Below are positions 1-64,000 of a stretch of 64,000 bases of DNA, piece by piece (the stretch's first letter is position 1; every line of letters begins with the position of its first letter). The notes beneath the pieces were generated by a model. That model was not told the DNA's origin, did not search any database, and saw nothing but the letters and a program-made list of their open reading frames with translations. A program made the position numbers and the translations under genes. The stretch lies in NCBI GenBank assembly GCA_947259195.1, contig CAMYLC010000098.1, positions 497 to 64,496 of the forward strand, read 5' to 3'. This DNA is from Thermoanaerobaculia bacterium (lineage in GTDB: Bacteria > Acidobacteriota > Thermoanaerobaculia > Multivoradales > JAHEKO01).

Positions 1-261
1 GGGTTCCTGCACCAGAAGGTCGTACTGGTCGACGATCACATCGCCGTGGTCGGAACCGCCAACCTGGACAATCGCTCCCTGCGCTTGAACTTCGAAGTCT
101 CGGCCCTGACGCTAGATTCACAGTTCGCGGGCGAGGTGGCCGACATGCTCGAGAGAGACTTCGCCCAGTCGCGCAAGATGCAACCGAGGGAATTTCGGGA
201 AAAGCCCTTCTGGTTCCGATTCGCTGCTCGGGCCGCCAGGCTCACGGCACCGATTCTCTGA
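1..261 (+). CDS. cls: cardiolipin synthase / PLD-family protein, C-terminal part (5' end lies outside the window)
   Basis: Frame 1 is open from base 1 and reads GFLHQKVVLVDDHIAVVGTANLDNRS, the second HKD (HxK-x4-D-x6-G) motif of PLD-type cardiolipin synthases. Stop at 259-261. Confidence 0.8.
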   Translation, partial: GFLHQKVVLVDDHIAVVGTANLDNRSLRLNFEVSALTLDSQFAGEVADMLERDFAQSRKMQPREFREKPFWFRFAARAARLTAPIL

Positions 262-275
262 AGCCGGGCATCGGC

Positions 276-530
276 TCAGTCCAGGACAAGCCTCGAGTTG
301 AGAGGCTGGATGGGGCGATTGTTGTCGAAGCCCAGAAGATCGTGATGGAGCTGGATCTGCGCGGGTGAAGCGATGACAGGCTGCTTGAGAACGATCCACT
401 GCACGCCCTCCGTACAGGGAGGAGTGGTCAATGAGCCGTTGTAAAGGAGGTAGTTCGTCCGATCCCTAATCTGGATCCAGGAGTGATCACCAGGTGGCCC
501 CTTGATTTCCTGGCGGAGAATTCTATCCAA
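276..530 (-). pseudogene. alpha-carbonic anhydrase, C-terminal remnant (~80 aa; zinc-ligand half missing)
   Basis: YNGSLTTPPCTEGVQWIVLKQP matches the alpha-CA signature (GSLTTPPC-x-E-x-V-x-W). The only start is TTG at 528-530 and there is an in-frame stop at 564-566. The space where the N-terminal two-thirds should be is occupied by the 523..1320 gene. Confidence 0.6.
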
Positions 531-1320
531 CTCGGCGGGTGAGGAACTCCAGCATCGCCGCGGTCACCGCTTCGGGTTGCTCTAGGGTGCAGAGGTGGCC
601 GGCGTGAGGAATCTCGACCAGGGTGGAGTCGGGCAACCCTGCATCGATTCTCTTCGACAGACGCGGGGGCAGGGAGCGATCCTCGGAACCCACGACGACC
701 AGGGAGGGGACCTCGATCTCGCCCAAGCGGGAGATCACCGAGTCCCGACGCATCAACATCTCCAGGAAGCGACGCATCGACTCAGCGTCTGCTGCAGCGA
801 ATCGGCCTTTCCATTCCTCCACCAGCTTTGGATTTTTCCGGCAGGTCGTCCGACCGAACATCCCTCGTACTAAGGCCGGCAAGAAGGGGCGCAGTCCCAC
901 CAGCCGAGTGCCCGCTCCCATGGGCCTCGACTTCATCTTGACCCAGGATCGCTCGGCATCGGCATCGGTATCGAGCAGTATCACCGCACGGACTCTTTCT
1001 GGTGAGACGAGTGCCGCACGCATGGCCGTCATCCCACCGACTGACAACCCGGCCCAGATTGCCTGCACGATTCCCAAATGGTCTAGCAGGGCTAGCGAGT
1101 CGTCCACCAGGTCGTAGAGATCGAAGTCCTCGCGCAAGGGGCTGCTTCGACCGTGCCCCCGATAGTCGAGGTTGACCACGCGGTGAGACCGAGCCAGCTC
1201 GGGCACCTGGTACCGCCACATCTTGCCGGAGCAGAAGAAGCTGTGCCCGAGCAGGAGCGCCGGGCCGGAACCTGTCTCTTCGTAGTAGATCCGTTGATTC
1301 TGACGCTCGATGAACGGCAT
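523..1320 (-). CDS. alpha/beta-fold hydrolase
   Basis: 265-aa ORF with LLLGHSF (oxyanion region), nucleophile elbow GLSVGG (G-x-S-x-G) and a C-terminal PHAGHL histidine. Length is typical of the fold. Confidence 0.85.
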   Translation of the reverse strand: MPFIERQNQRIYYEETGSGPALLLGHSFFCSGKMWRYQVPELARSHRVVNLDYRGHGRSSPLREDFDLYDLVDDSLALLDHLGIVQAIWAGLSVGGMTAMRAALVSPERVRAVILLDTDADAERSWVKMKSRPMGAGTRLVGLRPFLPALVRGMFGRTTCRKNPKLVEEWKGRFAAADAESMRRFLEMLMRRDSVISRLGEIEVPSLVVVGSEDRSLPPRLSKRIDAGLPDSTLVEIPHAGHLCTLEQPEAVTAAMLEFLTRRVG

Positions 1321-1369
1321 GGAAACTCTACCCGCAGTCTACAGGACGACCAACGGGACGGAGCTCCGA

Positions 1370-3265
1370 CTAGCCTCGGCCTTCGCCCCCATAGTCCTGG
1401 CGCAGGGACTCGGTGTCCCAGCCCATATCCCGGGTCTCTCCGGTGTCCTGGAGATCACTGAGCAGCAGTGATTCGAGATCGCCGATGCGCTGCCGGGCGG
1501 TGTGGAAGTAGAGCTTGTCATCGTGGCGCATCTCGGCCAGCTCTCGTAGCGCCGCCTCGTCATGAAGACGGAACTTCTGTGCCGCCCGAACGGCCTGATA
1601 GGCCCTCCGACCCAGCAGGCGCAGCGCCTCGACTCCGGTTCGCAGCCCGGTGTCCAGCTTCTCCCGATAGACGTGCTCGACACCGGCCTCGAGCAGGTCG
1701 TAGGCCTCGCGACGACGTCGCGCACGGACGAGCAGCGTGAGATGCGGAAAGTGCTTTCGTACCGTGTCGACGAGCTCCATCCGCTTGTCGTGCGAATCGA
1801 TGGCCACGACCAATAGCTTGGCGTGCTCGGCGCCTGCCGCACGCAGCAGGTCGGTGCGGCACGCATCCCCGTAGAAGACCTTCATGCCCAACTTGCGAAG
1901 TAGGTCGACGCGATCCGAGTCGTAATCCAACACCGTGGTCCCTACGCCGTTGGCGCGTAGCAAGCGGCCCACGATGCTGCCGAAGCTGCCGAAACCGGCG
2001 ATGATCACCGGGTTCTCCTCGTCGACGACGTCCGATGCGCGCGCCTCTCGCTCCCGGGTGCCGAATCGCGGCTGCACGATCTTCTCATTCAAGAGCATCA
2101 GGATCGGCGTCGCCGCCATCGTCAGCGCCACGACAGCGATCAGAGTCGATGCCAGATCGGCTGACACCACACCCTCTCGCACCGCGAACGACAGCAGTAC
2201 GAAGGCGAACTCTCCGCCCTGGGCCAGCGAGAACGAGAACAGGAGATTCTGATCCATGCTCATCCGAAAGACGCGCCCCAGGACGAGCAGGATCACCCAC
2301 TTGACGACGATCAAGAGCAACATGAGCGACAGCACCAGCCTGAGGTTCCGACCGATCAGATCGAAATCGACCGCCGCACCGACGGCGATGAAGAAGAGTC
2401 CGAGCAGCAGACCCTTGAAGGGCTCGATATCGCTTTCAAGCTCATGGCGATACTCACTGCGCGCCAGGACGACTCCAGCCAAGAAGGTGCCCAGAGCCGG
2501 GCTGACCCCGACCTTGCTCATCAGCATGGCGGTGGCGATGACCAGCAGCAAGGCGGCGGCCGTGAACAGCTCGCGCATGCCGGTGCGGGCGATGAAGCGA
2601 AAGAAGGGCTGCAGCAGGTAGCGACCGAATAGGATGATGACGGCGACCGCGGCGAAGACCACCAGCGTCTCGGTCCAGCCGGGAAGACCCTCAACCCAGG
2701 TGGCAGCGTGACTGCCCTCGTCTGCAGCATGCCGGGCCTGCCTTGCAGTTGCCAGGAGCGGCAGGATGGCGAGGATCGGAATTACCGCGATGTCCTGGAA
2801 GAGCAGCACCGAAAACGCGCTCCGGCCGCCAGCGGTCCTCAACAGGCCCTTTTCGCTTAAGGTCTGCAGGACGATGGCGGTCGACGAAAGAGCCAGGGAC
2901 AGACCGATCGCAAGAGCCGGCCGCCAAGCGAGCCCGAATAGCACGCCGATGACTGCCAGAATGATGGTCGTCACAGCGACCTGTGAGCCGCCGAGCCCCA
3001 GAATCGGCGCCCGCAGGCTCCAGACTCGGGCCGGCTCGAGCTCGAGGCCGATCAGGAAGAGCATCAGAACCACCCCGAACTCGGCGAAGTGCAGGACGTC
3101 CTGCCCTTCCTCGCCAACCAGGCCTAGGACGAAGGGACCGATGATGACCCCGGCAAGCAGATAGCCCAGCACCGAGCCCAGGCCCAGGCGCTTGGCGATC
3201 GGCACCGAGACCACGGCTGCTGCCAGGTAGATCAAGGCCTGGAGGAAGAAGCCTTCGCCGTACAT
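1370..3265 (-). CDS. kefC: glutathione-regulated K+ efflux antiporter, KefB/KefC type (CPA2 family with KTN domain)
   Basis: Start taken at ATG 3263-3265 (MYGEGFFLQALIYLAAAV...), which overlaps the upstream stop by 1 nt (TGATG). A multi-TM CPA2 core is followed by the Rossmann motif VIIAGFGSFG. The longer 759-aa ORF extension is Arg/Gly-rich junk. Confidence 0.85.
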   Translation of the reverse strand: MYGEGFFLQALIYLAAAVVSVPIAKRLGLGSVLGYLLAGVIIGPFVLGLVGEEGQDVLHFAEFGVVLMLFLIGLELEPARVWSLRAPILGLGGSQVAVTTIILAVIGVLFGLAWRPALAIGLSLALSSTAIVLQTLSEKGLLRTAGGRSAFSVLLFQDIAVIPILAILPLLATARQARHAADEGSHAATWVEGLPGWTETLVVFAAVAVIILFGRYLLQPFFRFIARTGMRELFTAAALLLVIATAMLMSKVGVSPALGTFLAGVVLARSEYRHELESDIEPFKGLLLGLFFIAVGAAVDFDLIGRNLRLVLSLMLLLIVVKWVILLVLGRVFRMSMDQNLLFSFSLAQGGEFAFVLLSFAVREGVVSADLASTLIAVVALTMAATPILMLLNEKIVQPRFGTREREARASDVVDEENPVIIAGFGSFGSIVGRLLRANGVGTTVLDYDSDRVDLLRKLGMKVFYGDACRTDLLRAAGAEHAKLLVVAIDSHDKRMELVDTVRKHFPHLTLLVRARRRREAYDLLEAGVEHVYREKLDTGLRTGVEALRLLGRRAYQAVRAAQKFRLHDEAALRELAEMRHDDKLYFHTARQRIGDLESLLLSDLQDTGETRDMGWDTESLRQDYGGEGRG

Positions 3266-3882
3266 CAGACACCCTCCCCTTCGACCCGCAGCACGTCGTC
3301 GAGGCTCCAGTTGAGGCGCTGATGCTGGGGAACAGTCTCCCAGTCCACCTGGTCCTCGCGAATTGCCTCTAGCAGACGTCGATAGTCGGCGGCGTGGGAG
3401 CGAATCTCTTCGCCGATCATGCCAAGGGTGCCATGCACGACAAAGGGTGGCAGGTACTCCACACCGCACAGGCGGAAGGTCTGCTCGAGCGGAGCCAGGA
3501 ACTGACGCATCGTGAAGCGGTTGAGTCCTTCGGGCGCATAGGCCTGCTCCCGACCGCCCGTGGTGACGACGCTCAGAGCCTGCTTGCCATGCAGCAGCTT
3601 GCCTTCCGAGCCATAGGCCCACCCATGTTCCAGCACGAGATCCTGCCACTCCTTGAGCATCGCCGGGGTGCTGTACCAGAAGAAGGGGTGCTGCATGACG
3701 ATCATGTCGTGCTCGACCAGGAGGTTCTGCTCCCGGCGCACATCGATGTCGAACTCGGGATAGACCTCGTAGAGATCATGGAACGTCACCCCGGGCAGAT
3801 CGCGCACAGCCGCCGCCAGCTCCCGATTGACTCGCGACTTCTCCAGCGCCGGGTGGGCGAATAGAACCAGAATCCTGCTCAT
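3265..3882 (-). CDS. KefF/KefG-type flavodoxin-like NAD(P)H oxidoreductase (Kef ancillary subunit)
   Basis: MSRILVLFAHPALEKSRVNREL...MQHPFFWYSTPAMLKEW is typical of the KefF/KefG/MdaB family. The gene sits directly upstream of, and is translationally coupled to, the Kef antiporter. GAGGAA Shine-Dalgarno (SD) before ATG 3882. Confidence 0.85.
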   Translation of the reverse strand: MSRILVLFAHPALEKSRVNRELAAAVRDLPGVTFHDLYEVYPEFDIDVRREQNLLVEHDMIVMQHPFFWYSTPAMLKEWQDLVLEHGWAYGSEGKLLHGKQALSVVTTGGREQAYAPEGLNRFTMRQFLAPLEQTFRLCGVEYLPPFVVHGTLGMIGEEIRSHAADYRRLLEAIREDQVDWETVPQHQRLNWSLDDVLRVEGEGV

Positions 3883-4034
3883 AGGAACGTTCCTCTTCGT
3901 TGTGGTGGCGAGAAGGATACAGGAACCGGACCGCGCACGGTTCCTAGTGACCGCGGACAAGGTCGTGATCGACTCCCCACCGATCTGGGGGCCACTTCCC
4001 GCCGGAGAAGACAACGATTCCAGGAGGTAGGCGC

Positions 4035-5012
4035 CTACCGCACGAGGTGGGTGTCTTCGTTGACCGAGACCCAGTTGTACCAGAAGGTGTCGAAACCGGT
4101 GAGCTGTTTGGCCCCCACTGCGTCTCCCGCTCTCACGCACGCCAAGAGATCCTTGGTCTTCTTGCTTTCGGCCACTAGAGATGTCGGCACGATCCATCCT
4201 TGGGTCGATTCGAAGATCGAGGCCTTCTTGCCGCGGTACAGCAGCAGTCGCTTGTCGCCCCAGCCCTCGACTTCGAGAACTGCACCCCCCGCAAAGGCGG
4301 TGTGGGGCACGGCGTAGGGCTCGTCGCCCCACCAAAAGGAGTAGATGGAATCCTTCGGCGCCAGGCGCTGATCATCGATCTTCAGATCGCGAAAGGTCCC
4401 TTCGGAAGCGAAGTAGTTGTCATAGGGGTTGTTGTCGATGTGCTCCGCACCGTCCACCGACAGCACCAGGGTGTTGGGGTGGCGCTGCCGCCAGTTCTTC
4501 CAGGTGGCCTTCTCGCCCTCGGGAAGCTCAACCAGGTCGGTGCCGTCCAACTCCCCGCCAATGGCATCAGATGTCATGATCGACCACCAGCTGTCGGTCT
4601 CGCGGTCGCGCATGACCAGAGAGGCGTCCATTAGCGCTCCCGAGGCTTCGAAGTTGAGCTCTTTGTCGCCTAGTTTGCGGTCGTAGACTACGGCCGTGTT
4701 GGCCAGGGGTCACCAGACCGCCGCAAACGACTTCTCGCCGATCTGGTCGTTGACCACCTCGTGCCGGTTGAGCAGATTCAAACTGTAAGCGCGAGTCTGT
4801 CCGTCGATCTCCACTCCCAGCACCCACGCATCGTCGGCGATCTCCGCTTTGTCGGCCGTAACGAACTGTGGATTGGAGATGGCGGCGATCTTGCCCCGCT
4901 CGAGGATTTGCTCCACCCCCTCCGGCAACTCCTCGGCCAGGGCGATACCACCCAGCCCCACTCCGAGGCTCAGCAGGGGCAGCACCGTCAGATTGCGTTT
5001 CACTCTTTCCAT
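4035..5012 (-). CDS. exported DUF3179-family protein interrupted by one in-frame TGA (4710-4712); candidate selenocysteine codon, or a pseudogene
   Basis: ORFs 4710..5012 and 4035..4631 are in the same frame. Read-through gives ...AYSLNLLNRHEVVNDQIGEKSFAAVW[TGA]PLANTAVVYDR...LVMRDRETDSWW..., colinear with the DUF3179 core. Signal peptide at the N-terminus. AAGGAG SD lies 7 nt before ATG 5012. Confidence 0.6.
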
Positions 5013-5159
5013 GAGCGGTCTCCTTGACTCGTCAGACAGCAGTTACGGCTGCGCTGCTCGAGTAGATCTGAAGGGTTGCCTATTCCTACTCCGGAGCGGG
5101 GTGACAGCTAAGCGGCCAAAAGGCGCCATTGACGGCCCAAAACGAACATCTTAGCGGTC

Positions 5160-5193
5160 AAAATGACAACGGCCGGCAGGATAGCCGGCCGTT
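5160..5193 (-). terminator. rho-independent terminator downstream of the PDZ-protein gene
   Basis: Perfect 10-bp GC-rich stem AACGGCCGGC / GCCGGCCGTT (5168-5177 / 5184-5193) with a 6-nt loop. On the minus strand it is followed by GTCATTTTG (T-run 5160-5163). Confidence 0.6.
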
Positions 5194-5265
5194 TCAAGAC
5201 CTGGTGCCCAGGACCCAAGACCCAGGTCGGAAGCGTTGGCGTGAGCCAACCGCTTGCAGACTTCC

Positions 5266-5757
5266 TCAGTCGACGTGCTCCGAGTACTCCTCTCCGTGGT
5301 AGTGAAGGACGTGCTCGCCGATCCATTTCGCCAGAATCTCCTCGGGCATTGGCTCCAGGGTTACAGTGATGTCCTGTCCCTTACCGTCACGCTCGATGCC
5401 GAAGGTCACCGTGCGACTGGGGCGAAACGCCTCGTACTCCTGCTTGAGCTTCTCTTTGTTGGCCTCGTCATAGGGCACGCCATTGAGCGAGGTCAGAAGG
5501 TCACCTTTCTTCAAGCCCGCATCTTCCCCCGGACTATTGGGAGAAACCCACGTCAGTACGACGCCTCCGGCCTCCTCGCTCGCCTCCATGTTGATACCGA
5601 CCCAGCCCCGCTCAGAGAACTGCTCCTTCATCGCTCGAACACACTCCTCGACTTCATTCGAGCACTGCTGACCTTTCTTGCTCTCATCCCCTGCGAAGAC
5701 CGATGGGGCCACCAGAATCGCTGTCGCTGCCATTAGGGGAAGCCATGTCTTTCTCAT
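5266..5757 (-). CDS. secreted PDZ-domain protein
   Basis: Signal peptide MRKTWLPLMAATAILVAPSVFA. PDZ-like core GWVGINME...VVLTWVSPNSPGEDAGLKKGDLLTSLNG. Confidence 0.7.
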   Translation of the reverse strand: MRKTWLPLMAATAILVAPSVFAGDESKKGQQCSNEVEECVRAMKEQFSERGWVGINMEASEEAGGVVLTWVSPNSPGEDAGLKKGDLLTSLNGVPYDEANKEKLKQEYEAFRPSRTVTFGIERDGKGQDITVTLEPMPEEILAKWIGEHVLHYHGEEYSEHVD

Positions 5758-5791
5758 CGCGTGCTACCTCCAGATCCTCACCGCTCGCATG

Positions 5792-6079
5792 TCAGATGCA
5801 AGTACTGTAGGGATCATCCGTGAGCTGGCAATCCGACGTATCCGTAGTGAAGCCCAACGCCGGCATGAAGCTGGGAAAGACGGATATGTCGTCGAGGGCG
5901 TTTCCACCGCCCCCCTGGGGTTGCGCCGGCGCATTCGCCTGTTGTTCCACCACCGGCGTAGAGACCTGGCTATCGAGCACCGAGGCAGGCATGCCGGTCT
6001 CCTCACCCGCGCAGCCCACCCCCGAAATCAAGAGCAAAGCGAGAGCGAGACCACCGACGTATCGGTACACGTAGACCAT
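5792..6079 (-). CDS. small hypothetical lipoprotein-like protein
   Basis: Start taken at ATG 6077-6079: MVYVYRYVGGLALALLLISGVGCAGEE (hydrophobic leader ending in Cys, not a canonical lipobox). No recognisable domain. Confidence 0.35.
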   Translation of the reverse strand: MVYVYRYVGGLALALLLISGVGCAGEETGMPASVLDSQVSTPVVEQQANAPAQPQGGGGNALDDISVFPSFMPALGFTTDTSDCQLTDDPYSTCI

Positions 6080-6225
6080 GTCGAACCAATGATAGTACGG
6101 GACCGACCCGGGTCGGGTTGCATGGTCAGAAGCGCTGCGCTCGACTCGGCGCCCCCTGTCGAACCACCTGAACGAACCCCTCAGCACCGTTCAAGACAGC
6201 CAGTGCCTATGGGCTAGTCCCGGAT

Positions 6226-7944
6226 TCACTGGGTGGCCCAGATGGGCATGGTGGATAGGTCGAGGCCCAGGAGTCGGGAGGAGACGAGGAAAAAGAGCGT
6301 CGCGATTACCAACACTCCGACGAGGTTGAGGACCACACCGGCGCGAACCATGTCGCGTATCTCCACCTCGCCCGAGCTGAAAACGATGGCGTTCGGCGGT
6401 GTGGCGATCGGCAGCATGAAGGCACAGCTCGCCGACAGGGTCGCCGGCAGCATGAGTAGCAATGGATGGACCCCCATGGCGGTCGCCGTTCCAGCCAGGA
6501 TCGGCAGCAGGACCTCGGTAGTCGCCGTATTCGAGGTGACCTCGGTCAGAAAAGTCAGCAGCAGACAGGTGGCGATCACCAGCAGGAAGGGCGGCAGTCC
6601 ACCGACCTGTCGGGCAAAGGAGGCCGCAAAGTACTCCGCCAGGCCCGACTCCTTGAAGGCCAGCGCCAGCGCGAATCCGCCGCCAAAGAGCAGCAGGATC
6701 CCCCACGGCAGCTGAACCGCAGTCTCCCAGTCCATCAGGGCCGGACGCTTACCATCCGGCTGCCGGTCGCCTGGAATCAAGAAGGTGAGCAGCGCCATTC
6801 CCATGGCGACTGTCGCGTCGTGCAGGTGGCCTGCCGAGAAGCGCGCCGGCAGCCAGCCCTCGACGAGACTGGCCCAACCCGGAATCCGGAACGTTCCGAG
6901 ATCCAGATCGCCTCGGGTGATCCACAACAGGGCTGTGATGACGAAGATCCACAGCATGCGACGCTCCGCACCGCTCATCCTCCCCAAAGCTTGGATCTCT
7001 TCGGCAATGACCCCCCGACCGGCGGAGAGCGAGCCGCTTGGAACCCGGCTGCCAAAGAGCCGAATCAGGAGTATCCAGGCAATGGGAAGAAAGACCAGCA
7101 CCAAAGGAAGAATGGCGAGAAACCAACTGCCGAACGAGATAGTTGGTGCGTCGGGGAAGAGAATCTCCACGATTCTCAAGAACGAGATGTTGGGGGGGGT
7201 TCCGATGGGGGTGGCCAGGCCACCGATCGAAGCCGAGTAGGCGATGCCGAGCAGCAGCGCCGGTGCAAAACCCCTCATGCGATCTCCATCGACCTCTCGC
7301 AGCGAGGCGACGACGGCCAGGGCGATCGGCAGCATCATGAGACTGGTCGCCGTGTTGGAGATCCACATCGAAAGAAAGGCGGTCGCCACCATGAACCCGA
7401 GAACCATGCGGGACGGATTGGTGCCAAAGACCTGGACGATGTGCAACGCGATGCGTCGATGCAGGCCCCAGCGCTGGATTCCCAGGGCCAGAATGAAGCC
7501 GCCCATAAATAGGAAGATGATCTCGCTCGCATAGTTGACCGCGGTTTCCTTGCTGGTGAGTATTCCGAAGACCGGAAACAGAACGAGGGGTAGCAGCGAG
7601 GTGGCGGGAATGGGGATCGCCACCGTGATCCACCACGAGGCCATCAGGACTGCGCTGGCCAGCGTCGACCTGGCGAGGCGGGGCATGGCACTCAGTGCCG
7701 GTGCGAGAAGCACCGCGGCGACGACGCAAAGCAAGAGCACTGCGACGAGAACCGACGCTCGGTGCGGACGGCGGAAGATCAGCAAGGCGAGAGACCCCAG
7801 TGCCATCAACGGAACCAACCACAAGAGGGCGTGGGCCCAGGGGGCGGCGAGCCAGGGCGCCAGCAGAACCCCGATGAACCCACAGATGCCGACCAGGAGG
7901 CCCACCGACTTGCCGAGGGGGTTTGGCTCCCCTATGCGTGCCAT
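6226..7944 (-). CDS. DASS/SLC13-family anion:Na+ symporter with an N-terminal TM extension
   Basis: 572-aa polytopic protein with two hairpin SNT motifs (WISNTATSLMMLPIA and EVTSNTATTEVLLPI), characteristic of DASS transporters. Confidence 0.85.
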   Translation of the reverse strand: MARIGEPNPLGKSVGLLVGICGFIGVLLAPWLAAPWAHALLWLVPLMALGSLALLIFRRPHRASVLVAVLLLCVVAAVLLAPALSAMPRLARSTLASAVLMASWWITVAIPIPATSLLPLVLFPVFGILTSKETAVNYASEIIFLFMGGFILALGIQRWGLHRRIALHIVQVFGTNPSRMVLGFMVATAFLSMWISNTATSLMMLPIALAVVASLREVDGDRMRGFAPALLLGIAYSASIGGLATPIGTPPNISFLRIVEILFPDAPTISFGSWFLAILPLVLVFLPIAWILLIRLFGSRVPSGSLSAGRGVIAEEIQALGRMSGAERRMLWIFVITALLWITRGDLDLGTFRIPGWASLVEGWLPARFSAGHLHDATVAMGMALLTFLIPGDRQPDGKRPALMDWETAVQLPWGILLLFGGGFALALAFKESGLAEYFAASFARQVGGLPPFLLVIATCLLLTFLTEVTSNTATTEVLLPILAGTATAMGVHPLLLMLPATLSASCAFMLPIATPPNAIVFSSGEVEIRDMVRAGVVLNLVGVLVIATLFFLVSSRLLGLDLSTMPIWATQ

Positions 7945-8009
7945 GGCCGAAGGATACTAGGTAGGCGACGAATCAGAGCGTTCCAATAACTTCCGCAATA
8001 CGCATTTGA

Positions 8010-8038
8010 TTGACAGATTCCCTGTTTTTGAGTACTCT
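8010..8038 (+). promoter_or_regulatory. sigma70-like promoter for the DtxR-FeoA/feoB operon
   Basis: TTGACA (8010-8015), a 17-nt spacer, then TACTCT (8033-8038), inside the only AT-rich island of the 7945-8086 intergenic region. Confidence 0.45.
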
Positions 8039-8086
8039 AAAAATCGACGCCTGGCGGTACTTCCACTCGACACTCCCCGAACGATC

Positions 8087-9121
8087 ATGATCAATCCGTA
8101 CCTCGCACTTCTCTGGGTGATCGCCCTGACGCTCACGGCCATCTATCTGCTGCGGCCCGATCGCGGCCTGCTGTGGAGGCTCCTTCGGGCCTCGAAAGCG
8201 ACCGAGCGGGTTCTCGTCGAGGATGCACTCAAGCACCTATTCGACTGTGAATATCGGCAACAGGTGGGCACGCTTCAGAGCCTGTCGGGCGTTCTGACGA
8301 TCTCGGGCAACCGCGCTGCCGAGCTGCTGGAGAGCCTCGAAGTGCAAGGGCTCATCTCCTCTGGCGAAGGTGGTTACCTGCTAACCACTGAAGGCCGTAG
8401 ACACGCCTTGCAGGTGATCCGGATCCATCGCCTCTGGGAGCGTTACTTTTCCGACGAGACGGGGCTGGAACCTCGAGCCTGGCATCAGGAGGCGGAGCTC
8501 CGGGAGCACACCACGACGCCTGCCGAAGCGGAAGCCCTCGCCGCCAAGATGGGCAATCCTCCGTTCGATCCACATGGCGACCCCATACCAACAGCCAGTG
8601 GCGAGATGCCGCCACCGCAGGGCAGCCCCCTGACCGAGCTGCCGGTCGGCGAGCTGGCCGAGATCGTCCACATCGAAGACGAGCCCGAGGCGGTCTACGC
8701 CCAGTTGTTGGCCGAAGGCTTGCACCCAGGAATGCGGGTTCGGGTCAACGAATCGACTCTCCGACGCATTCGATTCAAAGCCAACGCCGAAGAGATCGTC
8801 CTGGCACCAGTACTGGCAGCGAATCTCTCGGTGGCCCCGTTGCCCGAAGAGGTCGAGATGCCTGGGCCCTTCGAGCGGCTTTCCGAGCTGCCGCTGGGCC
8901 GGCAGGCTCGAGTCGTCGCCATCGCACCGACCCTGCGCGCCCCCGAGCGACGACGGATGCTGGATCTCGGCCTGGTACCGGGCACGGTTGTCGAAGCCGA
9001 GCTCCGCAGCCCGGGTGGAGATCCAACCGGCTACCGCATCCGCGGCGCCGTCATCGCCCTGCGACAGGACCAGGCCGATCAGATCCAGATCGAGCGGCTC
9101 GAAGCGAGTGCGGCCTCATGA
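8087..9121 (+). CDS. DtxR/MntR-family metalloregulator with an N-terminal hydrophobic helix, an SH3-like domain and a C-terminal FeoA domain
   Basis: [10 protein letters not shown]...ELREHT...[10 protein letters not shown] matches the DtxR dimerisation/metal-site region. Two FeoA/SH3-like segments follow ([15 protein letters not shown]... and [15 protein letters not shown]...[13 protein letters not shown]...). ATG 8087 is preferred because the TTG at 8006 lies inside the predicted promoter. Confidence 0.8.
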
Positions 9122-11376
9122 GCCACAGTGCAGCTGATTGCGCTACCTGCCCGGCCCATAGCCTGCCCAATCTGGTCAAGCTGGGCGTGGACATGGAGAA
9201 CTGGGACTACGTGGTGGCCCTGGCTGGCAATCCCAACACCGGCAAGAGCACGGTCTTCAACGCCCTGACCGGCTTGCGTCAGCACACGGGGAATTGGCCC
9301 GGCAAGACGGTGGCTCGTGCCGAAGGCGGCTTCTCGATCGGCGAGGCACGCTACAAGCTCGTGGATCTGCCCGGCACCTACTCCCTTCTCTCCACCAGCG
9401 TGGATGAAGAGATAGCCCGCGATTTCATCCTCTTCGGCAAGCCCGACGTCACCGTCGTTGTGGTCGACGCCACCCGGTTGGAGCGCAACTTGAACCTGGT
9501 ACTCCAGGTCCTGGAGATCACCGATCGCGCGGTCGTCTGCCTCAACTTGATGGACGAGGCGAAGCGCAAGGGGCTGGAGATCGACCACCGCCGCCTGGCA
9601 CGCGATCTAGGGGTGCCGGTAGTCCCCACGTCGGCCCGCTCCGGAGAGGGTCTAGACGAGTTGAATCGGGTCATCGCCGAGGTCGCCAGCGGCCAGCTGA
9701 AAAGCAAGCCACGAAGGGTAGGCAGCCAGTCTTCCTCCCTCAAACGCGCCGTCCGGCAACTGACCGTGGAAGTCGAGAAAGCTCATCCGGGGCTGCCCAA
9801 CGCCCAGTGGGTGGCCCTGCGTCTACTGGATGGCGACGCGAGAATCGCCGAGGCCTTCCGCAACGGAGAGTTGGGCGAGCTCCAAGAGCCGCATCTCCTC
9901 TCAGAGGGTGCGGCCGATGCCTCTTCGCTGGCCGCCTCGTTTCCAGATACCGAGCGACCCGATACTGAGGACATCTTTGCTCTCGCGGCGAGCCTGCGTT
10001 GGCAAGTGGGAAAGGATTTCCACCAGGAGTTGATGGAATTGATCTACACGGAGGCGGCGCGTCTGGCCGATCGCGCCGTCCACCGCACTGGTGAAAAACC
10101 CCGCTTCGACCTGGACCGGACGATCGACCGTCTGGTGACCAGTCGCCTGCTCGGATTTCCCCTCATGTTGGCGCTGCTGACGCTGGTCTTCTGGATCACC
10201 ATCGCTGGCGCCAACGTGCCCTCCAGGATGCTAGCGACACTGTTCCTGGACACGATTCATCCCGCCCTGAAGACTGCAGCGGCCGCCATCGGAATGCCAT
10301 GGTGGTTGGACGGGTTGCTCATCGACGGCATGTACCTGGCAACGGCCTGGGTGGTCAGCGTCATGCTGCCGCCGATGGCCATCTTCTTCCCGCTGTTCAC
10401 CCTGTTGGAGGACTTCGGCTATCTGCCACGCGTCGCCTTCAATCTGGACAGGACCTTCAAACGGGTCGGAGCCCACGGCAAGCAGGCGCTGACCATGGCC
10501 ATGGGCTGGGGCTGCAACGCTGCGGCCATCGTCTCGACTCGTATCATCGACAGTCCGCGAGAGCGGCTCATCGCCATCATCACCAATAACTTCGCTCTTT
10601 GTAATGGGCGCTGGCCGACCCAGATCTTGATTGCCTCGATCTTCATCGGCGGATTGGCGCCGGCTTACCTCGCCGGTCTCATCTCGGCTCTGGCAGTGGT
10701 GGCCGTAGCGGTTCTGGGAGTGGTCTTCACCTTTGCCACTTCCTGGCTGCTGTCCCGTACCGTGCTGCGCGGCGAGGTTTCTACCTTCAATCTGGAGCTT
10801 CCTCCTTACCGACCACCGCGCTTCTGGACCACCGTCTACACCTCGATCATCGATCGAACGCTGGTCGTTCTCTGGCGTGCAGTGATCTTCGCGTTGCCGG
10901 CCGGAGCAGTCATATGGCTACTCTCCAACATCCAGATCTCAGGAGTCAGCCTGGCACAATACATCATCGGTGCGATCGAGCCCTTCGGATTGCTCGTGGG
11001 CTTGAGCGGCATCATTCTCTTGGCCTACATCATCGCCATTCCAGCCAACGAGATCGTAATCCCCACCATCCTCATGCTCACCGTGCTGGTGACCGGCATG
11101 GAGGGCGTCGGTGGCGGCACCGGAGTCATGTTCGAGCTGGACAGCCTGGAGGCCACGAGCCAACTATTGCAGGCAGGGGGCTTCACCCTGCTCATGGCCG
11201 TGAACCTGATGCTCTTCAGCCTGGTCCACAACCCCTGCTCCACCACGATCTACACCATCTACCGGGAAACCCGTAGTGCCAAGTGGACCACGATCTCGGC
11301 ACTGCTGCCTCTCGGCATGGGTTTCGTCCTCTGCTTCGTGGTGACCCAGATCTGGCGCATCGTCGCGGGCTCCTGA
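9118..11376 (+). CDS. feoB: ferrous iron transporter FeoB
   Basis: G-domain [20 protein letters not shown] and DLPGTYSL, followed by the polytopic membrane domain. ATGA start/stop overlap with the upstream regulator. An alternative start is ATG 9193. Confidence 0.95.
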
Positions 11377-11492
11377 CTCCCCACCCTGACAGTCGAGATA
11401 GACCCTGAGACTCCACACAGGAGCCGGGAGATTGCGTGTTATTCTGAATTCTCCTCGCACTGCCGAATCCCAGCCCAGTCTCACCCATCGCC

Positions 11493-13355
11493 TTGACCAG
11501 CGAGACCTCAGCCACCAGCACCGCTACCGAGTTGTCGCTTCGGCTGGCGACCCTACTGGGACTGGGATTGACCCTTGCTCTTGCCGCGGTCTGGGGTACG
11601 AGACCGTTGATTCACGACGACCTCTTCTTCCATCTTTCGACCGGCGACTTCGTCGTCGAGCACCACAGGGTTCCAACCACCGACCCCTTCTCCTTTACCC
11701 GTGCGGGTGAGCGCTGGGTTAGTCACGAATGGGGTTTCGGCCTGTTGGCCTACGGTGCCCATGCACAGGGCGACTACCGCGGCCTGGTAGCGCTCAAGGC
11801 CCTCCTGGCCGTGAGTATCGCGGCCCTATTGTTCCTGCTCATGCTGCGCATGGCCGGCAGAGACCGGTGGAAGTTCGCCGTCTACCTGGTACCGCTGTTG
11901 GCCCTCGGGCTATGGGCCATCGACGAACAGTTGATTCTTCGTCCCTCGCTCGTCAGCTGTCTGCTCCTGCTGCTCCTGCTTCATCTACTGCTGTCGTTCG
12001 ACCAGACCGGACACTGGTGGACCTTCGCCAGCCTCGTCGGCCTGTTCTTCCTCTGGGGAAACCTGCATAGCGAGGTTCTCTTCGGGCTATTTGTGCTGGG
12101 CCTCGTCACCCTGGAAGCGGTGCTGGGGAGAGTCTCTTTTCTCGAGGGCTCCCCTTGGCGCTCATTGCTTCGGGCCTCGACAGAGATGCCCTATCTGCGG
12201 CTTCTCGTGCTCTCGCTTGCGGCCACCCTGGTCAACCCGAACGGCATCCAGGTCCTGCTCTACCCGTTCCGCGTGGTGCGCTTTCTGTCTCTGGGAGGAA
12301 TGGACCTCCAATTGGGCCATTTCACCGGTGCGACCCCCCAGATGCAGCCCGCCTTTTTTCTACTACTGGTCCTGCTCCTGCTGGCACTGCTACCCCTGCG
12401 AGAGCAACTGCACAGGATCTCCCTGACCCAGGTCGTCACGGTCGGAGTCTTTCTGTTGCTCTCCCTGAGCTCTCACCGGTTCATCTTCTACTTCGTTCTG
12501 CTGGCTCTGCCGACCATGGCAATGCTCTTCCAACCGGCCATGCAGATGCTGGACGACTCGAGACACTGCCGACTCCTGCGGAACCTTCTGCGAGCCATGG
12601 TCCTGTTGATCGTCGGAGGTGCCGTTGCCGCAGGATGGCGAAGCAAACCCGCAGGGCCGATCTCGAGACACTTCCCCGAGGGTGCGGTCCGCTTTCTCCA
12701 GGAGGAAGGAGTCGACGGCAGGATCTTCAACCATCAAAACTACGGCGGCTATCTCCACTGGAGGTTGAAACAGCCCATCTTCTGGGATGGGCGAGCCCTG
12801 TTGTTCGAGCCCCTGATGCGCCGCTTGCCCGGTACGCCACTGCAAGAGGCGACGACAGAATGGGAGCTCGATCACCTTGTCATCACCGAGCATGAGTTCA
12901 AGGACCTGGCCGCACAACTGACGACCGATCGCTGGGGGCTGATCTACTGGGACGACTTCGCAGCCGTCTATCTGCGCCGCCTGCCCCGCTTCGAGGCTCT
13001 CCTCGAGAGTCGTGAGCTAACGCTTCTGCCGGCCTTCGGAGGTGTGACGGGACTCAACATCCTGGCCGGTAGCTCAGAGCGCGCCGCTGCGGCACGACGC
13101 GAGCTGGATCAGATCCTCGAGTTCCAGCCACTCTCGCAGAGAGCGCTCTACCTCAAAGGACTTATCAGCTACTATCGTCAGGAATACAGCCAGGCTGAAA
13201 CGGAGTTGCTGGCAGCAGCTACCATCGGGCCGAACTCCTATGTTTTGAATGCCTTGGCCGATGTCATGAAAGACACCGGCCGAACGGAGGAAGCCACGCG
13301 ACTGCAGCGTCGGGCCATCGATATTGGTGCGAGCCCCACATCGGACGAGGAGTGA
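11493..13355 (+). CDS. polytopic membrane protein with C-terminal TPR repeats (GT-C-like glycosyltransferase candidate)
   Basis: TTG start, about 10 hydrophobic helices, and a C-terminal TPR-like region (ALYLKGLISYYRQEYSQAETELLAAATIGPNSYVLNALADVM). Function not recognised. Confidence 0.55.
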   Translation: MTSETSATSTATELSLRLATLLGLGLTLALAAVWGTRPLIHDDLFFHLSTGDFVVEHHRVPTTDPFSFTRAGERWVSHEWGFGLLAYGAHAQGDYRGLVALKALLAVSIAALLFLLMLRMAGRDRWKFAVYLVPLLALGLWAIDEQLILRPSLVSCLLLLLLLHLLLSFDQTGHWWTFASLVGLFFLWGNLHSEVLFGLFVLGLVTLEAVLGRVSFLEGSPWRSLLRASTEMPYLRLLVLSLAATLVNPNGIQVLLYPFRVVRFLSLGGMDLQLGHFTGATPQMQPAFFLLLVLLLLALLPLREQLHRISLTQVVTVGVFLLLSLSSHRFIFYFVLLALPTMAMLFQPAMQMLDDSRHCRLLRNLLRAMVLLIVGGAVAAGWRSKPAGPISRHFPEGAVRFLQEEGVDGRIFNHQNYGGYLHWRLKQPIFWDGRALLFEPLMRRLPGTPLQEATTEWELDHLVITEHEFKDLAAQLTTDRWGLIYWDDFAAVYLRRLPRFEALLESRELTLLPAFGGVTGLNILAGSSERAAAARRELDQILEFQPLSQRALYLKGLISYYRQEYSQAETELLAAATIGPNSYVLNALADVMKDTGRTEEATRLQRRAIDIGASPTSDEE

Positions 13356-13358
13356 GCC

Positions 13359-13856
13359 ATGATGCGAATCTTCTTTCTAGCGACCTTCGCAGCGAACGTC
13401 GTGCTGACCCTGGTTTCGTGGGTGATCCTGCCGGAAAACGTTGCTATTCACTTCCAGGGCGACGGCAAGCCTGATGGGTGGGCGCCCATCTGGTTTCACG
13501 TGCTCATCTTCCTGGGCATCCAGTTCGTCCTGTTCGTGACGATCTTCTTCGGTTCCAGGCTCTCGGTGGGGCTACCTGCGCGCTGGGTGAATCTGCCCAA
13601 TAAGGACTACTGGCTGCGAGAGGAGAACCAGGCGAGGACCCAGAAGATCCTCTCTTCCCTGCTGCTCGAGTTCGGCACCGCCATGTTCTTGTTTCTCTTC
13701 TTCGTCGGCATCCTGACGACGCAGGCCAATCTCTCGGACCCGGTCAGACTCAACAACGCTTTCTTCTGGCCCTCATTCATCCTCTTCATGGCCTTCACGC
13801 TCTACTGGTGCATCAAGGTCTTCCTGGCCTTTCGAATACCGAAAGATGAACCCTGA
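13359..13856 (+). CDS. DUF1648-type membrane protein
   Basis: LPENVAIHFQGDGKPDGWAP motif after the first TM helix, then three more TM helices. Lies 3 nt after the upstream stop. Confidence 0.65.
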   Translation: MMRIFFLATFAANVVLTLVSWVILPENVAIHFQGDGKPDGWAPIWFHVLIFLGIQFVLFVTIFFGSRLSVGLPARWVNLPNKDYWLREENQARTQKILSSLLLEFGTAMFLFLFFVGILTTQANLSDPVRLNNAFFWPSFILFMAFTLYWCIKVFLAFRIPKDEP

Positions 13857-13899
13857 GAACCTGGTACCGAGGACTGACGACCAGACCCTCGGGTGAGGT

Positions 13900-14739
13900 T
13901 CAAGAAACGAGCTGCAGGGTCATGCGGCGCACGACCTGTGCGAGGGCGAATCTTCGGTACTCGGCGGTCGAGCGCACGTCGTCGATGGGCCTGACGGCAT
14001 GAGCTGCCAGGTGACCGGCCAGGTCGGCAACATCGGCCTTTGCGGCCCGTCCCACCATCGCCTCTTCGACCTCCGTGAGCCGCAAGGGAATCTCGGCCAC
14101 GCTGCCTGCAGCCAGCCGATACTCGGTGATCAGGTCGTCACTGACGCTGGCCAAAAGGGCCACCACAACCTTGCTGATGGCCTGTGCTTCCCGAGTCCCG
14201 ACCTTGCGGAAGAACTGCGTCGCGCCTTGCGGTGGTCTGGGTAGCTGTACCCAACCGATGATCTCGCCGGGGCCGAGCGCTGTTTGTCGATAGCCGACAT
14301 GAAAGTCCCGGTAGGGCACTGTGCGCTTCCCCTCGGGACCCACCAGGACGATCTGTGCGTCCAGCACCAGAAGCACGGGTAGGGAATCTCCGGCTGGGCT
14401 GGCGTTGGCCATGTTGCCACCGAGGCTGGCGCGGTTCTGGATCTGCCAACCGCCGATTTTCGAGGCCGCTTCTGCCAACGCTGGGAAGCTCTGCCGCACA
14501 TCTGGGGAGTCGCGGATCTCGGAGAAGGCCGTGACAGCGCCGATCTCCAGGGTCTCACCGCGCCATCGAAAACCACGCAACTCCGAGACGCGCTGTAGGT
14601 CGAGGACCCCTGGCAGGTCGAGACGGTCTTCCGGCTCACTTACCATCAGATCGGTGCAGCCCGCCAGTGGTCGCAGATCCGGATGCTCCCCCAGACGCAG
14701 CAGGGTCTCCTCTAGTGATCTCGGAGCAAAGGCCTTCAC
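13900..14739 (-). CDS. Mo-hydroxylase FAD-binding (medium) subunit, CoxM/XdhB/YgfM type
   Basis: GTG start (14737-14739) in a GTGA overlap with the 2Fe-2S gene stop. LAGCTDLMV, IQNRASLGGNMANASPAGD and the C-terminal STAEYRR motif are typical of FAD_binding_5/CO_deh_flav_C. The upstream part of the 387-aa ORF is junk. Confidence 0.85.
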   Translation of the reverse strand: MKAFAPRSLEETLLRLGEHPDLRPLAGCTDLMVSEPEDRLDLPGVLDLQRVSELRGFRWRGETLEIGAVTAFSEIRDSPDVRQSFPALAEAASKIGGWQIQNRASLGGNMANASPAGDSLPVLLVLDAQIVLVGPEGKRTVPYRDFHVGYRQTALGPGEIIGWVQLPRPPQGATQFFRKVGTREAQAISKVVVALLASVSDDLITEYRLAAGSVAEIPLRLTEVEEAMVGRAAKADVADLAGHLAAHAVRPIDDVRSTAEYRRFALAQVVRRMTLQLVS

Positions 14740-15191
14740 TTGTCCCCCGCTCCGCGGTCGAAGGCTCTGTGGATGCCTTCGTAGCCGGTGCACCGACAGA
14801 GATTCCCAGCCAGGGCCACCTGCACCTCTCGGCGGGTGGGACGGGGGTTGTCGCGCAGCAGCGCCAAGGCCGTGACGATGATGCCAGGGGTGCAAGCACC
14901 GCATTGCACTCCACCGTCGTTGACGAAGCCTGCGAGAAAGGCTCGGGCCTCGGCGGCTGCGAGACCTTCCACCGTCTCGATCGTCGCCGCCTCGCATTGG
15001 ATCAGGGGAACCAGGCAGGAGAGCACTGGCTCGCCATTCATGAGCACTGTGCAAGCACCGCACTCACCCTCGCCACAGCCCTCCTTGGTGCCGATGAGAT
15101 CGAGCTCGTCTCGGAGGACGTCCAGGAGGCGAGCCATGGGATGGCCCTCGACGGCCACAGCCTTGCCGTTGATGACGATCTCGCTCTTCAT
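14736..15191 (-). CDS. Mo-hydroxylase [2Fe-2S] small subunit (CoxS/XdhC type)
   Basis: CGEGECGACTV and QCGACTPG...CRCTGY cluster motifs. ATGA overlap with the large-subunit stop. Confidence 0.95.
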   Translation of the reverse strand: MKSEIVINGKAVAVEGHPMARLLDVLRDELDLIGTKEGCGEGECGACTVLMNGEPVLSCLVPLIQCEAATIETVEGLAAAEARAFLAGFVNDGGVQCGACTPGIIVTALALLRDNPRPTRREVQVALAGNLCRCTGYEGIHRAFDRGAGDK

Positions 15192-17491
15192 CTCTTCGCT
15201 CCCCTATCGCCCTGCGGGTCTTTCGGCTCCGAGGGCACCCACCGACGCGCCGAGGACAGGGCCAGCAAGCGCTCAGGGGTGGCCGGTATCGCATCGACCT
15301 CGATGCCGGTCGCGTTCTCCACCGCCGAGACAGCGGCCGGGGCGCCACCGTCCATCGGCAGCTCACCCACGCCCTTGGCGCCAAAAGCGCCCCCTTTCCA
15401 AGGCCTCTCCAGCAGATGCACCTCCATCTCGGGACTGTCCCGGATCGTCGGAATGATGTACGTGGCGAGCCGGTCGTTGAGGTATCGCCCCGCCTCGAGC
15501 TTGACCTCTTCCATCAGCCCCCATGCCACCGCCTGCAAGGTCCCGCCCTCGACCTGGCCGATACATAGCTTCTCGTGCAGCACTCGGCCTACCTCGCAGA
15601 CCGCGGTGACCTTTGTCGGGCTCACCTCGAGGGTGTCGGGGTCGACCTCGACTTCCACCACATCGGCCCCGAAAGCGTAGGTTGGATAGGCCACGCCCTG
15701 GTAGGTCTCCTCATCGAAGACCTGCCACTCCGGAGGCTCGTGCTGGCGCGAGATCACAAGGGGCTCCATCGCCTCGAAGTAGCGACTGGAAACCTCTCGA
15801 AACGGCCGACCCTTGCCGTTCTCACCTCGCACGAGGCCCCCTTCTACGGTGTAACCCGATCCATCCTTCTGGTGGTCAGACCACCAGGCCAGGACTCTGT
15901 CCCGAATCTCCCGCACCACGTAGGCGACCTCGCTGCCCACCACCATCGAAGTGCGGGAAGCGACGCTGGGCCCGGAATCGGGAACCCGAGAGGTGTCCGG
16001 AGCGGCCAGCACCACATCCGCGGGCAGCAAGCCGCTAGCTTCGGCGGCCATGAGGGGAAAGACCGTGTCACACCCCTGCCCCATCTCCACCGCTGCTGTG
16101 CGCACCTCGACCCGTCCATCCTCGAGCAGGGCGCCTTCGATAACCGACTGCAGGACCCGTTCACCGTTACCGGTGAATCCGGCCCCATGGAAATAGAGGC
16201 TCAGCCCAATACCATGCGCCGAGTCTCCGTCACCTCTGGCGATGCGCTGCGTTTCCAAACGCTGCCAACGCTCTTTGAAGTCGGTCTCCTGCACCGCCTT
16301 CTCGAGACAGAGGCGAGCCGAACAGCTCTCGTCCATCTGCTGACCGGTTGGCAGCCTGTCGCCTTCTTCCAACACGTTTCGCAGTCGGATCTCCAATGGG
16401 TCGAAGCCTAGGCGCCGACCAATCCGGTCCATCTGTCGTTCCATGGCGAACTGTACCTGTGGCGCTCCAAAGCCGCGAAACGCGCCGTTGGGCGGCGTAT
16501 TCGTGCGCAGTACTCTGCCCCGGATGTGAACGTTGGGGCAACGGTAGGGGCCGGCGGCATGGAGCACCGCCCGCGACAGGACCACGGGTGAGAGTGTCCT
16601 GTAGGCCCCTCCGTCCAGCACCACGTCGATCTCCATCGCCTGAAGACGTCCCTCGGCATCGACTCCAACTCGATGGGTCACCATCGAAGGGTGCCGCTTG
16701 GTGGTCCCGACAATATCCTCGTGGCGGTCGTAGGCGATGCGCACCGGATGGCCACAGGCCCTCGCGAGGAGCGCTGCGTGCAGGGCGATCACGCTCGGGA
16801 AGTCTTCCTTGCCGCCGAAGCCACCGCCCACCGGTGTCGCCCTCACGACGACTTTGTCGGATTCCAGCGGCAAGGCGTGGACCAGCGATCGATGCACGAA
16901 GTAGGGGCACTGCATGGAGCCCTCGACGACCAGAGTGCCGTCGGCCTCCCACCCGGCGCTCATGACCTGGCACTCGATGTAGATGTGCTCCTGGTGTCCC
17001 GTGCGGTAGGTACCCTCCACCAGCAGGTGCGCTCTTTCGAGCTCCTGCTCGGCCTCGCCGCTCTTCAGCTCCAGGCTGTAGAGGGGTTCCTGCCTTCCCG
17101 CTGTCGAGAGATCCAGGGTGGGCTCGAGAGGCTCGTAGTCCACCTCGATAGCCTTTAGGGCCTGGCGAGCAGCAAGCCTCGTCGAGGCAGCCACGACCGC
17201 TACCGGCTCTCCCACGTGGTGCACGAAATTCGCTGCCAGCAACGGCCACTCGTCGTCGAGGAGCTGTACTCCATTCGGTCCCGGCAAATCGCCTGCGGTC
17301 ACACAGACAGCTCCAGCCGGCGCTCGTTCGGGATGCCATAGCAGTCGCCGAATGCGCGCATGGGGATACGGGCTGCGCAGCGTCGCACCGTGCCAGATCC
17401 CTTGCGCTGGCAGGTCGTTGGCATAGCGCAGGGTCCCGTCCACCTTCGCGGCGCCGTCGGGGCGTGGCGGGCTCGAGCCGAGAAGGGTCAC
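15188..17491 (-). CDS. Mo-hydroxylase molybdopterin-binding large subunit (xanthine dehydrogenase/aldehyde oxidase family)
   Basis: 767 aa with GGGFGGKEDF and RGFGAPQ motifs and an a/b-hammerhead N-terminus. The GTG start sits in a GTGA overlap with the hydantoinase stop. Confidence 0.95.
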   Translation of the reverse strand: MTLLGSSPPRPDGAAKVDGTLRYANDLPAQGIWHGATLRSPYPHARIRRLLWHPERAPAGAVCVTAGDLPGPNGVQLLDDEWPLLAANFVHHVGEPVAVVAASTRLAARQALKAIEVDYEPLEPTLDLSTAGRQEPLYSLELKSGEAEQELERAHLLVEGTYRTGHQEHIYIECQVMSAGWEADGTLVVEGSMQCPYFVHRSLVHALPLESDKVVVRATPVGGGFGGKEDFPSVIALHAALLARACGHPVRIAYDRHEDIVGTTKRHPSMVTHRVGVDAEGRLQAMEIDVVLDGGAYRTLSPVVLSRAVLHAAGPYRCPNVHIRGRVLRTNTPPNGAFRGFGAPQVQFAMERQMDRIGRRLGFDPLEIRLRNVLEEGDRLPTGQQMDESCSARLCLEKAVQETDFKERWQRLETQRIARGDGDSAHGIGLSLYFHGAGFTGNGERVLQSVIEGALLEDGRVEVRTAAVEMGQGCDTVFPLMAAEASGLLPADVVLAAPDTSRVPDSGPSVASRTSMVVGSEVAYVVREIRDRVLAWWSDHQKDGSGYTVEGGLVRGENGKGRPFREVSSRYFEAMEPLVISRQHEPPEWQVFDEETYQGVAYPTYAFGADVVEVEVDPDTLEVSPTKVTAVCEVGRVLHEKLCIGQVEGGTLQAVAWGLMEEVKLEAGRYLNDRLATYIIPTIRDSPEMEVHLLERPWKGGAFGAKGVGELPMDGGAPAAVSAVENATGIEVDAIPATPERLLALSSARRWVPSEPKDPQGDRGAKR

Positions 17492-18921
17492 GCCGACAGG
17501 CTCCTTGCCAGATAGCGGCCCGCACCTCGCTCCACCCGCAGGTCTCCATCCTTGTATTGAACGCGCCCCGCTGCGACCACGGTCGACGGCAAACCGGTCA
17601 CAGAGAACCCTTCGAAGATACTGCGGTCACAGTTGTGGTGATGGGTCGAGGCGGAGATGGTGCCAGTGGCCTCGGGGTCCCAGAGCACCAGGTCAGCGTC
17701 GGCACCGATTGAGATCGAGCCCTTCCGTGGATACAGGCCGAAGAGTTGAGCGGGGCGCGTGGAGACCAGATCGACGAATTGCTGAAGCTCGATTCGGCCC
17801 TTTTTCACGCCATAGGAGTAGAGGAGTGCCAGGCGGTGCTCGACACCGGCGGCCCCTCCCGGGATCCGTCGAAAATCGTTGCGGCCCAATTCCTTCTGCC
17901 CCTCCAGATTGAATGGGCAATGGTCTGTAGCGACGACTTGCAGAACTCCGGTCCGCAGAGCCTCCCAGAGAGCCTCCTGGTGCTCGGCGGGCCGAATCGG
18001 TGGGGCGATTACAAAGGAGGCCGCCTCGAAATCGGGCTTCTCGTAGACCGACTCGTCCAACAGCAGGTACTGCGGACAGGTTTCTCCGTAGATCTCCCAC
18101 CCCGAGTCCTGGGCCTTCGCCAGGGCCTCGGCGGCCTGTCGGCAGGTGACGTGGACGATGTAGACGGACGCTCCGGCGAGCTCTGCCAGGATGGTCATTC
18201 GGGAGGTAGCTTCGCCTTCCAACTCGGGCGGGCGCGAGCGGGGATGGGCTTCTGGTCCCAAGCTCCCGGCCGCTGCCAGGCGGCTACGCAGATGCTCGAC
18301 CATGTCCCCATGCTCGGCGTGCACCAAGACGCGGGCGTCCAGGTTGTGCGCCGCCTCCAAGGCGTGGATCAGCTGCGCATCTTCAAGGCCCACCGTCTCC
18401 TTGTAGGCCATATAGAGCTTGAAGGAGGGGATCCCTTCCTGGTGGACGCAGTCGGCCATCCACCGCGCGGTCTCCTCCCCCCACCAGGTAACAGCCATGT
18501 GGAGACCATAGTCGGCAACCGCCTTGCTGGCCTCCTCTCGACGAGCCGCCAGGGCCGCCAGAAAGCTCTCACCACGCTCCGGGTGAACGAAATCGACGAT
18601 GGTGGTGGTGCCGCCTGCCAGCGCCGCTGCGGTGCCGCTTTCGAAGTCATCCGAGGAGACCGTTCCTGCCACCGGCAGCTGCATGTGAACGTGGGGATCG
18701 ACGCCACCGGGAAAGACCAAGTGCCCCGAGGCATCCAACACCTCGTCTTCGGAGCCCGCATCGAGAGCCTCGGCCAGTTCCACGATTCGGCCACCGCGGC
18801 AGCGAATATCCCCACGCCACCGCTTTTCGGCCGTTACGATGTCACCGTTACGGAGGAGAATGCCCACAATCAAGTCTTCCAGAGTCGCATGCTTCCCCCA
18901 GAGTAACGCGAATTCTGGCAT
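17488..18921 (-). CDS. dihydropyrimidinase / D-hydantoinase (HyuA-like cyclic amidohydrolase)
   Basis: GGVDPHVHMQLP (HxH), IPSFKLYMAYK (carboxylated-Lys region) and VATDHCPF. Start taken at ATG 18919-18921 (MPEF...). The GTG at 19005 would leave only 5 nt to the divergent gene. Confidence 0.9.
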   Translation of the reverse strand: MPEFALLWGKHATLEDLIVGILLRNGDIVTAEKRWRGDIRCRGGRIVELAEALDAGSEDEVLDASGHLVFPGGVDPHVHMQLPVAGTVSSDDFESGTAAALAGGTTTIVDFVHPERGESFLAALAARREEASKAVADYGLHMAVTWWGEETARWMADCVHQEGIPSFKLYMAYKETVGLEDAQLIHALEAAHNLDARVLVHAEHGDMVEHLRSRLAAAGSLGPEAHPRSRPPELEGEATSRMTILAELAGASVYIVHVTCRQAAEALAKAQDSGWEIYGETCPQYLLLDESVYEKPDFEAASFVIAPPIRPAEHQEALWEALRTGVLQVVATDHCPFNLEGQKELGRNDFRRIPGGAAGVEHRLALLYSYGVKKGRIELQQFVDLVSTRPAQLFGLYPRKGSISIGADADLVLWDPEATGTISASTHHHNCDRSIFEGFSVTGLPSTVVAAGRVQYKDGDLRVERGAGRYLARSLSA

Positions 18922-19010
18922 TCCATGGCGGGATTCTCTTCGCAGGATCGAGGGAAGATGGTCTTCGGGTCTGCGTTTCGACCCCTGAATCAAGTATCCT
19001 GTCACGCTAT

Positions 19011-21644
19011 ATGAGCCCGAGGCAGCTGGTCGAGTTTTCGCTCAACGGTCGCTGGCAATCGCTGGCCATTCGGCCAGATGAGAGCCTTCTGGAGACCCTG
19101 CGCAATCAGTGCAGGATCCTCTCCACCAAGGATGGCTGCCAGCCACAGGGTCAATGTGGCTGTTGCCTGGCACTGATCGACGGCCTGCCAAAAGTCTCCT
19201 GTGCCGTGCCGACAAGCCGCGTTCAGGACAAGGAGATCCTCACCCTGGAGGGTCTACCCGAGGAGGAGCGCCGGCTGATCGGGCGCTGTTTCGTGGCCGC
19301 GGCCGGGCTGCAATGTGGCTACTGCATTCCCGGATTCGCACTCCAGGCCAAACACCTCCTGGATCACAACCCTTCTCCCAGCCGTGCGGAGATCGCCCGT
19401 GCCATCAACGGTCACCTGTGCCGCTGCACCGGCTACGTCAAGATCATCGATGCCATCGAGCTCCTGGCGACGGCGCGGCGGGGAGAGGGTGAGCCCGAGC
19501 TGGATCGCAGCGGCGGCGTCGGGTGCTCACTGGCCCGGCACGGAGGCGAAGAGATGACGCTCGGGGACCGGCCCTACGTGGACGACCTGCAGAGGACGGG
19601 GATGCTGCACGGTGCCGTGGTTCTCTCGCCGCACGCTCGGGCCAGGGTCGTGCGGATCGACACCTCCGCGGCGCGAGCCACCCCTGGAGTCGTGGCCGTA
19701 GCCACCGCCGAAGATGTGCCGGGAGACCGCTGGGTGGGTCTTCTCTACGGCGATTGGCCAGTGTTTGTCGCCGAAGGAGAAGAAGTGCGATATGTCGGCG
19801 ACGTGCTGGCCGCCGTAGCGGCGGAGGACGAAGCCACTGCGCGACAGGCGTCGCAGTTGGTGAAGGTGGAGTATGAAGTCCTGGAGCCGGTACTGGAGCC
19901 CGTCTGGGCACTCGAGGAGAGCGCCCCGCAGGTCAACCCAAGGCACGAAAATCTCCTCTCCGAGACCTTCGTGCAGCGAGGCAACGCGGAAGAGGCCCTC
20001 GCCGCCAGTGCCCACACGGTGAGCGGCACCTGGCGGACCCAGCGGATCGAGCACCTTTATCTGGAACCCGAAAGCGCCCTCGCCGAGCCCCTGCCGGACG
20101 GACGCCTGAAACTCTATTCCCAGGGACAAGGGATCTTCGATGATCGACGCCAGGTAGCCTCCGCTCTGGGCTTCGACCCGCAGGAACTGGAAGTCGAGCT
20201 GGTCCCCAACGGCGGCGCCTTCGGGGGCAAGGAGGACATGTCGATTCAGGCCCAGACCGCGCTGTTGGCCCGAATGACCGAGCGGCCCGTAAAGATCGCG
20301 CTCAACCGCGAAGAGTCCATCCGACTCCACCCCAAGCGCCACCCGATCACGATGCGCTACAAAGTAGGCTGCGACGCTGAAGGCAGGTTGACGGCTGTCG
20401 AGGCGGACATGATTGGCGATACCGGTGCCTACGCTTCGGTCGGTTCCAAGGTCCTCGAGCGAGCTGCCGGACACGCATGTGGACCCTACCGGGTGCCCAA
20501 CGTCTCCATCGTGGCTCGAGCCGTGATGACCAACAATCCGCCGTGCGGAGCCATGCGTGGGTTCGGCGCCAACCAGGCTCACTTCGCCATCGAGGGGGCC
20601 CTCGATCTGCTGGCCGCCAAGGTGGGCCTCGATGGCTGGGAGATGCGGTGGCGCAACGCGCTGGAAGTGGGAGACGCCACCACCACTGGACAGGTCCTGG
20701 AGAAGTCGGTGGGTCTCAAACAGTGCCTGCTGGAGGTCAAAGAACTGTACATGCAAGCCCTTGCTGCCGGGCGTGCCGTAGGCATCGGCTGCGGCATCAA
20801 GAACAGCGGCATCGGCAACGGGGCCAAGGAGTGGGGCCGAGCCCGACTCGTGGTCGAAGAGGACAGCAGCGTATCGCTCTACAACGGCTATACCGAAATG
20901 GGTCAGGGGCTGCTCACGGTCCTGATCCAGATTGCCACAGAGATTACCGGCCTGGCTCCTGCGACCTTCGTTCCCAAAGTCGATTCGACCTTCGAGCTGG
21001 ATTGCGGGCAGACGACGGGCTCGCGCGCGACGCTCTTTGGTGGCTTGGCAGTGGAGAAGGCCGCCAAGGGGCTCCGAGGTGATTTAGCCAAAGGCAGGCG
21101 CCTCGCGGATCTGGTCGGGAGCATCTATGAAGGCGAGGTCCTGATCGATGACACCACAGCACCCGGTGCGGAATCCGGCCGAATCAAGACCCACACAGCG
21201 TACGGCTTCGCGGCGCAGGTCTGCATCCTCGACACCGAGGGACGGGTGCAGCGAGTCGTGGCCGCCCACGACGTCGGCAGGGCGATCAATCCCGCCCTCT
21301 GCGAAGGGCAGATCGAAGGCTCGGTGCACATGGGCGTGGGCTACGCCCTCACCGAGGAGCTACCTTGCCCGAACGGTATGCCTGCCACCTTCAAGCTCCG
21401 CGAGCTCGGAGTTCTCCGCGCCCGGGACATGCCCGAGGTCGAGGTTCTTCTCGTTGAGGACCACGAGCCCGAGGGACCCTTCGGCGCGAAAGGGGTCGGC
21501 GAGATCGGCCTGGTGCCGACGGCCGCTGCGGTGGCAGGTGCACTCGAAGCGTACGACGGCATTCGCCGGTATACCCTGCCCATGAAGGATTCGCCAGCCG
21601 CCCAGGCCATGTCGGTCGGCAGGATTCGCGGACACCGATCGTGA
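19011..21644 (+). CDS. fused [2Fe-2S] + molybdopterin Mo-hydroxylase without an FAD domain (XdhD / D. gigas MOP architecture)
   Basis: N-terminal CQPQGQCGCC and LQCGYCIPGF...CRCTGY, then the Mo domain with GGAFGGKED and MRGFGANQ. 877 aa. Confidence 0.9.
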   Translation: MSPRQLVEFSLNGRWQSLAIRPDESLLETLRNQCRILSTKDGCQPQGQCGCCLALIDGLPKVSCAVPTSRVQDKEILTLEGLPEEERRLIGRCFVAAAGLQCGYCIPGFALQAKHLLDHNPSPSRAEIARAINGHLCRCTGYVKIIDAIELLATARRGEGEPELDRSGGVGCSLARHGGEEMTLGDRPYVDDLQRTGMLHGAVVLSPHARARVVRIDTSAARATPGVVAVATAEDVPGDRWVGLLYGDWPVFVAEGEEVRYVGDVLAAVAAEDEATARQASQLVKVEYEVLEPVLEPVWALEESAPQVNPRHENLLSETFVQRGNAEEALAASAHTVSGTWRTQRIEHLYLEPESALAEPLPDGRLKLYSQGQGIFDDRRQVASALGFDPQELEVELVPNGGAFGGKEDMSIQAQTALLARMTERPVKIALNREESIRLHPKRHPITMRYKVGCDAEGRLTAVEADMIGDTGAYASVGSKVLERAAGHACGPYRVPNVSIVARAVMTNNPPCGAMRGFGANQAHFAIEGALDLLAAKVGLDGWEMRWRNALEVGDATTTGQVLEKSVGLKQCLLEVKELYMQALAAGRAVGIGCGIKNSGIGNGAKEWGRARLVVEEDSSVSLYNGYTEMGQGLLTVLIQIATEITGLAPATFVPKVDSTFELDCGQTTGSRATLFGGLAVEKAAKGLRGDLAKGRRLADLVGSIYEGEVLIDDTTAPGAESGRIKTHTAYGFAAQVCILDTEGRVQRVVAAHDVGRAINPALCEGQIEGSVHMGVGYALTEELPCPNGMPATFKLRELGVLRARDMPEVEVLLVEDHEPEGPFGAKGVGEIGLVPTAAAVAGALEAYDGIRRYTLPMKDSPAAQAMSVGRIRGHRS

Positions 21645-22864
21645 CCCCAGACCAACTTCCTTTCTTCGGCCCTGATCGGGAAGGCAAAGTCCTCGTCGCA
21701 GAGGCCGGACGCATCGCTCGGTTGGACGACGAGGCCGCGGTGGGCAAAATCATGAAGCCGGTCCTCAACTGCGCGGAGGCTCGAATCGAGCCGGGTAGGG
21801 TCAACGCCCACACCCACATCTACAGCGGGCTGGCGCCCCTCGGTATGCCTGCTCCGAAGCAGGCGCCGGAGAACTTTTTGCAGATTTTGGAGCGTGTGTG
21901 GTGGCGGCTCGATCGGGCCCTCGACGAGGAATCCCTCCGCGCCTCGGCCCGATACTACGTTGCCCAGGCGCTCATCGCCGGCACCACGACCTTGGTCGAC
22001 CATCACGAGTCGCCGAATTTCATCGATGGCTCGCTGGAGATTCTGGCCAACGCCTGTCAGGAGCTCGGCCTGCGAGCTGTGCTGTGTTACGGAGCGACGG
22101 AGCGTAACGGCGGCCCCGAGGAGGCACACCGCGGTCTCGAGGAGTGTCGCCGGTTTCTCCGATCCAACAACCGCTCGTTGGTCCGAGGAGTCGTCGGATT
22201 GCACGCCTCCTTCACCGTCTCAGACGAGACGCTCGAAGAGGCTGCCGGCCTGTGCCAGGAGCTCGACACCGTAGTACACGTACATCTGGCCGAGGATCTG
22301 GCCGATGTCGAGGATGCGATCGGTCGGGGTTACGACGGGCCGTTGGAGCGGTTGCTCCACTTCGGCACCCTACCGCCTGGCTCGATTCTGGCTCACTGCG
22401 TCCACTGCCAGGCTGCGCAGGTCCGCTCCGCTGCCGCCAACGACCTGTGGATCGTGCAGAACCCTCGCTCGAATCGGGGCAACGGCGTGGGCTACCCTGC
22501 GGCCCTCGGCGAGAGCGACCGAGTGGCGCTCGGAACCGACGGCTACCCAGCCCGCATGGAAGACGAGGCTCGGGCCCTGAGGGGGGAGGCGACCAAGCAC
22601 GGCGAAACAGCGTCCGTCGTCGACGCCCGAGTACGGGGCGGCTACCGGCTCGGAACCGATCGCTTCGGCCTCCAATTGGCTCCGTTGACACGGGGTGGCG
22701 CCGCTGATTTCATTGTGCGTGACAAGGACCGGGTCCGCCATGTCGGGGTCGCTGGTCGTGTCGTGGTTCGAGACGGCAGCTTGACGACTGCCGACCTGGA
22801 TGAAATCCAAGCTCACGCGCAGGAGCAGGCCCATCGCCTGTGGGATCGCGTGAGCTCCGTCTAG
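21641..22864 (+). CDS. ssnA: SsnA-type amidohydrolase
   Basis: [12 protein letters not shown] and [17 protein letters not shown] match E. coli SsnA almost exactly as I remember it ([13 protein letters not shown]). GTGA overlap with the upstream gene. Confidence 0.85.
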
Positions 22865-22880
22865 CGGGAGGAACCGTGTC

Positions 22881-24371
<1,491 letters not shown>

Positions 24372-24402
24372 GGTAGTCTCGGCCGCGACCCGAGATCGCA
24401 TC

Positions 24403-25842
24403 ATGAAGCCAGCATCGACTCTCGTCTGTCAGGGTTGCGGCCATCAGGTGCCGCCCAACGAGCCTCGTCCGTTCCGCTGCCCACAGGCCGAGCAGGACGA
24501 CGACATCGATCACGTCCTCCGGCGCGTCCTCGACCCCTCCGTCCTGAAGTCGGCCGAGGAGCTGAGCCGGCCCTTCATCAGCGATCTTCCCAGCACTTTC
24601 CTGAGATACGGGCGGCTGCTTCACAGCTATCAGACCGCCCGCCACCTGGGCCTCGACGACACGAGCTTCGCCAGACTGGTGAATCGGCTGGACGCCGCAG
24701 CGGAAAAGACCGACGGCCGCGGGTTCCGCATCACCCCCTTTGCTCCGGCCGACAAGCTGGCTCAGGCGCTCGACCTCGAACCCGGCAGCCTTTGGATCAA
24801 AGACGAAACCGGCAATGTCTCCGGATCCCACAAGGCTCGACACCTGATGGGCCTCATGATCTGGTTGGAAATGGGGAGGCAGCTCTGGCCAGAGAACTTC
24901 GAGTCCACCCCCAGGTTGGCGATTGCCAGCTGTGGCAACGCCGCCTTGGGGGCCGCGGTCGTGGCTCGAGCCATGGGCTACCCGCTCGACGTCTACGTGC
25001 CGACTTGGGCGGATGCGGCCGTCACGGCGCGGCTCGCCGAGCTCGGCGCCACGCTCGTTGCCTGCCCCAGAGAGGGGTCGATAACCGGCGACCCCTGCTA
25101 CCACCACTTCCGGGAAGCCGTCAGCCAGGGGGCGCTGCCCTTTACCTGCCAAGGAACGGAGAACGGACTGGTCATCGAGGGGGGCAAGACCTTGGTTTGG
25201 GAGATGGTCTCGACCCTCATGCTCGAGGAACGCGTGTTGGACCACCTCTGCATCCAGGTCGGCGGAGGAGCTCTGGCCAGCGCCTGCATCCAGGGACTGT
25301 TCGAGGCGCGAAGCGCCGGCGTCCTCCAGCGGCTACCGGCCATCCACACTGTGCAGACGTCGGGCGCCAGTCCGCTGCATCGGGCTTGGGAAGCCATCAT
25401 GGAGAGGGCTCTCGTCCGCCACCAGCGCGAGACGCGTGAAATTCCCCCTCATCTCGGTAGCGATACAGAACGAGCGGAGTTCGTGCGCGACCGGGTCTCT
25501 CCAGCTCTCGTCCAGGATGAGCTTCACTATGCCGCCACGCACCGTTCAGAGTTCATGTGGCCCTGGGAAGAGGAGCCGATCAGCATCGCCACCGGCATCC
25601 TGGACGACGAGACCTACGACTGGCTGGCCGTGGTCGAGGGCATGCTGCTGACCGGTGGCGTGCCTCTGGTCGTCGACGAGCAGACGCTGGAGAAAGCACA
25701 CGGTCTAGCCCGCGAGCACACCTCCGTATCTGTCGAACCCACAGGCACCGCGGGTCTGGCAGGACTAATGGAGCTGCAACGCCGAAAAGCGATCCAGCCC
25801 GACGAGACTCTTGGCGTCCTGTTCTCGGGTGTCGAGAGGTAG
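24403..25842 (+). CDS. threonine-synthase-like fold-type-II PLP enzyme with N-terminal Cys ribbon
   Basis: CQGCGHQV...FRCP ribbon, LWIKDETGNVSGSHKARH (PLP lysine region) and ASCGNAALGAAV. Confidence 0.7.
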   Translation: MKPASTLVCQGCGHQVPPNEPRPFRCPQAEQDDDIDHVLRRVLDPSVLKSAEELSRPFISDLPSTFLRYGRLLHSYQTARHLGLDDTSFARLVNRLDAAAEKTDGRGFRITPFAPADKLAQALDLEPGSLWIKDETGNVSGSHKARHLMGLMIWLEMGRQLWPENFESTPRLAIASCGNAALGAAVVARAMGYPLDVYVPTWADAAVTARLAELGATLVACPREGSITGDPCYHHFREAVSQGALPFTCQGTENGLVIEGGKTLVWEMVSTLMLEERVLDHLCIQVGGGALASACIQGLFEARSAGVLQRLPAIHTVQTSGASPLHRAWEAIMERALVRHQRETREIPPHLGSDTERAEFVRDRVSPALVQDELHYAATHRSEFMWPWEEEPISIATGILDDETYDWLAVVEGMLLTGGVPLVVDEQTLEKAHGLAREHTSVSVEPTGTAGLAGLMELQRRKAIQPDETLGVLFSGVER

Positions 25843-25898
25843 GGACATACAATCAACAGCGGTAACCGCTACCATGGGTGAGGTAGCAGGTAGGCACA

Positions 25899-26321
25899 AT
25901 GCCCAGTCGACGGACACTCCTCTTCATCGACGGCTTCGTCAACCTGGTCCTGGGGATCCTTTTGCTCTTCTTCCCAGACTGGTTGGTCTCGGCACTCGGC
26001 ATTCCGACTGCCGAATCGGCTTTCTACCCCAACCTGCTCGGTGCCGTGTTGACCGGTATCGGAATCGCCCTGCTGGTCGAGCGATCTCGGGCGCCCTCGG
26101 CCTCGAACGGCCTCGGTCTCATCGGCGCGGTCGCCATCAACCTCTGTGCCGCCACGGTCCTGGCCGGTTGGCTCGTCTTCGGCGAGCTCGACCTGCCACG
26201 ACGCGGGGTGTTCTTTCTCTGGGGGATCGTATTGCTGGTCATGGGACTGGGTGTGGTCGAGCTCCAACGGGAACTCAACGTCGGCGAGCAGGTCGAGCCA
26301 AAGCCCAAGGAGGTGAGGTGA
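25899..26321 (+). CDS. small 4-TM membrane protein, hypothetical
   Basis: 140 aa with four clear hydrophobic helices and no recognisable motif. Confidence 0.45.
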   Translation: MPSRRTLLFIDGFVNLVLGILLLFFPDWLVSALGIPTAESAFYPNLLGAVLTGIGIALLVERSRAPSASNGLGLIGAVAINLCAATVLAGWLVFGELDLPRRGVFFLWGIVLLVMGLGVVELQRELNVGEQVEPKPKEVR

Positions 26322-26511
26322 TGGGTACGCTGGCAGAGCGCAACAAAGACATCGCGCTGCAGGCATTCGCGCTATTGGAGGCCGGTCGGTTCGATGAGCT
26401 GTCTGACTTTTGAACGACCGATCGCACGTCATATACTCACCTGCAACTTTCGCCGCACCCTAGAACCACAGGCTTACTGAAACGCCTGTTTCGACAGAAG
26501 AGGAGAACTTC

Positions 26512-27462
26512 ATGAGTGACAAGAAGATCATTGCCGTCGTCGGAGCGACCGGTGCGCAGGGTGGTGGCTTGGTGCGCGCCATCCTCGACGACGAGAGCGG
26601 GCCCTTCACGGCGCGCGCCATCACGAGAAATGTCGAATCGGCGAAGGCGCAAGAGCTCGCCAGGCTGGGCGCCGAGGTCGTCGCCGCCGACATCGACGAC
26701 CCGCAGAGTCTCGAAAGTGCCTTGGACGGCGCCTATGGCGCCTACTTCGTGACCTTCTTCTGGGAGCACTTCTCGCCGGAGAAGGAGATGGCCCACGTCC
26801 GAGCCATGGCCGAGGCCGCCAAGCACGCCGGGCTCCAGCACGTTGTCTGGTCGACCCTCGAAGACACCCGTAATTGGGTACCGCTCGACGACGACTCGAT
26901 GCCGACGCTGATGGAGGGCTACAAGGTGCCGCATTTCGATGCCAAGGGTGCGTCCAACCGTTTCTTCACCGAGCTCGGCGTTCCCGTGACCTTCCTGCTG
27001 ACGTCCTTCTACTGGGACAACTTCATTTACTTCGGAATGGGACCGCAGAAGGGTCCTGACGGCAACTACGCCATCGCCTTTCCCATGGATGACAAGTTGT
27101 TGCCGGGAATCGCCGCCGAAGACATCGGCCGAGCCGCCTATGGAATCTTCAAGCAGGGGCCCGAGCTCATCGGCAAAACCGTGGGGATCGCCGGCGAGCA
27201 CCTGTCGGGCACGGAGATGGCCGAGGCTCTCGGCAAGGCTCTGGGACTCGAGGTGGCCTACAACTCGGTGCCGCCCGAGGTCTACCGCAGCTTCGACTTC
27301 CCTGGCGCGGAAGACCTGGGCAACATGTTCCAGTTCAAGCGCGACTTCAACGACTACTACTGCGGTGTGCGCAAGATCGACGAGACTCGGGCTCTCAACC
27401 CGAGCCTGCAGACTTTCGGCGACTGGCTCGCCCGCAACGCGAGCCGCATCCCGATAGAGTAG
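26512..27462 (+). CDS. NmrA-family NAD(P)-binding protein
   Basis: IAVVGATGAQGGGLV Rossmann motif with NmrA-like length and C-terminal region. GAGGAGAA SD. Confidence 0.9.
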   Translation: MSDKKIIAVVGATGAQGGGLVRAILDDESGPFTARAITRNVESAKAQELARLGAEVVAADIDDPQSLESALDGAYGAYFVTFFWEHFSPEKEMAHVRAMAEAAKHAGLQHVVWSTLEDTRNWVPLDDDSMPTLMEGYKVPHFDAKGASNRFFTELGVPVTFLLTSFYWDNFIYFGMGPQKGPDGNYAIAFPMDDKLLPGIAAEDIGRAAYGIFKQGPELIGKTVGIAGEHLSGTEMAEALGKALGLEVAYNSVPPEVYRSFDFPGAEDLGNMFQFKRDFNDYYCGVRKIDETRALNPSLQTFGDWLARNASRIPIE

Positions 27463-27506
27463 TCGGGCAAGAAGGATTCAACATCGAGACCGACGGGGAG
27501 ATACGG

Positions 27507-27743
27507 ATGATCCGACTGCGCATCAAGGAGACCGGTACCGAGCTGGGATCCATCACCGAGGAAGACCTGCAATTCCTTATCGACAATCTGGAAGAAGAGT
27601 GGGAGGAGGACCAGGACTACTACCTCAACCGCCAGACCCTGGAAATGCTCAAAGGCCGCGGAATCTCTGCCTCCCTCGCCCAGATGCTCGAAGGTGCAAT
27701 GGGAGACCGCGACGATGTCGAGGTGGAATGGTCGCGGGGCTAA
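27507..27743 (+). CDS. small acidic conserved hypothetical protein
   Basis: 78 aa. ITEEDLQFLIDNLEEEWEEDQDYYLNRQTLEMLK resembles a widespread ~75-aa family of unknown function. Confidence 0.5.
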   Translation: MIRLRIKETGTELGSITEEDLQFLIDNLEEEWEEDQDYYLNRQTLEMLKGRGISASLAQMLEGAMGDRDDVEVEWSRG

Positions 27744-27749
27744 GGCTCA

Positions 27750-28103
27750 TTGGACCTGCTCTACTCGATCACGCTCTTGGTGTCCTTGACCACCGGTGCG
27801 CTGAGCCAACTTGCGGGCCTACTGGCCCTGGCGAGGACCTGGCGCCTGTATGCTGGAGAGTTTGAGAGTTCCTGGACTCAGGGCGTCTGCCGAGTCGCTA
27901 CCTCCGGGGCTCTGGTGTCGGTCGCCTTTACCATGGTCTCCATTGGGGTGCATCTGACCTTCGACCATCGACCGGGATCTACCGAAGGCCTTGGGCCCAA
28001 GGCGTTCTTTGCAACTCATCCCGCTTACCTCGGAGCCCTGTTCATGGCTGCCGCAGGGGCACTGCTCGCAAACCGCGCGAAATCCAGGCTCGAACGCCTT
28101 TGA
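27750..28103 (+). CDS. hypothetical membrane protein
   Basis: TTG start, three hydrophobic helices, no motif. Confidence 0.3.
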   Translation: MDLLYSITLLVSLTTGALSQLAGLLALARTWRLYAGEFESSWTQGVCRVATSGALVSVAFTMVSIGVHLTFDHRPGSTEGLGPKAFFATHPAYLGALFMAAAGALLANRAKSRLERL

Positions 28104-28169
28104 GAATGGGGTCTTAGGACACCTTCTCTCGATCGCGCTGACTGGCTGTTTCCGACTGAAGGAGGATTC

Positions 28170-28826
28170 ATGTTCCTAGGCCACTTCGGAGTTGGTTTCG
28201 GGGCCAAGCCTCTCGCTCCACGGACATCGCTGGGAACCCTGTTCCTGGCCGCGCAATTCATCGATCTGCTCTGGCCCATCCTTCTTCTCGTGGGATTCGA
28301 GCGGGTGGCGATCGTGCCGGGCATCACTCTCGTCACACCCCTGGACTTTGCCCATTACCCGTGGTCTCACAGTCTCCTTGCTGTGGTGATTTGGGGCCTC
28401 CTGTTCGGAGGTGTCTACTATCTGGTGAGGCGGTATCGAGCCGGAGCGTGGGTCTGCGGAGCAGCCGTCATCAGCCACTGGGTGCTCGACCTCCTGCTGC
28501 ATCGGCCCGATCTTCCCATCTTGCCCGGCGGCGACTATCGGGCGGGCTTTGGCCTCTGGAACTCTCTTGCGGCCACTCTGGTGATCGAGCTTGCGGTCTT
28601 CGCCGTGGGCCTGGCTCTCTACCTGCGAACGACGACCGCATCCGATCGTATTGGCTCGGTCGGCCTGTGGAGCCTGGTGGGCTTCCTTCTGCTGGTCTAT
28701 GCGGGAAATCTCTTCGGCGCTCCACCACCGAGTGTTCGCGCCATCGCGTGGCTCGGACAGGCGCAGTGGCTGCTGATCGCCTGGGGCTATTGGATCGACC
28801 GACATCGAACCGCCGTCAGGGGTTGA
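28170..28826 (+). CDS. polytopic membrane protein (membrane-embedded metal-hydrolase-like, His-rich loops), hypothetical
   Basis: 218 aa. MFLGHFGVGF..., PWSHSL and SHWVLDLLLHRPD with 6-7 TM helices. GAAGGAGGA SD. Confidence 0.5.
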   Translation: MFLGHFGVGFGAKPLAPRTSLGTLFLAAQFIDLLWPILLLVGFERVAIVPGITLVTPLDFAHYPWSHSLLAVVIWGLLFGGVYYLVRRYRAGAWVCGAAVISHWVLDLLLHRPDLPILPGGDYRAGFGLWNSLAATLVIELAVFAVGLALYLRTTTASDRIGSVGLWSLVGFLLLVYAGNLFGAPPPSVRAIAWLGQAQWLLIAWGYWIDRHRTAVRG

Positions 28827-28879
28827 CTGCGTTTCAGTCGCCGCCTCGATGCCATGTAGTTCGCCTGCTGCTGTCCTCT

Positions 28880-29821
28880 TCAGGGCACGATATGGGTGCC
28901 AGCACGGCCGTGAATGGCATCCTCGAGAAGGTCGGGTCGGGTGATGATCACCTCCTCACCGCCATGCTCTATGAAGTCGATCGCTGCCTCGATCTTGGGC
29001 TTCATACTGCCGGGCGGAAAGTGCCCTTCCTCGAGGTAGCCGCGGGCCTCGGCGACGGTCATTCGGTCGATTTCCCGCTGGTCGGGCTGCCCGAAGTTCA
29101 GCGCCACCCTGTCCACCGCCGTCGAGAGGATGAACTTCTCGGCGCCGAGATTGTTGGCCAAAAGGCACGACGCCCAGTCTTTGTCGATAACGGCACCCAC
29201 TCCCTCGAGGCTGCCGTCGTCCCGACGAACTACCGGGATGCCGCCGCCGCCGACCGCCACCACGACGATATCGTTCTCCAGCAGCATCTTGATGGCCGGC
29301 TCCTCGATGATTTCCAGCGGGCGAGGTGACGCGACGACCCGCCGCCAACCTCGGCCGGCGTCCTCGCGCATCACCCAACCCTCTTTGTCTTGATGCTCGC
29401 GCGCAGCCGCTTCGCTGTAGAAAGGACCGATCGGCTTGGAAGGACTCTGGAACCCCGGGTCAGCGGCATCGACGACGGTCTGGGTCACGATCGCCACCAC
29501 GCCCTTCTCGATACCCTGGCGGCGCAGCTCATTGTCCAAAGTCTGGCTGATCTGATACCCGATCGCGCCCTGGGTGTCGGCGCCACAACTGTCCAGTGGC
29601 ACCTGGTGCAGCACCTCCTTGGCAAGCTCGGAGCGCAACAGGATGAAGCCGACCTGGGGACCGTTGCCGTGTGTAATGACGACACGGTAACCCTCGGCAA
29701 CGATATCGGCGATGCGATCACTGGTCTCGCCACAGGCCCGGTACTGATCGAAAACCGTCGAGTGCTCGGCATCCTTGATCAGGGAGTTTCCACCGATTGC
29801 AATGACCACCAGCTTCTCCAT
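28880..29821 (-). CDS. arcC: carbamate kinase (ArcC/YqeA type)
   Basis: VIAIGGNSL, VITHGNGPQVG and AVDRVALNFG are classic carbamate-kinase motifs. 313 aa. Confidence 0.95.
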   Translation of the reverse strand: MEKLVVIAIGGNSLIKDAEHSTVFDQYRACGETSDRIADIVAEGYRVVITHGNGPQVGFILLRSELAKEVLHQVPLDSCGADTQGAIGYQISQTLDNELRRQGIEKGVVAIVTQTVVDAADPGFQSPSKPIGPFYSEAAAREHQDKEGWVMREDAGRGWRRVVASPRPLEIIEEPAIKMLLENDIVVVAVGGGGIPVVRRDDGSLEGVGAVIDKDWASCLLANNLGAEKFILSTAVDRVALNFGQPDQREIDRMTVAEARGYLEEGHFPPGSMKPKIEAAIDFIEHGGEEVIITRPDLLEDAIHGRAGTHIVP

Positions 29822-29868
29822 GGATCACCTCACTCGTAGTAGGTCTCTGGAACCAGACTCCTAGCCCG

Positions 29869-29879
29869 CATGATTCATG
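29869..29879. promoter_or_regulatory. 11-bp palindrome CATGATTCATG, candidate operator (site 1)
   Basis: Perfect CATGA-W-TCATG palindrome 48 nt upstream of the carbamate kinase ATG. A second copy is at 30025-30035. Confidence 0.3.
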
Positions 29880-30024
29880 AGCCCCACGGCATCTGGTGGA
29901 GATCACCCGCCGTCTCAGGCCGTCCTCGCTCGTCGCTCCTCGACAACATGCAAGGTTGCCTCCGGGGCTCCTGCCTGCGGGTGACCAGATCCGACAGACG
30001 CTTTCCACAATCTGCTCGCGCGGT

Positions 30025-30035
30025 CATGAATCATG
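30025..30035. promoter_or_regulatory. 11-bp palindrome CATGAATCATG, candidate operator (site 2)
   Basis: Same palindrome as site 1. It ends 10 nt upstream of a TATTAT -10-like hexamer (30046-30051), ahead of the pyrB-like gene. Confidence 0.3.
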
Positions 30036-30117
30036 CGAGCTGAGCTATTATGCCGCTTCCAGGCCCATTCAAGGGTCTGGATTCTACGACCCCCTGATTC
30101 GGGAGGAGGCTTTTTCA

Positions 30118-38372: not shown

Positions 38373-39503
38373 ATGAAACAGACTCGTATCACGGCCCTCT
38401 TCTTGACTGTGCTCATTGCCGGGCTCGGAGTCGCATCGGGTGCCGATCTCGACCCCAACGCCGCGGGGCGCTTCGCTGGCCTCGCCCTCGACTGCGTGCA
38501 TCGGGAGTATCCGAACAAGATCGCACACGTTCTCGGCAGTGATGCGGACGTCCAGCCGCCGAGACAGCTGACGCCCGTCTTCTATGGCTGCTACGACTGG
38601 CACTCCGCGGTGCATGGACACTGGCTGCTGGCGCGACTGGCCCGCTCGTTCCCCGGCACGGAATTGGATCGACAGGCACGCGAAGCACTGGACAGAAGCT
38701 TCATTCCGCAGAACGTACAGAGCGAAGCGGCCTACCTCGAAGGCGCCGGCAGGGTTTCCTTCGAGCGCCCCTACGGCCTGGCCTGGCTCCTGCAGCTGGC
38801 TGCCGAGTTTCGCGAGTGGGACGATCCTCGGGCCCAGTGGTGGGCCTTTACGCTCGGCCCCCTCGAAAGAGTCGCCGTCGAGCGGCTGGCCGAGTGGTTG
38901 CCGAAGCTGACCGATCCCATTCGGGTTGGAGAGCACTCGCAGACCGCCTTCGCCTTCGGCCTGATTCTCGACTGGGCCCGTGTTGCTGACGACCAGGAGA
39001 TGACGCGGTTGATGGTCTCGCGGATCCGGGATTTCTACCTGGGGGACCGCAACTGTCCCCTGTCCTACGAGCCTTCCGGCCAGGACTTTCTCTCGCCCTG
39101 CCTGGCCGAGGCCGACCTGGTGCGTCGCGTCCTGCTGCCAACCGAGTTTGCGGCCTGGCTGGGTGCCTTTCTGCCGGAGATTCCATTCGATGGCACCAGT
39201 GGGTGGCTCGAACCCGCGGTGGTCACCGACCCCGGGGACCCGAAGCTCGCCCATCTCGATGGCCTCAACCTGAGTCGAGCCTGGATGCTGGACGGCATCG
39301 CCTCTGGCCTGCCCGCAGGCGATCCCAGGTTGGCTTCGATCCGCGCCGTGGCCGATCGTCACCGGCAGGATGGCCTGCGTGCGGTCACCGGCGAGCACTA
39401 CGAGGGTGGACACTGGCTGGGTAGCTTCGCCACCTATCTGGTCACGGAGCGGGGTCTTGCGCCCCTGACGAATCACGAAGAAGAGGGCAAGAAGAAGAAG
39501 TGA
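38373..39503 (+). CDS. DUF2891-family protein (exported)
   Basis: Signal peptide, then FYGCYDWHSAVHGHWLL and ERPYGLAWLL motifs as remembered for DUF2891. Confidence 0.75.
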   Translation: MKQTRITALFLTVLIAGLGVASGADLDPNAAGRFAGLALDCVHREYPNKIAHVLGSDADVQPPRQLTPVFYGCYDWHSAVHGHWLLARLARSFPGTELDRQAREALDRSFIPQNVQSEAAYLEGAGRVSFERPYGLAWLLQLAAEFREWDDPRAQWWAFTLGPLERVAVERLAEWLPKLTDPIRVGEHSQTAFAFGLILDWARVADDQEMTRLMVSRIRDFYLGDRNCPLSYEPSGQDFLSPCLAEADLVRRVLLPTEFAAWLGAFLPEIPFDGTSGWLEPAVVTDPGDPKLAHLDGLNLSRAWMLDGIASGLPAGDPRLASIRAVADRHRQDGLRAVTGEHYEGGHWLGSFATYLVTERGLAPLTNHEEEGKKKK

Positions 39504-39583
39504 AGTAGCGCCCGGCCGCCCATCGAACTCGACTTCCTCCTCTTCCGCGCGGTGTCGGCAACCGCGACGTTTGAGATGTATCC

Positions 39584-40627
39584 TTGCGTATCACGGACTC
39601 CCAAGCCCTCTTCCGGCCGACCTGCCGTCTGGTGATGTACTGCGTCCTGATCGGTCTGCCTGGAGCGCTGGCTGCTCTGGCCTTCGATCTCCTTGTCAAC
39701 TGGGCCCAGAAGCTTCTTCTCGGTGAAATCGGCCACTACCCGAGTCCAGAGATCACCGCGACGGAGATGCGGATCTCCGTTCCGCGAGAGGTTCCGAGGC
39801 TCAGGTTGCCCGTGGCAACCACGCTCGGTGGCCTACTCGGCGGCTGGCGGGTCTATCGCTGGGCACCCGAGGCCGAGGGACATGGCACCGACGCCGCTAT
39901 CGCCGCCTACCACCGCCGCGGGGGTGAGGTCCGTGGACGCATCCCATTCATCAAGGCAGTAGCCTACGCGTTGACGATCGGATCCGGAGGAGTCGCGGGG
40001 CGAGAGGCACCCACAGCACAAATCGCCGTGGGGTTGGGAACCTCGTTGGCCTGCTGGGCCGGGCTGCGGGGCCAGGAGCGCCGATCTCTGCTCCTGGCCT
40101 TCATGGTCCAACGATCCCTGACCGCCGGCAGCCGATACCCGACGCTCTACCATTCACAGGTCCCGACGCGCGAGGATTCTCCACTGCGTCGCGGCGTATT
40201 TGTCCGGCGAACGTTGGAGTTGCTCGACAAGGATGGTGTCGAGACCAGTCAGTTTCGGCTGCCCCGCCTGGTGAACCTGCTGCGTTTTGGAGAGTCGATC
40301 CCCATAGCGGTCAGCGAAGGTCAGTTGGTGGCAGTGATCGTCGGCAAAGGCTCTGAGCCGGCCGACCGAACCGTCGTGGAGACGCACGGCAAGCTCGAGG
40401 GAGTGACCGCGGTCGCGGTGCTGCGCGAAGGAGATCTGGTGGTGCCCCGCGGGGATACACGGTTTCAGGAAGGAGATCAGCTGTTGGCGGTGACCGCCTT
40501 GGCTGTCGACAGGGATTTGAGTCGCCTTGCCATGGCAAGGCGGTCGGACGATGAACCCGAGGATTCGCCGGATCTGGCATCTGAGGGCCCCATCGATCTC
40601 GATTCTGGGAGGGAGAAGCAACGATGA
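39584..40627 (+). CDS. ClC chloride-channel remnant (N-terminal ~170 aa) joined in-frame to the post-TM linker and a TrkA-C domain; likely non-functional
   Basis: EAEGHGTDAAI and IGSGGVAGREAPTAQIAVG (GREGP-type filter region) are followed directly by TLYHSQVPTREDSPLRRG, which normally follows the last ClC helix, and then a TrkA-C-like beta domain. TTG start; ATG 39635 is an alternative. Confidence 0.55.
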   Translation: MRITDSQALFRPTCRLVMYCVLIGLPGALAALAFDLLVNWAQKLLLGEIGHYPSPEITATEMRISVPREVPRLRLPVATTLGGLLGGWRVYRWAPEAEGHGTDAAIAAYHRRGGEVRGRIPFIKAVAYALTIGSGGVAGREAPTAQIAVGLGTSLACWAGLRGQERRSLLLAFMVQRSLTAGSRYPTLYHSQVPTREDSPLRRGVFVRRTLELLDKDGVETSQFRLPRLVNLLRFGESIPIAVSEGQLVAVIVGKGSEPADRTVVETHGKLEGVTAVAVLREGDLVVPRGDTRFQEGDQLLAVTALAVDRDLSRLAMARRSDDEPEDSPDLASEGPIDLDSGREKQR

Positions 40628-41022
40628 TGAAAGTGACCTTTCCGGGCGGACTAGCCGTGGATGCTCATTTCAAGGGCCATTCCATTCACACCGATCAACC
40701 CGAGAAGAACGGTGGCGGTGACACCGGTCCGGCCCCATTCGATCTCTTCTTGGCCTCGATTGCCACCTGCGCTGGCCTCTACGCTCTGCGTTTCTGTGAG
40801 AAGAGAGGCTTCCCTGCCGAGGAGCTCGCCGTAACCCTGGAGCCGGTTCGGAACCCGGAGGACAAGCGGCTCGCCACCATCCGGATCGCGGTCCACCTGC
40901 CGCAGGGCTTTCCGGCGAAGTACCATGCTGCCGTCCTTCGAGCCATCGACCAATGCGCGGTCAAGCGGCATATCGTGAATCCTCCCGATTTCGAGGTGCA
41001 GATTGCCGGTTCGGACGCCTGA
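40624..41022 (+). CDS. OsmC-family protein
   Basis: 132 aa. GGDTGPAPFDLFLASIATCAGL and AIDQCAVKRHI (two conserved Cys regions). ATGA overlap with the upstream gene. Confidence 0.85.
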   Translation: MMKVTFPGGLAVDAHFKGHSIHTDQPEKNGGGDTGPAPFDLFLASIATCAGLYALRFCEKRGFPAEELAVTLEPVRNPEDKRLATIRIAVHLPQGFPAKYHAAVLRAIDQCAVKRHIVNPPDFEVQIAGSDA

Positions 41023-41049
41023 TCCAGACAACACGAAAGGCTACCCGCA

Positions 41050-42891
41050 ATGAGCCGATCACGAAGACTCTCTCTGGCTCTCTGCTTCGCTGTCTGGCCG
41101 GCGGTGATGATCGCAGCCGAGCAGCCCGGGCCCGCGATCGATCCCGAGTCCCTGCTGCCACCGACGCTGACCTGGGACGGGGCCAGCCGAAGCCGAATCG
41201 CTGGAGCGCAAGACCCCTGGCGGACTCCAGCCGAGAAAAGCGGTTTTCGAACGACCCCCGACTACGCCACCACGGTTTCCTGGCTCGAGCGTCTGGTAGA
41301 GATCTCCCCACGACTGCACTTGACCTCTCTGGGTGAGAGTCTGGAGGGCCGCCCGATCTGGATGGTGATCGCCTCGGCTGACGGTGCAAGGTCTCCTGAG
41401 GAGCTCCATTCCAGCGGTCGACCGATTCTGCTCGCCCAGGCCGGTATCCACTCGGGAGAGATCGACGGCAAGGACGCCGGCCTCATGCTGCTGCGGGACC
41501 TCATAGACGGCGGCGTTCAGACCGACCTTCTCGAGGGCGCCAGCTTCTTGTTCGTACCGATTCTGAATGTCGACGGTCACGAACGGCGCTCCGCCTACAA
41601 CCGCATGAACCAGCGCGGACCCGGCGAGATGGGGTGGCGGACGAACGCTGCTAATCTCAATCTCAATCGGGACTACGCCAAGCTTGATACCCCTGAGATC
41701 CGCGCCCTGGTGCGAGCGATCGATCGCTGGCAACCCGATCTCTATCTCGACCTCCATGTCACCGATGGAATGGACAAGCAGCACGACGTGACGTGGGGAT
41801 TCCATGGACCCCACTCCTGGTCTCCAGGGGGCGGAACCTGGCTGGCGGAGCGCCTCGATGTAGCCCTGGTGCGAGAGCTCGAAGCTGCAGGGCACATTCC
41901 CGGGCCACACATCTTTTCTCTGGATCGCAGGGATCCGACCCACGGAATCCTGAAGTGGATCGGTGGAGCACGCTACTCGGATGGCTACGGTGCCGCCCGT
42001 CACCTGCCTACGGTTCTGGTCGAGAACCACTCGCTCAAACCCTACGAGCAGAGGGTTCTGGGAACCTACGTGCTGCTGGCCACCTCCCTGCGCACCCTGG
42101 GTGAGTTCGGTACCGAGCTGCGCGCCGCAGTCCGGGCCGACCAGGGGCGTCGGCCCGCCGAGATTACCCTCGGGTGGGGTAAGAGCGAAGAGCCCAACCT
42201 CGAGCCCATGGAGTTCCCGGGTGTCGAGGTGCGGGTCTCGCCGTCAGAGATCTCCGGCAGCGAGCGAATCGAGTGGACCGGCAAGAAGGTGGACCTCGAG
42301 GTGCCTGTCTTCGAGATGACCCGCCCACTGGAGACAGTCGGGCCCCCTCCGGCCTACTGGATTCCCGCCGCCTGGGTCGAGGTCATCGACCGCTTGAAGC
42401 TCCACGGCTTGATTGTCGAGGCCCTCTCCGAGCCCCGGGCTATCGACGTCGAGGTCTATCGACTCGGCGAGCCGGAATACGGTGAAGAGCCCTACGAAGG
42501 GAGGCTCACGGTCAAAGCCGAAGCGAGCCTGGAACGGCGCCGGATGCTCTTTCCCGCTGGCTCGGTCCGGGTACGGGTCGATCAACCGCTGGGCACCCTG
42601 GCCGTGCTGCTGCTGGAACCCGCTTCATCGGATTCCTTTTTTCAGTGGGGTCTCTTTGTGTCGATCTTCCAACGCACCGAGTACGGGGAGAGCTACGTCC
42701 TCGAGCCGCTGGCAGAGCAGATGCTAGCCGACCCTGCTGTGAAGGCCGCGTTCAGCCTTCGGCTGAAGGAGGATCCAGCATTCGCCGCCGATCCCCGACA
42801 GCGCTTGGAGTGGTTCTACGAGCGCAGCCCGTTCTTCGACGAGCGCTGGCGTGTCTACCCTGTGGCCCGGGAGATCGCCGCGGGCAGATAG
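41050..42891 (+). CDS. M14-family zinc carboxypeptidase (exported)
   Basis: Signal peptide. AQAGIHSGEIDGKDAG (HxxE zinc motif), NVDGHER, and a later H in LDLHVTDG. Confidence 0.8.
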   Translation: MSRSRRLSLALCFAVWPAVMIAAEQPGPAIDPESLLPPTLTWDGASRSRIAGAQDPWRTPAEKSGFRTTPDYATTVSWLERLVEISPRLHLTSLGESLEGRPIWMVIASADGARSPEELHSSGRPILLAQAGIHSGEIDGKDAGLMLLRDLIDGGVQTDLLEGASFLFVPILNVDGHERRSAYNRMNQRGPGEMGWRTNAANLNLNRDYAKLDTPEIRALVRAIDRWQPDLYLDLHVTDGMDKQHDVTWGFHGPHSWSPGGGTWLAERLDVALVRELEAAGHIPGPHIFSLDRRDPTHGILKWIGGARYSDGYGAARHLPTVLVENHSLKPYEQRVLGTYVLLATSLRTLGEFGTELRAAVRADQGRRPAEITLGWGKSEEPNLEPMEFPGVEVRVSPSEISGSERIEWTGKKVDLEVPVFEMTRPLETVGPPPAYWIPAAWVEVIDRLKLHGLIVEALSEPRAIDVEVYRLGEPEYGEEPYEGRLTVKAEASLERRRMLFPAGSVRVRVDQPLGTLAVLLLEPASSDSFFQWGLFVSIFQRTEYGESYVLEPLAEQMLADPAVKAAFSLRLKEDPAFAADPRQRLEWFYERSPFFDERWRVYPVAREIAAGR

Positions 42892-42989
42892 GCGGCCCTG
42901 TGGCTTGGGTCCTGGGTCCTGAACAGATGACCACCTTCTCGTAGAGGATCGTTCGGGTGGTCCGAAGGCGGACGGCATCGGCCTTGTAG

Positions 42990-43009
42990 GGGAGCCCTTC
43001 CGGGCTCCC
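42990..43009. terminator. GC-rich hairpin between convergent genes (possible bidirectional terminator; no T-run)
   Basis: GGGAGCCC-ttcc-GGGCTCCC: an 8-bp perfect stem with a 4-nt loop, between the M14 gene and lhr. Confidence 0.3.
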
Positions 43010-43089
43010 GTGGGAGGGGGGGTGGCTGGTCGCCCCAAACCATCGAGCCACGAATGTGACTACCGCTACCACTCTGGGAGTGGGGCGTC

Positions 43090-46000
43090 TCAATACCGCC
43101 GGCGCAACTTCAGGGCCCCGGGCTCACGGGAGACGCCGAACATCTCGGCCAGCGGCAGGGCGTAGGGGCTGTCCGGTGCAGGCTCGCCGTTGATCGACTC
43201 GATGGCAATGCCATGCATCGGATCGAACTGCCGGGTCAGCAGCACTTTCAAGAAGCCAAGATAGTGCCGCAGGAACGGGTGGTCGGGCTCGACTTCGATC
43301 TGGAGATCTCGGCCCTGTCGCCGAGCCACCACGACCATTTCAGAGCCGTGGTAGACGAGATACGTCCCTACCCGCCTGGGTGGTAGGCGCCCTTTGAGCT
43401 CTTCGAGAGACAAGCCACAGGGAGAGGCCGGATCCAGCGCTCCCATCCAGAAGATACTGTCCGCAGGCAGCCCCTCTCGCAGTCGACGATAGGCCGCAGG
43501 AGAGATGAACTGGAGACCTTGCAGACCCTGGAAGAAGTGACCTGCCAACACTTCGCCGGAGAGTTCCATGATGCGAAGGGTTCGAAACAGGTTGGACCAA
43601 CGCAGTGCCGGAAGCTCACGGGCCAAGAGCTCCCTGAAGAGGATTCCGTACCGCTGCAGTAGTTGACGGACCCTCTCTCTGTTGAGCTCCTCGACCTCCA
43701 GCGCGTCGCGCTCTGCCTCGAGTTTGTCGGGGTCCTCGAGGCGATACCAGTCGCCCGGGACTGTCCTGGCCGCCCGCCAGCGTTCGGGCCTGGAGCGACG
43801 AGGGCGGACGGGGCCATCGGCCGATTTCGCGTCAGTCGGGCTTTGCGACTCCACTCCACGAAACTGATTGAGCGCTGCCTGCCGCACCGCCAGGAAGGTC
43901 GAGTTCGACACCCTGCCTTCCCAGGCCTGGGACCACAGTAGGTCCGTCAATTGGGCTGCATCGAGCCCCGAATCATGGAGCAGCTCTTCGAGCCTAAAGC
44001 GCCCTTCGCCTCCGGTGAAAAGCCGTTTCTGCGGCTCCTCGGCGGGATGATCCTCGTCGGTAGAGCCTGGCACCGGAAACAGCTCGAGCTCCGTTCGCAG
44101 CGCGAAAGTCAACCGCTCCCTGCCGCAGCCGAGCCAGATCAGGTCGGTCTCCTGCATGAGGGCATCCAGCCAGGCCGTGTAGTAGGGGTCCAGTCGGGCC
44201 GGCAGCAACTCGGACTCCCAGAGCCGTGCCGGTACCGGGTAGCCGAACAGCCCTTCCAGGGCGGACTTCAGGCGCTCCGGGTCGCCTCCTACGCTGCCCA
44301 GCTCCTGCTGGGTAGCTAGAAACAGGGGTAGCTGATCGAGCGATAGGGCCTCGAACGAAGGTCGAGCCTCGGCCCTCAGTAGCCTCAGGAGACGTTCGAG
44401 ATTGTCGCTGTCGCAGATCTCGAGTCGTTGGTCGTCCCCACTGCGGAAGCGATCGATAACGACGCGCTCTTCTTCGAGCAGGGCCTCCACCGCCTCCCTG
44501 GTCTCGGCTTCGCCAAGGGCAAAGGTCTCCGCCAGGAGTTGCTCGGGGAAAGGACCATAGAACCGGATCCACTCCGATACCAGAGCCACCAGGGTCGCGC
44601 CACCCTCTTCGGCGTCGCTCTTGCGGTCGGTCTGTCTCGAGAATTCCAGGAGACGCCGCCTTGCCCACTCCATGGCTACTCCTGAAGCCTCGTCTCCGGC
44701 CGCCAGCGGTCGGAGCTCGACGACTTCCTGGTGCCAATCCAGTCCGCGGCAGAGCCTCGGCAGGTCCTCGACGTGCGCTACTACCTCGAGGCCGTCCCGA
44801 GAGTCGCGCCCCTGGACTATCACGAGTCGTTCAGAAGCCTTCTGCAGGATGGCATCGACGGCGTCTTCCTCCCCAGCCAGATCCCGGCTCATCGCGACGA
44901 GAAGCCCTTGCCACTCCTCGATGGGCAGGACCACTCGTTCCCGGGTCCAATCAACGAGATCCCGTGCGGTCTGCGGCGCATAGCCCGGGTAGACCCTCTG
45001 CAGCTTGCGCTGGAACCGATCGATGAGGGCAGAGGGAAGCCGCGGCCGCAATTGAGAGCTGTAGACCAACTCCTGAAGCAAGTCACGGCGGAGGCCTGGG
45101 GGGTGTGTCTCCTCGGGAATATCGTCCTCGTACATCAGGCGGTTGGTCTGCTTCCAGAGCACGTTGGCCGCCAGGGGCGAAGCCTCGGAGGTGGAGACTT
45201 CGCTCCATTGGATCTCTCCTCGCTCAAGCTCCCCGAGAACGAGCTTCAGGCTCTCCAGATCGAACTCGTCCTGCAGGCAGGTTCGCCAGGTCTCCATCAG
45301 GACTGGGAAATCCTCGTAGCGGGAGACCGAAGCGAGCATTTTCTTGGCCCGTTGACGGTTTATCCATAGGGGTACGCGACGTCGGAAGCTGGCCCGTGGC
45401 AGCAGCAGCGCTCTGCCTGCGTTCTCGCGGAAGCGTGCGCCAAAGAAGCCACTCTTCTCCAGGCTGTGGCGCAGGAGCTCTTCCACGTTGTCGGGACCCA
45501 CCAGTCCCAGGAGACGATCGACATCGAGGCGCTCGTCGGCCGAGAGCAGGAGGCAGTCGTTGTCCTGCTCGATGCAGAGCGAACGGCCCTCCTCCCGTTC
45601 CCAGGCCGCCGCCAGCGCCAGAGCCCAGGGTCGATTGACCTGCCCACCCCAGAGGCTGTGCAAGACCATTCCGCTTCGGCCTTGCCGTAGATCGGGGTCC
45701 GTCACCCGCTCCACCACGAGGTGTTTGCGGTGCGGCAGGCCACAGCCGGTCACCGCTCGCTGATGCTCGAGGAGTCGTACCAGATCTTCGGCAGGCGACG
45801 CCTCGACGGCGTGCTCTCTTTCAAGCTGGAGCAGCAGCTTGGCACGGCCGTCTTTGCTCTCCAGGAGACTGTCAGCCCGTTCCAGAAATTCGCCGGTCCT
45901 GGAAGCCAGGTGGAAGCTGCGATTGCGCTCCTCGGCTCGCCAGAAGGGCGCCATGGCGGAAGATCTCCGCGCCGGTACGACCAGGACGTCGTTGTGGGTA

Positions 46001-47703
46001 ATACCCCGGATCTGCCAGTTCTGAGCCCCAAGGGTGAAGGTGTCGCCCACCGACCGCTCCCAGACGAACTCTTCGTCCAGCTCGCCAATCTTGGCCATCG
46101 AGTCCTGCAGGCGAAGGTGAAAGTAGCCACGGTCCGGAATCGTGCCACCTGACTGATAGATGAGGCGTGCCGCGCCCGGCCGCGCACGGATCGTGCCCTC
46201 CACCCGATCGACGGTGACTCGCGGACGTAGCTCCCGGATTCGGCTGTCGGCGTAGCGGCCGGCCAGCATTTCGAGAACCAGGTCGAACTGGCGTCGCTTC
46301 AGTTCCCGATAAGGGTAGGTGGATCGCAGGAACGCGAAGAGCTTCTCCGCCTCCCAGGTCTCAGCCACCACCATGGAGAGCATCACCTGGGCGAGCACAT
46401 CGAGGGCTCCGGTGACTGGACGGCTCTCTTCGATCTCCTGTCTCAGGACACATCGGACCATCACCGCGGCGTCCAGGAGATCCCGGTCGAAGAGGGCATA
46501 GAGCCGGCCCCGGCTGGGCGCTCTGACCTGGTGTCCAGCTCGACCCAACCGCTGTACGGTCGAGGCGACGGTCGCCGGGGTCTGCACCAGTAGTACCTCG
46601 TCCAGGGCCCCGATGTCGATGCCCAGCTCCAAGGAGTTGGTAGCAACCAGGGCGGCAAGCCGGCCCTCCTTCAAACGATCTTCGACGACAGCGCGGATCT
46701 CTCGTGAGAGGGATCCGTGATGGGAGTAGGCCAGATCAGCCGCCTCGGACTCGTTGAGCAACCGGGTGAGCTTCTCGGTCAAGCGACGGGAATTGGCGAA
46801 GATCAAGGTAGAGCGGTTGCTTTGGATACGCTCTAGTATCCCCTCGATCAGTGGTTCCCAGACCTCCGATGGAGAGGGCTCGGTCCTCACCATCCGTGGA
46901 TCGTTCTCCAGCTGGCGCGATGCGTTTTGCCCCCGCGCCACGACCTTCAGATCGTAGTGCTTCTCCTCGGACGAGGATATGACTGTTACCAACCGAGATC
47001 GCCCGACGGGCTCCCCGTCTGCCCCCAGAGGTCCTGGCTGAAACCCACCTACGAAACGAGCGATGCGCTCGGCTGGGCGGACCGTCGCCGAAAGGGCGAT
47101 GCGCTGAAACTCTCCCGCCAGTAGGCCGAGTCGCTCCACGGCAGTGATCAGATGGGTGCCGCGCTTGCCGCCGGCGACAGCGTGGATCTCGTCCAGGATG
47201 ACGCACTCAACGGATCCGAGAATGGACCTGCCACCCTTCGATGTCAGCAGGATGTTGAGGCTCTCCGGAGTGGTGATGAGCACCTCGGGAGGGTGTCGCA
47301 GCATCTTCTGTCGTTCGGCGGATGGCGTGTCGCCGCTGCGGGTCTGCACTCGTACCGCCACGGGCTGCTCGCCAGCGCCTTCGAGCTCTACCGTCAACTG
47401 GGCCAGGGGGCCCAGCAGATTGCGTTGGATGTCGTAGTTGAGCGCCCGCAGGGGAGAGACGTAGAGCACCTTCGTCTGTCCACCGCGCCACTCGCCGGTC
47501 AGCAGCTGATTCAAGGACCAGAGGAACGCCGCTAGCGTCTTGCCACTACCGGTTGGAGCGGTGACCAGGACGTGCTCGCCTGCCGCGATGCGCGGCCAGA
47601 CCTGGGCCTGCACCGGTGTCGGCTCCCCGACCTGGCGCTGGAACCAGCCGGCCACGATCGGATGAAAGACGCCCAATGCTGCGCTTGTCTTCTCGGAAAC
47701 CAT
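43090..47703 (-). CDS. lhr: Lhr-type large ATP-dependent helicase
   Basis: 1537 aa. APTGSGKTLAAF (Walker A), ILDEIHAVAG (DEIH box), a helicase C domain and the long Lhr-specific C-terminal extension. Confidence 0.9.
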   Translation of the reverse strand: MVSEKTSAALGVFHPIVAGWFQRQVGEPTPVQAQVWPRIAAGEHVLVTAPTGSGKTLAAFLWSLNQLLTGEWRGGQTKVLYVSPLRALNYDIQRNLLGPLAQLTVELEGAGEQPVAVRVQTRSGDTPSAERQKMLRHPPEVLITTPESLNILLTSKGGRSILGSVECVILDEIHAVAGGKRGTHLITAVERLGLLAGEFQRIALSATVRPAERIARFVGGFQPGPLGADGEPVGRSRLVTVISSSEEKHYDLKVVARGQNASRQLENDPRMVRTEPSPSEVWEPLIEGILERIQSNRSTLIFANSRRLTEKLTRLLNESEAADLAYSHHGSLSREIRAVVEDRLKEGRLAALVATNSLELGIDIGALDEVLLVQTPATVASTVQRLGRAGHQVRAPSRGRLYALFDRDLLDAAVMVRCVLRQEIEESRPVTGALDVLAQVMLSMVVAETWEAEKLFAFLRSTYPYRELKRRQFDLVLEMLAGRYADSRIRELRPRVTVDRVEGTIRARPGAARLIYQSGGTIPDRGYFHLRLQDSMAKIGELDEEFVWERSVGDTFTLGAQNWQIRGITHNDVLVVPARRSSAMAPFWRAEERNRSFHLASRTGEFLERADSLLESKDGRAKLLLQLEREHAVEASPAEDLVRLLEHQRAVTGCGLPHRKHLVVERVTDPDLRQGRSGMVLHSLWGGQVNRPWALALAAAWEREEGRSLCIEQDNDCLLLSADERLDVDRLLGLVGPDNVEELLRHSLEKSGFFGARFRENAGRALLLPRASFRRRVPLWINRQRAKKMLASVSRYEDFPVLMETWRTCLQDEFDLESLKLVLGELERGEIQWSEVSTSEASPLAANVLWKQTNRLMYEDDIPEETHPPGLRRDLLQELVYSSQLRPRLPSALIDRFQRKLQRVYPGYAPQTARDLVDWTRERVVLPIEEWQGLLVAMSRDLAGEEDAVDAILQKASERLVIVQGRDSRDGLEVVAHVEDLPRLCRGLDWHQEVVELRPLAAGDEASGVAMEWARRRLLEFSRQTDRKSDAEEGGATLVALVSEWIRFYGPFPEQLLAETFALGEAETREAVEALLEEERVVIDRFRSGDDQRLEICDSDNLERLLRLLRAEARPSFEALSLDQLPLFLATQQELGSVGGDPERLKSALEGLFGYPVPARLWESELLPARLDPYYTAWLDALMQETDLIWLGCGRERLTFALRTELELFPVPGSTDEDHPAEEPQKRLFTGGEGRFRLEELLHDSGLDAAQLTDLLWSQAWEGRVSNSTFLAVRQAALNQFRGVESQSPTDAKSADGPVRPRRSRPERWRAARTVPGDWYRLEDPDKLEAERDALEVEELNRERVRQLLQRYGILFRELLARELPALRWSNLFRTLRIMELSGEVLAGHFFQGLQGLQFISPAAYRRLREGLPADSIFWMGALDPASPCGLSLEELKGRLPPRRVGTYLVYHGSEMVVVARRQGRDLQIEVEPDHPFLRHYLGFLKVLLTRQFDPMHGIAIESINGEPAPDSPYALPLAEMFGVSREPGALKLRRRY

Positions 47704-47831
47704 GCTCGATCAGGACCCCGACTCTCCGTTGTCGGATCCGTAGTCTAGCCCCTTTGCCGCGCACCCCCCGCCCGTCCTGGGCAAAGGGGGTTGAACCGGC
47801 CGCACTTCGTGCCGGCCGGCCCTTGCGGCAG

Positions 47832-47862
47832 TAGGGGCTTAAGGGCGTAGGGGCGCAGAGGG
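47832..47862 (+). repeat. three tandem GGGGCNTA-type octamers (G-rich on the plus strand)
   Basis: TAGGGGCT TAAGGGCG TAGGGGCG CAGAGGG. The unit is the same as at 59213-59245, in the opposite orientation. Four G3-4 runs. Confidence 0.5.
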
Positions 47863-47931
47863 AGATTCCCTGACGAGAGTCTAGTGAGTGCTCCATGCTC
47901 ACTCTCGGTCCAGATCGGGCAAGAGGTCGGT

Positions 47932-48001
47932 CCGGGGGGCAGGATTCCAGGGGGTTCTTGCAGCGGAAGGGAGGATAGCCCACTGGGATCCTGCCCCCCG
48001 G
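47932..48001. other. 19-bp inverted repeat (long hairpin) in an intergenic region
   Basis: CCGGGGGGCAGGATTCCAG (47932-47950) pairs with CTGGGATCCTGCCCCCCGG (47983-48001): 18 Watson-Crick pairs plus one G-T, with a 32-nt loop. Confidence 0.5.
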
Positions 48002-48083
48002 GCTGACCTCACAAGATCGTGGTCATCCCCTGAGACCCTAGCCGCCGTCCGCCTGCGGACCACCCGGACGGGCCTCCACTCAC

Positions 48084-50243
48084 CTACGACTCAAGAAAGA
48101 AGTATCGGGGGGAGGGGCCGACCTCGACGGTCGGGCTGGTGGCACCACCGAGGTGCTCGCCGTCGCGGCCGACGACTCTCCCGGCCGGGCGAGGGAGAGT
48201 GGCCTTGACAGTCCCGGAGGTACTCCAACCTACGATCACGTCGTCTCCCGAGTCAGGCTGAAAATGGTAGAGCCGCGCTGGCACCTCGGTCTTCAACGGA
48301 CCGAGGAAACTGCTCCCCGCCAGTTGCTCCTGGAGAGTAGCCAGGGCGTGAAAGGAGGGGCGCATTTGAAACGAGCTCTCTGCGTCGACGAAGGTCAGGC
48401 CATACCCCTTGGCTACCAGCCGCCACCAGTACACCCTCTCCACCAACCCGGTTCCCAGAACCAGGAGGCAGTAACGGACCAGGTAGTTGGCCTGGGCCTC
48501 TTCCTCGACCGATACGTCGCGACCGGCCGGAGAGTGGGGACCCTCCCACAGCGGCCAATTGAACTCGGTGACCCAGGCCTTCGGGCTGCTATTTCGACCA
48601 GTATCGGCCAGGGCCCTGAGTTGCACCGCCTTGTCGACGGTGTCGAAGCCCAGTTGTCGGCTCTCCGGCGCCCCACGCCGATCCACATACAACAGGCTCG
48701 AGACGATGTCGAAGTGCACGCCCTCCCAGGGGACGTTGAGTACCCCCGCCAAGCGATGAAACTCGTAGTCGATCACCGCCGGGCCCAGGATCCGTACCCC
48801 CTCGTGCCGTCGTAGGATACGGCTGGCATCGGCAACCAACTCCAGGTACTCGGCGTAGTTCCACACGCCCCACTTACTGCGGTTGATCGCCTGACCGACC
48901 TGGAAGTCCTTGCCAAAAGGAGTGAAGCGCTCGGCCAACTGGCTCACCGCGGCCTGCCATCGACCTCGATCCCGGACCAGATCCCGATTCTGAGGCAGAG
49001 CGAAGCCGAGCTCGATACCCCGCCCATAAAGCTCGCGCGCCAGGAGTTCCTCTGCGTCGTGAGCCTCCTGCCAGGGATGCAACCGCAGGAGAACCCGCTT
49101 CACTCCGAGCGCTTCGAGGGCCACCAGCGCTGCCTCGGGGTGCTTTGCCATCGGTCTCATTCCGACTCCGAGTCCATCCCATCGCACGGGTTCCCGGTAG
49201 AGCCCCTCTTTCAGCTCTCGATAGCGGCGCCGTGCCCTGGGCAGCGCTGTCAAGGCGGCACCATACTCTCGCGCGTGATGCCCGGCATCCCCCAGCCTCA
49301 CACCCAGGCGCTGCCAGCGGCCTGCGTGCTGATGGGGTTGGTCGGAGAGGTGATCCCAGACCACCAGGTCCCGCCTCGAAGCACCCTCTGGCGGGGGAGG
49401 GATGTGAGCATGGTGCCCTCTGGATACGAACAGCCACTTGACCCATCGAAAAGGGCTGCGCAGGGCATCTTTGATCCTGTTCTTGGCCAGGAAACCATGG
49501 AAGAAGAGTCGATAGAGCCCTCTCTTGAAGGGGGAGTCGGCATCTCCCTTTCCCCAATAGGAGCGCAGCAGCACCTCCTGAAGATGGAGGTCGAAGATTC
49601 GCAATCGGCACAGGTCCCGGGTCCGACGGCTTGTCGTCAGCGGTCGATCGAGCCGCGCTCGATTCAGATCGATCAGATAGACAGTCGGTGCATCCGACGC
49701 CTTGCTGCCCGCAACGACCAACAGATTGCCTACCGAAACATCCCGATGCCAGATGCCGGCATCGTGCAAACGACGCAGCATTCGGCCGACGCTGCCGACC
49801 AGGATCTCGGCCCTGATCTGTGGAAACGTCTGCCTCTCGTTGCCCTCCTGCAGGGCTCGGAAGAAATACCTCGCCTCGATGGAGTCCGGGATCTTCTCGC
49901 TGACGAAGAAGGAGGGGCCATTCGCGGCCTCCGACTCGATCAGCAGGACGGGTGCCGGCGTGGGTACCCCGGCGTCGACGACGGCCTGCGCCGCTCGCCA
50001 GGACTTTTTCGCCTTGCTGCCCTTCAGGCGTCGCGACAACCGAGCGCGAAAGCCCTGATTTCGGAACTGCTTGACGACTACAGCAATCGGGCCGGTGAGA
50101 GTCTCCAACTCGGAGGAGTACAGGTAGTTCCTCCCCCAGTGCAGCGTCTCACCGCCCCTGCCTGGATCGACCAACAACTCGATCGCATCGGACAGGTCGA
50201 CGGGGCGATGGGCCGCTGAGACCTCCCCGTGGAGCCCCGCCAA
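48084..50243 (-). CDS. fusion protein: N-terminal LPS-kinase (Kdo/WaaP/InaA)-like kinase domain + C-terminal clan-GH-A-like TIM-barrel domain
   Basis: The kinase part has GIWHRDVSVGNLLV (HRD loop) and YLIDLNRARL. The C-terminal part has VGQAINRSKWGVWN and AWVTEFNWP (TE nucleophile-type motif). Start proposed at TTG 50241-50243, preceded by GAGGG at 7 nt. The ORF's upstream 74 codons overlap rng. Confidence 0.65.
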   Translation of the reverse strand: MAGLHGEVSAAHRPVDLSDAIELLVDPGRGGETLHWGRNYLYSSELETLTGPIAVVVKQFRNQGFRARLSRRLKGSKAKKSWRAAQAVVDAGVPTPAPVLLIESEAANGPSFFVSEKIPDSIEARYFFRALQEGNERQTFPQIRAEILVGSVGRMLRRLHDAGIWHRDVSVGNLLVVAGSKASDAPTVYLIDLNRARLDRPLTTSRRTRDLCRLRIFDLHLQEVLLRSYWGKGDADSPFKRGLYRLFFHGFLAKNRIKDALRSPFRWVKWLFVSRGHHAHIPPPPEGASRRDLVVWDHLSDQPHQHAGRWQRLGVRLGDAGHHAREYGAALTALPRARRRYRELKEGLYREPVRWDGLGVGMRPMAKHPEAALVALEALGVKRVLLRLHPWQEAHDAEELLARELYGRGIELGFALPQNRDLVRDRGRWQAAVSQLAERFTPFGKDFQVGQAINRSKWGVWNYAEYLELVADASRILRRHEGVRILGPAVIDYEFHRLAGVLNVPWEGVHFDIVSSLLYVDRRGAPESRQLGFDTVDKAVQLRALADTGRNSSPKAWVTEFNWPLWEGPHSPAGRDVSVEEEAQANYLVRYCLLVLGTGLVERVYWWRLVAKGYGLTFVDAESSFQMRPSFHALATLQEQLAGSSFLGPLKTEVPARLYHFQPDSGDDVIVGWSTSGTVKATLPRPAGRVVGRDGEHLGGATSPTVEVGPSPRYFFLES

Positions 50244-50301
50244 CGAAAAGCCCTCGAAGCTCCTCTCCTGGCCTGCAGCTTCGTCTGCCGGTGACGTTCC
50301 G

Positions 50302-51786
50302 CTACCCGCCAAGGATCTCGTACTCCTCGGCGCGCAGACCGGTATCGGCTTCGACTCGTATACGGGTCCCGAGGCGCTCCTCGAGCTCGACGAGAATCGC
50401 GCGCTGCTCGCCTTCGAGAGAGGTCGAGACCTCGGGTCTGACCCGGAGCCGCAGGGGACGGCCACCCAGTTCGGCGATTCTCTCCAACACCTTCCGGCGG
50501 AGCTCGAGCAGCACCGTGATCTCGCTTTTCACCCTCCCGAGGCCCCGGCAGGTGGGACAGGGCCGGGTCAACTGGCTCACCAGATCGCCGCGGCTCCGCT
50601 TGCGGGTGATCTGGACCAGCCCGAAGTCGGACAGACCCCCGATGCGGATACGCGCCCGGTCGTTGGCCAGCTCAGCCTCGAGCGCCGCCATGACCTGGGC
50701 CTGGTGATCGGGATTCTCCATGTCGATGAAATCGGCGACCACGATGCCGCCCAGATCCCGAAGTCGAAGTTGCCGGGCAATCTCCCGGGTCGCCTCCAGG
50801 TTGGTCTTCAGAGCCGTCTCCTTCAGATCCACTTCACCGACGTAGCGGCCCGTGTTGACGTCGATGGCCACCAGGGCCTCCGTCGGGCTCACCACGAGAT
50901 AGCCCCCCGACGGCAGCCACACCCTGCTACCCAGAGCTCTCTCCAGCTCTGACTCCACACCAAAGCGCTCGAACAAGGTGCCCTCGGGAACATGCAGCTG
51001 GACCTTGCCGACAAGTTCGGGGGCCACCTGCCTCAGATAGCCCACTACCTGCTCATAGATCTCGGCCCCGCTGAGCCATAGGATCTCGAAGCTCTCATCG
51101 AAGAAATCCCGTACCGCTCTCATCGGAAGCTCGACGTCACGGTGTAGAAGAGCCGGTGCCTTGACCCGTTGGGAGCGCTCGTCGATCTCGTTCCATAGTT
51201 GGGCAAGGCGCCCCAAGTCCGCTTCGAGAGCGCTCGGGTCGGAGCCTTCTGCTACCGTCCGGACAATCAGACCCATTCTGGGAGGACGGATCTCAGCCAG
51301 CAGGTCTTCCAGGCGCTGGCGCTCCTCGCTGTCCTCGATGCGGCGCGAGATGCCGAGATCCGTACTGGCAGGAAGCAACACCAGATAGCGACCGGCCAGG
51401 GTGATGAAGGTGGTGATCCGCGCCCCCTTGTTGGGTAGCGGCTCCTTGACCACCTGCACCAGAACCTCCTGTCCCTCGGCGATCAGCTGGTTGATAGACC
51501 GACTCAAGACCCCTTCCTCGACGTCCTGCTCGAGCTCGGCCTCCTCGACTCCCTGCAACTGGTCCTGGATATCTCCGGCGTAGAGAAAGGCATCCCTTTC
51601 CAGACCGATGTCGACGAAGGCAGCCTCGATGCCAGGCAAGACGCGAGTCACTCGGCCCTTGAAGACCGCTCCGACCAGTCTCTCTTCGCGACGCCGCTCG
51701 ATGCGAACCTCCATCAAACGCCCGTCCTCCAGAACAGAAATCCGGCTCTGATGGGCGTCACTTTCGATGAGCAGTTGATGGCTCAC
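50302..51786 (-). CDS. rng: ribonuclease G (RNase E/G family)
   Basis: S1 domain GAVFKGRVTRVLPGIEAAFVDIG, catalytic core IDVNTG, 494 aa (RNase G size). Lies downstream of rodA, as in many genomes. Confidence 0.9.
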   Translation of the reverse strand: MSHQLLIESDAHQSRISVLEDGRLMEVRIERRREERLVGAVFKGRVTRVLPGIEAAFVDIGLERDAFLYAGDIQDQLQGVEEAELEQDVEEGVLSRSINQLIAEGQEVLVQVVKEPLPNKGARITTFITLAGRYLVLLPASTDLGISRRIEDSEERQRLEDLLAEIRPPRMGLIVRTVAEGSDPSALEADLGRLAQLWNEIDERSQRVKAPALLHRDVELPMRAVRDFFDESFEILWLSGAEIYEQVVGYLRQVAPELVGKVQLHVPEGTLFERFGVESELERALGSRVWLPSGGYLVVSPTEALVAIDVNTGRYVGEVDLKETALKTNLEATREIARQLRLRDLGGIVVADFIDMENPDHQAQVMAALEAELANDRARIRIGGLSDFGLVQITRKRSRGDLVSQLTRPCPTCRGLGRVKSEITVLLELRRKVLERIAELGGRPLRLRVRPEVSTSLEGEQRAILVELEERLGTRIRVEADTGLRAEEYEILGG

Positions 51787-51792
51787 GGGGTA

Positions 51793-52935
51793 CTACCGAT
51801 TCACGTGTCGCCTGAAGTCTACTCCCAGGATGAGACCTGCGGCGATGAAGTTGGCCAGGGTGAAGGAACCGCCATAGGACAAGAACGGCAGGGGAATGCC
51901 GGTGATCGGCACCAGGCCGACCACCATGGCCGTGTTGTAGAGAACGTGGAATGCGAACCCCGACAAGAGTCCGACGATCAACAGGATACCGACGCGGTCA
52001 CGGGCGCGTAGGGCTACCTTCGTCCCATTGAGAATGTAAAAGGCGTAGAGCAGCAACACCGCAGCCACTCCGATGAATCCCCATTCTTCAGCCAGCACCG
52101 CAAAGATGAAGTCGGTGTGGCGCGCGGGAAGGAAGCGCAATTGACTCTGGGTGCCCTGCTGATAGCCCCGGCCGTAGAGCTGGCCGGAACCGACGGCGAT
52201 CTTGCTCTGACGTAGTTGATAGCCGCTACCCTGGGGGTCACTGCCTGGCGAGATGAAGGTCCGCACCCGGTCTTTTTGATAGTCGAGCATGACCAGATTC
52301 CATCCGACCGCCGCCAGGACGAGTGCGACTGCGGCGCCGACAGCAAAATACCTCCACGGCACACCTGCCACTACCAACATGCCAGCCAACATGGGCACGA
52401 ACATCGCCGCTCCACCGAGGTCCGACTCGAGAGCCACGAGCACCATGGGCAGGGCAACCATGGACGAGGCGGCCATGATCTGCCCGAAGCTCAAGAACCG
52501 TCGATTGATCCCCGCCAGGTAGCGAGCCAACAGCAGCGCAGTGGCGATCTTGGCAAACTCTGAGGGTTGCAGACGGTAGGCACCGACACCCAACCAGCTG
52601 CGCGCCCCACCCGCCTCCTTGCCCACCAGGAGGACCAGCAACAGCAGCAGCATCGCGACTGTATAGATCGGCAGAGAGAACTTCGTCAGGAACTGATAGT
52701 CCAGGGTAAAGGCCACGACGAAGACCAGCAGGCCCAATCCCAGCCAAACGGCTTGGCGCGGCAGGTAGTCGATCGACAGCTCGGAGCTGGCGCTGTGAAC
52801 CGTCACCAGGCCAATTAGCGAGATCAGCAGAGCCGAGATCAACAGAGCCCACCGGACGGTGGCCAGCTGCCTCAGAAACGGCCGCTCGTCAGGAAGACTG
52901 GCCGTCGTCGAGATAGTCCCGGAAGTAGATCTCAT
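51793..52935 (-). CDS. rodA: rod shape-determining SEDS protein RodA
   Basis: Start taken at ATG 52933-52935 (47-nt overlap with mrdA). 10 TM helices, with SEFAKIA and PLPFLSYGGS motifs. The upstream part of the 447-aa ORF is junk. Confidence 0.9.
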   Translation of the reverse strand: MRSTSGTISTTASLPDERPFLRQLATVRWALLISALLISLIGLVTVHSASSELSIDYLPRQAVWLGLGLLVFVVAFTLDYQFLTKFSLPIYTVAMLLLLLVLLVGKEAGGARSWLGVGAYRLQPSEFAKIATALLLARYLAGINRRFLSFGQIMAASSMVALPMVLVALESDLGGAAMFVPMLAGMLVVAGVPWRYFAVGAAVALVLAAVGWNLVMLDYQKDRVRTFISPGSDPQGSGYQLRQSKIAVGSGQLYGRGYQQGTQSQLRFLPARHTDFIFAVLAEEWGFIGVAAVLLLYAFYILNGTKVALRARDRVGILLIVGLLSGFAFHVLYNTAMVVGLVPITGIPLPFLSYGGSFTLANFIAAGLILGVDFRRHVNR

Positions 52936-54679
52936 AGAGCCGTTTCGCCAATGGTGCCGCTGATGTGGAGCCGTGCCCACCGTGCTCCACCAATACGACC
53001 ACAACCAACTGTTTGTCTCCGGCTGTCGCGTAGGAGGCGAACCAGCCGTGGTCCCTTTGCTCGTAGGGCAGGTCTTCGCTCTTGATCCAGGTCTTCTGCT
53101 GCACGACTTGGACCGTGCCGGTCTTGCCCGCCACATCGATTCCCGGCACCCGGGCCGCCGATCCCGTACCCCGCTGGTCGTTGACTACCGACCACAAGGC
53201 CGCCCCGATGCGCTCGAAGACCCAGGGCTCCACCGTTAGCTGCTCTTTCTCGACAGATGGAGACTCCACGACTTGTGGTCTCACCTGGTAGCCACTGTTG
53301 GCGACCGCCGCCATTAGCGAGGCGATCTGCAGCGGTGTCACCAGAATTGGCCCCTGTCCTATGGCCACCGAGATGGTCTCGCCCGGATACCAGGGTGTGC
53401 CTCGCCGTCGGGCGCTCCACTCGGGATCGGGCACCAGGCCCTCGCGTTCACCGAGCAGGTCGATGCCGGTCGGGCGTCCGAGACCCAGCTGTCGGGAGTA
53501 CTTGGCGATGCGCTCGATACCGAGCTCCTGGCCCAGGTGGTAGAAGTAGACGTCGCAGGATTCCTTGATGGCCCGATGCAACGAAATGTGGCCGTGGCCC
53601 GCCTGTTTCCAGCACCGCCAGCGACGATTGTAGATCCTCGTCGAGCCGCCACACCAGACCGTCTGCTTCGGGTCTGTGACACCCTCGCTGAGGCCGGCTG
53701 CTGCCATCACGATCTTGAACACCGACCCCGGGGAATAGGTGTTCTGGATGACGCGATTCTGTAGCGGATCCTCGGGCGCCTCGATCAAATTGCGCCAGGC
53801 ATCTCGGTCCAACCGTCGGGAGAAGATGTTGGGGTTGTAGGAGGGGGCCGAGACCATCGCCCGGATCTCCCCCGTCGCCGGGTCGAGTGCCACCGCTGCT
53901 CCCGCCTTGCCTTCGAGGTAGCGAGCCGCCTCCTGTTGCAGTTCGAGATCCAGGCCGAGATTCAGGCTTTGACCCGACTGCGCTGGATCTCGCCCGTACT
54001 CCTCCTTGAATCGACCCCGGGAGTCCACGATGACGGCGCGTTGGCCATCGACGCCCCGCAGCCTGTCGTCGAAAGCCAGCTCGACACCCTTACGGCCGAT
54101 CAGATCACCCGGCTTGAGGAGGTTAACCTCGCTCGCCAGCTCGCGCTCGTTGACCTCGCCGAGGTAGCCGAGCGTGTGAGCGGTAATCGGTCCGTTTCGA
54201 TACAGGCGCAGATGACCGACCTCGATCGCGAACTCCGGGAACTCCAGAGCCGCCGCCTCGATTGCCGCCACCTCGGAAAGTGACAGGGCTTCAGCGATCA
54301 GGATGGGACGGAAGGAACCGGCGCCACCACCTTCGTCGAGAGCCTGCCTGAGCTCGGTCGCCGGCTGGTTCAGGCAGTGCTCGGCGAAGCTCAGAGCCTT
54401 TTCTAGATCCTGGCTGCGAGAGGGATCGAGCTTCAAGTTGTACGAAGGCACGTTCTCCGCCAACAGCCGACCCTGCCGCCCATAGATCAACCCCCGAGGA
54501 GCCTTCAATGGCAGCTCCCTTACCCTGTTGTTCTCGGCGAGCTCCAGATAGTAGTCGCCGGAAACCACCTGCACGAACCAGAAGCGGGCGGCGATCAGAA
54601 GGAAGAGGCCGAAGAGCACCAGCTGCAGCCTCGGCAGCCGCTGTAGAAGATCCTCCTTGTGCTCACGAACCTGTCTCAT
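52889..54679 (-). CDS. mrdA: penicillin-binding protein 2 (elongasome transpeptidase)
   Basis: N-terminal anchor, SxxK (PGSVFK), SxD (ESCDVY) and KTGT (VAGKTGTVQ). Confidence 0.95.
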   Translation of the reverse strand: MRQVREHKEDLLQRLPRLQLVLFGLFLLIAARFWFVQVVSGDYYLELAENNRVRELPLKAPRGLIYGRQGRLLAENVPSYNLKLDPSRSQDLEKALSFAEHCLNQPATELRQALDEGGGAGSFRPILIAEALSLSEVAAIEAAALEFPEFAIEVGHLRLYRNGPITAHTLGYLGEVNERELASEVNLLKPGDLIGRKGVELAFDDRLRGVDGQRAVIVDSRGRFKEEYGRDPAQSGQSLNLGLDLELQQEAARYLEGKAGAAVALDPATGEIRAMVSAPSYNPNIFSRRLDRDAWRNLIEAPEDPLQNRVIQNTYSPGSVFKIVMAAAGLSEGVTDPKQTVWCGGSTRIYNRRWRCWKQAGHGHISLHRAIKESCDVYFYHLGQELGIERIAKYSRQLGLGRPTGIDLLGEREGLVPDPEWSARRRGTPWYPGETISVAIGQGPILVTPLQIASLMAAVANSGYQVRPQVVESPSVEKEQLTVEPWVFERIGAALWSVVNDQRGTGSAARVPGIDVAGKTGTVQVVQQKTWIKSEDLPYEQRDHGWFASYATAGDKQLVVVVLVEHGGHGSTSAAPLAKRLYEIYFRDYLDDGQSS

Positions 54680-54694
54680 GACGTCAGGTGCTCC

Positions 54695-55199
54695 TCATCC
54701 TTCGAAACGGATTCTGGTCTTGCGCGTCCGGCGCCACATCTCGACTCGCGAGCGCATCCGTCGATTCGCCAGGTACAGTACACCTCCCAGCACTCCCGTC
54801 GTGCCGACCTTTACCAGTATCCAAGAATACTGTGGTAGCTCGGCGTCCGCGACAAACAACAGCGATATGCCAAGCAGGATCAACTGCTGGGCTGCCGCAG
54901 CGACCGCGAAAACCAACAGCGAGCTGGCGGGGCGCTGAATCACCAGACGCTGGGCCGTAATCGCGGTGCCGTATCCGACGACCGTGTTGGCGATGCCAAA
55001 GAGACCAAAATAGCCCCCTGTCAGACCGTCCGTGACCAGCCCCGCCACCGTGCCGCCAAACATACCGGCTGCACTGTTGCCATCCATGGCGTTGAAGACG
55101 ACGATGACGAGGAACAAATCCACGGTCAGGAAGAACTGTGGAAAGAGGCTGACTCCCGCTACTTGCAGCAGCGTCGCCACCGCCAGCGCCATGGCGAAC

Positions 55200-55213
<14 letters not shown>
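54695..55213 (-). CDS. mreD: rod shape-determining protein MreD
   Basis: Start taken at ATG 55211-55213 (MRSLRFAMALAV...). 172 aa with 5 TM helices, positioned between mreC and mrdA. Confidence 0.8.
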
Positions 55214-57103
<1,890 letters not shown>

Positions 57104-57238
57104 TTACGTCGAACGAGCGAATATAGCATAAGGCATTCCAGCTTTTGGAGTTGTGGCTGCTGCAACTATCTTGCCCGGACCCCTGTCGCCTGCTAGAGTT
57201 CGGAATTCTTCGCGACCTGCGAAGAAAAGGGGTCTTCT

Positions 57239-59191
57239 ATGCTCAAAGTGTTTCGTGACAATCTGAAGTATCTGAGTTGGGTTCTGTGGCTCGTCATCGT
57301 CGTCTTCGTGCTCTTCGTATTCGTGGACTTCGGTGCCACGGTGCCCACGGGTAGCACCATTCCGACCGATGCGGCCGCCACCGTCGGGAACATCGACATC
57401 ACCTATGGCGAATTCGAACGCTCCTACCGCCAGGCGGAGGATGTCTACCGCCAAGCCTACGGTGACCAGTTCAATCGCGAGTTGGCCCAGCAAATGGGGC
57501 TTCCCATGCAGGTGCTCGACAGCCTCGTAGCCGACAAGATCTTGCTTCAGGAAGCCGATCGAATGGGCCTGAGGGCGACCGACGAAGAGGTCCGGCAGGC
57601 AATCCTCGAGTTCCCGGCCTTCCAGGCCACTACCGGAGGCTTCGTCGGCGAGGAGCGGTACCGTCAGATCCTGCGCTCCAGCGGCTATACCGTGGACAGC
57701 TTCGAGCAGATGATCCGCTCGCAGTTGCTTGGCCAGATGGTGCGGGACGTGCTGTCGGCCAACCTCTTCGTCTCAGACCAGGATGTGCTGGCCTCCTACA
57801 AGGACCAAATCGAGCAGGCCAAGATCCGCTTTGTCCAGCTGCCCTCCTCGAGCATGGCCAGCGAGGTGATCGCCTCTCCCGAAGAGATCGCGGTCTACTT
57901 CGATAAGCACAAGGAGGATCTGAGGATTCCCGAACGGCGGGTCGTCGACTATCTCCTACTGGACCAAAATGCTTTACGAGCCACAATCGAGCTGACCGAC
58001 GAAGAGATCTTCGACTACTACGAAGCCAACCCAGAGGAGTTCACCCAGGAGGAACAGGTTCGTGCACGACACATCCTCTTGCAGGTTGGCAGTGACCGCA
58101 CCGAGGAACAGGCGGAAGATCAGATGGTGGCCATCCGAGATCGCCTTGCCGGCGGCGAGGACTTTGCCACCCTCGCCACCGAGTTTTCGGACGACCCGGG
58201 CAGCAAGGCACAGGGTGGCGACCTGGGCTTTTTCGGGCGCGGGCAGATGATCGGCGAATTCGAAGATGCCGCCTTCACCGCCCAACCCGGTGAGGTGGTC
58301 GGACCGGTCAAGACGAACTTCGGCTATCACCTGATCCTGGTCGAAGAGAGACGCGATGCCGGTCGGTCGAGCTTTGCCGACACCCAGGAGCAGATTCGCA
58401 GCCGGCTGCTCAACCAGCGCGTCCAGGACCTCGCCGCATCCACGGCCAGCGATCTGGCCGAGCGCATCGACAAAGAAGAGCTCACCACCCGGGAGGCGCT
58501 GCAACAGCTGGCCGAGACCGAAACGGGCGTGACCTTCCTCACCACCCCCACCTTCGGCCGCGAAGACAACGTGCCAGGGATTGGACGCGGGACCGGTTTC
58601 TCGGTGACCGCCTTCGAGCTGAACCAGGACGAGGTCTCCGAACCTGTGCAGGCGGCGGCGGGGTGGGTCATCCTACGTCTGGCCGAGGTCCAGGAACCCC
58701 GCCTTCCGGAGCTCGACGAGGTCCGCGACGAGGTAGGCAGCTTGGTACGCCAGGAAAAGCAGTTGCAGATGGCGACCGAGCGAATGGTAGAGGCCCGTCA
58801 GAAGCTCGACGCTGGAACCAGCCTGGATGAGGTGGCCGAAGAGTTGGGGTTGGCAGTCCGCGAGAGTGGCCAGTTCGGACGCGGTGGCTCGATCGCCGGC
58901 CTGGGCAGCAACCCGGATGTGGCCTCCGCAGCTCTGGCCCTGGATGTGGGCAGTTTTGCCGGTCCCCTGACTCACCAGAATCAGGTCCTGCTCCTCGAGG
59001 TCGTCGAGCGCCAGCGCTTCGACCCCCAGGAGTTCGAGATCCAGAAACAAGGAGCCCGAGAGACAGTGCGCTCCGAGATGCTGAACGAATTGCTGGCCTC
59101 TCTCGTGACCCAACGGCGCGAGGAGATGGGTGTGACCTACGACGAGCAACTGCTCCGCAACTGGGAACTGGTTCCCGGTATCGAGGGCTGA
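57239..59191 (+). CDS. ppiD: PpiD/SurA-like periplasmic chaperone with parvulin PPIase domain
   Basis: N-terminal TM anchor and the parvulin core ARHILLQV...GGDLGFFGRGQMIGEFEDAAF...NFGYHLILVEE. 650 aa. Confidence 0.85.
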   Translation: MLKVFRDNLKYLSWVLWLVIVVFVLFVFVDFGATVPTGSTIPTDAAATVGNIDITYGEFERSYRQAEDVYRQAYGDQFNRELAQQMGLPMQVLDSLVADKILLQEADRMGLRATDEEVRQAILEFPAFQATTGGFVGEERYRQILRSSGYTVDSFEQMIRSQLLGQMVRDVLSANLFVSDQDVLASYKDQIEQAKIRFVQLPSSSMASEVIASPEEIAVYFDKHKEDLRIPERRVVDYLLLDQNALRATIELTDEEIFDYYEANPEEFTQEEQVRARHILLQVGSDRTEEQAEDQMVAIRDRLAGGEDFATLATEFSDDPGSKAQGGDLGFFGRGQMIGEFEDAAFTAQPGEVVGPVKTNFGYHLILVEERRDAGRSSFADTQEQIRSRLLNQRVQDLAASTASDLAERIDKEELTTREALQQLAETETGVTFLTTPTFGREDNVPGIGRGTGFSVTAFELNQDEVSEPVQAAAGWVILRLAEVQEPRLPELDEVRDEVGSLVRQEKQLQMATERMVEARQKLDAGTSLDEVAEELGLAVRESGQFGRGGSIAGLGSNPDVASAALALDVGSFAGPLTHQNQVLLLEVVERQRFDPQEFEIQKQGARETVRSEMLNELLASLVTQRREEMGVTYDEQLLRNWELVPGIEG

Positions 59192-59212
59192 CACCTGATG
59201 GCTAGGACTCCT

Positions 59213-59245
59213 TACACCCCTAAGCCCCTACGCCCCTAAGCCCCC
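59213..59245 (-). repeat. four tandem octamers (GGGGYKTA on the minus strand), a canonical G4-N4-G4-N4-G4-N4-G4 quadruplex motif, 4 nt upstream of the ruvA ATG
   Basis: The plus strand reads TACACCCC TAAGCCCC TACGCCCC TAAGCCCC C. C-runs at 59217-20, 59225-28, 59233-36 and 59241-45. Confidence 0.6.
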
Positions 59246-59248
59246 AAA

Positions 59249-59845
59249 ATGATCGGCTTCCTTCACGGCAAGGTTCGGCGCTCGACCCCGGAGCGGATGA
59301 TCCTGGACGTGGGGGGGGTCGGCTACGACGTCCACATTCCGCTCTCTACTTATTACGAGATCGAGAAGCTCGGCGCCGATTCGGCGGTTGGCTTGTTCAT
59401 CCACACTCATGTCCGTGAAGATGCCATCGAGCTTTTCGGCTTCTGGAGCGAGCGGGAGAAGCTGCTGTTCGAGAAGCTGATCGCGGTCAGCGGCATCGGT
59501 CCCCGCCTCGCACGCGTCATTCTCTCGGGCATGGCACCCGACGAATTGCTCGCCTCCCTGGCGGCGGGAGACACCGCACGGTTGGCGACAATTCCCGGCA
59601 TTGGCAAGAAGACCGCCCAACGGATGATCGTGGATCTCAAGGACCGAGTTCAGGAACTGGCTGCCGAGCTGCCGGAAATCGCGGCCACGGCACCGCTCGG
59701 GGAGGATCTCGTCCTGGCGCTAGTGAACCTGGGCTATCGCGAGGGCGAAGCCCAGCGGGCCGTGGCGCAGGCGAGAAGCGAGCTACCCGACGCCGAGTCT
59801 CCCGAGCTACTGCGCGCCAGCCTGCAAAAGCTGTCTCGCGTCTAA
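59249..59845 (+). CDS. ruvA: Holliday junction DNA helicase subunit RuvA
   Basis: MIGFLHGKV..., HhH motifs (LIAVSGIGPRLA and LATIPGIGKKTAQRM), and the C-terminal domain III. Confidence 0.95.
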   Translation: MIGFLHGKVRRSTPERMILDVGGVGYDVHIPLSTYYEIEKLGADSAVGLFIHTHVREDAIELFGFWSEREKLLFEKLIAVSGIGPRLARVILSGMAPDELLASLAAGDTARLATIPGIGKKTAQRMIVDLKDRVQELAAELPEIAATAPLGEDLVLALVNLGYREGEAQRAVAQARSELPDAESPELLRASLQKLSRV

Positions 59846-59896
59846 CGCCTCTTCTCCTTTTCGCGCCCTCACGCCCGGGGCGGCTACAATGGCACC

Positions 59897-60922
59897 GTGC
59901 CCAGCGAGCGAAACATCCTCTCCGGAGCGCCCGAATCCGAAGAGCTCGGCATCGAGCAGTCTCTGCGACCCGAAAGGCTCAGTGACTATGTCGGCCAGGA
60001 GCGGATCGTCAGCAAGTTGCGGGTCTTCATGCAGGCGGCCCTGGAACGCCGAGAGGCATTGGACCACGTGCTGCTCTTCGGACCACCCGGCCTCGGCAAG
60101 ACCACCCTGGCACACATCGTCGCTCGGGAGATGGGTACCTCTCTTCGCAGCACTTCGGGTCCGGTCCTCGAGCGACCCGGCGATCTCGCTGCCATCCTGA
60201 CGAATCTCGAGCCCGGTCAGGTGCTGTTCATCGATGAGATGCACCGCCTGGGCCCGACGATCGAGGAGATCCTCTACCCGGCCCTGGAGGACTATCGACT
60301 CGACCTGGTGATCGGTCAGGGTCCGGCGGCTCGGACGATGCAGATCGACCTGCGACCCTTCACCCTGGTGGGAGCTACGACCCGGGCCGGCCTCATTACC
60401 GGTCCCCTGAGGGCACGCTTCGGCATCGTACATCGTCTCGACTTCTACGAACCGCCCGAGCTGGTAGAGATCGCGCGGAGATCGGCACTCCTGCTCGATA
60501 TTCATCTCGAGGACGACGGCGCCGAAGAGATCGCACGGCGCAGCCGAGGCACTCCCAGGATCGCCAACCGCCTGCTGCGCAGGGTGCGCGATTTCGCCCA
60601 GGTCAAGGGTGATGGGGTCATCAACTACGAGACTGCTGCCCGAGCACTCGAGATGCTGGAGGTCGATGAGCTCGGCTTCGACGAGGTAGACCGCAAGATC
60701 CTCACCACGTTGATCGAGCACTACCAGGGTGGGCCCGCCGGCATCGGAGCCATCGCGGCAGCGGTCGGCGAGGACCGGGGCACGATCGAGGACCTCTACG
60801 AGCCCTATCTCATCCAACAGGGCTTTCTGCAGCGCACCAAACAGGGCCGGATCGTCACCTCCCGGGCCTATGAGCACCTCGGCCAGCCGCCGCCGCCCGA
60901 CTCGACCGCCCGCCTTTTCTAG
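59897..60922 (+). CDS. ruvB: Holliday junction DNA helicase RuvB
   Basis: GTG start. [13 protein letters not shown], Walker [20 protein letters not shown] and the sensor [13 protein letters not shown]. Confidence 0.97.
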
Positions 60923-60940
60923 CCTCGCTTCGGTGGCGCC

Positions 60941-61828
60941 GTGAGTACAGCCTCTTTGATCTTCAACCCACGAGCTGGCCGTTGGCGCACACCCCAATTG
61001 GTGGACCGCATCCTGAGGGCATTGCAGCGACCGGGTCAAAGCATCGAAGCTTGGCCTACTCGTTCGCCCGGGGACGCGACTCGCCTGGCCAGGCAGGTAG
61101 TGGAGGCCGGCGCAGAGACTGTCTATGCGTTCGGGGGTGACGGAACCCTGCGAGAAGCCGCTGCCGGCCTGTTGGGCTCGGAGGCGACCCTGGGCACCAT
61201 CCCCGGTGGCACAGCCAACGTCATCCCTCTCGCACTCGGACTACCGCCGCGACCCGTCGCGGCCGCCAGGCGGCTCCGAGAGGCGATGCCCATCGAGATG
61301 GACGTCGGGCGGTGCGGCACGGAGATCTTCCTCATGCAGGCCTCCGGCGGCCTGGATGCCCGGGCGTTGCACCATCTCGACCCCGTCCAGAAGCGCTACC
61401 TCGGCAAAATCGCCGTCGCCTTGGCCGGCCTCTCCCAGTGGCGCAAGTACGACTATCCCGATCTCGAGTTGGTGGCCGACGGCCGCACCCAGTTCGCCTC
61501 CTTTTTCGCTATCTGCAACCTTCCCTACTACGGGGGTCGCTTTCGTCTGGCGCCAGCCGCTCGACTCGACGACCACCAGCTGCACCTGGTTCTCTTTCAC
61601 GGTCGGGGCCAGGCGGAGACCCTGGGGTTCGCCCGCGATCTGGCTCTCGGCAAGCACGAGGCAAGGGGCGACGTAGAGGTCATCCCCGTCCAGGAGGTCG
61701 AGTTGAAGGCTCCACCCGGCCTCGCCCTGCAGCTGGACGGCGATGCGATGAGCTCGGCGCTGCCCATGACCGTTCGTCTGGCCGAGGAGCGGCTTCGCGT
61801 CCTGGCGCTTCCGGGCGCGGCCGGCTGA
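60941..61828 (+). CDS. diacylglycerol-kinase-family lipid kinase (YegS/BmrU type)
   Basis: GTG start. FGGDGTLREAA and GTIPGGTANV motifs. 295 aa. Confidence 0.85.
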   Translation: MSTASLIFNPRAGRWRTPQLVDRILRALQRPGQSIEAWPTRSPGDATRLARQVVEAGAETVYAFGGDGTLREAAAGLLGSEATLGTIPGGTANVIPLALGLPPRPVAAARRLREAMPIEMDVGRCGTEIFLMQASGGLDARALHHLDPVQKRYLGKIAVALAGLSQWRKYDYPDLELVADGRTQFASFFAICNLPYYGGRFRLAPAARLDDHQLHLVLFHGRGQAETLGFARDLALGKHEARGDVEVIPVQEVELKAPPGLALQLDGDAMSSALPMTVRLAEERLRVLALPGAAG

Positions 61829-61897
61829 GTGAATTCCCATCGATGCCCAAACCGCTCACAGCGTTATGATGCTGACGAATTGGAGAGCTTTTCAGCC

Positions 61898-64000
61898 ATG
61901 AAGCCAATCGAAACCGTCCAGTCGCTCAAGCCCATCTTTTCGCCCCGCTCGGTGGCCGTCATCGGGGCATCGCGGAATCGCAATTCCCTCGGTTTCGCCC
62001 TAGTGCACAACCTGGTCTTCGGCCAGTTCAATGGCGCCATCTTCCCCGTCAATCCCCACGCCGGCAACATTCACTCACTCAAGGCCTACAAAAGCGTGGG
62101 CGACATCCCCGACCCGGTGGACCTGGCGGTCGTCATGGTCCCCAGGGCGCTGGTCATGGGGGTGGTCGAGGAGTGCCTCGAGAAGGAGATCAAGGGTCTG
62201 GTGGTCATTACCGCCGGCTACTCAGAGACAGGGGCGGAAGGCCTCGCGCTCGAACGCGAGCTTCGGGCCCGGGTGCGCGAGGGTGGAGCCCGCATGATCG
62301 GCCCCAACTGCATGGGCGTCATCAACACCGATCCGGAAATCCGGCTCGACGCCACCTTTTCGCCCACCCCGGCCCGTCGAGGCTCCATCGGTTTCGTCAG
62401 CCAGTCGGGCGCGCTGGGCGTGGCGATTCTCAACGCCGCCGCCGACCTGGGGCTGGGGCTCACCCAGTTTGTCTCCATGGGAAACAAAGCCGATGTCTCG
62501 GGCAATGACCTGGTGGAATACTGGGAGGACGACCCTGACACGAAGGTCATCTGTATGTACCTGGAGTCGTTCGGGAATCCGCGTCGCTTTCCCCAGATCG
62601 CCAAGCGGGTCAGCCGCAAGAAGCCCATCCTGATCGTCAAGTCGGGTCGCACTGCCGAGGGAGCACGTGCCGCCTCCAGCCACACCGGGGCCATCGCCGG
62701 GGCCGACGTGCCCGTGTCAGCCTTCCTCGAGCAATGTGGGGTGCTGCGCGCCAACACCATCGAGGAGCTCTTCGCCATTGCCAAGGCCCTCGACCGCTGC
62801 CCGCTGTCGCCGGGCAAGCGAGTGGCCATCCTGACCAACGCCGGCGGCCCGGCCATCATGGCGACCGATGCCTGCGTCAACTTGGGGCTAGAGATCGCCG
62901 AGCTGAGCCCGCCGACGCTCGAGGCCCTGGCGGCCTTCCTGCCACCCGAGGCGAGCATCGTCAACCCGATCGACATGATCGCTTCCGCAACTCCCGAGGG
63001 CTACTCCAAGGCGCTGCACGCCATTCTGGCGGACGAGCGGGTCGACATGGTGATGGTCATCAACGTCCGGCCACTGCTCACTAACCCCATCGACGTCATG
63101 CGGGAGGTTGGTGAAGCGATAAAGGGACAAAAGAAGCCGGTAGTCGCCGTAATGATGGCCACCGAGGAGTTTCACGACGAGGTCCGGAAGCGTACCGATC
63201 TGCCACCGGTCTACGAGTTTCCCGAATCGGCCGCTCGGGCGCTGGCCCAGCTCTATCGCTACTCGGCCTTCCGGGCACGTCCGGCAGATAAGCCAATTCC
63301 GGAGTTCGAGGTCGACGACCAGGCGGTGGCCGACATCCTGGCGCAGCAAGGCGAAGGGTACCTGCCCGACGGACTTGCGTTCAGAGTCCTCGAGCTCTAC
63401 GGCATTCCGGTTGCCAAATGGCGCGAGGTTACCGGCAGCGTCGACGCCTCTGTCGCAGCAGAAGGGATCGGCTATCCGGTGGTCGTCAAGGCTATCGGGC
63501 CCGAGCTCGTGCACAAGAGCGACCTGGGTGCGGTGAAGATCGACCTGCGCAGCTCCAGCGAGCTCGAGAAGGCCATGCACGAGATCCGCACCTCACTCAA
63601 AGGAGCGCAGGTCGAGAGCGAAGGGTTCCTGCTCCAAGAGCTGGGGCGTGGTGGCCACGAGGTAATTTTCGGCATCACAACCGACCCCCGATTCGGTCCA
63701 CTCCTCATGTTCGGCCTGGGGGGCAAGTACGTGGAGGTACTGCGCGACGTGCGCTTCGGTGTGCCGCCCCTGACACCCCAGGAAGCCCGCGAGATGATCC
63801 GCGGTATTCAGGGCTTCCCGTTGCTGGAGGGAGTGCGTGGCGAGTCCGGCGCCGACCTCGAGCTGCTCGAAGAGATCCTGCTGCGAATCGCCCAGCTCGC
63901 CGAGCGCCACCCCAAAATCCAGGAGTTGGACGTCAATCCCTTCGTCGCCGCCGCCGACCGGGCGAGCGCCAAGGCCCTCGACGTGCGAATTCGGGTGGCA
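61898..64000 (+). CDS. ADP-forming acetyl/acyl-CoA synthetase family protein (CoA-binding + ligase-CoA + ATP-grasp), 3' end outside the window; could be the N-terminal part of a Pat-type acetyltransferase
   Basis: The frame is open from ATG 61898 to the window end (701 codons). It is not in the ORF track because no stop is reached. SVAVIGASRN, GPNCMGVIN, FVSQSGALG and SSHTGAIAG, then the ATP-grasp region YPVVVKA...KSDLGAV. Confidence 0.85.
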   Translation, partial: MKPIETVQSLKPIFSPRSVAVIGASRNRNSLGFALVHNLVFGQFNGAIFPVNPHAGNIHSLKAYKSVGDIPDPVDLAVVMVPRALVMGVVEECLEKEIKGLVVITAGYSETGAEGLALERELRARVREGGARMIGPNCMGVINTDPEIRLDATFSPTPARRGSIGFVSQSGALGVAILNAAADLGLGLTQFVSMGNKADVSGNDLVEYWEDDPDTKVICMYLESFGNPRRFPQIAKRVSRKKPILIVKSGRTAEGARAASSHTGAIAGADVPVSAFLEQCGVLRANTIEELFAIAKALDRCPLSPGKRVAILTNAGGPAIMATDACVNLGLEIAELSPPTLEALAAFLPPEASIVNPIDMIASATPEGYSKALHAILADERVDMVMVINVRPLLTNPIDVMREVGEAIKGQKKPVVAVMMATEEFHDEVRKRTDLPPVYEFPESAARALAQLYRYSAFRARPADKPIPEFEVDDQAVADILAQQGEGYLPDGLAFRVLELYGIPVAKWREVTGSVDASVAAEGIGYPVVVKAIGPELVHKSDLGAVKIDLRSSSELEKAMHEIRTSLKGAQVESEGFLLQELGRGGHEVIFGITTDPRFGPLLMFGLGGKYVEVLRDVRFGVPPLTPQEAREMIRGIQGFPLLEGVRGESGADLELLEEILLRIAQLAERHPKIQELDVNPFVAAADRASAKALDVRIRVA

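Follow-up and report, generated by a model that had tools for sequence, protein, structure and literature searches.

On the minus strand of the window, by which we mean the whole 64-kb stretch of DNA that was analysed, a reading frame extends from an ATG at 5012-5010 to a TAG at 4037-4035 with one internal stop, a TGA at 4712-4710 that corresponds to codon 101. An earlier note on this DNA had described the two halves as lying in one frame with no other stop before the TAG, and had placed an AAGGAG motif 7 nt ahead of the ATG; both observations hold on the sequence (Table 1). The peptide around codon 101 reads ...FAAVW-[TGA]-PLANTAVVYDRK..., and when Cys is substituted at the TGA the resulting 325-aa product matches the Pfam profile PF11376 (DUF3179) with 193.5 bits (E = 7e-57; cutoff 27). 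This match covers profile positions 3-292 of 292 and runs across the TGA, bearing out the colinearity with DUF3179 that the earlier note had pointed out; the NCBIfam models gave no match to the same product. A hydrophobic leader is found at the start of the Cys-form homologues as well as in the gene of the window, and the leader would be cleaved as a signal peptide and the mature protein located outside the cytoplasm, as judged from sequence. In each of the public contigs inspected the gene callers report a pair of ORFs, one of 95-107 aa and one of 198-240 aa; selenoprotein genes are usually split in this way.

Table 1. Positions of the features of the DUF3179 locus and of the selenium-related genes in the window.
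Feature	Position	Strand	Remarks
Shine-Dalgarno-like AAGGAG	5025-5020	(-)	7-nt spacer to the ATG; read from the sequence
Complete DUF3179 gene, very probably a selenoprotein gene	4035..5012	(-)	325 codons plus stop, Sec at codon 101; same architecture in 78 genome loci
Probable Sec-type signal peptide	4935..5012	(-)	MERVKRN, hydrophobic stretch, A-L-A; cleavage expected after residue 26
In-frame UGA, predicted to be read as selenocysteine (codon 101)	4710..4712	(-)	Cys column of the [C/U]-P-L-A motif
SECIS-type hairpin	4678..4696	(-)	Stem 17-24 with 28-35, C.A mismatch 20/32, loop G25-U26-C27
GU dinucleotide of the apical loop	4687..4688	(-)	Positions 25-26; GU in 134/134 distinct Sec-form sequences
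True stop codon TAG	4035..4037	(-)	From sequence and translation
Se-dependent xanthine dehydrogenase (TIGR03311)	19011-21644		919 bits against a cutoff of 830
YgeW	31079-32290		Selenium-dependent molybdenum hydroxylase neighbourhood
YgfK-like gene	32287-34398		Selenium-dependent molybdenum hydroxylase neighbourhood

Upstream of the DUF3179 gene lies a gene for a small exported PDZ protein (5266-5757), followed by a terminator-like hairpin at 5193-5168. Four closer relatives (L162, L163, L166 and L167) have the PDZ gene beside their DUF3179 gene, and L164 and L165 do not; on the downstream side, by synteny with L163, are genes for a KefF-like flavodoxin and a KefC-like exchanger. No functional partner is evident among the conserved neighbours, of which only the PDZ gene recurs upstream. 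Within the window no other credible TGA read-through gene was found, the candidates being antisense artefacts only.

The selenium-associated gene set to which the earlier note had drawn attention is real, but it is a cluster for selenium-cofactor molybdenum hydroxylases rather than Sec-decoding machinery. Besides the three genes listed in Table 1 it holds a second XDH-like enzyme, amidohydrolases, PLP enzymes and a carbamate kinase. The presence of the Se-dependent xanthine dehydrogenase cluster indicates that the organism uses selenium; the cluster is a separate selenium trait and no proof of Sec decoding. None of selA, selB, selC and selD lies within the 64-kb window, the flanks of the relatives' loci contain no Sec-decoding genes, and no tRNA-Sec was found in 32 related loci.

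A search among approximately 5.8 billion proteins brought up several hundred relatives. The nearest of these, dozens of entries at 55-87% identity, are all annotated as proteins of 190-240 aa that start just past the position of the TGA, and the more distant full-length relatives (46-56%) have W-C-P-L-A at the TGA column, so that the TGA indeed stands at the conserved Cys of the family, where the earlier note had put it. The codon at this column was read in two sets of DNA. The genome set comprises 80 loci from species-representative genomes, mostly Thermoanaerobaculia and other Acidobacteriota, with the remainder from Krumholzibacteriota, Latescibacterota, KSB1, Calditrichota, Gemmatimonadota, Nitrospira and Polyangiaceae MAGs; the metagenome set comprises 80 further loci retrieved with a query built from Cys forms. 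All of the genome loci could be scored, and 78 carry TGA, one TGC (L038) and one TGG, which encodes Trp (L078). In the metagenome set 70 loci carry TGA, 8 carry TGC or TGT and none TGG, with 2 loci unscorable and 78 scorable. When both sets are pooled, the 158 scorable loci, at 45-88% protein identity, are divided into 148 with TGA, 9 with TGC or TGT and 1 with TGG, which gives about 16 TGA forms for each Cys form.

This sharing of the TGA column by 148 of 158 loci is far beyond chance. The frames are open on both sides of the TGA in every one of the 78 TGA-bearing genome loci, and relative to the window the 75 aa ahead of the TGA have a median identity of 68%, compared with 55% in the approximately 220 residues that follow. 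Purifying selection on both halves of the gene is strongly supported by these comparisons. The earlier note had proposed looking among orthologues for TGA or TGC at this column together with a conserved downstream hairpin, and this is the pattern that emerges, with the hairpin kept in the Sec forms; the unrelated disruptions or non-Cys residues that it had named as the opposite outcome are represented by the single TGG of L078, the TGA loci having intact frames.

The small hairpin with GU in its loop that had been drawn 13 nt past the TGA is present, and it is the conserved one. It has the sequence CGGCCGUA-GUC-UACGACCG and occupies 19 nt (4696-4678, minus strand). Counting positions with the U of the UGA as 1, the core stem joins 17-23 with 29-35, which in the window are the pairs C4696-G4678 through U4690-A4684. 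In a gap-free alignment of 60 nt around the TGA from 79 Sec-form loci, 87.8% of the stem cells are paired, compared with 27-52% in controls that displace the 3' strand by 1-3 nt, and the covariation score of the hairpin is 0.115 versus 0.038 in shuffled alignments, with none of 500 shuffles reaching 0.115. Across both sets of loci, the stem cells are paired in 88.6% of cases in 134 distinct Sec forms versus 60.9% in 8 Cys forms, and 7 of these 8 Cys forms have C rather than G at position 18. Compensatory pairs occur within the 134 Sec forms both at 18-34 (G-C in 117, U-A in 5) and at 21-31 (C-G in 128, U-A in 3), and the internal position 20-32 is found as C-G (48), G-C (3), C.A (64) or G.A (19). 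Positions 24 and 27, the third positions of two flanking Val codons, covary as well (C-G 76, G-C 21, A-U 13, A.C 23, A.A 1).

The stem lies over coding sequence, and several of its bases are also fixed by conserved amino acids; likewise, the GU of the loop opens a Val codon that is itself conserved, and its invariance is therefore not independent evidence. Several of the compensatory changes alter amino acids on both strands at once, as in L059, where a change of Ala to Gly is accompanied by one of Asp to Ala. Third-codon entropy amounts to 0.66, 0.19, 0.11 and 0.19 bit in the stem codons +5, +6, +9 and +10, respectively, and to 1.0-1.9 bit in the flanking and loop codons. The compensatory pairs and the nearly invariant synonymous sites show that conservation acts on the RNA structure itself, and this holds only for the UGA-bearing genes.

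A published model of bacterial SECIS elements specifies an apical loop of 3-9 nt that opens with G followed by G or U and lies 16-37 nt from the UGA, an upper stem of 4-16 bp, and an energy of -7.5 kcal/mol or lower (PMC13188914). The hairpin described here agrees with this geometry, with a stem of 7-8 bp containing one internal mismatch, a loop of 3-5 nt and the GU; its loop begins at position 24-25, that is 20-21 nt past the UGA and inside the range of the model. Folded alone, the hairpin of the window has an energy of -6.3 kcal/mol (z -1.9), above the -7.5 limit, and the values in the relatives range from -5.2 to -13.2 kcal/mol with a median of -6.8. When the hairpin is forced within the UGA plus 57 nt, the window reaches -11.1 kcal/mol and 71 of 79 sequences are at -7.5 or lower, values that include a lower stem without covariation support. 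This lower stem, in which the codons right past the UGA pair with the variable codons 12-15, is seen in single folds, and exchanging the 3' flanks among the sequences costs no stability (p = 0.65). The consensus structure of RNAalifold contains 3 bp only, owing to the tolerated C.A mismatch, and a search of Rfam at gathering and at permissive thresholds matched nothing relevant.

Other pairings in this region fared differently. The unconstrained minimum free energy fold of the 53 nt from the UGA is a different structure, a hairpin that encloses the UGA; such a UGA-bracketing hairpin shows no covariation among the relatives, and 213 of 500 shuffles are as good. An alternative 8-bp pairing suggested in the earlier note, GUUUGCGG with CCGCAAAC (4728-4721 with 4680-4673), is present in the window but is not conserved, since all 8 pairs can form in 3 of 79 relatives, the usual number being 5 of 8.

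We propose that the locus is one intact gene for an exported selenoprotein of the DUF3179 family, with Sec at residue 101 directed by the SECIS hairpin, and we assign this reading a probability of about 90%. Translation would start at the ATG at 5012; the mRNA hairpin at 4696-4678 would act as a bacterial SECIS and recruit SelB carrying Sec-tRNA(Sec), so that the ribosome would pass the UGA at 4712-4710, insert selenocysteine at residue 101 and run on to the TAG at 4035. That the UGA is translated follows from a pattern that could not result from nonsense mutation, from assembly error or from a two-gene arrangement; we infer that decoding depends on SelB and that the residue inserted is Sec. 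The candidate selenoprotein of the earlier note is thus strongly supported, by the presence of the TGA in about 150 independent assemblies, by the covarying hairpin and by the selection on both halves.

The same note had offered a very fresh pseudogene as its other possibility, in which a Cys codon, TGC or TGT, would recently have mutated to TGA and the protein would be cut after 100 residues. A single substitution separates TGA from TGC or TGT, automatic gene callers take TGA as a stop, and from the window alone a nonsense mutation and a Sec codon are indistinguishable. Among the relatives, however, the same TGA recurs in 148 of 158 loci from many phyla at identities down to 45%, the frames of the TGA-bearing relatives are intact on both sides with no random extra stops or frameshifts, the 75 aa upstream are strongly conserved and the RNA hairpin is conserved in the TGA forms only; we therefore reject the pseudogene, whose probability we regard as negligible. 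An error of sequencing or assembly that hides a true TGC or TGT would likewise need just one base, but the same split recurs in L163, an independent contig from a strain that is 99% identical, and in a Logan assembly (L081), and TGA is present in about 148 independent assemblies, which leaves next to no room for this explanation. The locus could also yield two products, a 100-aa exported N-terminal protein terminated by the TGA together with a C-terminal protein from an internal start codon, in keeping with the two ORFs that are called in every contig inspected. This is very improbable, given that both pieces make up one Pfam domain (profile positions 3-292) and that the Cys homologues are single polypeptides. 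Moreover, the internal starts that are called vary among relatives (MDASLVM..., MVYDR..., MANTAVVY...), downstream of the TGA neither a start codon nor a ribosome-binding site is conserved, and the 79 nt that lead up to the first ATG there show the conservation of in-frame coding sequence.

A further explanation accepts that the UGA is decoded and assigns it a residue other than Sec, namely Cys, through a SelC* tRNA(Cys) together with SelB, or the residue carried by a suppressor allo-tRNA. The SelC* tRNA(Cys) imitates tRNA-Sec and may suppress opal codons, and allo-tRNAs in Acidobacteria may be nonsense suppressors (PMC5389517); moreover, one relative (L078) has Trp at the column, and the hairpin cannot tell insertion of Cys from insertion of Sec, because SelB-dependent Cys insertion also needs a SECIS. 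On the other hand, selC* has been found in Firmicutes, Thermodesulfobacteria, Nitrospirae and Proteobacteria but not in Acidobacteria (PMC5389517). If Cys were the residue required, TGC would serve without any hairpin, yet the TGA forms prevail by about 16 to 1 and the hairpin is kept. In addition, the family is catalogued as Sec-containing and the window holds selenium-utilisation genes. We consider recoding to a residue other than Sec unlikely, with a small chance of being correct, and prefer insertion of Sec.

With Sec at residue 101 the motif of the gene reads U-P-L-A. That the second Cys of the motif is replaced by Ala had been raised as a caveat in the earlier note; the observation is correct, and the Ala at +3 is no defect of this gene, as it is common to the whole clade in Cys and Sec forms alike. 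It occurs in 78 of 78 genome and 69 of 70 metagenome Sec forms, the one exception, L139, having Thr, and the clade-wide [C/U]-P-L-A is not accompanied by any other conserved Cys. Among other residues, H83, E84, N87, D88, E190, H191, D214 and R216 are conserved. Since Ala stands at +3 and no other Cys is conserved in the clade, Sec would have to act alone; it probably serves as a lone nucleophile or as a metal or metalloid ligand, and not as half of a redox pair of the CxxC type.

The position of the residue in the fold was viewed in the AlphaFold model of P0025, the closest full-length Cys homologue, which is 56% identical. The model (pLDDT 95.5) is mostly beta, with a strand at 72-79, Cys79 at the end of this strand and a short helix at 80-82. 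Foldseek found nothing significant for this model in the PDB (best E 0.05, TM at most 0.22). The only local resemblance in the Foldseek search was to a NirD/Rieske-like domain (3c0d_C; probability 0.89, E 0.29, 88 columns), and a Pfam scan with E up to 10 gave no match to a Rieske domain; a sequence search of the PDB returned no usable functional analogue.

The clade is almost fixed for Sec, with about 148 Sec versus 9 Cys forms in Acidobacteriota and several candidate phyla. It is possible, though we hold this as a tentative suggestion that could well be wrong, that the U-P-L-A clade forms a distinct "single-selenol" branch of exported DUF3179 proteins, in which Sec works without a resolving Cys or Thr as a metal or metalloid ligand or a lone nucleophile, and in which the cross-loop pair 24/27 offers SelB the GU as a platform of two bases. 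Neither such a branch nor the 24/27 cross-loop pair is described in the literature searched.

These results bear on annotation, as the gene of the window and every relative inspected are split into two "hypothetical" ORFs that should be merged into one selenoprotein. The approximately 135 distinct sequences represent a natural alignment of a compact bacterial SECIS over coding sequence, which would be useful to train SECIS detectors. Thermoanaerobaculia and allied lineages show a strong preference for Sec over Cys in the predicted exported protein, and DUF3179 is hence worth biochemical study. Neither a new selenoprotein family nor a new recoding mechanism is revealed.

The earlier note had thought of the gene as a candidate new selenoprotein and had not known DUF3179 as an established selenoprotein family. 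DUF3179 (PF11376) is in fact listed as a prokaryotic selenoprotein family with the motif UxxC/T in two reviews (PMC9312934, 2022; PMC13188914, 2026), both of which credit Zhang and Gladyshev 2007 (PMC1976440), and NCBI names the relatives P0025 and P0116 "DUF3179 domain-containing (seleno)protein". Because the family has already been catalogued and named in this way, the gene described here adds one more member to a known family of selenoproteins. In the literature searched we found no report of experimental Se incorporation for any DUF3179 member. The gene shares with the catalogued DUF3179 selenoproteins the Pfam family, a Sec that opens the Cys motif, a SECIS-type hairpin downstream and the existence of Cys homologues. 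It differs from them in its motif, as the Cys or Thr listed at +3 is absent from its U-P-L-A and L139 alone has U-P-L-T; on its residues, U-P-L-A is a minor variant of the listed UxxC/T. Moreover, the clade is mainly acidobacterial (Thermoanaerobaculia) and not deltaproteobacterial as in the catalogued cases.

Thioredoxin-like selenoproteins with CxxC/UxxC motifs resemble the predicted protein in having Sec in place of the first Cys and, on the P0025 model, in the location of this residue at the junction between a strand and a short helix; in contrast, Ala and not a second Cys stands at +3 here, and the fold is not thioredoxin-like. With the SECIS of E. coli fdhF the hairpin has in common its location in coding sequence just past the UGA and the GU in a small apical loop. 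The minimal fdhF element reportedly begins 11 nt past the UGA, with SelB contacting G23 and U24, whereas in the present gene the hairpin begins 13 nt past the UGA and the GU is at positions 25-26. Sequence similarity between the two is limited to the GU of the loop; the hairpin of the window has a shorter stem with no bulged U identified and an unsupported lower stem, and binding of SelB to it is predicted. The closest comparison is with the Cys-form DUF3179 proteins of the same clade (P0025, P0040, P0041 and P0052), which are 46-56% identical to the predicted protein, colinear with it over the full length, and have W-C-P-L-A-N and an N-terminal leader; their genes, unlike the gene of the window, carry TGC or TGT in place of the TGA, and the downstream hairpin is degraded.

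Between positions 24 and 27 of the SECIS-type hairpin, counted with the U of UGA as 1 (window positions 4689 and 4686; columns 30 and 33 of A2, the ungapped alignment of 79 Sec-form loci around the TGA), we observed strong covariation. These are the third positions of both Val codons bordering the loop GU, and among 134 distinct Sec-form sequences they hold C-G in 76, G-C in 21, A-U in 13, A.C in 23 and A.A in 1; the signal is synonymous throughout. This pattern suggests a cross-loop pair that would leave the GU alone unpaired.

At one related locus, L078:3001-3915 of an Acidobacteriota MAG (CBDDCF010000036.1), the Sec column of the DUF3179 orthologue is TGG (Trp), in the context FAAVW-W-PLANAGVVY, and the gene is otherwise intact. 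The TGG could be a genuine change from TGA, or it could be an artefact of assembly or polishing. In another Acidobacteriota MAG, CAVQNG01, the DUF3179 gene with its TGA is present twice, as L001 on contig 29 (81% identical to the window) and as L064 on contig 3 (76% identical).

The PDZ-domain protein encoded next to the selenoprotein gene bears a CxxxxxxC pair, and its gene recurs as a neighbour in the related loci L162, L163, L166 and L167. The mechanical ORF 1370-3649 (-) is over-extended; the KefC-like and KefF-like genes, placed by synteny, overlap by 4 nt.

Features of the window
Feature	Position	Strand	Remarks
KefC-like K+/H+ exchanger	about 1370-3265	-	synteny with L163
KefF-like Flavodoxin_2 gene	about 3262-3879	-	synteny with L163
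Terminator-like hairpin, 10 bp	5168-5193	-	after PDZ gene
Small exported PDZ-domain protein	5266-5757	-	directly upstream of selenoprotein gene
DtxR-type iron repressor domain fused to FeoA	8006-9121	+	
FeoB	9118-11376	+	after the fusion, 4-nt overlap
FAD subunit	13900-15063		accompanies second XDH-like large subunit
Second XDH-like large subunit	15188-17491		
Se-dependent xanthine dehydrogenase	19011-21644		TIGR03311 match above curated cutoff
Carbamate kinase	28880-29821		
OTCase-like gene	29896-31071		
YgeW	31079-32290		
YgfK-like protein, short	32287-34398		match limited to YgfK positions 4-417 of 1012

A selenium-dependent molybdenum hydroxylase neighbourhood occupies 13900-35819 and also includes two amidohydrolases and two PLP enzymes; within it neither YqeB nor YqeC was recognised, and ORFs 25869-26432 and 26437-27201 gave no family matches. 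Further along, ORF 39584-40627 (+) matches the Voltage_CLC profile over its first 93 of 346 positions only, followed by a TrkA_C domain; a chloride-channel gene may have been truncated or rearranged here. The succession of the DtxR-FeoA fusion and FeoB is an arrangement common to L162, L163 and L167.
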